DNA of 64,000 bases from Pachysolen tannophilus NRRL Y-2460 (lineage: Eukaryota). Where the stretch lies: NCBI GenBank assembly GCA_001661245.1, contig KV454014.1, positions 698,954-762,953 on the forward strand, written 5' to 3'. The translations under genes were made by a program, and so were the position numbers. A model generated the notes under the pieces. The model was not told the origin of the DNA. It did not search any database and was given only the letters and a program-made list of their open reading frames with translations. Shown here piece after piece: positions 1 through 64,000 of the stretch; position 1 is the stretch's first letter, and each line of letters opens with the position of its first letter.

Positions 1-1580
1 GGCCTGTTAGTACCTGCCAAGACAACAACATGATCAGATGTAGAAAATCCATCCATTTCAACCAACAATTGATTCAAAGTATTTTCACGTTCATCATTAC
101 CTCCTGTCATAGAGTTTTTAGAACGGGATTTACCAATAGCGTCGATTTCATCGATGAAGACAATAGAAGGAGCATCTTCTCTTGCAGTTTTGAATAAATC
201 ACGAACTCTTGAGGCACCAACACCAACAAACATTTCAACAAATTCTGAACCAGAAACTGAATAAAATGGGACACCAGCTTCCCCAGCGGTAGCCTTAGCT
301 AATAATGTCTTACCAGTACCAGGTGGTCCTGATAATATAGCACCTCTTGGAATCTTGGCGCCTAACTTTTCATACTTCTTTGGGTTTTTCAAAAATTTAA
401 CAAATTCCATAATTTCTTCTTTTGCTTCATCACATCCAGCAACGTCTTCAAATTTTACCTTGACATCCTTTTCTAAATTGAATTTCTTGGCCTTAGATTT
501 CCCAGCTCCAAAGATACCACCACCTATACCGTTAGCACTTTTAGCTGCTTTCTTAGTAATCCAGTATAATCCATAAAGCATCAAAATAGTTGGTAAGAAG
601 GCAAACAATCCCTTAAGTAAACTACCTTGAGTAGTATAAATTATAGGAACTCTAAATTCTTCTTGAACACCATTTTCTTCTTGTGCCTTCAACATATTAT
701 GTTCAAACTTATCAATTGAACCAATAGTGAAATAATATTCGACATTATTGTTTAAAGCGTTTTGTTTACCATTTTCATTTAAAATGACATAAACAGTACT
801 TTTATTAGCAACTACCAATTTTTCAACAAAACCTTTATCTAATAAACTGGTTCTAAATTCTTGCCAAGTTATTTCTGTTTGTGGGGAACTTGTTGAAGTT
901 ATAACATATAATAATAGGGCAAATGACAAAAGATAAAGAATTGCTAAATCTGGTCTAATTTCCAAGACTGTAAATTTAATTTCTTTATCATTTTTCTTTT
1001 CATCTTTAATTTCTGATGAACTTGTTTGATTATTTAATTCTTCTTTTTGTTCATATTTTCTCTTGGTATGATATAATAAAATGCTACTATGCAATTTTTG
1101 AATGTTTAAAAATCTAGTATCCATATTAACATCTTGATCTTCTAAAATCAATTTTGATAATTGAACAATTACTGGATCATCTAATGTCCCAATTTTATGT
1201 TTTTCAAATAATTCATTAATAGCATCTGATTTTTGTTTAACATCTAAACTTTGATTTTCCCAGATTTTACTTATTTCCTTATAAATTTCTCCAGCTTCTT
1301 GATTTATCGAATTTTTATTATTCTTATCAAATTCTTCTTGATTCTTTAATGATGTTGAATGGAAAGATCTAACTTGAAATTGTAATACATTCTTATTAAA
1401 ATTCAATAATGGAAAATTATTTTTTGAAATTATTCTAGTTTTAAACCCATTCCTAATTTCCAATGGTATTGACTTTATAGTCATTTTATTCACTATAGGT
1501 TTACTACTTAGAACAGTATTCATACTTCGCAAAGTACTACTACTATTCACAAACCGTCTCATTACAAATTTTGGGAACAT
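1..1580 (-). CDS. YTA12: Mitochondrial m-AAA protease subunit (FtsH family), 3' part runs off the window
   Basis: Hand translation from ATG at 1580 is in frame with [32 protein letters not shown] (Walker A), [12 protein letters not shown] (Walker B) and [24 protein letters not shown] and DHVVV favour Yta12 over Afg3. Missing from the ORF track because there is no stop in the window. Confidence 0.88.
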
Positions 1581-2190
1581 TTTCAAATCAAAAAAAAAAA
1601 AAATTAAAAAAAAATTTTCTAATTAATTAATTATTTGAAAACCAAATGCAACCATAAACAAGCATCAAAATATCTAGCAACAATGAATAAATTATATTCT
1701 ATTTGACTATTAAATGGTATAGTTTTATTGTCGTCGGTTGAGATGATATATAGCACAAGAAGAACTCGAGGCAAAAAAAAAAGCCGCCACGAACCTCTTC
1801 TCTTTCTCTAAGAAAACAATTTGGATTGCGATGCACTACTACCAAACCACCAAACCACCAAACTAATTGACAATTGATAATTGATAATGATGTCTTGAGG
1901 AATAAACCTCATTCTTGTTACAATTAGTTGGTTGTTGGTTATTGATTTGTTGATAAGTCTGTTGCTGGGGAAATGTTTTTTCTTTTTTTTTTTTTAATAA
2001 TTCATCTATTCTGTTTTTCTTTTGAATATGTTCTTAAAAGTGCTAAAAAAAAAAAAAAAAAAAAAAGAGTTTTTAAACAAAAAATAGTATACGGTAGTAG
2101 GTAAATATTGGAGTACATAAATAGTTGAAAAAATATGAAGAAATATGAAGGAAAAAAAAAAATAAAAAAAAAGTAAAAAGGGTTGGTCAT

Positions 2191-3768
2191 TCAAAAGTTC
2201 CCACTAATCGACAATCCGAAATCTAGACCTGGTTTAGTTATATCGTTTGTTCTAGTGCTTATTGGGAAATTATAACTTAAATTTAAAGATGCAGTTGAAT
2301 TATATTGATAAATTAGTCCAATACCTGCACTAGTAGATGTTTGATTTTTCAAGAAATCATCAATTTTGTTAAAACTAAAATCTTTATTTTTCAAACTTGT
2401 GAAATTAGTCAAGACATCTCCAAAATTAATATAATTAATAATTCTTAAAGGTGTTGTTGAAGCATTAATAAATGGTAATCCATACATTATTGCAAATCTT
2501 AATTTATAAAAAGCATTACCTCCTATGAAATCATCTCCATCTTTAATTCCAATTGAATTATATTTAAATCCTTGTAATGAATTGATTCCACCCAAAAAAA
2601 ATTTATCTTGAATATGAATATTTGATTTATTATAATTTATTATAGATGCAATTCCACCAACTGCTGAAGATATTTCAAAAATCAATTTTTTATTAAAAAT
2701 TGATTTTAACAGTTGAAAATTTATACAAGATTTTAAAAATTGATCATCAATTGAATCTTTTTGATAAATACCAGAAATTTCATTATCAACTTTTATGAAA
2801 AGTCCATCAATTGGAAATAAAGTTTCAGGTGATAAATATTTTCTTGAATCAATAGATCCACTAAGAATAAAACTTTGTTTTAAAGAATCACCAGCATTAT
2901 TTTTAACAATATCACTTGCACTATCATTAATATTAGTTATTGTTCTTCTATTAATTGAAAATCCAGTTGTTAAAAGAGAATTGTATAAAGTTTTATTTAA
3001 TTTAAAAAAATTATTTTTTTCTAATCCAACCATACCACTAAATAAAATTTGTTCATGTGAAGAAAATTTATTTTCTGAATCTGTTATTAATCCATTAATG
3101 AAAAATTTTGATGAAGTATGCAGTTTTAAAGGAGTTTTAAAATTAAAATTTATTGCTTTTGTTGGTAAATTTTTTCTTAAATCTAATAATGTATTAATTA
3201 ATAAATATTCTGAATTACCAAAATAATTTAAATTTTCATAATTAATATTAATTGCATTACCATTATCATAAAAAATTGAATTAATACCAATATTAGATAA
3301 TTTTCTAGTTTTTAAAGAAATTATAGCTTTAACAGGTAATGGTTTAATTGCATCTGGTTTTTTATAAAAAAAACTTGAAGGTAAATCAACATTTGATTCT
3401 AATTTATCTTCTAAAATTTCAAAATTAATTTTTTGGAAAACACCTGTATAACTTAAATCATCAAATGATCGATTACAAGCATTTAAAAGTTGTTGAACAG
3501 TAACATCAGAACTTTGTAATAATGGAGTTAAAAGTTTTGAATAAAAATTATTTGAAAAATCTTCACCACCATTAATCTCAACTTTACCCAAATAAACTGG
3601 TCTAGTCTTATTCTTAGTTAAGATATCATCGGTTGTTGAGCTTGAGCTAATATTAATTAAATTCCCCTATTATATACCAACACCATAATAAATTTTAATA
3701 ACATTATTAGTAAAAATGAAAAACATCAAGAATAATAAAAAAACAAAAATTTACAAACTTACCGCCAT
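2191..3768 (-). CDS. SAM50: Sam50/Omp85 outer-membrane beta-barrel assembly subunit; exons 3768-3763 and 3666-2191
   Basis: Omp85 motifs DKFFLGG..LQGF..NSIG and SAGIGL...LNLSYNFP. ATG GCG is followed by donor GTAAGT at 3762, branch TACTAAT at 3712-3706 and acceptor TAG ending 3667. Splicing restores the frame (MAGNLINISS...RPVYLGKVEI). Confidence 0.85.
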
Positions 3769-4467
3769 TGATCTTTAAACAATTCTATTTTAAATAATAC
3801 TAATCATATAAAATTAAATATATTTATTACAATAATATAGAAAAATACCTTTGCTTTGTCCAATTAGGAAACCTTTGAAAACTAGGTCGTGCGAGAAAAA
3901 CTCAACTTTTAATCATTTTTTAAATTTTTTTTATTTTTACAAAGGAAAAAAAAGGGAAAAAGGGAAAAGATAAAAAAATTACTACTAATCAACTAATCTT
4001 TTACCTTTATTCCCAATTAAAACCACTAAACAAAAGATAACAAAATAATAAGATAAATTACAATTATCCTTATTGATTAATTGATTCCTTTTTTTTTTTT
4101 TTTTTTTTCCAAATTTTTTCATTTAATCCAATCCATATTATACTCTTTTTTCTCTACTTCTTCTCAATTAACCGCCCATACCAATCATATTTTTCCTTTC
4201 TCCGCTAAACTCAATTGGGATTTTTGGAGTTTTTGAACACGACCTGTGGTTTTTTTTTTGTTTTTTTAAAATTGAAAAAGAGTTTCAAGCAACTAAATGT
4301 GTGTTGTATAAGGTTTGCTTTAACTACTACTATATTAAGAAAAGTGATTCAATTCAATTCAATTCAAATTCAATTTAATTTAATTTAATCTAATTTAATT
4401 TAATTTTAAATTTGATTTTAATTTCAATTGCAGAAAGAAAAAAAAATTGAATTATAATATAGCGGTA

Positions 4468-5982
4468 ATGGCGCCATCACTTTCCAAATTGAAAATCTCA
4501 AGTAAGTTTATTATAGATTTTGTATGATGAATGAATGAATGAATGAATAAATGAATGACTTTGGTGTTCTTTTTCATTTATTTTATTTTATTTTTATTTT
4601 TATTTTTATTTTTTTTTTTTTTGTATTATTATTCTCCTTCTTATACTTGGAATTATTTAACTAATATCAAAAAAAAATTTTAATTATTATTATTTTTTGG
4701 AAAAATTATAGCAAAGGATAAGGCTTCACAGTCTCAGAATGTGGATGTTGACGATATTGATGAAGTTGATGATCAGGGACAAAATGTTTTATTGGAGATA
4801 ATAAAACAATTGCGTCCTGGATGTGATTTGGCTAGGATTACATTACCAACGTTTATATTGGAGAGAAAATCAATGTTGGAAAGAATTGCAAATCAATTAC
4901 AAGAGCCTGAGATTTTGGTGAAACTGAATTCTCTACAGGATCCATTGGAAAGATTTGTTGAAGTTGTAAGATGGTATATGTCAGGTTGGCATATTTCACC
5001 AAAAGCTGTTAAGAAACCGTTAAATCCGGTTTTGGGTGAATTTTTCACATGTTATTGGGATTTATCAGATGGGAAACAAGCTTATTATATTGCAGAACAA
5101 ACTTCTCATCATCCACCAAAATCTTCATATTTTTATATGATTCCTGATTTAAAAATAAGAGTAGATGGTATAGTTATTCCAAAATCAAAATTTTTAGGTA
5201 ATAGTACAGAAGCACAAATGGATGGTGTTACTAAATTAACTCTTGCAGAATTTGATAATGAAACTTATACTCTAACTCAACCAAATATGTATGCGAGAGG
5301 TATATTATTTGGTAGAATGAAATTTGAATTGGGTGATTCAATGGTCATTAAATGTGAAAGAAATGGATTTGAACTGGGAATTGATTTCAAAGTAAAAGGT
5401 TTTATTGGTGGAGGATATAACCTGATTCAAGGTTATATTAAAGATTCAAAAACAGGTGAAACAATTTATGAAATTACAGGTAAATGGAATGAAATCATGT
5501 ATATTAAAAATTTGAAAACAAATGAATCTTCAGTCTTTTTTGATTGTTCAAAGGCAAATCCTTTAAAACCAAAAGCAAGAGATATATCAGAACAAGGACA
5601 ATATGAATCAAGGAAGTTATGGCATGATGTCATTGTTGCGCTTGCTAAGAGAGATCATGAAGTTGCAACAAATGAAAAATTCAAAATTGAAGATGAACAA
5701 AGATTATTAGCCAAGAAGAGACTGGAAGATGGAGTAGAATATTACCCAAAATTATTCACGCGTTTGGATCCAAAAGATCAAGTTGATAATGGTGATGAGC
5801 TCTTGGAATATATCATCTATAAAGACAAACAGCTCAGAAAGGATATTAATGACCCTGAAAAATTAACAAAAGATATTTTTGAAGTAGCTCCAATCTTACC
5901 TGGTCAAAAATTTAGTGATCTGTTTGAAATCCCTGGTTTCCATAAAGATAATAAAGATAATCAAGAACAACAAGTTGAATAG
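4468..5982 (+). CDS. OSH7: Oxysterol-binding protein homolog (Osh6/Osh7 type); exons 4468-4501 and 4712-5982
   Basis: DLARITLPTFILE, KKPLNPVLGE and the EQTSHHPP OSBP signature. Donor GTAAGT at 4502, branch-like AACTAAT at 4659-4665, acceptor TAG ending 4711, in-frame join. Next to ECM9, as OSH6-ECM9 are in S. cerevisiae. Confidence 0.9.
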
Positions 5983-6499
5983 CAATTTGAAAATAGTTTG
6001 CACAAAATAAAGCAGGACAAAGAATTTTTAGAATAACTATAATCCATAAAAAACAAAACAAAAAAAAAAAAAAACTTTTTTTTTTTTATTTCATCAATTG
6101 TTATCGTATTCTGTGATGGGTTGTGTTTTTCTTGTTGACAAATGTTGGGTTTCCGTTATCTAATTACTGCCATTATTATTATTAATTCTTAAAACTTATT
6201 GTAAATATCGGCACGGAATAGAGGGTTTGGGTTTGAAGAGCTGGCTTATAACCTTTTTTTTTTATATATTTTTTTTTTGCTTCTGTTAAAAGTGAATTTT
6301 ATATAGTTTTTCAACTCTATTGACAAACTTTTGTCTTTTTTTTTTTCATTCTTGGATTTATTTTTATCAATGATTTATTTAATCTTGCTTTATTACTCTA
6401 GTTAACTTTTTTGTTGTTTGATTTTTTTTTTCTATTTATATTATCTATACATATATTCTTTATAAAGTGCATACAATTTTTTTCTATTAAACTCATACC

Positions 6500-7723
6500 T
6501 TATACCTGACTATTAATATAAAAATTATCATACCACATCAACATCCTCTTTTTATTCCCATTAATTTTCAATCCTTCAATGAATAATACATCTCTTTTTA
6601 GTTCCTCTTTAATTTGGTTATCATTTTCGTTTGCAATTTCAAAATCGGTATATCCATTACATAGCACAATCTTAACTTTGAATTTTCTTTCAAAATCTAT
6701 TACACTTTGGAAAAATCCTCCATGTAGATCGAAAAGTTGTTTTACAAATTCATTTTTAAGTTTCGGTTCCTGTGTTAATAATAGTAAACATCGGTAAGGA
6801 ATGTATGATTTACAATATGAATTCTCAATAAACTTTATCAAATCTGAAAACCTCTTTTTCGCCTTATTTAAGTCAACTTCACGATCAGTCTTCACTGGCT
6901 TGAATTCGTCCATTCTAAACCATTCTCTTAAATTTGATACCATATACTTATATCTGTTCTCATAGAATGAAGCTACCTCAGTATCACACGATGGAATAAA
7001 AAGTTGGATTAAAAATACCCAACTTGAATTATCAAATACATTTCCTGTACAGAAATTATAAAAGCTTTGGAAATATTTATCTTCATCTAATGTAACTCCT
7101 TGTATAATTTCTTCTATAAACCATTTGAAAAAACGAGCAAAGCTCCAACAGTAGTAGTTGTTATGATGCATTTTTGCTGATTGTAAAATAGTTCTTAGCA
7201 CAAAGTCAGTATGATGGTATTTGAAATGATGATGTAATAATACGATGAGTTTCTCATAGAAAGTCCAAAGACAAGATGATTTGTTTATTCTGCTTATTGA
7301 AGATCTCAACAACATTGAAACGTATTTAAATTCAAAATCTAATAAGTCGGAATTAACATCCTGTTGCTGCTGTTTGCTTATCAATTGATATACCAATTTT
7401 TCATGATCATTCAATAACGTATGATTTCCAGGAGATGTCAACAACAACCCGTACTGATACTTCAATTTTTCATCATCACTAAGGTCAACATTTCTGATCT
7501 TTAAAGCTTTATGACATTCTAAAAAAATTGAAAAATATATATCTTTAAATATTATTATCTCGTTATTAACAACAATATAATTTTTTGAAGAATCAAATGA
7601 CTCGCTATCTTCCCGCTGGCCATAAATCTCAATATATTTCGACTTTGAATAAGGTAAAAGTGTGATTTGGATATCATTGCTATTCAAAGATGATACTTCA
7701 TCTAGAAGTTGGTGAATTAGCAT
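6500..7723 (-). CDS. ECM9: Protein prenyltransferase alpha-subunit repeat protein (Ecm9/PTAR1-like)
   Basis: 407-aa ORF with RINKSSCLW, SAKMHHNNYYCWSFAR and DNSSW motifs; adjacent to the OSH6/7 gene. Confidence 0.75.
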   Translation of the reverse strand: MLIHQLLDEVSSLNSNDIQITLLPYSKSKYIEIYGQREDSESFDSSKNYIVVNNEIIIFKDIYFSIFLECHKALKIRNVDLSDDEKLKYQYGLLLTSPGNHTLLNDHEKLVYQLISKQQQQDVNSDLLDFEFKYVSMLLRSSISRINKSSCLWTFYEKLIVLLHHHFKYHHTDFVLRTILQSAKMHHNNYYCWSFARFFKWFIEEIIQGVTLDEDKYFQSFYNFCTGNVFDNSSWVFLIQLFIPSCDTEVASFYENRYKYMVSNLREWFRMDEFKPVKTDREVDLNKAKKRFSDLIKFIENSYCKSYIPYRCLLLLTQEPKLKNEFVKQLFDLHGGFFQSVIDFERKFKVKIVLCNGYTDFEIANENDNQIKEELKRDVLFIEGLKINGNKKRMLMWYDNFYINSQV

Positions 7724-7933
7724 TTTCTTGTTTTAACAAAAAATCCAGTTTATTTGAAAAATATTTAAAAAGATATGAAAAGAGGTAATGCATACACAAG
7801 TAGGCAAAAATGCTAAAATAAATCAAACTAAAATATTAACATTGAAAACCCCCCTAAGAAACACTATAGATTAATCTAAATACTAGATCAAGAAAAGTAT
7901 CTATGTAATCTATGTAGTGATAATGTTTACTTG

Positions 7934-9037
7934 CTATCTATAAAATGCTTCCTTAATAGCGTCAGTTGAATCCTTGATCAATTGTTTACTCTTTTCAAGG
8001 TATTTGTCTAAAACCATCATTGTATGCAGTACTCCTTGGTAAATCATAATTTTTGTAGGAACACCATTCTTGATCAATTTTCTAGCGTACAGTTCAGCTT
8101 CTGACCTTAAGATATCACACTCAGCACAGGCAATGAAACATGGAGGTAACCTGGCAAAGCTTTCATCTGGAAAAAACAACGGACTTGCTTCTGGTTTCAC
8201 TTCATCTTCGTATCCATTAGGTAGATATAATTTTCTGAACCAAATCATCTTTTCAGGAGTCAATTGCAGAGTATAATAATTTTCGTCCCATGATTTTTCA
8301 CTTTGTGGTGAAGCTGTATTATCAGTGACAGGAACAACTAACATTTGGAAACAAACAGGGGGAAATTTTTGAGAAAGAGAAAAAGAATAACTAGCAAACT
8401 TTTGAGTAACGGAAGCAGTTATATTTCCACCAGCAGATGAACCAGCAACGCATATCTTTGTAATATCAATATCGACACCCAATTCACTATCTTCTTTTTC
8501 CCCATGTTCAAATACATATAACAAACTTTCAAATCCATCCTCAAGACATGCAGGAAATGGATTCTCCGGGGCAAGCCTATACTCAACACTTATAACAACA
8601 CACCTTGATAACTCAGCGATATGAGTACAGAAAGAGTTTTCAGTATTTATATCCCCTAACACCCATCCACCACCGTGAAACCATACCGTTACTGGCCAGC
8701 CATTATATCCTGGTTGTTCACCTTTGGGAATAAATACTCTTGCTGGAATTGGGGATTGAGCCTCAGTATACTTTCTTGGGATTTCAATATCAAAAATTTT
8801 GGCCATCAGCAACAGTTCACTCTCACCTATTACATCTTCTAAACCTCTATTCACTCTTAAAGGATATCTGCTAGAATACGCTATAGTTGGATCATTAAGA
8901 AAATGTTCCTCATACAACTTGACATATGCAGGATCAAACTTTTCAATCATAGAAGGATGAATAGGATAAGGCGGCTCAGGAATACTTTCTGGCCATGAAT
9001 AATCTTCATTTAGTTTTACGTTGCTGTAATATGACAT
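7934..9037 (-). CDS. Alpha/beta-hydrolase, hormone-sensitive-lipase-like esterase
   Basis: HGGGW oxyanion motif, YRLAPE, GSSAGG nucleophile elbow, and catalytic D (CDILR) and H near the C-terminus. Confidence 0.88.
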   Translation of the reverse strand: MSYYSNVKLNEDYSWPESIPEPPYPIHPSMIEKFDPAYVKLYEEHFLNDPTIAYSSRYPLRVNRGLEDVIGESELLLMAKIFDIEIPRKYTEAQSPIPARVFIPKGEQPGYNGWPVTVWFHGGGWVLGDINTENSFCTHIAELSRCVVISVEYRLAPENPFPACLEDGFESLLYVFEHGEKEDSELGVDIDITKICVAGSSAGGNITASVTQKFASYSFSLSQKFPPVCFQMLVVPVTDNTASPQSEKSWDENYYTLQLTPEKMIWFRKLYLPNGYEDEVKPEASPLFFPDESFARLPPCFIACAECDILRSEAELYARKLIKNGVPTKIMIYQGVLHTMMVLDKYLEKSKQLIKDSTDAIKEAFYR

Positions 9038-9400
9038 ATTGATTTCTGGAAATACAGGAATACTTATATAAAATATAAAAATTGTGATTCCAATATTATC
9101 AGATAAGAGATTAAGTTTTTTTTTTTTTCATTTTTTTTTTTCACCATACTACAAATAGTCCAAATTTCAGATCTTCACTTCGGCCTAATGAATAAATATT
9201 TAAATACAACTTATTTATTTGGATAGTTGAAGTAAATAGTCCAATAAATAATACATATAAAGCTGCTAAATTGAAAAAAAATATTAATTGAATCTCTCAA
9301 AACTTTTTGAATATATATATATATATATGAATATATAGAATATCAAGTGAAATTAAAACGAGCAGGACATTATTGTTATTAGTACTTTTCTCTGTGAAGT

Positions 9401-10807
9401 TCAAACTTTTTCGAAATAACTATATAAGCACTTGTAGTTGAATTTCAAATCATAAATGATCTTATCAACTTTCTTATAACCTTTGACGTTGCAGTGTATT
9501 AATTTCAAAAGCTCTTCTTCATTGGCACTGGGGCCACATTCACTCATATAAACCAAGCAAAATTTCCCTGGTTTGAAAATTTTCAATACTTTGTTCATGA
9601 TTTCAACTTTAGAAATCTTTGAAGGAACATTTGTTTCAAATGAAGCATATGACCAACCTTGTTCGGGGGTAACATGCAAAGTATAATAAAATTTACCATC
9701 AATGATGGAATTCGATGAGAATCCGCATGGTTGAAATGAAAAAGCATCGTGTTTATCATCTTCATCCAGTTGATGCTCATAATAATCAGAACCAGCCTCA
9801 CCTCCTATAACATCTCTTTTTTGGAAAATTGAATTCAATCCCGTCTTTGCCATGGTTTTAAGACCAAGCAAATGACCAAAATCCTGGTATTCTTCATCCA
9901 TATCAGGAAAATCATTGGTAAAATTTGAAGAAATGAATTTTGGAGTCTCATAAGGAGAAAGATCAGTCATCAATAACTCAAAAGTCTCATCACTACCATT
10001 ACCATTGTTATCCTCATTAGCACTACATCTATAACACATATTGCCACTAATTGAGGAAGGTGGAGATAATGGACAGCATGATTCAAGATGATGACGGTTA
10101 ATGTTAACATTAACATCTTCTTGATCATCTCCATCATCATCCACTTGTTGTTCGCCAACACCTTGATAACAATTTTTCTTGAACCCATTGTCAACACCAT
10201 TGATATATAAATACCAATGATCATTGCTCAAATCGCCCACGACATAAGCTTTTGAAGAGGATTTATCAAAATATTTATTTAAATAATTGACCTCATTTGC
10301 CCAAGATTGATGAACTTCCTTTTGCCTGTCTGGAAACATAAATGAACGTCTAGAATAAAAAATTCTATAAACTGACGAGGAAGGATTCCAATTGATATAT
10401 TTCTCAGCAAGTTCAAATAATCTTTGTAAACAAGAAAGAGTTGTTGTAGTGCCACAAGTTTTCAAAATCAACTTGTGTGGGAAAACAAACAATGAAGACT
10501 CGGAAAGTAAATAACCATCCATTTCATTTGAAGAAATCTTGGATAAAATCTTACAATTAACCAAGTCCAATAGCAGTTCAATCTCATGTAATGGAATTGA
10601 GCGTAAGCCCAATAACGCATTGCCATTGACATTGACATTATTGGTACTAATGTTGCTAGGAGAATCGGCAAACCAAATTTCTAATAATTTTTCAGGGCCT
10701 TCAAAAGCAGCTGTCGAATCCAAAGATGCAGAGATTTCATGGTTAATGAAATCACCTCTGATAATACTTGGTTCTGGTGAAATTAATGGTGCTGATGATG
10801 GCGCCAT
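9401..10807 (-). CDS. SPE2: S-adenosylmethionine decarboxylase proenzyme
   Basis: FEGPEKLLEIWF, the LLSESSLFV self-cleavage/pyruvoyl site, KTCGTT, PCGFSSN and TLHVTPE..SYASFE. Confidence 0.96.
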   Translation of the reverse strand: MAPSSAPLISPEPSIIRGDFINHEISASLDSTAAFEGPEKLLEIWFADSPSNISTNNVNVNGNALLGLRSIPLHEIELLLDLVNCKILSKISSNEMDGYLLSESSLFVFPHKLILKTCGTTTTLSCLQRLFELAEKYINWNPSSSVYRIFYSRRSFMFPDRQKEVHQSWANEVNYLNKYFDKSSSKAYVVGDLSNDHWYLYINGVDNGFKKNCYQGVGEQQVDDDGDDQEDVNVNINRHHLESCCPLSPPSSISGNMCYRCSANEDNNGNGSDETFELLMTDLSPYETPKFISSNFTNDFPDMDEEYQDFGHLLGLKTMAKTGLNSIFQKRDVIGGEAGSDYYEHQLDEDDKHDAFSFQPCGFSSNSIIDGKFYYTLHVTPEQGWSYASFETNVPSKISKVEIMNKVLKIFKPGKFCLVYMSECGPSANEEELLKLIHCNVKGYKKVDKIIYDLKFNYKCLYSYFEKV

Positions 10808-11067
10808 TCTATCAAAAAAAAAAATTGTTTTTTTGTTTGTTTGTTTTTTTTTTCTATGAAAAAGCTTTCAAGTCCCCCCAACTTTTTGTCTTTTCTTTGG
10901 GTTAACTAATTCACCTGCTGCTGATATGAACTTTTTCAGGTCTTCTCTATGGGCGGCAAACTGGATTCTTATAAAAGTTAATTATGAAAAAACGTCCTTC
11001 TAAAAATGATTTAAATTACAATTAAAAGGACCAACTCTCTGAAATAAGCAAATGGGTGTGAGTCGTG

Positions 11068-11240
11068 TTATCTAGGTCTGTATCATTCAAGCAAAAAAAA
11101 AAAAAAAAGTTAGTAAATGATCAATAATCACATTGAAGAGGTTTAATCTCAATTAAAAAAAAAAAGAAAAAATCCAATCGACTTGTGTATACTTACTTAG
11201 CTGGTCTGTTGAATCTGAAAGTTAATTTATCAATTGGCAT
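11068..11240 (-). promoter_or_regulatory. Intron-split upstream ORF in the SPE2 5' leader (MPIDKLTFRFNRPAKPR*); exons 11240-11197 and 11077-11068
   Basis: ATG at 11240, donor GTAAGT at 11196, perfect branch TACTAAC at 11115-11109, a polyU tract, and acceptor CAG ending 11078. No other AUG lies between the uORF stop and the SPE2 ATG. Confidence 0.7.
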
Positions 11241-11417
11241 ACGCTACAAATTATTCTTCTTTCAGTGTTAATAGAAATTTGAAAATGGTGACCTCTTTTC
11301 TTTTTTTCCTTTCTTTCGATCTCTCTTTTTAATCAATTATATTCTTTTGAAATAAAACCCGAAAGAAAAAAAAAAANAAAAAAGTAAAAGCAATTAAAAC
11401 AAGAAATTAAATTAAAA

Positions 11418-11883
11418 NNNNNNNNNNNNNNNNNNNNNNNNNNNNNNNNNNNNNNNNNNNNNNNNNNNNNNNNNNNNNNNNNNNNNNNNNNNNNNNNNNN
11501 NNNNNNNNNNNNNNNNNNNNNNNNNNNNNNNNNNNNNNNNNNNNNNNNNNNNNNNNNNNNNNNNNNNNNNNNNNNNNNNNNNNNNNNNNNNNNNNNNNNN
11601 NNNNNNNNNNNNNNNNNNNNNNNNNNNNNNNNNNNNNNNNNNNNNNNNNNNNNNNNNNNNNNNNNNNNNNNNNNNNNNNNNNNNNNNNNNNNNNNNNNNN
11701 NNNNNNNNNNNNNNNNNNNNNNNNNNNNNNNNNNNNNNNNNNNNNNNNNNNNNNNNNNNNNNNNNNNNNNNNNNNNNNNNNNNNNNNNNNNNNNNNNNNN
11801 NNNNNNNNNNNNNNNNNNNNNNNNNNNNNNNNNNNNNNNNNNNNNNNNNNNNNNNNNNNNNNNNNNNNNNNNNNNNNNNNNNN
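11418..11883. other. Assembly gap (N run)
   Basis: Run of N flanked by A/T-rich sequence. Confidence 0.99.
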
Positions 11884-12056
11884 TAAAAAAATTTTTTTTT
11901 TTTTTCTCGAACATTTTTATCAATTTTTCAATTTATCACAAAAATTAACTGAAATACTACAATAAATATTTATTTTAATTAAAAAAGCAAGTAGACGATG
12001 ATGAATTAAATTAGCAGCTATAAATAATAAGAAAAGTTTTTGTTTATATAATTTTG

Positions 12057-13781
12057 TTAGAATATCCATGTTTTAACGTTATTAAAGATTTCCTTAGCGT
12101 TTTTCTTTTTATAATCTTCTGAATCTGTATCTGAATTTATTTGCAGTTCTTCAGCAATTTTAAAATGTTCATATTCATATTCTTCAATTTCTTTTAAACC
12201 AGAGACTAAATCCACTTCAGATGATTTACGGAAAGGAGTTCTCTTTATCACTTTCCAGAAAATGTAAATAGCAACATTGACAAAGATCATAATATAATAA
12301 AATATGAAATCTTCAACGCTCCACCATCCAGGTAAAAATACTGTATAACCTTGAACACCACATAAAACTAATAAGAAAAATGTAACGATATATGCGCTAT
12401 ATGGTTGGAACCATGACCTATACAGGTATGTTGATTTATCTATTCCTTGGGCTTTACATGCATGATAAAATGCAATATAAGTTACACCCATGTATAAATA
12501 ATTTAACATTTGAGATTTTGTACAAATTGAAGTAATATAGGTAAGTGCTGTTAATGATCCACCTGTACCTAATTCCATAAAGGATAAACATGCAAACAGT
12601 ATAACAACTAAGATACAAAAAATTGGAACACCACTACTGGTACAAATTTGGAAAAAAGCTGGAGCAAAACCTCTTTTTGAAAGTGAATATAATTGTCTTG
12701 AAGAACAAAAAAAATATGAATTACCAGCAGATAATGCTGATAACAATATTATCGCATTAACAATATCTGGCAATACCTTAATATTTAAATTCTCCATTGC
12801 AATGACATATGGAGATGCTGCGGCACTAGATTCACCTGCAGTATTCAGAGCTACTAAAGTTGGATTATTATAAGCAATTAATATACCAACAGATAATGCA
12901 CCACCAATATAAAATAAACATAATCTCCAAATAACTGTCTTAAAACAAGTTGATAAATTTTTTCTAACAGGGTAATGAGCCTCATTAGCAATCATACTTA
13001 TATATTCAGGACCAACAACAAAGAAATTTGCTTGGAAAAGAGCACCTAGCCACCCTTCAAATTTTCCTAATCCACCAGTTGTAACATAACCTGAACCAAA
13101 TGGATCTATTTTAAAATAACGAAATCCAAATGCATCATGAGCTGGATTACCACCACACATTGTTATTAAAGTGAAAAATAATAATCCCACACATAATATT
13201 AATTTCCCAATACTAAGCCAAAATTCACTTTCACCAAAATATTTAACGTTAAAAACGTTTATTGCAGTATAAAGTGCTATTATTATAGATATTGGTATTG
13301 CAGCAGAATAATCATCTCTCCAAAAATCTATTATAGAAGAAACTGCTGTAATTTCAAAAGGAATATAAAGTGCTTCCATCAAGAAAAAATTCCAACCTGC
13401 AGCACATTCAACAGCTTCATCTATACACCTTCCAGCCATCTCTACAAAAGGTGAAGGTGCAGGATATTGAACAACCATTTCTCCAACTGCTGAAGTTAAC
13501 AATAACATTACACATGTCCAAAATACAGTTGCTATTAGTAACCCTGCAGCACCACCTTTTATTAATCCAGTTGCAATAGTAACAAATAATCCTGTTCCAA
13601 TCGAACCACCTATTGCTATTAATTGTATATGCCTACTTTTTAAATGTCTCTTTGTTGTGAAATTTTTATCTAAAAATTTCTTTTCATGTGATTCCTTACC
13701 TGTTTCGGAAGAATTTTGATCAGAGATTGATCGACTACAAATTGAAATATCGATAACCGATCTATTTAATTTTGAATCCAT
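12057..13781 (-). CDS. Amino-acid/polyamine permease (YAT/APC family), Agp2-like
   Basis: LKSRHIQLIAIGGSIGTGLF, FGESEFW, SPYVIAM and SAGNSY..SSR motifs; multiple TM helices. Subfamily assignment is tentative. Confidence 0.85.
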   Translation of the reverse strand: MDSKLNRSVIDISICSRSISDQNSSETGKESHEKKFLDKNFTTKRHLKSRHIQLIAIGGSIGTGLFVTIATGLIKGGAAGLLIATVFWTCVMLLLTSAVGEMVVQYPAPSPFVEMAGRCIDEAVECAAGWNFFLMEALYIPFEITAVSSIIDFWRDDYSAAIPISIIIALYTAINVFNVKYFGESEFWLSIGKLILCVGLLFFTLITMCGGNPAHDAFGFRYFKIDPFGSGYVTTGGLGKFEGWLGALFQANFFVVGPEYISMIANEAHYPVRKNLSTCFKTVIWRLCLFYIGGALSVGILIAYNNPTLVALNTAGESSAAASPYVIAMENLNIKVLPDIVNAIILLSALSAGNSYFFCSSRQLYSLSKRGFAPAFFQICTSSGVPIFCILVVILFACLSFMELGTGGSLTALTYITSICTKSQMLNYLYMGVTYIAFYHACKAQGIDKSTYLYRSWFQPYSAYIVTFFLLVLCGVQGYTVFLPGWWSVEDFIFYYIMIFVNVAIYIFWKVIKRTPFRKSSEVDLVSGLKEIEEYEYEHFKIAEELQINSDTDSEDYKKKNAKEIFNNVKTWIF

Positions 13782-14539
13782 TTTTCAAATGAAATCAAAT
13801 AATAACAGTCTTTCTAATTGTTTGAAACTTGTTCGAATATAATATAATCTATAAAATAAAAATCTTTTGTTCAAGGGTTTTTATTAATTTTTATACATAT
13901 AGTCTTTTCTATTTTCTTATCTCTCTATATCTAAATTTTCTTGTATATTGAATAATATTGGATACTGTCAACGACAAAATTGTTCTAAAAAGATTGAAAA
14001 AGAAAAAGTAAAAAAAAAAAAAAAATAGCAACACCAATAATATCTTTACCATAAAAGGATATATATCCCATATATATAGAAGATAATTCATGGATAATTC
14101 ATTCATTTGGAAATTAATATTATGTATCAAGACGTAAAATAATAAGTTATTAATTGTTTTTTATGTACATGGAGCTGCATAAAAAGAATAATACCAAAGT
14201 TAAATAATACCACGGAGAAGAAGTTTTTTCTTTTTTATTTTTTTTTTTTTTTTTTATTTTTTTTCTTCTTTCTTTCACGAGATCTGCTGCTAACTTCCTT
14301 AAATTGATCGTATTGTTCCTATTTGATTATCATTTTCAAAATATGTCTGCCGAAGTTTAGTCTTAGTTCCATGTTTTACTTAGTATTCACGCCTATTTAT
14401 GCTTGATTGTAAGCGAAAAAAAAAAAAAAAAAAAAAAAGGAAAAAATTTTTTTGTGAGTACTAACTTTCCTATAAGGATGATGTAATAAAGTAAAAAAAA
14501 TGAAAATAAAAATGATGTCATATAAAAATATAAAGAAGT

Positions 14540-14546
14540 TGACTCA
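14540..14546 (+). promoter_or_regulatory. Gcn4/AP-1-type site TGACTCA upstream of the permease
   Basis: Exact TGACTCA about 760 bp upstream of the permease ATG; a single site. Confidence 0.35.
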
Positions 14547-14570
14547 AGAAGAAGCAGAGAAAAGGGAAAA

Positions 14571-14957
14571 NNNNNNNNNNNNNNNNNNNNNNNNNNNNNN
14601 NNNNNNNNNNNNNNNNNNNNNNNNNNNNNNNNNNNNNNNNNNNNNNNNNNNNNNNNNNNNNNNNNNNNNNNNNNNNNNNNNNNNNNNNNNNNNNNNNNNN
14701 NNNNNNNNNNNNNNNNNNNNNNNNNNNNNNNNNNNNNNNNNNNNNNNNNNNNNNNNNNNNNNNNNNNNNNNNNNNNNNNNNNNNNNNNNNNNNNNNNNNN
14801 NNNNNNNNNNNNNNNNNNNNNNNNNNNNNNNNNNNNNNNNNNNNNNNNNNNNNNNNNNNNNNNNNNNNNNNNNNNNNNNNNNNNNNNNNNNNNNNNNNNN
14901 NNNNNNNNNNNNNNNNNNNNNNNNNNNNNNNNNNNNNNNNNNNNNNNNNNNNNNNNN
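14571..14957. other. Assembly gap (N run)
   Basis: Run of N. Confidence 0.99.
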
Positions 14958-15696
14958 TTTTTTGCAGATGCCGGTCCGAGTAACAAAGCAGAAAAGCTTT
15001 GTTTTATTTTTTTTTTTTTTAAAGTTAAATCATGTCAGAAAATGTAAGAGCTGAGCATTGACAATAGAGTTGGTTTTAGTACCGCAGTAAAAGAAGAAAT
15101 AAGATTATAGTTGGGATGGCCAATTTAAATCGAAGAGATGAGATGACCGCAGAGCTTAAATCGAATGACAAAATTAAATTATACTTTAAGAATCTTTTTT
15201 ATTTTTTTTTATTTTTTTAATTTTTTTTAGTTTTGCCTTTATTACAGTTTTCAAAAAAATTACTGGATACCTTTAAACAGTAGTAATAATTATTTGGTAA
15301 AAAAAAATGATGTAATTGAGAAAACGACTAAATCTTTATTTACTGGAATGCCGTAGACTTGTTATTTAAATCACTCAAATCCAAGCTTTTGTGTTACATT
15401 AATTTAATGGTGAAGGTATAAAATAATTACAAAAGAACAAGCTTTAAATTTTTTTTTTTTTCATTTTAATTATTAACGGCAACAAACATCTCTTTCTTGT
15501 TTAACGTATTGAGTTCTATATGTTCGTTATAATGTAACTATAGTGTAAATAAATTTCTGAAAATAAAAAAAATTTTTTTTTTTCTTTTAGGATTATTATG
15601 TAAAAAAACAGAAAAAACGAAAGAAAGTAAAAAAAAAAAGTTAGTATTGATAACCATACTGGTTGATTGGGGTATTGATTGAAATAAGTCTTCAAT

Positions 15697-16053
15697 ATGA
15701 GCTTCAAGTATTCATTGTAAGTTTATCTTTTGTTATAATTGTCAATAGATCAATTGTTCTAACAGGTTTATATGTTTTTTCTAAGAAATCTCCAAATTCC
15801 GTTTGAAAATTCAAAGCAATCAGCAATAGCACAAGGCTCACTTCTGCCAGATCCAATATTAAAACCTAATGAAATATCAGTGATTTATTCAATAAATTCT
15901 AAAAATCCGAATATATTAGAAGTTAAATTTAGTGGTGATAGTGATAGAGTGATAAGAGTGGCGGCAAATAATGTTATTGAAAATTTAAAAACCATAATAG
16001 AATGTATGGATGAATTTGATGGTAAAAAAAATATAATATTTATACAAGAATAA
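15697..16053 (+). CDS. PCC1: EKC/KEOPS complex subunit Pcc1; exons 15697-15716 and 15786-16053
   Basis: Spliced product MSFKYSLNLQIPFEN..QSAIA...PDPILKP...DRVIRVAANNVIENLKTIIECMDEF matches Pcc1. Donor GTAAGT at 15717, branch TTCTAAC at 15757-15763, acceptor AAG ending 15785. Confidence 0.85.
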
Positions 16054-16121
16054 AATAAATAATTAAGATAAATAAATTAATATAAAAGTTGAAAAAGAGA
16101 GGGAAGTTGGAAGGGGGAACT

Positions 16122-17240
16122 TCAACTATATAAAAATGCAGCGTTTTTATAAAAATCTAACATTGGATTGTCACCATTTCTCGTAGTTGTAGCTTCAATG
16201 TCTGCCCATTGTTCCAAGAAAGCTGTATGGGTTGCAGTTTTACTGACTTTACCAATAACTTGTCTATATAGGTCACTTGTAAATTTAAAATCCGTTGGGA
16301 ATATAATATCAAAATAACCTTGTAATACCATGTATGTACTGACATTTACTACTCTATTATTTAAAAATGTTTGTACCGTTGGTGCATTATAACCTTGTAT
16401 GACTTCTGGTAATGATGAAAAATCTGAGGCAAGTAATTGATGTTCAGGAAATTTATATTTTAAAATATGGAAAAATTTTAATAACCTTGTTGGAATATAC
16501 TCTGGTGCAGATAAATTCGAACGTAGTGGGTTTAAAATATTTTTCAAATGATTAATCATTTTAGATTCATAAATTGGATGCCGCCTTTGTGAATTACGAT
16601 TAAAAAAAATACCTTGATTTTTGAATTGTTTCCCAAGAAATGATTTTTCCTTATCACGGAAAACTGAAAACTTTCCTTGTTCTCTTAAACCTAAAAATGC
16701 ACTTGTCCATTCATCTAATTCTGGATTATAAAATTCTTGGAAATCACCATGTTCGCTAATGGCAACATAACCTTGATAAGGTCTACCAGAATCGATATCG
16801 TACCTAACAACATCATGTGCAAAATTGTCAAAAACTTCTAAAGCAATGAAAAAACAAGGTTCAGGAACTACTTCTTCCCATTCAAAAATTGATTTATTAA
16901 TAATCTCAACTTTATCAGAATGTTGAGAAATTTTTGAATCAAGTTGTGCACGTTGACTAGTAGCTAATTTACTAGAAATTTCAATTATCTTATATCTTGT
17001 TCTTTCATAAACGTCCGGCTGATTTCTTTTAATATAATCCATGATGTTTAACATTAATGTTCCATTACCAGCACCAGCTTCATATATTATCAAATCTTTA
17101 TAAGGATATTGATTAAGCATATAGTTAACTAATAAATACCTAGCTAAAGCTTCACCGTAATAAGGTTGAAATAACTCGGAAGGTGTATGCCACAATTGTA
17201 AACCTGGACCACCATCTTTCTTACTATCATTTTTATTATC

Positions 17241-17274
<34 letters not shown>

Positions 17275-17834
17275 AAATTATCATATTTTTCATACGATTT
17301 TAACCAACTAGTCATGAACTCATCTTGATCTTTGAGATCGCTATAATCCAAAGGTTTCAGTGGATGATATATTTCAACTTCCTTACTAAAGTATCCATAA
17401 CTCGGATTATACAATGAGTCTTCAATGAAATCACCAGTGGTCATCTTAACATTTTTAGGTCTTTGCGCATTGACATTCAATGGTATCGAATCAGACAGAA
17501 AAGCCCTTTTCATCAATTTTGAAGAAGTTGTTCTAGGATAACTATTAAACTTAGATCTAACACTAGAAGGGTTTAAATTGTCAACATTACTCCCTACTTC
17601 CAATAATTTTTGAATTGGATTAACTAAATTGTTAATACTGATACCACTATTGTCTTCTGTAGTAGATACATCATCAACTTCTAATCTATATTGAATAGTA
17701 GTTGGTTTAATTGAATAATCAAAGAGAAATTCTTTCTTTGGCAACGGATTAAACTGCTTCAATTTTTTATTACTAATATGCCTTACTAAGCTCAACCTGG
17801 GTTTCAAATAGCTACCCATCGATTTGGAAAACAT
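16122..17834 (-). CDS. Mitochondrial protein arginine methyltransferase, NDUFAF7/MidA family
   Basis: Basic N-terminal presequence, DFIEDSLYNPSYGYFS, LWHTPSELF, the YEAGAGNGTL SAM-binding motif, EVFDNF and DIIFPTDF. Confidence 0.82.
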
Positions 17835-18025
17835 TCATAAACAAAATTAACATCAATTATCAACTGATAGTTTTAGATTTTAGTTAATAGTTAATTATCA
17901 GTTATCAACATTTAAATACACTACATAAAAATTGGTTCAAAAAATGAAAATAAAAAAAATTTTCGTATTTAATTTTTAAAATAAAAATAATTTAATTTAC
18001 TAAATAGATAACTAATCAAGTGACT

Positions 18026-21000
18026 ATGGGAGTTCCAGCACTTTTCAGATGGTTGTCTAGGAAATATCCAAAGATTATATCTCCGGTAATTGAAGAAGAG
18101 GTGAAAATTATAGATGGTGTTGGCTACCCTCCAAAATACGAAGATCCAAATCCAAATGGAGAATTGGATAATTTGTATCTTGATATGAATGGTATTGTGC
18201 ATCCATGTTCACATCCAGAAAACAAGCCGGCTCCTGAAACGGAGGAGGAGATGATGTTGGATGTTTTCAAGTATACTGATAGAGTATTAAATATGGCGAG
18301 ACCAAGAAAAGTGTTGATGATTGCGGTTGATGGTGTTGCTCCTCGAGCAAAGATGAACCAACAGAGAGCCAGAAGATTTAGGGCTGCTCAAGATGCGAAG
18401 ATTCAAAATGAAGAAAAGGCAAAAATGATTTTAGAGATGGAACTGAAGGGTGAAGTCATAGATGATATGATAAAGGGTAAAAAAAGATGGGATTCTAATG
18501 CAATTACTCCAGGTACTCCTTTCATGGATATATTGGCAGCATCCTTAAGATATTGGGTGTCTTATAAATTGGCAAGCGATCCAGGTTGGGCTAATTTACA
18601 AGTTATCATAAGTGATGCCACTGTTCCAGGTGAAGGTGAACATAAAATCATGAATTTTATAAGGTCTCAAAGATCAGATCCAGAACATAATCCAAATACT
18701 ACGCATTGTATATATGGTTTAGACGCTGATTTAATTTTCTTGGCTATAACTTCACATGAACCTCATTTTAAAGTCTTGAGGGAAGATGTATTTGCCAAAG
18801 ATCAAAGGTCAACAAGGTTTACTGATCAATTAACAATGACCGATATAGAACGTGATGCAATCAAGAAGATGGATGAAAAAAAACCGTTCTTATGGTTACA
18901 TAGTAATGTCTTGAGAGAATACTTGGAAATTGAGTTGAATATACCAAGATTACCTTTTAGATTTGATTTAGAAAGAGCAATGGATGACTGGGTTTTTATG
19001 TGTTTTTTTGTTGGAAATGATTTCTTACCGCATTTACCTTCTTTAGATGTTAGGGATAATGGTATCGATATCTTGGTTAATATTTGGAAAAGAATATTGC
19101 CATCTTTAAAATCGTACATAACATGTGATGGTAACATTAATTTGGATGCTGTCGAGAAATTATTGGAAGGTTTAGCTCTGCAAGAGAATGAAATTTTTAG
19201 GAAAAGACAAGAAAGAGAAAAAAGATTCGAAGAAAATGATAAGAGAAGAAAGCTTGATAAAAATTCTTCTGATAATTTGAAAAACCAGGTATTAACAAGA
19301 GTTATTAGGCCACTGAATAAAATATCTGACAATTTGGTGAATGCCCAAGTTTACAGTACATCAACTGGAGAAAATGTTTCTCGTGATATAAAATTATCTC
19401 ATAAAGAACTTGTTCACAACAGAAATATTATTTCAATGGCAAGTATTGCAAATAAAAGTGCAGCTGGAATTTTAAAAGAAAACTTGGCAAAGAAGGCAAT
19501 TAATGATGCTGAAACTGAGAGTGTTCTGGAGGGAGAATCAAAAATTGATATTGATGCAGACGGGGAAGAAAAGATTCCACTGGAACCTATTGATCTGGCT
19601 GATATTGAGGAAAAAAACCAATCGAATTTAAGTGCAGCAGCAGCATTAAAACAAAAATTATTGGCAAATAAGCAGATTGAAGCTGATTCTGATTCCCTTA
19701 AAGTTAATGATAATGTATCTTCTTCTTCTATTGGTGAAAAGAGAAAATTTGATACTATGGATAATAGTAATGGTAGCACTGAAGAGGAATCTGAGTTAGA
19801 ATCTGATGATAATAACTTGAACGGTGATAACGTTAGGATGTGGGAACCAGGTTATCGTACTCGGTACTATGAGCAAAAATTTCACGTTTTTGGAGAAGAA
19901 GAGATAAAACAAAAACGTAAAGATGTTGTCAAGTCGTATATTGAAGGAGTTTGTTGGGTTTTATTATACTATTATCAAGGTTGTCCATCTTGGGATTGGT
20001 ATTATCCATACCACTATGCCCCTTTTGCTGCAGATTTTGACGATTTGAAAAGTTTGGAAGTTAATTTCCAACAGGGTCAGCCGTTCTTACCTTATGAGCA
20101 ATTGATGTCTGTATTACCTGCTGCCTCTGGCCATAATTTACCACTGGTTTTCAGGCCTTTAATGACTGATCCAGAATCCAAAATTATAGATTTTTATCCA
20201 GAAGAATTTCCAATTGATATGAATGGTAAAAAAATGTCATGGCAAGGTATTGCTTTATTACCCTTTATTGATGAAAAAAGATTATTAGAAGTTGTTCGAG
20301 GTAAATATTCAGAATTAACTGAAGCTGAAATTGAAAGGAATACTTTAAAACAGGATGTTTTATTTATCAGTAGTAATAATAAGAGTTTTACCAAGTTTAA
20401 AAGCAAACTTTATGATAATATTGGTTCTGAAACAGAAATAATTAAGTTTGGATCACATTTGAGTGGTTTAGCTGGATGTGTAAAGAAAGCTTCTGAATTT
20501 AAAATGAATGGCATTACACCTTTCAAATTAGGTAACAATAGTGATTCTCCAACAGAATATTCAGATATAGATAATAGTTGTATTTTAAAATTAACTTATA
20601 TGATGCCTACAAAGATTCACTCAAAATCGATGCTTCTCACTGGTTATATCCCTCATTTTAAGGCATTGACTCAAGAGGATAAAGATGCAATCATATATGG
20701 TAATGGTAGTATGAACAATAGAAATAGGTATAATAGATATAGAGGAAACAATAACGACTCTGGCGAAAATCTAGATTTTAAGAAAAATGTTGGTCCCCAT
20801 GGTGATTCCATGTATACCGCACGTTACGGCGGCTACAAGTCTTTCATCACTCTATACCAACAACAATTACAACAACTGCAACTACCATATCATCAAAATC
20901 AAACTTATCATAGAAACCAAACCCTGGCGTATCAGCCACATCATGCACCGCACAAGCCACGCCAGCAGTATCAGCTGCACCAAACCTATCAGCCATACCA

Positions 21001-21082
21001 ACAATCTCAACAATCTCAACAGTACCGAAACTACCCCCAACAGCAACAACGATACAGCAACCAGTATAACAGAAGATACTGA
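18026..21082 (+). CDS. RAT1: 5'-3' exoribonuclease 2
   Basis: MGVPALFRWLSRKYPKI, DNLYLDMNGIVHPC, DGVAPRAKMNQQR, PGEGEHKI and GNDFLPHLP. The true ATG is at 18026. Confidence 0.96.
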   Translation: MGVPALFRWLSRKYPKIISPVIEEEVKIIDGVGYPPKYEDPNPNGELDNLYLDMNGIVHPCSHPENKPAPETEEEMMLDVFKYTDRVLNMARPRKVLMIAVDGVAPRAKMNQQRARRFRAAQDAKIQNEEKAKMILEMELKGEVIDDMIKGKKRWDSNAITPGTPFMDILAASLRYWVSYKLASDPGWANLQVIISDATVPGEGEHKIMNFIRSQRSDPEHNPNTTHCIYGLDADLIFLAITSHEPHFKVLREDVFAKDQRSTRFTDQLTMTDIERDAIKKMDEKKPFLWLHSNVLREYLEIELNIPRLPFRFDLERAMDDWVFMCFFVGNDFLPHLPSLDVRDNGIDILVNIWKRILPSLKSYITCDGNINLDAVEKLLEGLALQENEIFRKRQEREKRFEENDKRRKLDKNSSDNLKNQVLTRVIRPLNKISDNLVNAQVYSTSTGENVSRDIKLSHKELVHNRNIISMASIANKSAAGILKENLAKKAINDAETESVLEGESKIDIDADGEEKIPLEPIDLADIEEKNQSNLSAAAALKQKLLANKQIEADSDSLKVNDNVSSSSIGEKRKFDTMDNSNGSTEEESELESDDNNLNGDNVRMWEPGYRTRYYEQKFHVFGEEEIKQKRKDVVKSYIEGVCWVLLYYYQGCPSWDWYYPYHYAPFAADFDDLKSLEVNFQQGQPFLPYEQLMSVLPAASGHNLPLVFRPLMTDPESKIIDFYPEEFPIDMNGKKMSWQGIALLPFIDEKRLLEVVRGKYSELTEAEIERNTLKQDVLFISSNNKSFTKFKSKLYDNIGSETEIIKFGSHLSGLAGCVKKASEFKMNGITPFKLGNNSDSPTEYSDIDNSCILKLTYMMPTKIHSKSMLLTGYIPHFKALTQEDKDAIIYGNGSMNNRNRYNRYRGNNNDSGENLDFKKNVGPHGDSMYTARYGGYKSFITLYQQQLQQLQLPYHQNQTYHRNQTLAYQPHHAPHKPRQQYQLHQTYQPYQQSQQSQQYRNYPQQQQRYSNQYNRRY

Positions 21083-21766
21083 TTAGTTTTTATGTATATT
21101 AGATGTATTCATTTGTCCCTTTTTTTTAATAAAAAACAACAAGTGTAGTAATAGTAATAGTAATAGTATTATATACCCTAGACGCGTAAAAAAATACATG
21201 GATGAATATTTACAACTTTAACCTAACATGAAACAGGCCACAATTGCCTAATCGGGAAGGTCCGCCATTTTAGTAACTTTTGAGCAAAAGTGAGAGTCGG
21301 CGCTTTTCGTTCTTCAAGAGCCTACAGTTGTATACACTTAAAACTAAAACAAGTGATTTCAAATCAAGAGTAACCGCCGTTAAAAAAAAAGTTTAAAGAA
21401 TTATATATACTATATTAATATACAAGAACATAGATAGTCATTAATATAATTGGCATTATTATTTGCAAGAATATATCATTAATTTAAATTTTCATTTACT
21501 TCTTCATTTCTCATATTTTGTTTGATTGTGCTTTTTTTTTCTTTTGTCTTAATTCTTTTTATATTTTTTCTTTTTTTTTTTTTGGGTTTTTTTATCAATT
21601 TTCTATTTTTTATTGTCACATTCCTAGTATCTTACTTTTTGAGGTTGATATAGGTTTGCATCAACCCTTTATCAATCTATCTGATTTTCATGGAGTCTTG
21701 TTGCAAAATAGACAATACGATTATAAGACGTTGAGGATTATTATTGAATAAATCGATAAATCATAT

Positions 21767-24700
21767 ATGTCCAGCAGTAATATTCCAGTTGGAACGGACC
21801 AGGCGAATAGCAATAATATTAACAGCGGTCAGTTTACAATTGATTACCAGAGTCATCAGCAAAAGAGACAGAATTCACAATCAATTCTACCAAGCATAGT
21901 TAAAAGATCAACGTCGCTTAATTATTCACCAAGTACATCCACCCAGGTTTTAGTTCCTAATAATTCAACAAGCTCGGTAATAGGGGGAGGAGGATTCTAT
22001 ACCCAATTACCATCATCATTAGCACAAACACCAGCCCTTCATAACATCAATACCAATAGCAATACAGCTGTCCAGCAACATCAGCAGCAGCAAAGTTCGC
22101 TTAGGAAATTGGTTTCTTCTTTAAACAATAACAATATTAATAATATTAATAATAATAATAATAATAATAACTTTACCATTGCATCCAAGTTGAATCCAAG
22201 AATAACAACACCAACTCCCAATATTAATTTTGAACCCCCTCTGTCGCCAACTTCTAGAAGCGCGGCAGCAAAATCGTTCAATCAGGAGGATACAGAAATG
22301 TCAAGTGATATAAATGAGATTCCAAATACTGCTTCTCCAGAATCATTTCTGGACCCACCACTGCAATCAGCTCCATCTAACCAGATTATTGAACAACTGC
22401 AGCCTCTGCAACAGCTTACAACAAGCAATCCAAGGACAATAACAGAGGAAGAACAGATATTGGCATCAAAACTTCAAGAAACTTATAGATGCATAGTTAA
22501 ATTGGAAGCAGAATGCCAGAAAGGTTGCATTGATTTGAACAGCAGATTGTTTCAACATGATGCATCTGAACTATCATCGGAACTATGGAGTGTATATAGA
22601 AATATTATTACATTATTAGATTTTTATTACGATTTTTTGCTATACGCATTAAGACCAACTTCTGCAAAAGCAGGCAAACAAATAGTGAGCATATATAAGA
22701 TACCTAGAAGAATGTGGGTATATGGTATAGTTGGTTTTTTGGAGGTGTTAAAAAATGTTGTCACTGTATTCATTGAACATGAAATATGTGCTTGTTTCAT
22801 ATCTTATGCCTTTAATATTATTGGCTGCTTGACAGATTCATCATTGGATATGGAAGGATGGTGGGCTGAAAAGTTGGGTGATCTTTCAAGAATGGCAATT
22901 GCTCTTTACCCTTCTAGATATATTGATTGGAAGATTTCATCTGAATGGTGGTATCATGTTTCAATGAAAACTCAATATGGCCATGGTAAAATTTACTATC
23001 ACATGTCCACGGTTCAACAGGATAACTTAGATGCTTTACTTAATATAGGAAAGAGCGTTTCGTCAAGGGATCCCTTTGTTCCAACATCTCAATATTTGAA
23101 AATGGTTGTTGATAATATTTGTAATCAAAGAAATATTTTATCCTCGGTGGAACTCCCCATAATTGATTTTATTAAAATTCATAAAATATTATTAATATCG
23201 AATTATAATGAAAATCTTGAAATGCTGAATATTGTTTCCCATTATTCAAGAAATTTTGGATATGACCCAGAAGGATTAAATTTTTTTAATCCAGAAGCTG
23301 TTGATAATCAACCATTTGAAAAATTAAATTTTTGGTTTCAAAAAGGTGGAAATTTTGCTCTGTGTAATATAAATCATTTAATAGGATTTGGAGATAGTAG
23401 AAATCCATTTGCAAAATTATTTAATTTACCAGAAGCATTGAAAGAAAGAAAAGAGAAAAAAGATAAAAAAAGAAAATCTAAAACTTCTTCAGAAATCAGC
23501 GCTGAAGATACTGCTCAATCAAATGAAGAACTTTACACTGCAAAAGAATTAACAGAAGAGAATTGGTTTGAATTGATAAGATTTATAAATAAAGGTGCCT
23601 TAGAACTCTCATTTCGAATGCTTAAGGAATATATAAACGGTCCAAAACAAACCTCATTTCCTCACGTGATAGTGTGGTTGTATTTCCTCGTTGCAGTTGG
23701 AGAAAGTTTGAAAGAATATCAAAGTGCAAACTTGTTATTTCATTGTTTAATAAAAAAGGGATTCCCTTGGATGTCATTAATTCGTTACCTAAATGATGTA
23801 TTATATGAGATAAGAACTAGTGATCAATTAAGAGAAATTGCATATTATTATGATAGCGCTAATGAGGCCCACGGGAATAGAAACAAAAACATATCACCAA
23901 TTTTTGAAAATTTACCAGAAGTTTGGAAGTGCTGGGGAACTTTGTGGTTTGATAGTGTGAATCCAAAATACGACTATAACAATATACAGGAAGCAGGTGT
24001 TGCCAATAGTGTTTTTGATTTGCCAATAGGAGGGCCTAGATATTGTTCAAAATATGAAAAGACAAGAATGATCCGAATGGTATTAGTTGCCAAATATATC
24101 TCTGATAACTTTTCCTTTGGATTAAAATTATCTGAAGGTTATTTCAAATTTCATGAAACAAATTCACTTATTCAAAGATTAGAAAAAGAAAGACCTCATT
24201 TCGATGCATATATTAACGATGCCAGATTTACTGGTTTATTTGAAAGACTTGAAGATGATTTGTTGTGTGGCCCGAATGAAATTGATAACTTAGTTGATAA
24301 TAAGGAATTTTTTGCAAAGCCTAACCAATTACAAATGTTACCCCACCTTCATACTTCTTTCTTTTATAATAGCAAAAGATTCAGGTCACTTGATAGCAGC
24401 GACCGTGACTTAAACATAGATGCCGATGATGAAAATGATAATGATAATGAAAACGATGAGCTGAGATCTGAAGAGTTCCTGGACCGTCATACATTCATAT
24501 TGAAACACTGGTTTTTAGCATTAGATACAAATATTTTTTTAAAACATATTGGAATTATTTATAAAGCTGTTAGTGTTTCTGCTTTCAAGCTAGTTATTCC
24601 CTTGGTTGTATTTCAAGAACTTCGCTCTTTACGCCGTTCACAAGATCCCGGTGTTTCTGATGCAGCAACAAGAGCTGTCATTGCTATTAGACAAATGTTT

Positions 24701-24976
24701 TCTGATGCCAAAGGTGATAGTGTTGTTGGTATCAAGTTTGATGGTTCAAGAACTCCAAATTTGTCTGAAACAACAGATTTTGAAATGCATAGTAATTGGA
24801 GAGTCAATGCAGATGAGTTAATTGTTAAAAGTGTCTATGGGTTTTCTAATGGTGCTGGGTGCGGGAAAGTTGTTGTTATCAGTGATGACAAAAATTTGAA
24901 ACTAAGGGCTAATTCTATTTCGTTATATTGTCATAGTAGTAGGTGGTTAACTGGTATGGTTAAAGGTTGTAATTGA
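21767..24976 (+). CDS. ESL1: Est1/SMG5-7-like protein with C-terminal PIN domain (Esl1/Esl2 type)
   Basis: IPRRMWVYG, EKLGDLSRMAIALYP and GHGKIYYH; PIN motifs LDTN, QEL and SDDKNL. Near PCC1, as PCC1-ESL2 are in S. cerevisiae. Confidence 0.85.
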   Translation: MSSSNIPVGTDQANSNNINSGQFTIDYQSHQQKRQNSQSILPSIVKRSTSLNYSPSTSTQVLVPNNSTSSVIGGGGFYTQLPSSLAQTPALHNINTNSNTAVQQHQQQQSSLRKLVSSLNNNNINNINNNNNNNNFTIASKLNPRITTPTPNINFEPPLSPTSRSAAAKSFNQEDTEMSSDINEIPNTASPESFLDPPLQSAPSNQIIEQLQPLQQLTTSNPRTITEEEQILASKLQETYRCIVKLEAECQKGCIDLNSRLFQHDASELSSELWSVYRNIITLLDFYYDFLLYALRPTSAKAGKQIVSIYKIPRRMWVYGIVGFLEVLKNVVTVFIEHEICACFISYAFNIIGCLTDSSLDMEGWWAEKLGDLSRMAIALYPSRYIDWKISSEWWYHVSMKTQYGHGKIYYHMSTVQQDNLDALLNIGKSVSSRDPFVPTSQYLKMVVDNICNQRNILSSVELPIIDFIKIHKILLISNYNENLEMLNIVSHYSRNFGYDPEGLNFFNPEAVDNQPFEKLNFWFQKGGNFALCNINHLIGFGDSRNPFAKLFNLPEALKERKEKKDKKRKSKTSSEISAEDTAQSNEELYTAKELTEENWFELIRFINKGALELSFRMLKEYINGPKQTSFPHVIVWLYFLVAVGESLKEYQSANLLFHCLIKKGFPWMSLIRYLNDVLYEIRTSDQLREIAYYYDSANEAHGNRNKNISPIFENLPEVWKCWGTLWFDSVNPKYDYNNIQEAGVANSVFDLPIGGPRYCSKYEKTRMIRMVLVAKYISDNFSFGLKLSEGYFKFHETNSLIQRLEKERPHFDAYINDARFTGLFERLEDDLLCGPNEIDNLVDNKEFFAKPNQLQMLPHLHTSFFYNSKRFRSLDSSDRDLNIDADDENDNDNENDELRSEEFLDRHTFILKHWFLALDTNIFLKHIGIIYKAVSVSAFKLVIPLVVFQELRSLRRSQDPGVSDAATRAVIAIRQMFSDAKGDSVVGIKFDGSRTPNLSETTDFEMHSNWRVNADELIVKSVYGFSNGAGCGKVVVISDDKNLKLRANSISLYCHSSRWLTGMVKGCN

Positions 24977-25468
24977 TTACATAACGTTATTTTTATATCA
25001 AAAGCAAAAAAAAAAAAAAAAAAAACATGTATTAAGAAAAATTAATTAATAATTGTATAGCAAGTCTTTTTATATTTTTTTTTTTCTTTTTCTTGTTAAT
25101 TATATTGGTACTTACTATGTTTAAAATACCATAAAGTTTTTGCATTTCAAATTATCTTGTGTTATTCAAATTTGGTTTAATTTTTACCTGCTTAATTTAT
25201 TTATGAAAACTATAACTGTATAAACATCACTTTCCTTAAAAAGAGAACTCATGCAGACAATTTATCCGATAAACCGGTGCCTGCTTTTAGGACCAGATTA
25301 AATTCTGTTAACATTTGCCAAAAAAAAAAAAAAAAAGGGTCATTTTATGGTCCATTCTGATTTGAGCATTTATTCACTACTTTTGTGCTTTTTTTGAAAT
25401 TGCAAACTCTTTTGATAAATTGATCACGACCAATTGTTGCTGCTGAAAATTTTTTGGAAATTTAATTT

Positions 25469-25474
25469 TGACTC
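25469..25474 (+). promoter_or_regulatory. Bas1/Gcn4 core site TGACTC upstream of ADE13, just before a TATATAAA element
   Basis: TGACTC about 120 bp upstream of the ATG; typical of yeast purine-biosynthesis promoters. Confidence 0.5.
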
Positions 25475-25591
25475 TGGATAAGCCAATATATATAAAGTAT
25501 ATGAAAGTTTCAATAATTTTCAAATGTTATTTTGTTAGATCTTTTTTTTCAAAAGTTCTAATATCCAAGATAATCAGAAGATAGTCACAAT

Positions 25592-27040
25592 ATGTCAAAC
25601 GATAAGTATGCTACACCTCTTTCATCAAGGTATGCCTCTGATGAGATGAGTGCCGTTTTTTCCTTGAGAAACCGTTTTTCCACATGGAGGAAATTATGGT
25701 TAACTCTTGCTAAAGCTGAAAGGTCATTAGGATTGGATGATGTTATCTCTGAAGAGGCCATTGAGCAAATGGAGAAGCATTTGATCATAACTGATGAAGA
25801 AATTGAAGCAGCCAAGGTTGAAGAGGCCATTGTTAGACATGATGTTATGGCTCATGTTCATGTATTTGGTGAGACTTGTCCTGCTGCAAGTGGTATTATT
25901 CATTTAGGAGCCACTTCATGTTATGTCACTGATAATGCAGATTTAATTTTCCTTAGAGATGCTTATGATATTTTAATTCCAAAATTGGTTAATGTTATAA
26001 ACAGACTTTCAAAATTTGCACTTGCTTATAAAGATTTACCAACTTTAGGATGGACACATTTTCAACCAGCACAATTGACAACTGTAGGAAAAAGAGCTAC
26101 TTTATGGATTCAAGAATTACTTTGGGATTTAAGAAATTTCCAACGTGCTAGAAATGATATTGGTTTAAGAGGTGTTAAAGGTACAACAGGTACTCAAGCT
26201 TCATTTTTATCTTTATTTAAAGGTGATGGTGAAAAAGTTGAAGAATTGGATGAAAAAGTTGTAGAATTATTAGGATTTGAATTTGCTTATCCATGTACTG
26301 GACAAACTTATTCAAGAAAAATTGATATTGATGCATTAGCACCATTATGTTCATTAGGTGCTACTTGTCATAAAATTGCTACTGATATTAGACTTTTAGC
26401 TAATTTAAAAGAATTAGAAGAACCTTTTGAAAAAACACAAATTGGATCTTCACTGATGGCTTATAAGAGAAATCCAATGAGATCAGAAAGAGTATGTTCT
26501 TTATCAAGACATTTAGGTTCATTATTTAATGATTCTTTTCAAACTGCTTCAGTACAATGGTTTGAAAGAACTTTAGATGATTCTGCTATTAGAAGAATTT
26601 CAATTCCTTCTCTGTTTTTAACTGCTGATATTATACTTTCAACTTTATTAAATATTGCTTCAGGTTTAGTTGTTTATCCAAAAGTTATTGAAAGAAGAAT
26701 TAAATCAGAATTACCATTTATGGCTACAGAAAATATTATCATGGCAATGGTTTCAAAAGGTGGTTCAAGACAAGATTGTCATGAACACATTAGAGTCTTA
26801 TCACATCAAGCTGCCTCTGTGGTGAAAGAACAAGGTGGAGATAATGATTTAATTGAACGTATTAAAAAAGAAGAATATTTTGAACCAATTTGGAACAATT
26901 TAGATTCATTATTGGACCCTTCAACTTTTGTTGGAAGAGCACCAGCTCAAACTGAAAAATTCGTTAATAAAACAGTAGCACAGGCATTGGCTCCTTTCCA
27001 ACACTACGTCAATGATAAGGACTCAAAATTAAACGTTTAA
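25592..27040 (+). CDS. ADE13: Adenylosuccinate lyase
   Basis: [32 protein letters not shown] and the fumarase-family signature GSS(A)MAYKRNPM, where the Ala is encoded by CTG. Confidence 0.97.
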
Positions 27041-27316
27041 AAAAAAATTCCAACCAACCCAACCCAACCCAACCCAACAACAACCAAATGATTCTTGGAA
27101 AATTTCACTTTGAAAATGAATTCCTTAAGAAAAGTGGTGCGTGCGTGAAATATCAAAATTTTTCAATTAATTTCAACTTTTTAGCCCTTATACATATCAC
27201 AGCAAACAACGAGTTGCTATTTAAATAGTTTTCTAGTATTTATAATATAATATAATATAACAATAATTTTAATTGATTGATAGTTATCAATTTTTTACAT
27301 GAATTAAAGTTGAATC

Positions 27317-28240
27317 ATGTCAGGTAATCCTCTGGAAAGTTTTATTGTTAGAGAGCGAGTTAATGGTAGCAAGTCTGATGAAGTTAATGGTGTGGACTAT
27401 GCGACAGCTACAGGAACTAATATGGGTAGAAGTAGAATTGCTAGTGGTTCTAATGTTTCACCTGATCCTATTCAACCATCAATTCAATCTAAAGGACCAA
27501 TTGAGCCTGTGGCTCAAGGACTGCCACAAAAGAAAAAACGTCGGAAGTTAAGAAAGATTGATCCAAATAGAAAACCAAAGAAACCAATTGATAAGTATAT
27601 TTGGCTTGCTGGTCATTTTGCTACATTATTTTTTTCACTTGTATATTTTGGTTATTATTTCACTTTTTCATCACGTCGATCAATTATTGCAAAAATTTCA
27701 TATAAAATTGTACTTTTAGGAATCATTTTTGCATATAGTGTCAGCATGAAAAGTACTTTTGGTAAAGTTCCACCTGGATATTTCACTTTATTATCAACAG
27801 ATAATTTCCAATATTTATTATTAAGTTTTGTATGGTTGTTTAATAGGAATTCTGCTTTTAAGATTTTACCTTATTTTATCATTTCAATTTTACAAATATC
27901 AGATCATTTTAAAATCGATGCCATTTTAAAATATGAATTTGAATTCAAATTGATTATTGAATATAACGAATTATTTTTATTTGTTTTATTAACTTTTGAC
28001 ACCTTACTTTGCCGTGGAACGTCAGGATACGCTTTGGTAATGTTTGCACTGTTTTTCTCACTTAAGATCATGTTTAACGATAATATCAGGCAATTTATCT
28101 ATTCTTTTGTAGTTAGATTGGATGGTGTTATGTCAAAACAAAAAAATGAAAAAATTCTTACCTTATGGACTGATATTAAGAATTTCTTAGATAAGAAGAA
28201 AGCATATAATGAAACATTTCTGTTCAAACTGAAAGCATAA
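27317..28240 (+). CDS. TMEM33/Pom33-Per33 family membrane protein
   Basis: WLAGH, SYK...G..AYS, DNFQYLLLS..W and KILPY.I.S motifs with several TM segments; basic N-terminal extension. Confidence 0.65.
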   Translation: MSGNPLESFIVRERVNGSKSDEVNGVDYATATGTNMGRSRIASGSNVSPDPIQPSIQSKGPIEPVAQGLPQKKKRRKLRKIDPNRKPKKPIDKYIWLAGHFATLFFSLVYFGYYFTFSSRRSIIAKISYKIVLLGIIFAYSVSMKSTFGKVPPGYFTLLSTDNFQYLLLSFVWLFNRNSAFKILPYFIISILQISDHFKIDAILKYEFEFKLIIEYNELFLFVLLTFDTLLCRGTSGYALVMFALFFSLKIMFNDNIRQFIYSFVVRLDGVMSKQKNEKILTLWTDIKNFLDKKKAYNETFLFKLKA

Positions 28241-28404
28241 ATAGATATATATATATATATAAATATATATTTATTTAATTAAAAAAAAAAAAAAAAAAAA
28301 AATAAACTTAAGCAAACTGGGATATATATATATATATATAAATAAAAACAAAACTCGTAGTTAAAAACTAAAATAACAATAAATAACGCCAAAGAAGATC
28401 ATAA

Positions 28405-28707
28405 TCAATATTTCGTGTCTCCACCAGCATCACCACCACTACTATCAATATTTTGTTTTGTTTGTAAAAATAAAGAATAAACACTTCCTTTAAATAATGT
28501 GAAAATCAATGAAATCTTAGTCTCTAATATTCTTAAATTCTCCAATAACTGTGTTGAATTTAAATTCTTTAAACTTATCAATTCTTCATTTAATGCCAAT
28601 AACTTATGGAGTAATGTCTGATACTGCGTAAGAACACTAACCTCTAATGATGAAAGTAAATGATTACTCGAATAATCCAGATTAAAACTATGCACCACCG
28701 AACTCAT
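28405..28707 (-). CDS. DAD3: DASH/Dam1 complex subunit Dad3
   Basis: LSSLEVSVLTQYQ.L and LLENLR.LE.KISL.FTLFKGSVYSL. Confidence 0.88.
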   Translation of the reverse strand: MSSVVHSFNLDYSSNHLLSSLEVSVLTQYQTLLHKLLALNEELISLKNLNSTQLLENLRILETKISLIFTLFKGSVYSLFLQTKQNIDSSGGDAGGDTKY

Positions 28708-29074
28708 TTCTATAATATAAACTTATCTATGTCGATCCTCTTATCAATCTGATTATTTATTTATTTATTTATTTAATAAATAAACATTAAAAAAAGAAAG
28801 GTTTTTAAAAAAAATCAAAAATCAAAAAAAAAAAAAAAAAATTACTAAAAATATTTAATTTCACTAAAAAAAATTGTTTCATGTCTTCTAGAATTCTAAT
28901 ATTAAATACCTTCATCGTTGATTTTAGAATTTAAAACTTTTGATTTTATAAAAATTTCCCTTTGGTTTTAATTCTTTGGCTTTTCGAAAGACTTTAGTGT
29001 TGATCATCTTTTTACTTTTTTTTTTTTTTTTGTTTTTAACCTTTTACTTTGGTTTTTGTTATAAAGAGATCATC

Positions 29075-29653
29075 ATGAAGCTTTTCATTAAGAGTAATAA
29101 GAAGTTATTGGTATTTGGGATTCTATTATGCTGTTCTACATTGGCAGTGACGATTTTTTTATCGTTTGGTGCATCGAATGTTGTTTCGAGTCAGTGGCAT
29201 TTGATTTCTTCGGTGAGGCCTCATCTTGATATTAGATCATCCAAGAGAAGTACGTTACTGGTGGAGGCCGAGTATACAAAGAGATTAATACAAAGTGTTA
29301 AGAATTTAAATGTGAAAAATTCAAAGAGACTGGAAGATAAAGATAGTGGGAATAGTGGATCGTCGAATAGTAGTGATACACAATACTCTTCGTCGGCTTC
29401 TGATGATGATGATGATGATAGTTCAACTTCTTTTTCATCGAGCCCTACATCGACATCAAGTTCTAGCTCGAGTTCTAGTTCTAGTTCCAGTTCTAGTTCT
29501 AGTTCTAGTTCAAACACAAGTTCGTCGTCTTCCACATCTTCATCTTCATCTTCTTCAAGTTCAACTTCTTCTTCTTCCTCGTCTTCGTCGAGTTCAAGCA
29601 GCGATAGCTCTAGCACCAGCAGTTCACTGTCATCCTCCTCCTCCTCCTCATCG

Positions 29654-29715
<62 letters not shown>

Positions 29716-30391
29716 GTCCTCAGAGTCGTCCAGCTCTTATATAGCCACCACCACAACAACATCTTCTTCAAGCACATCGTCATCATCATCATCTTCTTCT
29801 TCTTCATCCTCATCATCTCCTTCTTCTTCCTCATCAAGCTCGTCCGCAACTTCTTCCTCTGCCTCCTCATCAAGCGATGCCTCGTCGTCTTTATCATCAA
29901 TAGATACATCCACATTAACATCTGCTACTACATATCTCACATTGTCAACTGATGCTGCTTCGGATCTGGTCACAGTCACTGTGACTTATTTGCCAAGCTC
30001 GTCATCAGCACTGGCTTCACCATCTCTGGCCACAAGTGGTTCCAAATCAACATCGAGCGGATTATCGGCAAAGAATAAACGTATCGTGATTGGGTGTGTT
30101 GTGGGTCTCGGGGTTCCGTTTTTGGCTCTGTTACTGTTCTTGGGTTATTTGTTCATATGGAAGAAAAGAAATGCAAATAGTTTAAGCTCAATGGGATCAT
30201 CAGTCAAAGATGATAAATTAGATACACATAACGATTTCACCATAGGTGATAATATGTCCAATACTGGTGCATTTAATGACTCAAATGAAACTTCACGTCA
30301 TGGTAATGACAAGTCGGGCTATGATGAAGATGAGTTGGAAGGTAATACTTATAGAGGAAATACAAGAGTTACACCATCCACTAATTTTTGA
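29075..30391 (+). CDS. Ser/Thr-rich cell-wall integrity sensor (Mid2/Mtl1 family)
   Basis: N-terminal hydrophobic segment, long poly-Ser ectodomain, GLSAKNKRIVIGCVVGLGVP TM motif and an acidic tail ending STNF. First ATG at 29075. Confidence 0.85.
29654..29714 (+). repeat. (TCA)n trinucleotide microsatellite encoding poly-Ser
   Basis: Uninterrupted TCA run of about 20 units within the Mid2-like CDS. Confidence 0.9.
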
Positions 30392-30743
30392 AAATAAGAA
30401 TAATGAAAAAATTAATTAAAATATAATAAAAATTAAAGAGAAAGAAATTGAAAATTGTGTATTTTTGAAATTATACTTCCTGAAATATAGAGATATCATG
30501 TTAATAATACAAAAGTGAAGAGAAAAGAAAAAAAATTTTGAAATTTATTAAAAGTTTGTGCTTTATAAGATATATATGGTTTTGGTTTATTTATTTTGAA
30601 AAAGAGAAAAAAATATTAAAAAAAGTTACTAGTGATTTTTATATTTAAGTTTATATTATACCCAGCAAATACATCTATTCATTTATATTAGATTTATATT
30701 ATATATACTAAGTGATATAGTTTTAAAAGTTTTAGAAGTAAAT

Positions 30744-32393
30744 TTATACAATCAATAACGTCAATAATGATAATAATATGACAAAAGTCAGGAAAAAAAT
30801 ATTTTTTTGAATTGACTTTGTCAAGGGTAAACTTGTACCCGAATTAAAATCTTGAATACTTTGAGTCGATGAGTATATTGGTGACCCTGATACAGCTACG
30901 GTAAATGAAAAAGAAGTGGAGTTTACCAAAGAAGTGGTGGTATTATCGATGCTTGCAGCTGCTGCAACTGCTGCTTCCCCCATTAGGCCACTAATCGTGG
31001 TACTTATACTACTCGGACTCTTGGTAGAACTTTTTTCAGCAGTATATTCTGCTATTGGAGTTGCTCCAGGTATCGTTGATCCTGTGATTTCTGTAATTGA
31101 AGAAGACAAAGAAGAGTAATTCCAGTTAGCCTGTGCAATTGATAACTCTTTGTTATCTAAATCAAAAATAGTATAGCAAGATCGTAAGAAATAATCTCCA
31201 ACAATGATCAAATCATCTTCGTCTTCCTCCTGAATCTGTATCAGTATGAAGCATAACAGTCTGCCTTCACTATCATAAAAAGCTTCTTGTTGACCATTTC
31301 CATATGGATTCTGAGGATCTATAATAAGTTCATTCTGTGGAACCCGAATTGTTGCACCTTGGAAATCAAAAATCAAATCTGGAATATTTAATTCACTTAA
31401 ATAAGAACAAGTCTGTGCATACAAACCACTATCATTGTTATAAGTGGAATTAGTGTATTCTAAAATAGGTTTTGCAATAGAAGCTGGTATAGTTATTGCA
31501 GTATTTCCACAATCAAATAAGGCATCATATACCAGATTTTCTGTTCCTAAATTCTCGCCATTAAAAGATATCCCGCTAAGTGCAATCATAAATTCTTCTG
31601 TGGAAGTTAAAGGATGAGTAGTTAGATCTCCAATAAATTTTGTATAATCAACAGCTCCAAACAATATACTTCCAGAATAAGAGTACTGATTGTTTAAAAA
31701 TAAAGAGTATACATTTCTGGAAATAACTCCAAGCTCTACTAGTTTTTGAGGTAAATTAAAATAGGTATAATCTTCAAAATCAGTCTGTGATATATTTGCA
31801 TCAGTCAGTTCCAACTCCATAAGCCCAAGTCCAAGAATAGCATTACCATCTTGGTTTGTATTATTTGCAAGACCGAATGACAAATTATAGGCCACTATAT
31901 CGTTTATTTGAACAACGTCGTAACCCCAAGTTCCAGAAGCGGTTGTCCCATCAGAATAATAGTCGTAGAAATATGTATCATTTGAATGGAAGGTAACAGA
32001 ATCAGAAGAGTTAAACATTCCTCCAAAGACTGAACAAAAAACTTCACTGGAAGTAGTCTCATTTGAATATGCGGTATTATCGCTTTCATCATCTATCTTA
32101 TTAAGATATCTTGAAAAACCTGCATCTTGAAGAAATCTCTTTTTTTTTCTACTTTCAACATTGATACAATCAACATCAGAACTAACAACCCATAAATCAG
32201 AAGATCCGGTATCTACTATAACTGTAATATCTTGCAGTGGTGTTCCCAACTTTATATTGCTAACGTAATAAGTCAAATAGTTGTCAATTATTATCTCGCT
32301 ATAATTGACCTTGTTTTTTAACTCTAAATTTAGTGAATAAGAAAAGGTAAACCTTAACAGAAGCATTAAACTTACCATGAAAATTGAAAACAT
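30744..32393 (-). CDS. Secreted/GPI-anchored aspartyl protease (yapsin/Bar1 family)
   Basis: Signal peptide, VDTGSSDLWV, flap Y.DG, GILG-like segment, second site LFDCGNT, IVGDYFLR, a Ser/Thr stalk and a hydrophobic C-terminus. Confidence 0.88.
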   Translation of the reverse strand: MFSIFMVSLMLLLRFTFSYSLNLELKNKVNYSEIIIDNYLTYYVSNIKLGTPLQDITVIVDTGSSDLWVVSSDVDCINVESRKKKRFLQDAGFSRYLNKIDDESDNTAYSNETTSSEVFCSVFGGMFNSSDSVTFHSNDTYFYDYYSDGTTASGTWGYDVVQINDIVAYNLSFGLANNTNQDGNAILGLGLMELELTDANISQTDFEDYTYFNLPQKLVELGVISRNVYSLFLNNQYSYSGSILFGAVDYTKFIGDLTTHPLTSTEEFMIALSGISFNGENLGTENLVYDALFDCGNTAITIPASIAKPILEYTNSTYNNDSGLYAQTCSYLSELNIPDLIFDFQGATIRVPQNELIIDPQNPYGNGQQEAFYDSEGRLLCFILIQIQEEDEDDLIIVGDYFLRSCYTIFDLDNKELSIAQANWNYSSLSSSITEITGSTIPGATPIAEYTAEKSSTKSPSSISTTISGLMGEAAVAAAASIDNTTTSLVNSTSFSFTVAVSGSPIYSSTQSIQDFNSGTSLPLTKSIQKNIFFLTFVILLSLLTLLIV

Positions 32394-32696
32394 TTTTTTG
32401 CTTCAGCTCGATTCAAAGGGGATAGACGAAACCATAAAGCAAAAAATAAAATTTTTGATGAAAGAAGCCTTAGGATATATATAAAGTAAAAAAGCATAGA
32501 AACAAATCAACTTGAGTTGTTTCAGTAATTGCACACAATTAACAACACACAACCAAAACTTTGGTTCTTCAAGCAATTAAATCATGGCTCATTTACTCAT
32601 TTACTCATTTATGAAGAGCTATCAACACTAAACAGAGTTTCTTTCCATTTTTATCCCCAATTGAAAAGTATATGAACTTCAATGTTTAATCCAAAA

Positions 32697-32712
32697 TTTC
32701 CTATTTAGGTTA
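32697..32712. promoter_or_regulatory. Mcm1 (MADS-box) binding site TTTCCTATTTAGGTTA
   Basis: Fits TTWCC-N6(AT-rich)-GGTAA; about 300 bp upstream of the aspartyl protease. Confidence 0.55.
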
Positions 32713-33168
32713 TGATAATAGATACTTGATGGAAAATATCATGCATAATTTTGCATATATCTGCATATAGCCGCAGATACACATTCCTCATGAGTTATAA
32801 AGGTATATTTCATTTGGATAACCTAACCAAATCGAGATCAATATAGAAGCTAAAAGATTCAAAGTAAAACAAATGATGAACTCTTTCATCTTTTTGTTTA
32901 CTATAGCAGTCCATTATCTTTGCGCTTCCCTGATTTCCAAAAAAAAACCAATGTACTTGCTACTTGCTCGATACTGGTCAAGATCTTAAAAAAAAAGACG
33001 GAGAAGTAAAGCCGAAAAAACCGTATATTCTCCTTTTCGGAGAATATATTTTTTATAATTTATAATCTTCTCCTTTTCGGAGAAGCTCTTCAGAAGATAA
33101 CGGTTGGAAGGCTGGCCTGGTCGGTGGGTTTTAAAGGTATTATTTCAGTTGATGTTATCAAAGGTGTG

Positions 33169-33200
<32 letters not shown>

Positions 33201-33224
33201 GTATGTTTTGATTGAGATTGAAGA

Positions 33225-35402
33225 ATGTGTTTTAAAGCTTCTGGAAGCTTGGATCTGTCTGAGAAATTGAAGAAATCCAATGAAAGATCGACTTCTTGTT
33301 TAACTTCTTTATCTTCGTATTTCTTCAAAACCAATAGCAATAAACAACTGCTAACTTCATCAGTTGTCAAACACCACAATGAGCAACTGCAATTAAAATA
33401 TGAACGATTCTTAGCTGAGTATGAAGATTATCAATTGGAATATGAGGATGATAATTTTTTGGATGATCAAGTGACTTTACATAATTTATCTGATGGGAAT
33501 AGTAAGAAAGATATTAAAATTGAAACTTTTGATTCGACCAAGAGATTAAAAGAATTGCGCAAAATCATGATACAGTATGGGATAGGAGTTTACATTATTC
33601 CTTCAGAAGATGAGCATTTGAGTGAGTATACTTCACCAAAGGACAGGAAAAGAGAATATATATCTGGTTTTACTGGATCAGCTGGTATTGCCATTGTCAC
33701 GGTTACCTCTTCTTCCACTTCTTCAACAATAGAAGGCGAGGCTGCTCTTTCTACGGATGGAAGGTACTATCTTCAGCTGGAACAGCAATTAGATGATAAT
33801 TGGACGTTATTGAAACAAACAGTGCCATCTGTACCTTCCTGGCAAAGTTGGACAATAGAAAAAGCACTTAAAAATTCTTTTAGTAAAAAAATTTCTGTCG
33901 ATCCAAAACTTATTTCCTTCAACCTTGGTAATTGGTTTGAGAAAAAATGTCAAGAATTGAATCTTGTATTTGAACCAAAGATGGAAAATTTGATTGATTT
34001 GGTTTGGTCTAATAATGGTGAACTGCCAAGTTTTGAAGATTCAATAGTTTATGAATTACCGTTGAAATATACTGGTATTCATGCAAACGATAAGATTCTG
34101 AAAATTAGATCTATTTTAAAAGAAAATAAGTGCCACTCATTAGTTGTAACTGCATTGGATGATATAGCCTGGTTGCTAAACTTAAGAGCAAATGATATTC
34201 CATATAATCCCGTGTTCTTCTCTTATGTTATATTAACGATTAACGATGTCTTTTGTTATATTAATGATAAGAAAATTGATTCTGAAGCATCAAATTATTT
34301 GTCACAAATTGATGGATTGTCTTTGGCTCCATATGAAAAATTTTGGGAAGAACTACCTGCAAAACTATTATTATCTTCGTCGTTGACTCCTTCAGAAAAG
34401 AAAAAAATTATGTTACCTAAAAATGCAACATATGCATTATTTTCCAATATTCCTACAGTATCGAATGAAATTATTAATAAAGATTTAATATCAGAATTAA
34501 AAGCAATTAAAAATGAAGCTGAAATTGAAGGGGCAAGGCGTGCTCAATTTAAAGATGGGATTGCACTAGCTCGATTTTTTGCATGGTTAGAGTATCAGCT
34601 CATTTTTAAAGGAGAAACCATTGATGAATGGACAGCAGCCGAGAAAAACGAATATTATCGCAGCGTGTTACCAAATTTTAAAGGTTTATCTTTTGATACT
34701 ATTTCATCTTCAGGGAAAAATGCAGCTATTATCCATTACTCTCCTACAAAGGATAATTTTGACATAATAAATCCAAGAGAAATTTATTTATGTGATTCTG
34801 GTGGACATTACCTTGATGGTACCACCGATATTACAAGAACTCTCCATTTTGGCAAACCAACAAAAGAACAAGTGACAAATTACACACTTGTTTTAAAGGG
34901 ACATTTGGGTCTTTGTATGGAAATTTTTCCTGAAGGAACAAACAGTGCCGCAATGGACATATTAGCAAGAACACCTCTCTGGAAACAAGGTTTAAATTAC
35001 AATCATGGTACTGGTCATGGTATAGGTTCATTTCTATGTGTACATGAAGGTCCGATATATATTGGAAGAAATATTGAACTAAAGAAAAATCATTTTATAA
35101 GTGATGAACCAGGTTTTTATAAAGATGGCGAATATGGAATAAGACTTGAATCTGATATTTTGTGTTGTGAAGACAAATCAAAGCAGAAATTTAATGAAAA
35201 GGCTTTCTTAAAATTTGATTATTTAACAAAAGTTCCTTTTTGCAGGAAATTGATTGATAAGAAATTGTTAAGTGATGAAGAAATAAACTGGCTTAATGCG
35301 TATAATCTGCAATTAAGAGAGGATTTAATTCCGTTTTTGGAACAGGAATTCAATGATATAAGAGCTGTTCGGTGGTTACTAAGAGAGACTCAACCTTTAT
35401 AA
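33225..35402 (+). CDS. FRA1: Xaa-Pro aminopeptidase P (M24B)
   Basis: PSEDEHLSEY, ISGFTGSAG, STDGRY, DSGGHYLDGTTDITRT, HGTGHGIG..LCVHEGP and EPGFYKDGEYGIRLE. Confidence 0.9.
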   Translation: MCFKASGSLDLSEKLKKSNERSTSCLTSLSSYFFKTNSNKQLLTSSVVKHHNEQLQLKYERFLAEYEDYQLEYEDDNFLDDQVTLHNLSDGNSKKDIKIETFDSTKRLKELRKIMIQYGIGVYIIPSEDEHLSEYTSPKDRKREYISGFTGSAGIAIVTVTSSSTSSTIEGEAALSTDGRYYLQLEQQLDDNWTLLKQTVPSVPSWQSWTIEKALKNSFSKKISVDPKLISFNLGNWFEKKCQELNLVFEPKMENLIDLVWSNNGELPSFEDSIVYELPLKYTGIHANDKILKIRSILKENKCHSLVVTALDDIAWLLNLRANDIPYNPVFFSYVILTINDVFCYINDKKIDSEASNYLSQIDGLSLAPYEKFWEELPAKLLLSSSLTPSEKKKIMLPKNATYALFSNIPTVSNEIINKDLISELKAIKNEAEIEGARRAQFKDGIALARFFAWLEYQLIFKGETIDEWTAAEKNEYYRSVLPNFKGLSFDTISSSGKNAAIIHYSPTKDNFDIINPREIYLCDSGGHYLDGTTDITRTLHFGKPTKEQVTNYTLVLKGHLGLCMEIFPEGTNSAAMDILARTPLWKQGLNYNHGTGHGIGSFLCVHEGPIYIGRNIELKKNHFISDEPGFYKDGEYGIRLESDILCCEDKSKQKFNEKAFLKFDYLTKVPFCRKLIDKKLLSDEEINWLNAYNLQLREDLIPFLEQEFNDIRAVRWLLRETQPL

Positions 35403-35730
35403 CAGACAATTTTTAGTATATAAAACAGTTTAAATTCAATTTCTTGAAATAAAGTACAAAATACAAAATATTTAAATAATTATAAAAAAAAAAATTTAAA
35501 AATTTAAAATTTAAATCATAAAGGCGTAAAAATAATATAAAAGGCAACAAATAAAAATAAAAAAAAAAAAAAAAAAAAAAAAGTCATTTTATTGTAAAGT
35601 TCAAAAAAAAGAATTGAGATAAACTAAAAATTGAATTCTCGTAGTGTTCTTTAATTCATCAATCTACTTCTCATCTAATCTCCGCTAACAAGAGAACAAG
35701 AGTTAATTATCTTTTTCTCTCTTGATAATT

Positions 35731-36897
35731 TTATAATTTTTTGGCAACTCTTCTTTTCAAAGTTTCTTCAGTTCCGTAAATTCTATCATCATTCTTACCT
35801 TCAACTTCATTTCTGATAACATCCATCTTTTTAGCCTGTTCATTCCAAACATTTTTATCAACTTTTGCCTTTCTATCAAATAATTCTTGATCAGGTTTCC
35901 TATAACTTCCACCCAATCTATCCCATAATGTAGTGAATTGACCATAATTATAATTGAAATATAAATGATGTACAGTATGACATGCAGCACCATTTACAAC
36001 AGGATCATTTGATAAATATTCACCATCATGGATCATAACAGTCCAGAAATTAACAAAAGTGAATAAGAACAAGTATGAAATCTTGTGCAATGGGAATATA
36101 AATGGATACCAATGATAAGGTAATGATTGCATATATCCATCTACAGGATGGAATGCATGTGAAGCAAATGGGGTACAAACAATCCATTTATGATGAGGCT
36201 TGTGTAATTTCTTGTAGATTGGTGGATAATGTAATATACGATGGATGAAATATATACCACAATCTGTAAATAATATAAACAGGACGTATTGGAACAGAAC
36301 AGCTTTCCAACCTCCAGTAGTTTCATCAACATTTAAATATAATTTTGAATAACCTCTTAATTCTAATAAAAACCAAGGTAAAGTTAATAAAACCATTATT
36401 GGAATTGCACTTGAAGCTTGTTTAATCTCCAAAGACATTTGATTTTTCAAATATCTTGGATGATTAAAAATTGATTTATCAAATACTAAGTAATAACTGA
36501 CAGATGCAGTAACAAAATATAATAACCATCCAAAAACACACATTATTATTGATAATGAAATCAGTTGTCTTATCATATTTGATCTGGGAAGCATCGAAGC
36601 ATAAGTATAACAAGTTTCTGGGAAAAAATGTGTTGGAGACAACCCATAAATATCATTACCACGTTCTGGAATATTTCCAACACCTTCAATAGTTTCAAAA
36701 ATTGTAGACCAAGTACCACTCAGTGATAATTTTGACAGCAAAAGAGTATTTTCAGAACTAAACGGAGATGTAGAGTTAAAATTATTAAAATATGGCTTCA
36801 AATTCGATGGTAAATTATTACTCAAAGATGCTGGAAATAAATTGGCATACAATTTATCCAATAAAAAAGTATCTGCAATTTCCAAGACAATATCCAT
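35731..36897 (-). CDS. ERG3: C-5 sterol desaturase
   Basis: MDIVLE start and His boxes HRILH, HKPHH and [17 protein letters not shown]. Confidence 0.96.
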
Positions 36898-36932
36898 GAT
36901 CAATTTTTTTTTTTAATAAAAATAAGAATGAA

Positions 36933-36963
<31 letters not shown>

Positions 36964-36976
36964 ATATATATATATA

Positions 36977-37205
36977 NNNNNNNNNNNNNNNNNNNNNNNN
37001 NNNNNNNNNNNNNNNNNNNNNNNNNNNNNNNNNNNNNNNNNNNNNNNNNNNNNNNNNNNNNNNNNNNNNNNNNNNNNNNNNNNNNNNNNNNNNNNNNNNN
37101 NNNNNNNNNNNNNNNNNNNNNNNNNNNNNNNNNNNNNNNNNNNNNNNNNNNNNNNNNNNNNNNNNNNNNNNNNNNNNNNNNNNNNNNNNNNNNNNNNNNN
37201 NNNNN
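36977..37205. other. Assembly gap (N run) in the ERG3 promoter
   Basis: Run of N between (TA)n and poly-A. Confidence 0.99.
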
Positions 37206-37466
37206 AAAAAAAAAAAAAAAAAAAAATTAAATATATATATATATATAAATATAAAGCAACCAGTAAAGAAAAAAAATTTCCTTTAATTCACTTGATACCT
37301 TTATCCACTCTTTTCAAAATATTAAAGCAAAATCAAAGTGGTATTTATAGCAAATATAAATCTTTATAAAAAATATTAAAAATATTTAAAATATTTAAAA
37401 TATTAAAAATATCTTACTATTTATTTTATTCCTGGAAAAAATTGTATGATAATAAACTGTTTTGCT

Positions 37467-37798
37467 TCGTTTAAAATTTTTTTTTTTTTTTTTTTATTTA
37501 TTTTTCGTCGTATAAAAACGAGATTTTATAAGCGAAAAATACGACCGATTAATGCGAAAAAGCAGGGAAGGGAATACAAACAAAGATTGAATGGAAACAT
37601 TAGATACAATAGAAGTATGAGGAAGAGCAATGGGTTGAAAAACTATTTAATGGCAAGTACCGTTTCCATTACAAATAATACCAATAATACCAAGTTGATG
37701 CATTTCGAATTATAACGGTTTGTATCAAATTTGGAGTATACTTACTTCTTACCTGCTGCCCGTACAGTCCTATACAGAAAAGGGCTTCTTATATACGA
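37467..37798. promoter_or_regulatory. Upc2/Ecm22 sterol response elements upstream of ERG3
   Basis: TCGTTTA at 37467, TCGTATA at 37508 and TATACGA at 37792; also the palindrome TCGTATACGA at 38216-38225. Confidence 0.65.
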
Positions 37799-38158
37799 AG
37801 GCTAAGATGAAGATGCGAAAAAAAACAAAAGTACCCTTTAAAGATAGTCGTGTACATAAACATACACATTATTATTATTATATAAATTAATATAATTGTT
37901 AATTAGTTAGTTAGTTAGTTAGTACTAGTAGTGGTACCAGTAGTAGTAGTAGTAGTAGTGACATGAAACGACGGTCAACAGCAATACAGAAAAGAAAAGG
38001 CAAAAAAAAAAAAAGCAAAGAATAAAAGATTACAAAACATGACAAAACATGACACGACGTAGCATGACATGACGTTCCTTTCTTTCTTTTAAGCTTGGAC
38101 AATTTAAACAAATTAAACAAAGTGACACATGTGTCCACATGTGTCCGTATGTGTCGCT

Positions 38159-38194
38159 TGTCACTTGTCACTTGTCACTTGTCACTTGTCACTT
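38159..38194. repeat. Tandem heptamer (TGTCACT)x5
   Basis: TGTCA at 38159, 38166, 38173, 38180 and 38187 with a 7-bp period. Confidence 0.9.
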
Positions 38195-38302
38195 ATGACA
38201 CCCAACAATTTGTCATCGTATACGACATGCATCTAATTCATCAGGCGTCATACTACTACCATCGTTTTTTATACCATCGTTCGTTATTTTCCAACAAATT
38301 CA

Positions 38303-39337
38303 TCAATTGACGCTTCTTGTTGTTTTGAAATAATCTGTGACGCGTCCTTTATCGTCGTAGTACTTCGATTCCATTTCCTTTTCCAAATCAGTCCACTTAG
38401 GTCTTGTCTTATCCTCACTCCTCTCACCACGCAGAATCAAATCTTGATTTAACCATTTTAAAGCCAATGGGTGTAAACTATTTACTTTTGCAATCTTGAT
38501 TATTTTTTCATCATTTGATTCGCTCTTTTCAATTGGAAGAGCTTGTTCAAATTTCCGTTTACAACAAGAATCAAAAGTTTCCAGAACTTCGTTTACATAT
38601 TCAATTTGATCAATTGAAAAATCTTGCAATTTTTTCCCACCACTTAAATGAACAATACTTGTGGGCCAACTCTTATATTTATCACCAAAATTCCCTCCTA
38701 ATCCATCAAAGATATGTGTTGCATAAATAACAGTTGCATCTCTTGTTTCAGTTTCTTTAGCTAAAAAGCTTAGTAATCTATTACGAACTAAGACATCCAA
38801 ATCAACGGTAACTTCATCCAATAAGAGTAAATTCCATGGTTTTAATAATCCCATTGCTAATTGAACCCTTCTACGCTCACCATCACTTATTTGGTTCATT
38901 CTCCAACTTATATCAATATCCAATAGATCAATCAATAAATCTCGACGTTCTGGTAATAAATCACCACCAATAGAACCAATAAGAACTGTTACAGGAACAT
39001 CTCTTTTAGTTATTTCATTATTTGCCCATTCAGTACCTAAATACGTGGTGATACCCATTTGCCTTGGTGCACCAGTACTATTCAGTGACAGTGGAGCTGG
39101 CTTATTGAATGCAAATGGATCAACCCCATTGATCAAAATCTTACCAGATTTAATAAGTTTTTGACCAGCTAATATTTTTAATAATGTCGATTTCCCTGCC
39201 CCATTTGGTCCTACAATTAGCACCCTTGAATGTTTAGGAACTGCTAACGTTATATTTGCTAAACCAACCTTCTTGTTTGGAAACAAATAAGACAAGTTCT
39301 CAGTTGAAACTGCATATTCAGTTACTAAATCAGACAT
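38303..39337 (-). CDS. CAF16: Non-transporter ABC ATPase, CCR4-NOT associated
   Basis: GPNGAGKSTLLK, YLGTEW, SDGERRRVQL, LLLDEVTVDLD and YATHIFDGL. Confidence 0.9.
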   Translation of the reverse strand: MSDLVTEYAVSTENLSYLFPNKKVGLANITLAVPKHSRVLIVGPNGAGKSTLLKILAGQKLIKSGKILINGVDPFAFNKPAPLSLNSTGAPRQMGITTYLGTEWANNEITKRDVPVTVLIGSIGGDLLPERRDLLIDLLDIDISWRMNQISDGERRRVQLAMGLLKPWNLLLLDEVTVDLDVLVRNRLLSFLAKETETRDATVIYATHIFDGLGGNFGDKYKSWPTSIVHLSGGKKLQDFSIDQIEYVNEVLETFDSCCKRKFEQALPIEKSESNDEKIIKIAKVNSLHPLALKWLNQDLILRGERSEDKTRPKWTDLEKEMESKYYDDKGRVTDYFKTTRSVN

Positions 39338-39926
39338 TTCCAGATAATTAAACTAGTTATTATATATACTGAAAAAAAATGAAAAAAAAATTTTTATTTT
39401 TATATTTTGTATTTTCTATTCTAAGATTTCTTTAAGTTAAAGACATTCATTCCTATTATGGATATGCGGGGCGGTGAACGAGTCTCCGCTAAAAATGGGT
39501 TCTTCGTCCCAATCAGTCCCAGGCCCAAATTAGACCCTAGGTTGGCTATAGAGGAACGAAAAAAAAGGCGGAAAACTAGAAGGCGGAAACTTAACAGGGG
39601 TGGCGGCAACCGTTCCGTTCACCTTAAAAAAAATTTTTTTTTTTTTTTTTTTTTACCTTTCTCTTGGCAGCCGTGTCTCGTTGGCAGGGTCTGCTAGGTC
39701 TAACATGCCGGAGACCCCGGCTTCTCGAGAGCAGCAAGCAGCAAACTGTTTGAGATAAAGCTGCGGCCTGCGAGAACAATGCTTATTACTCCACTTCTCC
39801 ACAAACTCCACACATATTAAAAATTTAAAATCATACTTGGTTATGTATTAAAAGCTAGATGGATTAAAAACAAGATTTCAAGAGCAAAAATCAAACACAA
39901 AAAGTATATTTAACACATGGAACAAT

Positions 39927-40416
39927 NNNNNNNNNNNNNNNNNNNNNNNNNNNNNNNNNNNNNNNNNNNNNNNNNNNNNNNNNNNNNNNNNNNNNNNNNN
40001 NNNNNNNNNNNNNNNNNNNNNNNNNNNNNNNNNNNNNNNNNNNNNNNNNNNNNNNNNNNNNNNNNNNNNNNNNNNNNNNNNNNNNNNNNNNNNNNNNNNN
40101 NNNNNNNNNNNNNNNNNNNNNNNNNNNNNNNNNNNNNNNNNNNNNNNNNNNNNNNNNNNNNNNNNNNNNNNNNNNNNNNNNNNNNNNNNNNNNNNNNNNN
40201 NNNNNNNNNNNNNNNNNNNNNNNNNNNNNNNNNNNNNNNNNNNNNNNNNNNNNNNNNNNNNNNNNNNNNNNNNNNNNNNNNNNNNNNNNNNNNNNNNNNN
40301 NNNNNNNNNNNNNNNNNNNNNNNNNNNNNNNNNNNNNNNNNNNNNNNNNNNNNNNNNNNNNNNNNNNNNNNNNNNNNNNNNNNNNNNNNNNNNNNNNNNN
40401 NNNNNNNNNNNNNNNN
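39927..40416. other. Assembly gap (N run)
   Basis: Run of N followed by a long poly-A. Confidence 0.99.
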
Positions 40417-40461
<45 letters not shown>

Positions 40462-40675
40462 ATAAGAAAAAAGCAAAGTTTGTTCATTTCGAAGAAAAGT
40501 AACAAAAAAAATTCTAATTATTCTTTTAATACTCTTGAAAAAAATGACAAACTTGAAAAAAGAAAAAAAAAAAAAATTAATGAAAGTAATGAAGCCAACA
40601 TAAATTATTGTATATAATATTAATCAAGAGCTAAGCTTTTTTTTTTGTTTTTTCTGTTTTGTATTATATTCTCTT

Positions 40676-41782
40676 TTAAATTCTTTCTCTTTCTCCCCTG
40701 AGAAGTGAAATCAATTCTGGAACTTGAACATTTTTAAGCTCTTCATCGGTGAAATCTATCATTGAATCACCTAATACAACGACATTTTTATTTCTTGAAA
40801 CAAATTCAGTTTTTGGATTTCTTAATTCATCAAAACATTCCGCACCCATTGCATGTACTGCATCTAATCTATCCACTGGACTATAAACTAAGATTTTTTC
40901 TAATAACAGAACAAGTCCTAAATCACAATTATGTTTAAAAACTTTCAGTAAAGGTATTGATCTTATTATTGGGAATTTATGTTCCATATAATTTGGATTC
41001 ATCACTTCAATATCATGTCTTGTCGGTGTTCCTAATATCTTAATAATTTCAACTAATTGATCAATACCACTTTCTCCTGGAAATAATGGTTGACCCAAGA
41101 TCAATTCTGCTATAACACAACCTGCTGACCATAAATCAATATTTGTAGAATAATTTGTTGCTCCAAATATTAATTCTGGAGCTCTATAATATCTTGAACA
41201 TATATATGATACATTTGGTTCTGTTGGAACTAAAATTTTTGCTGAACCAAAATCACATAATTTTAAAATCCCTCGATCTGTATCAATTAATAAATTTTGA
41301 GGTTTAATATCTCTATGGCATATTCCTAAAGAATGAATATAATTAAGTGCTCTTAATAATTGAAATGAATATAATTTAATTTCAAAAATTGGCATATTTT
41401 GCTTTTTATGAGTATAATATTGAGAAGCTTTATATAAAGTTTCAGGAACATATTCCAATATTAAATTTAAATATAATTCATCATTTTCACTAGTATGATA
41501 AAAATAATATTTTAAATTAACAATATTTTTATGTTGTAACATCTTCATTATTTGTAATTCTCTATTTTTAAATCTTTTATCTTGTAATACTCTTTTAATT
41601 GCTGCATCTTCATTTGTATGTAATAATTTTGTCTTGAAAACCATTCCAAATGATCCATTACCAACTATAGAACATGGCGTATATGTTATTGTTTTCAATT
41701 CACCCGTATGACCGTCTTGAACTTGCTCGGTATCATATTCCACATCATTTTTATCAATATTTGAATCAATATTTGAAGACAT
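40676..41782 (-). CDS. RIM11: Glycogen synthase kinase-3 family kinase
   Basis: [33 protein letters not shown] and [14 protein letters not shown]. Confidence 0.9.
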
Positions 41783-41970
41783 TGTTAGTTTTTAAAAACT
41801 ATGAATATTGGCGGTGAGAAATCGTAAAAGAAAAAAAAAGAATAGTAGCAGGAATGACGATAGTTAGTAATAAAAAAAAAAATAAAAAAAAAAAAAAAAA
41901 ATTAAAAAGTAAATGATCAGTTTATAGTTGGAATCGTTTTTTTAAAAAATAATCTTTTCTTTAATACAGG

Positions 41971-42002
<32 letters not shown>

Positions 42003-43276
42003 GATTATCTTTTATGCAAATATTTGTGAACAATTTTTCATATAATTCTTCTTTATATTTAAGATTAAAATTCTTATAAACATATACCAATACTTTTTAT
42101 TTATCAAAAAATTTTCTTTTAAAAGTCGAGATCAATTGTAAAAAAAAAATATAATAATAATAATTATATTTATTATATATTTATCTGGTTTTACTCTATT
42201 TTGCTAGTTTTCTTCTCCATACTTTCTAAAACTTTTTTTTCTCTCTCTTTTTTTTTCTTTCTCTTTTCAACTTTTGAGTTCAATATGCACTACTAAAAGT
42301 TTTGAAACCCCCCTTTGATAACAAGAAGAGTTAAGATAGATAGAAATATAGATAAATAGATATTAAATAACTTATTTACAATTGTTGTTAATGAAATCTT
42401 TATTCGTTTGTAGAAAAATGATTGCTTTTAATTTAATATAATATTTTTTTTTTTTTCTTTTTGAAAAAATAGCTGCTTTAGTTTTTAATTCTAGACCAGA
42501 GAGATTTTAGTATAAGTATTAGTATTGGCGCTTCTTTTTTATTTTAATTAATTTTATAGTCTTTGTCTTTTATGAACTAAAAATATAGCAGTGAATAAAA
42601 AATACCAGTTTTGTTAAAAGTATAAAGAAAGATTAAAAATATTTAAAAAGTACATTTTGTATTTTTTTTGACAAATTCAAATTTTATAGATGTATTTATT
42701 ATCTAGTTGATAAAAAAAAAAGGAATCATAATATTAAACATTAACAATTATAATTTTTTTAATTGCTATTTTTACCCTTGTTATAAAATTGTATTATAAT
42801 TTATTATAATAAATGCAAATTGATCATTCATTAGATTTTACCTAACAAAATTCAATTTTTTTTTTTTTTTTTTTGTGGAGAAGAATAAGTAGCGGGTGGG
42901 TGTGTGAGCAATAAATTAAATAAATAGTTATATAGGTAACGAAAAAAGTATGTATTACTCCATACTACCTGCACTTTTTTAATAATCAGATGTTTTTCTA
43001 TATTAATATATCATATACACAATAAGACTCAAATTCAAATTAATCACTTATATAAAATCAATCAATAATTAAATGTATATTGTTTGATGGCATGATCCAT
43101 ACTTTTAATGAAAACATGACTGATTAGCAAGATTGAATAGGAAAACATGCTTATTGTATTCAACATGCATATATTCAATCTTCTTTTTTTTTTTGCTAGC
43201 AAAAAAAAAGTTTATTATTATACAATTGATGCTACACAATGTCAATTAGAAATTTCAAAGCATAGATATCCTTGAG

Positions 43277-43350
43277 GGTCTTGTAGTGTAGTGGTTCATC
43301 ACGTTTCGTTTACACCGAGAAGATCGCGAGTTCGAACCTCGCCTGGGCCA
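43277..43350 (+). tRNA. tRNA-Val (anticodon UAC)
   Basis: Cloverleaf with D loop AGTGGTTC, anticodon arm TTTCG-TTTACAC-CGAGA, T arm GCGAG-TTCGAAC-CTCGC and discriminator A; T-run Pol III terminator at 43357. Confidence 0.93.
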
Positions 43351-43740
43351 CTTGGATTTTTTTTTGCTTAGATTTTTTTTTTTTTTAATTTTTTGATTTT
43401 CTGCGTACTCCATGCAAAATGTATAGTAAGATAAAAAGATAGTAAGTGATAAGTTTAATTAGCGGGTATAATAATAATAATAATATCTTTTGAAATTTAC
43501 TAACCTTATTTATTTTAAATTAAAAATTGCAATTGCTGAATTTAAAAAATAATTTTTTCCGTGCTATTGACATCTAGCTTAGTTATTATTGAAAAAAGCC
43601 AAAACTATAGAGAGAGAGAACGAAATAAAAAAAAATAAAATTTAAAAAAAGTTTTTTTAAAAAAAAGGAAATAAGCTGAATAAGATAAAAGATTTTTAGA
43701 TAAGAACTTTTCAAGATCTATCTACATAGATAATATATAT

Positions 43741-46363
43741 ATGCCTGAATCTAAGAGAAGGTCGTCATCATCCTCTTCAACATCATCTATTTTGGATTTG
43801 GCAAAGCAGAAAAGACATAGGGTTGCTGTTGTATGTTTGAATTGTAGGAAAAAGAAAATTAAGTGTGATAAATCAAAACCCGATTGTAATAATTGTGTTA
43901 AATCCAATATAAAATGTCAATATCAGGATGTGACATGGGCTTCATCAACCGTTGTTGATCCAAAGGGTAATGTGTCTTCAAGTAATGATTATAGTTATCA
44001 AAATGTGTTTTCTTTGAGTGACAAGTATATTTTAAATGATTCAGATAAAGATATGCAGGTTAATAATATTGATAAACTGATAACATTTGAACAACAAAAT
44101 CGCACCACAATACATAATAATTATACCAAAAAAATTTCATTAAATATTAATCAAAATTTATTAGAAAACCATCCACAAATAGATCTGAATGAAACTATTG
44201 ATTTTTATGAAAATGCTTATTCAAATTTTGCCAAATATGAAGCATTATCAAGGGAAGGACCCTTTTCTTGGGCTCTTATAGAAAGTAAAGATGAATTTAT
44301 AACAACATTATGGATTAAATCATTTTTAACAGAGAAAAAAAAATTTTATATTTTGACCCATCAGCTTCAAATTTATTACCTAAAGATACAATATCTGATG
44401 ATAAAGATATAGATTTTACTCAAAAATTTGAACAAATTCATCTTCGTCCAAGGTATAAAAATTTCCCCTCACAACAACTTATAGATTTAATATTGTATAA
44501 TATGCCAAAGAAAAAATTATTATGGCTATTAATTGACCATTTTTTTAAAACATTATACATCATGATGCCATATTTAGATATGGATTTTTTTTTAAAAGAA
44601 GTTTGTAGATTGTTGGACTCAAATTCAAATGATTTGGTTGATCAAAGATTTATGAAAATAAATATTAGTAAGAAATCAGATTATTTAACTGTGGCTTTAT
44701 TGTTCATTATCTTAAGGTTTTCATTTATTTCTGTATCCGATAATACAGAATCAAATTCATATATTGTAAACAATCCAATTTCTGCTCAACTTATATCAGT
44801 TGCTAAAGTATTAATCAGCGAATTTAAAATATTTGATGAAACAAGTTTTGAATTATTACAGGCATACCTTTATTTAAGATTATATAATCATTACTCACCT
44901 GAATGTGGGGATAATACTGGTGGTGCAGATTCTCCAATTTTCCATGGAACATTATTATCAATGGCTGTATCCTTAGGTTTTCACAGAGATCCTGGAGATA
45001 TTGCAATTTTTAAACATAATAAAGCTTTATGTAATTTGAGAAGAAGAGTTTGGTTTTGTTTGATATTGGGTGACTTATATCAAACTGTTTCTTTAGGAAA
45101 TCAAACTGTTTCAACTTTTAATCTTTGTAATGTGAAATTACCAGAAATATCACCAGAAGATACAGAATTGAATCAAAAAATTAATTCTTGTTTCCGTGAA
45201 TATTGTGAAGATTATCATGTGATAAGTGATATAATTTCTCAAATTCTGGATTTAAATAAAAAAATTAAAGTGATTGATGTTATCAAAAACATTCTGATAT
45301 TAGATGGTTTACGTACTGAGAATTATAAATCTATGAAAGAATTTGTACAAGATGAACCTAAGGACCATTCATCTGCTACAATCTTACGTAGATTAATCAG
45401 ATTGATTAGATACAGTTTTTGTAATTCATTCTGCTTCACTCTTGAATATAATATTTTTTTGCACTATGAAAATTCACCAGAAGGGAAGAAGAAATACAAA
45501 AAAATTTGTCAGTATTATTTGTCAAAAATGTTAAAAAGAAGCTTGGAATCTATTACAAATTTGCCAAATTTGCTTACAAGTATTTCCAAATATTTCCGTT
45601 ATGGTATTAATATAGTTCAGTTACCAGCAATATTGTTAGCTTTAAGAAAAGCTGTTCAATTACAAAATTCTTTTTCCTTAAGATGTCAACATCTAATTAA
45701 AGTTTTAGAGTTGAAAGGTAATGCAGATAAAATTGAATTAATAAATTATTTGAAATTAATCATAAGATCAATTTCTTTAAAGATCGAATATTACTTGAGT
45801 AGTTTGAATAATGCTTGTGACACTTACTATTACGCTTGGAGAATGAAAAGACCTCATATGTTATTTTGGTTGGTTAGTAAACAAGATTTTTACGTTATAA
45901 AAGATTCGACAATTCTGTTGACTGATCTCGATGCTGATACATATAAAAAATATGGGATTAATGTTTCTCAGGATAGTATATTGGAAGATATGACTTTAGA
46001 AGACTTCAAAAACCTTTTTCCAATTTCTAATGAAGAAATGGAAAAGATACAACGTCATGAAAAATATGAAAATAATGGTGATGTTCTTGGACGAATGCAA
46101 TCACAGTATACAAAAGAAGACAAATCACCAAGAATTGAGAACTTGTTGAATGACCCTAACAATGGTCACCCTAAGAGAACAGGTTTAGTAGATTCCTCCT
46201 TGTCCTTTATGATGAATCTAATGGATTCTAATATAGACCATACCTGGATTAAAATGTATTATGGCAGTTCCACAGGTGCTACTGCTACTACTCCTAATGC
46301 TGCTACTGCTGCCACTACCGCCACTACTGCTACTGTTACTACTGCTACTACTCCTACTGCTGC

Positions 46364-46395
<32 letters not shown>

Positions 46396-46856
46396 ATAAT
46401 AAGTCTGCGGATGCGGTTAACTATGATCAAAAAGCTTCCAGTGGATTTTATGCTAATACTCAATTTTTTAACTATAAAACTGGAAATAATAATAATGATG
46501 ATCATTCTCAACCGGCGCAACAATCGTTTAGTGCTCCATATGTGGGTCCAAACTCACAACCAAATCTAGGACAGCAGAGCTGTCAGAGGTATCCGCAATC
46601 ACCAGAGCAACCCCAACAGCAGCCCCAACAGCAACATCATTATCAAATACAACCACAACCTCATCAGCTGCAATCAGCATTTTATCATCAAGGTAATGGT
46701 TACTCACATCTGACTCGCAAAGGGGAAGATGTAACGACAACGAATAATAACTTTACCCCTGACACTAACTTTGATCAATTCTTTAATTTAATTGGTACGG
46801 CAGGTTTCAACACATTGGACGATATGTTCGGGAACATTGAGTTTTCAGATAACTAA
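43741..46856 (+). CDS. Zn(II)2Cys6 transcription factor (Mrr1/Pdr-like) interrupted by a 1-nt frameshift at A9 (44335-44343)
   Basis: ORF1 carries the CLNCRKKKIKCDK..C..C......C cluster. The -1 frame is open from 44319 to 46856 and carries the fungal TF middle-homology region (LGFHRDP, LRRRVW). Adding one A gives a 1038-aa protein colinear with the neighbouring paralog. Confidence 0.8.
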
Positions 46857-47327
46857 AATTTTTTTTTCATTCAACCTATTTATTTATTTTATGAGGTAAA
46901 ATTAAAGAAACAGTAAAAAAAATATCATTTTCAAGTTGGTATATTTTGCTGCAGATTAACTAAAAATTGATACCAATAGAACAACAAGACTTTGACTTTC
47001 TAAAGTAATTTAGTAAATCGAATCGTAGCTAAAAGATCAATAGATCTATCTTTCTCTGCTGTCGCATCACAGTACGGCTTGCATTTCTCTGCTAAAACCT
47101 ATTTTCCTCTTTAGGAAACTGTGGCGCTTTGATTAAAAAGCTTACTTGCCACATTTTTAAAAATAGTAATTGTGGCTTGGTAATTTTTAAGCAATTATTA
47201 TAATCAAGATAATATACTGATAAAATCTATGACAATGACAAATATTTTTCAACATCTATATTGTTAGTTTGAATCATTGACAGTTGGTTAAAACTGTTTT
47301 CCGAGGTTGCTATAGGAATAGGTGAAT

Positions 47328-50300
47328 ATGGGTGAAGTTGAAACTTCAAAGAGGAAAAGATTACGTGTACCGGTTTCATGTCAAACCTGTAGGAAGAAAA
47401 AGATCAAATGTGATAAATTAAGACCTTCATGTGGAGGATGTATCAAATCACATTGCCAATGTCAATATGAAGAAAGAACTTGGTCTTCTGGCACATCAAT
47501 TCATGGAAATGTTTTAAATTTTGGAACTGCCTTGTCTTTTGATTCAAATCCAAAAATTCGCAAAATGGAGACAAACAATAGCAGCAATAGTGGCAACATT
47601 ATAAACAATCAGAAAGATAATTCAAATTCACAGCTACCTAATTTCTTTGGACCCCCTTTAGCATCATTCAAAAATCCACATGTATTGGATGGTCAACAAC
47701 AAACTCCGCAGCTTTCCAATTTTGTTAAAGCTGATATTAAGGGGAATACTAATGGTTTCAATAAAGAACTACTTCTGTATAATAACAACAAATCTCTTCT
47801 GACAGATCAGGATTCTAAGGATATTTCAAGTATGAATGAACAACTTCAATTTTTCAAAGATAAAGTAAGGCAGATTGAAACATCAATTGCTTTACATGAT
47901 CTTTCGAGATCAACGGCTCTGAATGATGCCAGTGAAGATCGTGCTTCTTTAATGCTGAAGATTGACCTTAAACCCGATGATACGATTGATTTTTTCGGAG
48001 GATATAACTCATTACAGGTTAATGAATCAAGAATATTTACTCACGGTGCTCTATCTTGGATAACCTTAGTGAAGAAGGATACTTACATCAAAGTTTCGTG
48101 GATGAAAGCTTTGGTGACTAATAAAAACTCATTAATGTTACAAAAAGACGATGAAGTAGATGATAAAGACGACAAAGATGCTGATGATGAGATGAACTCA
48201 TCTCTAGCTAATGCACAGAATAAAGGAGAAAAAATTCATCCAAGGAATCATTTGGGTTTTAGCACAGTGTTTATTCCAGATTCTGAACAAGGAACCATAG
48301 AGATGATTAAAAAATGTTTGCCTTCAGAGAAAGCAATATGGCTCTATGTGGATAGATTTTTTGAATATATTCATCCATTAATGCCATATTTGGATTATAA
48401 ATGTTTTACTAACCAACTTATAAAAATTATTGGTCCGAAAGTTTTGAAAGACTCAAAGGTGGAAAATATAGGAATAAGGAAACGTTTAGATTTTGCATTA
48501 ATGGGTATATTATTATTGGTTTTAAGGTTCAGCTATTTAACTCTATTATCAAACACGGGGAAAGATTATAAAACTAACGATGAAAAAATATCCTATCTAT
48601 TATCACAACCGGTTTCAATTGATGCATCGACTGCTGCTCAATTCTGCCTTAACCAATTTAGACTCTTGAGGAAATCTAATCTTTTAATATTTCAATGCGC
48701 TTTATATATGAGATTGTACCATAGATATGCTCCTGAAGATGGTGATGGATCTGATGGTGATAGTCAAATTTATAACGGTATGTTATTACAGATGGCGGTT
48801 TCTATTGGATTGCATAGAGATCCATCCAATTTTCCTTTGATAGCTCGAAATCGAAGACTGTGTAATTTAAGAAGAAAAATCTGGTATGGATTACTATTAT
48901 TTGATAGATATCAGAGCTTTGTATTAGGCAATCCGTCATATACAAAAATTGAATCCTACGATACCCAAATGCCAGCGTTTGATCCGAATAACATCAATGC
49001 AATAAATCTGAATATTGAAAAATTAATAATCGATGATTTCAAGACTCGATTTCAGATAACTGATATTATTAATGATATAAACAGTTTAGTTTTTGACTTG
49101 AAAGTCAAGCCGAAAGTTTCTGAATTGGTCATAAGCTTGGTCAAATTAGAAGGCCAACTCTCAAAGAAATTTGGAGATTTTAGCAACATTTTGCATAGTT
49201 TACCAAAGGAAACTTTGAATGAAAAAATAATAAAAGTTTCTTCTATGGCTCAGTATTGGGAGGCCAAATCTTATTTACAAGCAATTTACCATCATTTATT
49301 TATGAAATATGAAGCACAGAATGATACTCAGTTGAGTAATTTTTATCTCGAAAAAGCTGTTGAGAATAGTAATGAGATCTACCAGTCTTTCCCAAAAATT
49401 TTGACAAGGTTTAACGAATATGTTGGTTTGGGATTTGACTTGTTTTTGACGTGCTCCTTACTATTATCAACACATAGGATATTGCAACTACAATTTTCGT
49501 TATTTACAAGATATCAACATTTGAGAACTTATTACATTTCCAAAGAAATTTATGATAGTAATTTAAATTCCACGTTAACTCAATTTTGTTCAATAATCTC
49601 AAAAAAATTGAGAAATTATTTAAATGAGTTAAATAAGATAACACCCAATTATTATTATGCATGGAAAATGTTGAAAGCTCAGACACTGATTTATTCAATT
49701 TTAGAAAACGATTCTAACTTAAATATGTTTGAGGTTAACCCATCAGATGGAAAAATTATAATTAAAGGGGACTATAAAAAGGTAATAAAATTTGTACCGC
49801 AAACGAATATATTTGCAGATTTTACTATGGAGCAATTGATTAGCACCTTCCCTTTTTCGGCCCCAGCATCTTCTTCAAAATCAAACGTTGTTCAAAAGAA
49901 AGTTACACCAACAGGAGGGACCTCCGATAGCTTATCACCTAGTTTGAGCCATAACTCTTCTGGCTCTGCAAGTGTTACTGGAAAGGAAAATTCACTTTCA
50001 GCTCAGCATCCAAGTGTTGACCTCATCTGGGTTGAAATGATGAATAATAAGAATCTTTTAAATGGGGGTGATATTAATGACAATATAAACATTTCAGACA
50101 CTATGAATAACGGAATAAACAACAAAGGGAACTTGAGTGAGATTTTGGATTACATAGAAACTGCACCTACAGCCGGCCGCTTACCAGACAATAATAACAA
50201 TAATTCAAATGACAACAATGCGGCTAAAGTTGTTCAAATCCAGCAGTTACTAAATGATGATTCCTCGCCGACAACTTACACTGTGGACAGTTTGAACCCT

Positions 50301-50405
50301 TCTAACTCTCAAGTCATCCACAGAAACAATAGCACAGCTGATATTAACAACATATTTGATGACTTTGATCAATTATTCAACGATGCTAGCTATTTTAGCT
50401 ATTAG
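47328..50405 (+). CDS. Zn(II)2Cys6 transcription factor (Mrr1/Pdr-like), tandem paralog
   Basis: RLRVPVSCQTCRKKKIKCDKLRPSCGGC......C, IGLHRDP, LRRKIW, YYYAW and an acidic C-terminus. ATG at 47328. Confidence 0.9.
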   Translation: MGEVETSKRKRLRVPVSCQTCRKKKIKCDKLRPSCGGCIKSHCQCQYEERTWSSGTSIHGNVLNFGTALSFDSNPKIRKMETNNSSNSGNIINNQKDNSNSQLPNFFGPPLASFKNPHVLDGQQQTPQLSNFVKADIKGNTNGFNKELLLYNNNKSLLTDQDSKDISSMNEQLQFFKDKVRQIETSIALHDLSRSTALNDASEDRASLMLKIDLKPDDTIDFFGGYNSLQVNESRIFTHGALSWITLVKKDTYIKVSWMKALVTNKNSLMLQKDDEVDDKDDKDADDEMNSSLANAQNKGEKIHPRNHLGFSTVFIPDSEQGTIEMIKKCLPSEKAIWLYVDRFFEYIHPLMPYLDYKCFTNQLIKIIGPKVLKDSKVENIGIRKRLDFALMGILLLVLRFSYLTLLSNTGKDYKTNDEKISYLLSQPVSIDASTAAQFCLNQFRLLRKSNLLIFQCALYMRLYHRYAPEDGDGSDGDSQIYNGMLLQMAVSIGLHRDPSNFPLIARNRRLCNLRRKIWYGLLLFDRYQSFVLGNPSYTKIESYDTQMPAFDPNNINAINLNIEKLIIDDFKTRFQITDIINDINSLVFDLKVKPKVSELVISLVKLEGQLSKKFGDFSNILHSLPKETLNEKIIKVSSMAQYWEAKSYLQAIYHHLFMKYEAQNDTQLSNFYLEKAVENSNEIYQSFPKILTRFNEYVGLGFDLFLTCSLLLSTHRILQLQFSLFTRYQHLRTYYISKEIYDSNLNSTLTQFCSIISKKLRNYLNELNKITPNYYYAWKMLKAQTLIYSILENDSNLNMFEVNPSDGKIIIKGDYKKVIKFVPQTNIFADFTMEQLISTFPFSAPASSSKSNVVQKKVTPTGGTSDSLSPSLSHNSSGSASVTGKENSLSAQHPSVDLIWVEMMNNKNLLNGGDINDNINISDTMNNGINNKGNLSEILDYIETAPTAGRLPDNNNNNSNDNNAAKVVQIQQLLNDDSSPTTYTVDSLNPSNSQVIHRNNSTADINNIFDDFDQLFNDASYFSY

Positions 50406-50813
50406 ATCGTAATTATTTCTTTGTAGTCTATAGGTGAAAAATAGTACAGTTTAATAAAGTATATTTTTTTTTTGTTCTATTAGATACCGTCATTAATCTA
50501 TCTAAAATCTTCTTAAGTATCATCTCTAGTATCTATCTATCGTGTTTGAGCTTTCCATTCATGCTGATATCTATCTGACTTTATGACTAAATAAATGCAG
50601 ACTATGGTTCAATAAAATTTCCTATTTAGGTTGTAGTCATCGAGTTGAAAAAAAAATTTTGATTTTTCAAGAAACCTTAGCTATATAAAGATAGACTTGT
50701 ACACTTGTAGATTTATCCACTTGAATATATCGAGGTTCAAGAAGTATTGCGACTGTTTTTAGGTTAGTCTCTACATTATTTTTGGCTTTTTATTAGCTTT
50801 TTTGGAAAAGACT

Positions 50814-52340
50814 ATGCCCGACGTAATAGAGGTAGATGATGAAGGTTCAGTTAACACTTCTTCAATGAAGTACTCTGATAATGTCATATCTCAAGATATA
50901 GAAGAAACATTTGATTTGGATGAAATTCCGGAGAAGGAGTTGGATAAAGTTTATAGACGATTGGATTATCGTATAATTCCAGCTTTATGGTGTTTATATT
51001 TCTTAACGTCTTACGGGTCTTCTGCTTACGGGAACACCTTGACGATGAATACTTCAGAGGGACATTCTTTAATTCAAAGTTTGAATTTAACAGATCACGA
51101 TACGTCAACCGCATCTGCTTTGTACTACGTGGGGTACATTATATTTGATGTTCCTATGAATTTGCTGATGACCCGTTTGTCTCCTCAAGTTTGGTTAAGT
51201 CGTATTGTTATCACCGTGGGACTTGTTTACGCATGTTATGCGGCGTTGGATAATAATAAAGGTATCATGGCCATACGATTTGTCAGTGGAATGTGTGGTG
51301 CTGGAACATGGCCTGGTTTAAGCTATTACATTACATTATGGTATCCTAATCATAGAAGTGCCAAGAGAATTGGTTATTATTTCACGGCAGCTCAAATAAG
51401 TGCAGCAGCAGCTGGTTTGGTTGCAGCAGGGTTTCAAAAAATGGATATGGATAGAGGTTTAGAAGGTTGGAAGTGGTATTTTTTAGTTTATGGGTGTATA
51501 ACGGTTTTAGTTGGAATCCTATTGCTTTTTTGGCTACCAGATAGACCATTTGAGATTGAAAAAGTGGAAAGATCAAAGCTTAGCAAATTTTCAATTTCAA
51601 AATATTTACCAAAACCCAGGAAACCTTTAAATGCCCATATGAGAGAACTTCATAGAAAAGATATGGTTGGACGCTACAAGAAATTAGAATATAGTTGGAG
51701 AGATGTTCTCAAGATTATTTGTGATATTAGAATTTGGCCATTGATCATTATGTATTTTGGTGTAGTAGGTACAGGTTTTGGATTGGCAGTTTTCGGTACT
51801 TCCATCATAGAAATCAACAATCCTCAATTATCCTCAATTGATGTATCTTTACTCTATGCTCCAATATGGCTTTTTGATCTTGCTGGTATATTAATCATTA
51901 CACCAATTGCAGATAAATTTAAAAAATATAGACCATTATTTTTCAGCTTTTCAACTTTAATCATAATTGCCGGTATGTTTGTCACTACATATGCTCCAAC
52001 TTCTTGGAGCTCTTATGGAGGACTATTAATTGCTGGATTTGGCTTGGGACCAACAGTTCCAATCACAATGGCATGGGCCGCTGAAATCTTTGGCGCAAAT
52101 TACGGAGACGTTGGTTGTGCTGTTAGTGCTGCCTTGGTTTCTGGTCTAGGAAATTTAGGCTCCGTAACTGCAACTTACGCCTTATATACAGGTTGGCCTG
52201 CTGACTACGCTAGGAAATATGAGTACTCAAACATGATGCTAGTGGTCATGTTGGGTGTTAGCGTGATTGCCAGCTTCGTTCTTGTCGGTTTGCTCAAGTT
52301 CTTATACCCAGAACCAGAGGACAAGAGCCTAAAAGAGTAG
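50814..52340 (+). CDS. MFS transporter, anion:cation symporter (Dal5/Tna1/Thi73-like) family
   Basis: RRLDYRIIP, YVGYIIFDVP, RFVSG, WYP...KR and GLEGWKWYFLVYG..T..G...LPD motifs; about 12 TM segments. First ATG at 50814. Confidence 0.85.
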   Translation: MPDVIEVDDEGSVNTSSMKYSDNVISQDIEETFDLDEIPEKELDKVYRRLDYRIIPALWCLYFLTSYGSSAYGNTLTMNTSEGHSLIQSLNLTDHDTSTASALYYVGYIIFDVPMNLLMTRLSPQVWLSRIVITVGLVYACYAALDNNKGIMAIRFVSGMCGAGTWPGLSYYITLWYPNHRSAKRIGYYFTAAQISAAAAGLVAAGFQKMDMDRGLEGWKWYFLVYGCITVLVGILLLFWLPDRPFEIEKVERSKLSKFSISKYLPKPRKPLNAHMRELHRKDMVGRYKKLEYSWRDVLKIICDIRIWPLIIMYFGVVGTGFGLAVFGTSIIEINNPQLSSIDVSLLYAPIWLFDLAGILIITPIADKFKKYRPLFFSFSTLIIIAGMFVTTYAPTSWSSYGGLLIAGFGLGPTVPITMAWAAEIFGANYGDVGCAVSAALVSGLGNLGSVTATYALYTGWPADYARKYEYSNMMLVVMLGVSVIASFVLVGLLKFLYPEPEDKSLKE

Positions 52341-52565
52341 GTATTGCCAATATTGCTAATAGCTTCCCATTTGGGAAATCGGACTTTTTTATTACCGTTT
52401 TAGGACATTTAAAATATAAACTATTATTATTAACTATTATTATTACTTTGTAGACATCGATTGTACCTCATCAACTTTAGCTCTTTAGTTATCTTATTCT
52501 TTAGTAACTTCAGAGAAAAGAAAGAAAGTAAAAAAAAAAGATTGTATTTTAAGCTAAGGATTAAA

Positions 52566-53129
52566 ATGACTAGTCGGGGAGATGGGATGAACCAGAATAG
52601 ACCTAGGCACTTTAAGAAGCCTTCGATTAATTCTTCAGAGTTTGCGGTAGACCCATCTTATTACAACATTAACTCATCTGATTCTGATTTACTAAATACA
52701 ACGAGTGATAACGATACTGATTCTGGAACTACTTCTAATGAAAATGAAATTTCTAATGGGAATAGTGGGCGAGAAGAGTTTGATCCGGTTTCATATTTAA
52801 TATTTTCTTTACAAAATTCTTTAAATTCGATTGAGATGGATAAATCGATAGTGAAACAATCACAGCTTTCAGGAGAATTGAATAATAAGACAAAAGAGTT
52901 ATTGAAATCATATAAGGAATCACAGGAAAAGTTGAAGGAGTTCATAGTACAATTCGGTCATTTTAAAAATGAAATAATACCCAATTTGGAGAAAGATTTA
53001 GCATGGTCAGAAAACAAGGTTAAAAAATTGAATAAAAAATTAAGAGAACATTATCCAATTGAATATGAAAAGAGTAAAGATAAAGTTTTAAATAGGATAA
53101 CCAATGATGAGGAAGATTTATTTGTATAG
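52566..53129 (+). CDS. KXD1: BLOC-1 subunit with KxDL domain
   Basis: Acidic N-terminus, FDPVSYL..SL..SLNSIEMDK...QSQLSG.LN coiled coil, LEKDL motif and HYPIEY. ATG at 52566. Confidence 0.7.
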   Translation: MTSRGDGMNQNRPRHFKKPSINSSEFAVDPSYYNINSSDSDLLNTTSDNDTDSGTTSNENEISNGNSGREEFDPVSYLIFSLQNSLNSIEMDKSIVKQSQLSGELNNKTKELLKSYKESQEKLKEFIVQFGHFKNEIIPNLEKDLAWSENKVKKLNKKLREHYPIEYEKSKDKVLNRITNDEEDLFV

Positions 53130-53238
53130 GAAAAACCATAAATGTAGTTTTATAATCAAATTTATTTTATTTGACGAGTAAATTAGCAAAAAAGAAAAAA
53201 AAAAAAAAAAATGTACATAATTTTTTTCAATCGTTAGT

Positions 53239-54403
53239 TCAAGGGGTTTGAACTTCAATGGCATTTCCTCCACTGGAACTACTCTTTAGTGCTGCGTCTA
53301 TAACAGCTAAGTGGTGGAAGCAAACTTCAGGAGTAGACAAAATTTTTGTGAAATCTTTAGTTTTTAAAGCTTCACTGAAAACTTCAAATTCTTTTAAAGT
53401 ACCTGAATTTTCATTTTCAATTTGAATTACTTCCTCTTTAGGCTCAACATCACCATTGGCACCAATCAAGACAGTAGCAGTTGGAACCCTTTTAGGAGTA
53501 AAATCAAAGGAAATGGAACCATTATCACCCATAATTTCAAAGACACAAGATTTCTTAGTTGCACCAAAGGCAGAACCATATGTAAAAGTACCAATTAAAC
53601 CATTTTCCATAGTCATGCAACTATAAAGGATATCATCTGCACCACTTTGTTTTCTAACTTGTTTAGTAAGTCCTGAAACTTTAGAAACGCGACCTAATAC
53701 ACCTGTTAACAAAGCCAATTGATGAACACCACCATCACTTAAGAACCCACCAATATGTTCAGGTTTAGCTCTCCATGAAGTTTTCAAATATTTATTTGAA
53801 ACGTAAAAAGGTCCCGTTGATTTATAAGTAAAAGATACAACATTGCCAATTTCATTCAATTTTTCTTTTAAAATGGTAATTGCTTTATAATATGACCATT
53901 GTTCTAAAATAATAATTGGTAACTGAGGATTTTCTTTTGAAATTTTAACAATTTCTCTAGCCTGATCTAAATTTGCAGCAATTGGTTTCTCCATGGCAAG
54001 TGGTTTACCATATTTGACAGCCAATTTAACAACATCCAAATTGTATTGTACAGGCAATAAAGCATCAATTACATCAACATCAGGATCAGATACAATTGAT
54101 TCCAAAGAATCATGAATCTTATCCGAAGAAATCTTGGCTTTTACAGCAAAATCCTCTGCTTTTGCCTTAGTTCTATTATAACAAGCCCATGGTAAATATA
54201 AATTTGGAAGTTTTTCAAAAGTAGGTAAATGATTATTAACAGCAAAAATCTAAAAGCAATTGGATTAAATATTCAGTTAATTTTCTTGTTCCTTTTCAAA
54301 ATAAACCTTTTCTTTTATTCTTATTAAAATAAATTTCATTACTTACACCTGTTCCAATAATACCCAATTTCAATGGCTTCTCGGTTTTACTTTCTGATGC
54401 CAT
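53239..54403 (-). CDS. Gfo/Idh/MocA NAD(P)H oxidoreductase (YMR315W-like); exons 54403-54347 and 54249-53239
   Basis: Splicing (donor GTAAGT at 54346, acceptor TAG ending 54250) rebuilds the Rossmann motif LGIIGTGIFA; also EKPIA and GGFLSDGGVH. Confidence 0.88.
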
Positions 54404-54960
54404 TCTTCCAAAAAAAAAAATTGAATCAATTCTCTTAAAACACTATACTAAAAAATCAATCTACTAATCAACAATTATATAACTTTATATATTCAATTCT
54501 TTGAATTCTAACTGCCACCAAAGTCAACTCCAACTCTAGCCCTTCGATATATATATATAGAGAGAGATAGATAGATGTGCAGGAAAGCTGTCCGGCGGCG
54601 GCTGGCGGCCAGTTTCTTTGCCGCCAGCTTGCTTCTTATAAATATAAAAAAAAAGGGTTTCCTCCAGAACGGAAACGTTCCGAATTTTGTTCTTAAAAAT
54701 TTAATATATTCTCCGTTTTGTTTTTTTTGTTTTTTTTTGTTTTCCAACCTGGAAATCTCTGGAAATACGTTGGAGTAATTCGGAAATTTGTTTAACACCG
54801 ATGTTTCTTATCTCTGCACAGTATCGGGATTGAACGATATAAATACAGGTTGAAATTATTTGAATATTGATACAGAGAATAGCAGGTGTTAGCTGGCTTT
54901 TTTTTTCTTTTTTTTTGGATAGTAGTAGAGATTGGATAGATATATTATAGGTTAGAGGAT

Positions 54961-55932
54961 ATGCCTGCACTGACTCCAAAATTATTTGAAGGTTTAACTG
55001 ATGAACAGCTTAAAGAGTTTGAAGATGAAGGATGTCTTGCGCTTAAGAATTTTTTATCAGAAGAAGAAGTTAATGTATTATTACAAGAGGCGAAAAGATT
55101 GTTAAGTGAGATTGATTTAGATAATCATGCAATGACAAAGTTTGTAACTACTGAGGATTCTGAGAATCATGTTGGGGATGAATATTTTTTAAATTCTTCA
55201 GATAAAATTTGTTCATTTTTCGATACCGATGCTTTTAATGATGAGGGAAAATTGATTAAACCAAAGGAAAAAAGTGTTAATAAGATTGGACATAATTTAC
55301 ACTCTCTAAATGATGAGTATTATAAAATTTCCTTTGATGAGAGGATTCAAGATATTTCCAAGAAGTTGGGGTTTAAAGATCCAAGAATTTTACAAAGTAT
55401 GCTAATTTTTAAACAACCGGAAATAGGAGGAAGCGTCCCCTCACATCAAGATAGTACATTTTTATATACTGAACCATTGTCTGCAATTGGTTTTTGGTTT
55501 GCCTTGGAAGATTGTACAAAGGAAAATGGATGTTTAAGTTATTATCCGGGATCACACAAGACATTCCCAGTTACAAAGAGAATGATTAAAGATTTTGATA
55601 AAAAAAGTGGTACCAAATTTGTAAATACTAAAGTTGGGGAATCATTATATAAGACGAACGTTGATGAATTAAATGATGCAAAACTGAGAAATGATGATAA
55701 AAATTTTAAATTGGTTGAAATCCCAAGAGGATCTCTAGTTTTAATTCATGGTTCAGTTTTACATAAATCAGAAAGAAATTCAAGCCAAAAGAGTAGATAT
55801 GCTTATACATTCCACGTGATTGAAGGTGAAAATGATTATGATAATTTAAATTGGCTTCAAGTCCCTCCTTGTAGAGAAGGAAGTACAAATTTTAGTAGTT
55901 TAATTACGGGGAACAAAGTTGGAATTTATTAA
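54961..55932 (+). CDS. Phytanoyl-CoA dioxygenase-domain protein (PHYHD1-like Fe/2OG oxygenase)
   Basis: NKIGH.LH, QSMLIFKQP.IGG, the HQD iron motif, ENGCL..PGSH and HKS..N.S..SR.AYTFH. Confidence 0.88.
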   Translation: MPALTPKLFEGLTDEQLKEFEDEGCLALKNFLSEEEVNVLLQEAKRLLSEIDLDNHAMTKFVTTEDSENHVGDEYFLNSSDKICSFFDTDAFNDEGKLIKPKEKSVNKIGHNLHSLNDEYYKISFDERIQDISKKLGFKDPRILQSMLIFKQPEIGGSVPSHQDSTFLYTEPLSAIGFWFALEDCTKENGCLSYYPGSHKTFPVTKRMIKDFDKKSGTKFVNTKVGESLYKTNVDELNDAKLRNDDKNFKLVEIPRGSLVLIHGSVLHKSERNSSQKSRYAYTFHVIEGENDYDNLNWLQVPPCREGSTNFSSLITGNKVGIY

Positions 55933-56024
55933 TGTCACTCTACAAATAGGTTTTAACTTGTATACGTTTAAGATCACAATTATAATCTATTAATACATAA
56001 CATGAATTTAAATACTATGCTCAT

Positions 56025-58286
56025 TTAAGCTTGTAAATCCAAACAAACATCAACACAGTCTCCAATGTTACAATGCTTTGCAATAACAATATCTCTAACA
56101 ATGTCTCTTGCCATTTCTGGGAACATAGCTAACAAATTATCAATTGTTTCCTCTTGAGTTTTTAATTCATTCTGTCTGGCCTCATGTTCTTGAATTGATA
56201 ATTCTTTTACACTTGATACAATATCTTTTTGTGATTGATGATTCAGGTGACTATCTTCTGCATTATGCAAATTCTCCTCTGGCTCTTCGTTCAATGAAAA
56301 GATATTTGAAATCTTATTTTGTAGCAAACTTGCAGAATTTGCTAAAAGTTGAGAAGGCGATTGTTCATTCAGGCGATTAGAGTTTTTATTTCCCACCATT
56401 AATGACGTCAATTGTTGTGGAAATGGAGCGAATATGCCATTGGAGGAATTTTGTTCTTGATTTGATTTCGTTTCTTGATCATGATCGAGATCATGTTTTT
56501 GTTTTTGTTCTTGTTCTTCTTGTCTCTTTTCTTTTTCTTTTTTACTTTTTTCTTCATATTCTATTATGTGTCTTTCGAACTCTTCTTCATCAATGGTTAA
56601 TAATTTTCTTTCAATGTTTATCACAAAATTTGAAACTATTTGTAAAGATGACAAATAATATGAAATTTCACCTGTTAGAAATTTCTCATTTCTGAATCTT
56701 TCTATATAATTAATATTTGAAATTAAATTTTTCGGTTTTGCCTTTATTATAACATAAATCAATAAAGGAATAAATGAATCTGCATTTTCTTCAACCTTGT
56801 TCTTATGCTGACTCTGTCTAATTAACCCAAATATCACTTTACAGCAATTAAGAACGCATATTATTTTATCTCTTGGTGATTTATAATTATTCAATTTATT
56901 TATTTCTATGCAACTCAACTTTATAAATGATGAATTTGATAACATTAAAGATTCTGGTAAGTCCAAATGTCTAGGCTCTAACCATTGAAATTTTACCAAA
57001 TTTTCTGCTAATTTTAAATCTTGAATTAAATCCTCTTTATGGGATGTTGTTAATTTTTTTGGAGGAATAGCTGGTGGGAAAACCAAAAGGTATAATTTAC
57101 TCATTATTAATTTTTCAAAACCTTCTTTAGCAAAATCTGCTTCATATTCATTTTTGTCTTCATCAATTTGTTTAATTAAAACAAATTTATCATAAATAAA
57201 TTTTTCAAAATCTTTGATCAATTTAATTTGTTCATCGACAGTCCAAATATTTTTAGTTTGAAATTGATATAAAAAAGATTTCAAAAATCTTAAAATTGGT
57301 TCACAGTTTTTAGTCTTCAATTGCAGCAAAAATTTCTGGAAATCAAAAACTGGCAGAGCTTCTTGAGATAAATGTCCCAAATTATTTGAAGGGGCCGCTG
57401 CAGTTAATGAGCTCGAAGATTCTGCAATTTCTTCAATATTCTTTTCTTTTACTTCTGGACTTTTACCCTTTCCCATTAAATTATCATCATTTTTTGCAAT
57501 TTTTTTTAAATCTATGTTTTTATTAGTTTGCTTCTCTATTTTTTGTTCTTGTTCTTGTTCTTGTTCTTGCTCTTTCTTGTCACTTAATTCATTTTCTACA
57601 TCCAGAGTATTATTGGATTTTCTGCAAACCTCATTAATAGCAGGTGATACTTCAGTTAAAACTTTTTGAGTATCATTAGATTCAAATTGGGATTCCTGCG
57701 TTTCATTTTTTCTAGTTCCATCATCTTTATTAACATCTAAATCTATTAAATTACCTTCACCTGCATGCCCTTTCCCATTATCAATGAATTGCTTCTCATT
57801 TTCAACCTGATCGGAACCATCATCATCATCATCATCATCATCATCGTAATCTTCTTCAAAATCTACTTCAATGTCTTTATCGCCGCCGCCTTTACCATTC
57901 CCGTTTCCATTGCCGTCCTTATCTTCATTCACGTTACCATTTTCTTCAAACGAAGAACTTTTATCCGAATTTTTATGCAAATTTGTATTTTCACTATGAT
58001 GAATCAAATCTTCAATAATATTATCATCCTGATTCAAAGTATTATCTTTATTATTAGCTTCATTCCCATGTTCAATTTTCTCTAATAAATTTATCAAATC
58101 CTCATTATTACTAACAGCTGCAGAAGTTGTTGGATAAACAGCATCATTTTTTTGATTATCATTAATATTCGGTGTAATTATAATATTATCATTATTAAAA
58201 CTTAATGTTGGACCAGCAGCTGATTTAGAAGCCAAATTTTTCGGAAGAAGAAATTTATTACTATTAAATGACTTATTGAATGACAT
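56025..58286 (-). CDS. VPS9: Rab5 GEF Vps9 (VPS9 and CUE domains)
   Basis: YKSPRDKIICVLNCCKVIFG, ADSFIPLLIYV, SNINYIERFR and C-terminal MFP...IV.D....CVDVCL. Confidence 0.92.
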   Translation of the reverse strand: MSFNKSFNSNKFLLPKNLASKSAAGPTLSFNNDNIIITPNINDNQKNDAVYPTTSAAVSNNEDLINLLEKIEHGNEANNKDNTLNQDDNIIEDLIHHSENTNLHKNSDKSSSFEENGNVNEDKDGNGNGNGKGGGDKDIEVDFEEDYDDDDDDDDDGSDQVENEKQFIDNGKGHAGEGNLIDLDVNKDDGTRKNETQESQFESNDTQKVLTEVSPAINEVCRKSNNTLDVENELSDKKEQEQEQEQEQKIEKQTNKNIDLKKIAKNDDNLMGKGKSPEVKEKNIEEIAESSSSLTAAAPSNNLGHLSQEALPVFDFQKFLLQLKTKNCEPILRFLKSFLYQFQTKNIWTVDEQIKLIKDFEKFIYDKFVLIKQIDEDKNEYEADFAKEGFEKLIMSKLYLLVFPPAIPPKKLTTSHKEDLIQDLKLAENLVKFQWLEPRHLDLPESLMLSNSSFIKLSCIEINKLNNYKSPRDKIICVLNCCKVIFGLIRQSQHKNKVEENADSFIPLLIYVIIKAKPKNLISNINYIERFRNEKFLTGEISYYLSSLQIVSNFVINIERKLLTIDEEEFERHIIEYEEKSKKEKEKRQEEQEQKQKHDLDHDQETKSNQEQNSSNGIFAPFPQQLTSLMVGNKNSNRLNEQSPSQLLANSASLLQNKISNIFSLNEEPEENLHNAEDSHLNHQSQKDIVSSVKELSIQEHEARQNELKTQEETIDNLLAMFPEMARDIVRDIVIAKHCNIGDCVDVCLDLQA

Positions 58287-58938
58287 GATTACTAACTATG
58301 ATAGCTCTTATTTCAAGAACTAATAATTCAAATTCAATAATATATTAAAAACATATAGATGATTAGATTATTATATATTTATATATTCCGCTTGAAATAA
58401 GAAGTTAACTCTTTTCCAGCTGAATTCGGTAATATTCCGAATTAGGAAGTTGTCTTTTTAGATAGCATTTTATTCAGTCATCGGAACAGTTGAGATTGAT
58501 TCCTTTGATTTGCAAAATGATGATGAGTTTGGAGAAGGTGTAGTGTTATGATGTAGTTGTGAGTTTTGAGTGGAGTAAGAAGAAAAGAAGAAGAAAAAGT
58601 GGGTTTTACATATCAATTTCTAAAAATCATTTTAAATATAAACCAATCTTTCAATGGGTTCATATAATTATTGTGCTATTATAATAGATGAGCTTTTCTA
58701 CAAGATTCGACATGTCAATTGAAGAATCAAGTCTTTGGATTAAATAAGTATCATTGTCATATCTATTAAATTTTCTTTTGGTAATGGTAAATCATTCTTT
58801 AATTTTTTCAAGTATAAATATATATATATTTAATGGAAAAAGAATAGTACAAAGATGGCATAATTATAAATATATTTTAAGCAATAATTGGAATTAAACA
58901 AGCAATAAAAACTTTCATAAAACTTTATTTATTTTCAT

Positions 58939-59307
58939 TTAATCTTTCTTAGTTCCCACTTTACTATTTTTTGAATTTTCAAAATAATTGTATTGAATAT
59001 ATCTATAACCTTGACCCAACTGAGCAATCTCATTAACAAAATGACATCCAAATAACAAATAATTGACAGGAGAAACTGCTAGAGAATATTTCATGAAAAC
59101 CGCACTATAAAGAATCAAAGAACCAGTCATTGGACCACTGATAACTTCTGGAGATTTATTTTTCAAATCAAGTATAGCTGCAATAGGAATACCAAAATTC
59201 GAAACTGGTCCCCAAAAATGGGTTGTGAAAACATATTTTAAATTATCCTTATTGAAAATAGTATCCCACTTTATTAACTTTGAAACTTTTGGCTGTATAT
59301 TCGACAT
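58939..59307 (-). CDS. MPC1: Mitochondrial pyruvate carrier subunit 1
   Basis: TTHFWGPVSNFGIPIAAI.D, ISGPMT and NYLLFGCH. Confidence 0.93.
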   Translation of the reverse strand: MSNIQPKVSKLIKWDTIFNKDNLKYVFTTHFWGPVSNFGIPIAAILDLKNKSPEVISGPMTGSLILYSAVFMKYSLAVSPVNYLLFGCHFVNEIAQLGQGYRYIQYNYFENSKNSKVGTKKD

Positions 59308-59718
59308 CTCTTAGACTTTAATTCTTATTATTATTCAAAAAAATAAAAGAAGAAGAAAAAAAAAAATTTCAATAATTATTTTATTTTAGCAATGGAATTT
59401 TCAATTTACCGTAAATCGCAAGTAATTGAAAAATTGAAATAATTGAAAAAAAAAATTCACTTTTCATATAAAATCACCAAATATTGAATAAAATGTTTTA
59501 ACAAAATATCTTGAATATTTCAAAAGAGATCAGTACTTTGAATAGAGGTTTTCAATTATAAAAAGATTAAATTTTACCAATCAATTTATCATTTATATTA
59601 CAAAAGGAAAATTTATTCTCTTCAACTTCTATTTCTACCCCACAACTAACGGATCTGCAAAGACCGTCAAAATATTTTTTAACTCCATGAAAAAAAAAAA
59701 AAATGAAAAAATAAATAA

Positions 59719-59755
<37 letters not shown>

Positions 59756-61696
59756 TTAATCAAATAAACCTTTTACTCTATAAATATTTTGTGTTGGACC
59801 TAATTCTTCTTTTTCTTGGTTTATATCCTCATTTCTATCATTAACATTCAATAAATTCAGTTTTCTTTTCTTGGTGTATTCGCTAAATACATCATTTTGT
59901 TGATTTATTTTTTTAAACTCTTCTGTTCTCTTTTTAATAAAATTTGTAGCTACTTGATCTTGATTATTATCATTCCATAATATAGATTGACCTTCACCAT
60001 TTCTTGTAGAATATTCATGTGGTCGTAATGGAAGTTCAGATGACAATATTTCATTGTTTTTACCTGGTAAAATATTAGATAGTTGAAATTTTCTCTTGTT
60101 CCCGTTTAATGTTGGATTTTTTAACTGAGTGGAAGTGGATGTGAAATTAGAAGTGACAGCATTATTATTATTGTTATTGTTAATTTCAATACCTGAATTC
60201 TGTGGAAACTCATTATCGTGGATATCAGTAGGCAAAGAGTCATCTTGTTCAGGAACAAATAACGAATTCTGATGTTTTTCATTTGATTCTTTAGAAGTAG
60301 TATTATTAGGTTTATTTGGTTTTTTGAAAAAAGTAGGGAAATTTATATTCTCCTGGTTACTAACTTCGATATCTCCATCTTCGTTATCTATTATATTATC
60401 ATCTTTTAATATTTCAATATTTGGTATTATTAAATCCTTGGTGTTTATACCATTATTCCTATTAGCGGTAGAAGACGAATCTCTAGTTGTAATATTCTCA
60501 CCTTCTTGTTGAGCATTCATATTATCACTTTCAGAATCAGTTAATAAAATTAATTCAATTTTAAATAACTCTAAACCTTCATTAACATTATCTATAGTGT
60601 TGGAAATATTCTTTTCATTAAAAGTATTGTCAGAAACTTCACATCTTTTAGTAAATAAAATTGGATATCCTGGGTTATTAAGTAAAATTTCAACAAAGTT
60701 TAAACATTGTTGTCTCTGTTGTTGATGATTGAAAAATTGACTACCATCTCTTTGAAACCCAAATTGATTTTTCTTTTTACCCATAAATGAAGAATTATTT
60801 ATTGAATTCACCAAATTTATAAATGTCTTAAAATCTTTCAATCTATAGACAATATTTAATCTTTCATTTAGGTTATTATCTTCTAATGCCAATGCATCTT
60901 CATCCACAATATTATCTCCAAGTAAATCGTCCAAACTTACACCAATTGTTAGTGACATTGGTTGTTTCAAAACTTGAGATTCTTTATTTGTATTTAAATT
61001 TTTACCTTTAATTATCGTTGTAGAAGAAGTTGTTAATAATTGTTGTTTATTGAATCCAATTAAATTTAATTTCCTTTGTTTCAATAGTATTTCAATTTTA
61101 AAATCTTCAATAGTAGATGGGAACATATCCAAGAAATTTTTCAAAATTAAAGATTCAATCATCAAATAATGGATTCTATCTGAATAATTACCAACTTTAT
61201 TATCATTTTTATTCTGATCAATATATAATTTTTTATATATTTTATCAATTTTCAAATCAAAATTATTTTTACACCTAACAAAATTTAATGAGTATTGTTT
61301 TTGTAAATGATTCTTTAAGCTAATTTGTATAAATATCTTATTACGTGATCTATTTATACCATTTCTCATTGTTGATTCGTTTATCGTAAATTTGAAAAAA
61401 TCAACATGACCATCATTACTCGAAGATGATATCTTATAACTTCTAAACAAAATCGATAATTGCCTTGAATTAATTAAAAACGTAAGCTCTTTCTCCAACT
61501 TGTAAGAATCAAAAAACTTTGAAGCGCTAAATGAAATATTTAACAATGTTGTCTTGGATAAATTAATTGAAGATATCTTAAGGTGATCAGCATTGATATT
61601 AAATTTTATAGTATCAGACACCGTAGATAAAGAATAGATTGCCTTGGTCCATAATAATTGATTCTCTGATGAATTTATAGTCGCTTGGAATGACAT
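59756..61696 (-). CDS. DDC1: 9-1-1 checkpoint clamp subunit (Rad9/Ddc1)
   Basis: MSFQATI..LW.KAIY.LS.VSD.IKF, SINLSKT, FFDSY, LKDFK.F and PG.PILF; disordered tail ending ELGPTQ...VKGLFD. Confidence 0.85.
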   Translation of the reverse strand: MSFQATINSSENQLLWTKAIYSLSTVSDTIKFNINADHLKISSINLSKTTLLNISFSASKFFDSYKLEKELTFLINSRQLSILFRSYKISSSSNDGHVDFFKFTINESTMRNGINRSRNKIFIQISLKNHLQKQYSLNFVRCKNNFDLKIDKIYKKLYIDQNKNDNKVGNYSDRIHYLMIESLILKNFLDMFPSTIEDFKIEILLKQRKLNLIGFNKQQLLTTSSTTIIKGKNLNTNKESQVLKQPMSLTIGVSLDDLLGDNIVDEDALALEDNNLNERLNIVYRLKDFKTFINLVNSINNSSFMGKKKNQFGFQRDGSQFFNHQQQRQQCLNFVEILLNNPGYPILFTKRCEVSDNTFNEKNISNTIDNVNEGLELFKIELILLTDSESDNMNAQQEGENITTRDSSSTANRNNGINTKDLIIPNIEILKDDNIIDNEDGDIEVSNQENINFPTFFKKPNKPNNTTSKESNEKHQNSLFVPEQDDSLPTDIHDNEFPQNSGIEINNNNNNNAVTSNFTSTSTQLKNPTLNGNKRKFQLSNILPGKNNEILSSELPLRPHEYSTRNGEGQSILWNDNNQDQVATNFIKKRTEEFKKINQQNDVFSEYTKKRKLNLLNVNDRNEDINQEKEELGPTQNIYRVKGLFD

Positions 61697-62119
61697 AACA
61701 CGCTTCTATATCCTATCAACCTCTCAACATTTAAAAATCCAATCTATAATGTTAAATGTTAAAAAGTCTTGATTGATCTCTTCCTTTATTTTTATTATTT
61801 TTTGGTTTTTTGGTTTTTTGGTTTTTTGTTTTTTTTAAAGGTAAACAAACAGACAAGATTAGAACGCCGACATTTACAAGATACTTTTAAATAAAAGCCA
61901 AATAAATAATAACTTTGACAACAAACACTTGATTCATTTACTCATTTCATTGATTACTCGATTAAATTAATGATAGTTATCTATGAACTATACCGTAACT
62001 GAACTATAAAAAAAAAAAAAAAAAGAAAAAAGAAAGAAATGAAGAAAGAAAAAAAGACAAGATAATGTAAGCAATTAAAAAAGTTAAATTTAAAATTGCG
62101 TAATTAAATGACTTTCTCT

Positions 62120-64000
62120 CTATTTATTCATAAGGGTTTCAACACCAATACATATACAATCTTTCTTGATTCTTACGATACCATTATCATCAACATAGAA
62201 TGGATTAATATTAGAATAACCTCCAAAACTAATTGGTGATGGACCCCATGTTGGAATAAAGCAAATTTCATTCCAACCACAAGTCTTTGAACATTGGTAA
62301 TAATCAGCCCAATTCAAATCTTCTAAAAATTGGGATAATTCTTTAGAAACAGAAACAATTTGTTCATGAAGGCTTGCCGAAAGTAATTTATTTTGTCTTT
62401 CAGAATCATCATATTTTGGAAGGTATTCAATATCTAATAAATTTTTTGCTAAATCAAAACAAGTTTGTAATTGGGTTATTATCTTTGATTGAACATTTGA
62501 GATTGCAACCCAAATTAAGAAATCAGCATCCGTCTTTAAAGTGGTATCATATGGATGAACATAATCCCATAACATCATCTTGAACATATCATTTTTCTGT
62601 TCTGTGGAATCAAAATCAAAATGCAGATCTGTATATCTTCTTAATACGTTATAAGTATATGCTGTTGTATTTTTAGCAAGCCTATCAATAATTTGTAATT
62701 GATGTTTAACCGAAGACTCATCAGATAATTCAACTGGTTGATAATCCAGTAAATAAGTTTTCATTGTATTGTTTAAAGTTAATAATATTGGTGCAAATTT
62801 ACCAACAATAAGATCTGTAACTTCTTGCCAATTTGTTGAAAAAGTTGGATCAAAACCAGGACCTGTTAATAAATCATCAAGTTCAGAAAATATAGTTGAT
62901 TTGACATCAGATGTTGCATTCAAGATACGTCTTTGATAAGTATCTGGTGATAAATAAGTTTTATTTAAAAAAGTCACAAATTTAGAATAATCAACTTGAA
63001 TACGTGGATCTCCATCATAAACACGAGCACCTGCTTGATAATGTTCATAGGCTACGGCACCTTGATAAATATCAATTACAGCAGTTCTATTTTTGACCAA
63101 ATTGTCCTCACTAGTTGATTCAACAACTTTAGTATCAATTAATTCTCTAGTTTCTAATCTTTTTGTTTGTGATTTTTCTTCTTCTTCTGCTTCTTCTTCT
63201 GTTAAAGCAGGTTCTTCAGGGAATCCAATATATTGAGTAACATTTGTCATTGTTGTATTTTTAATCAATTTAACTTTATCAAAGAAATCACAAATGATGA
63301 TTTCAAAACCAATTTCTAATCTTATAACACCATCTAATTTTCTTCCATTAGAATTACCCCATTCACAAACATCTTCTGCAATGTTACCATCTCCATGACC
63401 AGTGCCATCCGTACTGTTTTTATTTCCCAGTTCCACCATTATCATTTGGGTATCCATTTCACCTGTACTTGTCTTTGCAGCAGAAGCACCACCTAAATAG
63501 ATTAATTTATCTAAAGGTTGAGTAACTTCAAAAACTAATAATGAAGGTAAGTTACCACCAAACATACCACCATGTTTTCCACCACCTGGTCCACCACCAC
63601 CTGGAGGACTGCCTCCATTATTGCCGCCATTACCAAAATTTGCCTTTCCTGTTCTAGTTATGGTAACACCAGTTTCACCTTCTTTATCAGCATTTGAAGT
63701 TGAAGTTGTAGTATCAGTACTAGTGGTAGATCCAGGTTTTTTATGGAAACCTGGATGATGTCCACGACCTCCTCCTCTATTAAAACCTCTAAAATCGTAA
63801 CTAAATTCCCAATCCATTGCAACCCACTCTGGTCCATCAGGAACTAATCCATCACCATTTGCATGATATAATAACGTACCACTTGGAATATAAGCTGGGA
63901 AAAAACTTACACTAATAGGATTAATATCAGCATTTTTCTGTTTAACAGCATTATAAACTTCATTAAATATAGCTGATGAATTTAAAAAATCTAATTGTGC
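62120..64000 (-). CDS. Conserved fungal protein of unknown function; 5' end outside the window
   Basis: Frame is open to the window edge (…IFNEVYNAVKQ…SFFPAYIPSGTLLYH…PEWVAMDWEFSY), followed by a Gly-rich linker, LIYLGGASAAK, DGVIRLEIGFEII.CDF and a C-terminal C..C...EIC.IP.W. Confidence 0.75.
   Translation of the reverse strand, partial: AQLDFLNSSAIFNEVYNAVKQKNADINPISVSFFPAYIPSGTLLYHANGDGLVPDGPEWVAMDWEFSYDFRGFNRGGGRGHHPGFHKKPGSTTSTDTTTSTSNADKEGETGVTITRTGKANFGNGGNNGGSPPGGGGPGGGKHGGMFGGNLPSLLVFEVTQPLDKLIYLGGASAAKTSTGEMDTQMIMVELGNKNSTDGTGHGDGNIAEDVCEWGNSNGRKLDGVIRLEIGFEIIICDFFDKVKLIKNTTMTNVTQYIGFPEEPALTEEEAEEEEKSQTKRLETRELIDTKVVESTSEDNLVKNRTAVIDIYQGAVAYEHYQAGARVYDGDPRIQVDYSKFVTFLNKTYLSPDTYQRRILNATSDVKSTIFSELDDLLTGPGFDPTFSTNWQEVTDLIVGKFAPILLTLNNTMKTYLLDYQPVELSDESSVKHQLQIIDRLAKNTTAYTYNVLRRYTDLHFDFDSTEQKNDMFKMMLWDYVHPYDTTLKTDADFLIWVAISNVQSKIITQLQTCFDLAKNLLDIEYLPKYDDSERQNKLLSASLHEQIVSVSKELSQFLEDLNWADYYQCSKTCGWNEICFIPTWGPSPISFGGYSNINPFYVDDNGIVRIKKDCICIGVETLMNK

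Follow-up and report, generated by a model that had tools for sequence, protein, structure and literature searches.

A putative intron-split member of the fungal AdoMetDC leader-peptide class upstream of SPE2 in Pachysolen tannophilus

The S-adenosylmethionine decarboxylase (AdoMetDC) gene SPE2 of Pachysolen tannophilus NRRL Y-2460 is preceded, on its own strand, by a short upstream open reading frame (uORF) whose last codons are reached only if a predicted intron is removed. This raises the question of whether the uORF and its intron are genuine features of the SPE2 leader and, if they are, how they might act on SPE2 expression; an earlier note on this DNA had proposed a polyamine-sensing arrest peptide, possibly tuned by splicing. 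Throughout, the window is the whole stretch of DNA that was analysed (64,000 nucleotides, G+C 29.7%), and all coordinates for the uORF, the intron and the SPE2 leader refer to the minus strand. Read from the distal leader towards the gene, the features are as follows:

11241..11417, minus strand: leader upstream of the uORF, to the N run; 177 nt, no ATG
11240-11238, minus strand: ATG of the uORF
11197..11240, minus strand: uORF exon 1, 44 nt; MPIDKLTFRFNRPA followed by AA (ATG, 13 codons and two bases of Lys-15)
11078..11196, minus strand: predicted intron of the budding-yeast spliceosomal type, 119 nt
11196-11191, minus strand: 5′ splice site GTAAGT
11133 and 11086, minus strand: two intronic ATGs
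11115-11109, minus strand: branch site TACTAAC, its branch A (11110) lying 32 nt from the intron's 3′ end
11108-11093, minus strand: T16 tract, directly after TACTAAC
11080-11078, minus strand: 3′ splice site CAG
11068..11077, minus strand: uORF exon 2, A CCT AGA TAA (last base of Lys-15, Pro-16, Arg-17, stop)
11070-11068, minus strand: TAA stop of the uORF
11052..11067, minus strand: post-stop bases CACGACTCACACCCAT, conserved among relatives
10808..11067, minus strand: spacer from the uORF stop to the SPE2 start, 260 nt, AUG-free
9401..10807, minus strand: SPE2, S-adenosylmethionine decarboxylase proenzyme, 468 codons (Pfam SAM_decarbox PF01536, E 1.5e-114)

Translation with the 119-nt intron removed gives a uORF of 17 codons, MPIDKLTFRFNRPAKPR-TAA, versus MPIDKLTFRFNRPAK* for the unspliced frame, which ends as RPAK-stop directly after Lys-15. 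The intron-split uORF before SPE2, its GTAAGT, TACTAAC, T16 and CAG signals and its frame are thus as the earlier note had described them, and removal of the intron would indeed alter the C-terminus of the peptide as it had claimed. The predicted intron at 11196-11078 has the three signals by which budding-yeast introns were recognised (GTAWGT, TACTAAC and a YAG 10-60 nt downstream), and no second consensus 5′ splice site was found in the 177 nt upstream of the uORF. The uORF's start codon stands in a weak context (TAGCGT-ATG-C, with C at −3 and C at +4) and that of SPE2 in a strong one (GATAGA-ATG-G, with A at −3 and G at +4); both −3 bases, together with the 260 nt without AUG between the two frames, agree with what had been claimed for them. 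The spacer contains 0 ATGs against 4.9 in shuffled sequences (P(0) = 0.004), and the spliced leader, which measures 491 nt between the N run and the AUG of SPE2, contains 1 against the 9.2 expected in shuffles (P(≤1) = 0.0002), this sole ATG being the start of the uORF. The intron, with 2 ATGs against 1.9 expected by chance, shows no such depletion. Since the 177 nt upstream of the uORF are also free of ATG, positions 11241..11417 are probably part of the 5′ UTR. From the sequence we also considered whether the distant TAG at 10811-10809 could join uORF exon 1 in frame to SPE2. We rejected this, because the sole branch site is situated some 300 nt further upstream and the peptide needs the CAG at 11078 to acquire its conserved end.

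The peptide itself is not new, as its Pezizomycotina orthologue was published in 2010. A 17-codon AdoMetDC uORF with a consensus ending in ...LLRFLSKPAKPR-stop was described in 25 Pezizomycotina (Ivanov, Atkins and Michael 2010, NAR 38:353, PMC2811004); the full consensus is MSPKDLLRFLSKPAKPR-stop, located 405-441 nt before the main ORF (Suppl. Fig. 1A of the same paper), and, according to the accessible text, proline is always the penultimate residue of AdoMetDC uORFs outside vertebrates and the sea squirt. The window uORF shares with this family its place in an AdoMetDC leader on the same strand, a distance of several hundred bases to the main ORF, its 17 codons, the PAKPR-stop end with the penultimate proline and a pyrimidine at −3. 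It is the spliced form that matches the published uORF in length and end; the unspliced form does not. The Pro-x-stop ending that the earlier note had pointed out is borne out, as the RPAKPR-TAA present after splicing corresponds to the published family end KPAKPR-stop. The differences lie in the budding-yeast host, in the shorter spacer of 260 nt, in the long intron with its TACTAAC and in the middle of the peptide, where the window has KLTFRFNR and the Pezizomycotina DLLRFLSK, so that ungapped identity to the consensus, counted by eye, is 7/17. When the DLLRFL core is compared with DKLTFRF of the window, Leu-6 is shared and the RF is offset by one residue, and one metagenomic yeast locus, L012, has the intermediate ELLRRFINRAKPR. 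Taken on these sequence features, it is supported that the window uORF belongs in the AdoMetDC leader-peptide class whose penultimate residue is proline. As to novelty, the fungi named in the accessible text of the 2010 survey are Pezizomycotina only, the words 'intron' and 'splic' are absent from its main text, and one searchable supplement file contains none of 'intron', 'splic', Saccharomyc-, Candida, Pichia or Yarrowia (PMC2811004). When we searched the literature for this peptide, and for a uORF on SPE2 of any budding yeast, nothing beyond that survey came up. On the literature searched, the occurrence in Saccharomycotina and the shared intron position described below appear not to be in print, though Fig. 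4c of Li and Breaker 2017 may already depict a split uORF in N. crassa.

The earlier note had named a conserved peptide and a conserved intron position in the SPE2 upstream regions of relatives as a check of its proposal, and both were found. Using an alignment of 25 yeast SPE2 proteins as the query, we obtained 80 SPE2 loci from metagenome contigs and ran a finder that takes a methionine, 10-20 residues and KP[RK]-stop, either in one piece or divided between the second and third bases of the Lys codon; in the split form, any GT...AG intron of 30-500 nt is accepted. Over 142,207 nt of upstream sequence it gave 33 matches in 31 loci and the window, one of which (L045, 1049 nt upstream) was dropped as unlike the uORF family. 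As controls, the reverse complement of these upstream stretches and 110,026 nt of downstream sequence gave 0 matches each. The uORF is thus present in 31 of the 80 loci; among the 67 with at least 600 nt upstream it is found in 30 and absent from 37, some of these 37 having a broken SPE2 match. Of the 32 uORFs, window included, 11 run uninterrupted, whereas 21, those of 20 loci and of the window itself, are split; in all 20 split loci the intron sits at the window's position, after base 2 of the Lys-15 codon, with lengths of 48-257 nt when the window is counted. Three further loci stand outside these 20 split KPR loci or are incomplete: L014 shows exon 2 alone at a contig end, and the high-GC L071 (~2506-2640) and L074 (~2504-2640) have the usual split but a KYR-TAG end, in which Tyr replaces the penultimate Pro.

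The homologous uORFs resemble that of the window in more than their coding sequence. Their length is 17 codons in 28 of the 32, the window among them, the base at −3 is a pyrimidine in 32/32, and they stop at TAA (24) or TAG (8), never at TGA. The base after the stop is C in 31/32 and the next three are CAC in 22/32; the combination of a weak start with a C after the stop is a trait that we derived from the metagenomic loci and not from the text of the 2010 paper. In the relatives up to 586 nt separate the uORF stop from the point where the SPE2 match begins, as against 260 nt to the ATG in the window. To judge by these loci, a weak start context and an AUG-free spacer are supported as conserved traits of the family. 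Several of the locus peptides are identical to entries in a figure of the 2010 survey (PMC2811004), for which reason we call such loci Pezizomycotina-like or filamentous-fungus-like, an inferred label and not a taxonomic assignment. An Rfam scan of seven related loci found a tRNA and nothing else, and a scan of the window leader gave sub-threshold chance matches only.

Among the 17 distinct split uORFs, pS was 0.70 and pN 0.27, a pN/pS of 0.38, and over codons 6-17 pN fell to 0.18 and the ratio to 0.26. Leu-6 is invariant across six different codons in this set and Arg-8 nearly so across five. The fixity of Lys-15, Pro-16 and Arg-17 is not independent evidence, as it arises partly by construction from a finder that demanded KP[RK]-stop. 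Read from this pattern of substitution, purifying selection acts on the uORF peptide and not merely on the presence of an ORF. Support also goes to the view that the uORF and intron of this leader are genuine and under selection.

Two of the metagenomic loci carry the same leader peptide in other budding yeasts. In L006, with an SPE2 that shares 67% identity with the Saccharomycopsis crataegensis protein, the uORF is unsplit and reads MTKEDLLLISHPAKPR-stop; in L012, with an SPE2 at 59% identity to the protein from Trichomonascus ciferrii and 57% to the one from Blastobotrys, it is also unsplit and reads MDKELLRRFINRAKPR-stop. The ATG of the uORF is the sole ATG for 406 nt (L006) and 340 nt (L012) before SPE2. 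The L012 peptide bridges the filamentous-fungus core (ELLRRF) and the tail seen in Pachysolen (FNR-AKPR). The likeness extends past the stop codon: the sequence reads TAA-CACGACTCACACCCAT in the window and TAA-CACGACTCCCACCCAT in L012 (Dipodascales-like), and the 16 bases that follow the TAA (937-952 in L012) are identical at 15 of 16 positions. CACGAC recurs 3′ of the stop in several filamentous-fungus-like loci, and the conserved non-coding bases occupy the stretch of mRNA that a ribosome would cover during termination.

In Candida-type loci the arrangement is recognisable with another peptide. L002/L003, L004, L005, L009 and L010 (the SPE2 of L009 matches a Candida parapsilosis protein at 100% identity) have one uORF each, of 18-22 codons, with a pyrimidine at −3, a penultimate proline in an (E/D)PG-TAA end and an ATG-free spacer of 374-515 nt to SPE2. 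This uORF may be a diverged homologue, since its F-I-N-K-x-x-x-P-x-stop parallels F-L-S-K-P-A-K-P-R-stop; we found no paper on it. No comparable uORF was found in L001 or L007/L008, and SPE2 of S. cerevisiae is reported to have none (Mize and Morris 2001, as cited in the accessible text of PMC6961545).

The same leader peptide therefore survives in at least three budding-yeast lineages (Pachysolen, L006 and L012), so that the uORF is older than the split between Saccharomycotina and filamentous ascomycetes and was lost towards Saccharomyces. The shared intron position speaks for a single old intron that Pachysolen has kept and that has repeatedly been lost elsewhere, though an independent gain at the same base may also have happened. 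Such a position would be a rare dated marker within a regulatory uORF, and the yeasts offer systems for genetic tests of the penultimate-proline rule of AdoMetDC uORFs. The Pachysolen uORF would then have kept its intron in a lineage from which most introns have gone.

A uORF and an intron in the leader of the same gene are also known from Neurospora crassa, whose SAM decarboxylase leader combines an SDC hairpin with two uORFs and is spliced into two forms (Li and Breaker 2017, BMC Genomics 18:785, PMC5640933). According to the accessible text of that paper, alternative 5′ splice sites lie around the uORFs and one 3′ splice site lies within uORF 2, which fits the split in our Sordariomycete-like loci; hairpin mutants left the splice forms unchanged, and uORF-mediated control was left open. 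Unlike this leader, the window lacks the SDC hairpin (CCGAUAC...GUAUCGG), and without a second upstream 5′ splice site a form that skips the uORF as in N. crassa is not apparent in it. A regular expression for CCGATAC...GTATCGG found the hairpin in 27 loci. The motif has no Rfam entry, and our covariance model R1, built from 23 hairpin loci, matched neither the window nor any of the yeast loci L001-L012; with filters off, its best score in the window leader was 2.2 bits (E 2.3). In L013, L022, L025/L026, L031, L032/L033 and L053 the hairpin is present and a KPR-stop uORF is not recognisable; in L031 and L032 a stretch that resembles the uORF end continues without a stop.

Other polyamine-gene leaders suggest how the peptide could work. 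Mammalian MAGDIS and the plant AdoMetDC uORFs precede the same gene, and their logic is sequence-dependent repression through a termination stall (PMC2811004, accessible text). MAGDIS, unlike the window uORF, is an unrelated peptide without proline, 14 nt from the cap; the plant uORF shares the penultimate proline, but plants use two overlapping uORFs, tiny and small, with unrelated peptides (both from the same text). The Pro-x-stop end is shared with the S. cerevisiae HOL1 uORF, MLLLPS-stop, and with the AZIN1 uCC (Vindu 2021 and Ivanov 2018, via PMC10855120), where, according to the accessible part of that source, polyamines are proposed to act by inhibiting eIF5A-dependent termination. Here gene and peptide differ, and eIF5A would be a candidate factor at the SPE2 uORF.

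With these parallels in view, we consider it likely that the window holds the Pachysolen orthologue of the filamentous-ascomycete AdoMetDC uORF, with an old intron in the Lys-15 codon, and that it works by stalling ribosomes. The SPE2 mRNA would start upstream of 11240 and the 119-nt intron would be removed, after which part of the scanning ribosomes would translate the 17 codons from the weak-context AUG. The nascent RPAKPR, with its penultimate proline, and the poor termination context UAA-C would then slow termination, and the held ribosome would block scanning ribosomes and lower SPE2 translation, more so at high polyamines; the polyamine effect could pass through eIF5A, as for HOL1 and AZIN1 (accessible text of PMC10855120). 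Ribosomes that skip the uORF or resume after it would cross the 260-nt AUG-free spacer to the strong AUG of SPE2. We infer these four elements, namely splicing of the intron, translation of the uORF, the stall and its control by polyamines or eIF5A, from the systems compared above. What counts against the explanation as a whole is the divergence in KLTFRFNR, the 37 of 67 loci without the uORF, the KYR ends and the absent SDC hairpin.

The stall in particular has to be weighed against a uORF that is just as real and conserved and yet acts as a constitutive brake, through leaky scanning and reinitiation or through nonsense-mediated decay, with no polyamine sensing. In the papers cited we found no demonstration of polyamine sensing or ribosome arrest by a fungal AdoMetDC uORF (accessible texts of PMC5640933 and PMC6961545), and start-codon mutants of the S. 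pombe spe2 uORFs respond to spermidine much like the wild type (PMC6961545, accessible text). This result and the role left open in N. crassa count against the stall mechanism and in favour of a simple brake. Against such a brake, purifying selection acts on the peptide itself rather than on the mere presence of an ORF, and the conserved penultimate Pro and post-stop C are traits of termination-stalling polyamine uORFs (PMC2811004 and PMC10855120, as far as their accessible texts go), so that we hold this reading to be rather unlikely.

The intron invites the further thought that splicing is itself a control. If it had been kept since before the split of budding yeasts and filamentous fungi for this reason, splicing and the 16 post-stop bases could form a two-layer switch, in which splicing would decide whether the stalling KPR-stop peptide gets made; we think this very doubtful. 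More doubtful still is regulated splicing as the means by which SPE2 is tuned, with retention giving a PAK-stop uORF and two intronic AUGs and removal giving the stalling KPR-stop. The intron position common to Pachysolen and 20 filamentous-fungus-like loci speaks for it, as do the alternative 5′ splice sites around the SDC uORFs of N. crassa (PMC5640933, accessible text) and the window's unspliced frame, which ends directly after Lys-15. Nevertheless, the intron is lost in 11 of 31 loci with the peptide unchanged, and an immediate stop in the unspliced form, which follows from 5′ sites of the GTRA type, occurs in just 8 of 16 distinct split loci; on these two counts the suggestion of the earlier note that the module is tuned by splicing gains no support. 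The 177 nt upstream of the uORF offer no other consensus 5′ site to choose, and the N. crassa splice forms were unaffected by the hairpin mutants (PMC5640933, accessible text).

A short ORF that fell by chance beside chance splice signals and has no function would be compatible with part of the record. ORFs of 15-17 codons arise easily by chance, and the splice signals on their own are no more than chance: in the 64 kb, on both strands, there is 1 full GTA[AT]GT...TACTAAC...YAG candidate, against a mean of 2.67 in block-shuffled windows, so they are no rarer in shuffled sequence. The combination exceeds chance. Run on the whole 64-kb window the finder gave a single match, exactly the uORF in the SPE2 leader, compared with 5 matches in 30 shuffled windows, both strands counted. 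Moreover, the spliced product has the length and the PAKPR-stop end of the published family (PMC2811004, accessible text), and its intron position, start context and post-stop bases match those of relatives, which leaves a chance origin with practically no credit. Nor do we give any appreciable weight to an RNA structure or protein-binding site in which the reading frame is incidental: the non-coding conservation after the stop (15/16 bases with L012, CAC in 22/32) would suit it, but synonymous sites are near saturation while residues are fixed, the leader spacer showed no unusual folding, being no better than shuffles (z = 0.18), and the SDC hairpin model found no match in the window.

The SPE2 open frame of the window equals the P. 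tannophilus NRRL Y-2460 protein except for a 54-residue gap, one substitution, which falls within the gapped stretch of the alignment, and two Leu/Ala positions. The public gene model omits 54 residues of the open frame through an in-frame gap at about residues 206-262, in a low-complexity insert; as this insert is without yeast-type splice signals, the gap is probably a mis-called intron. The surroundings of the gene are these:

12057-13781, minus strand: amino-acid permease (PF00324), upstream neighbour of SPE2
7934-9037, minus strand: alpha/beta hydrolase (PF07859), downstream neighbour of SPE2
11418-11883, 14571-14957, 36977-37205, 39927-40416 and also 11377: N runs of the window

The first of these N runs lies in the presumed SPE2 promoter, so that the region of transcription start is only partly readable. 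At the two Leu/Ala positions, translation with the standard code gives Leu and the Pachysolen protein has Ala, a difference that we take to reflect the CUG-as-alanine code of Pachysolen.
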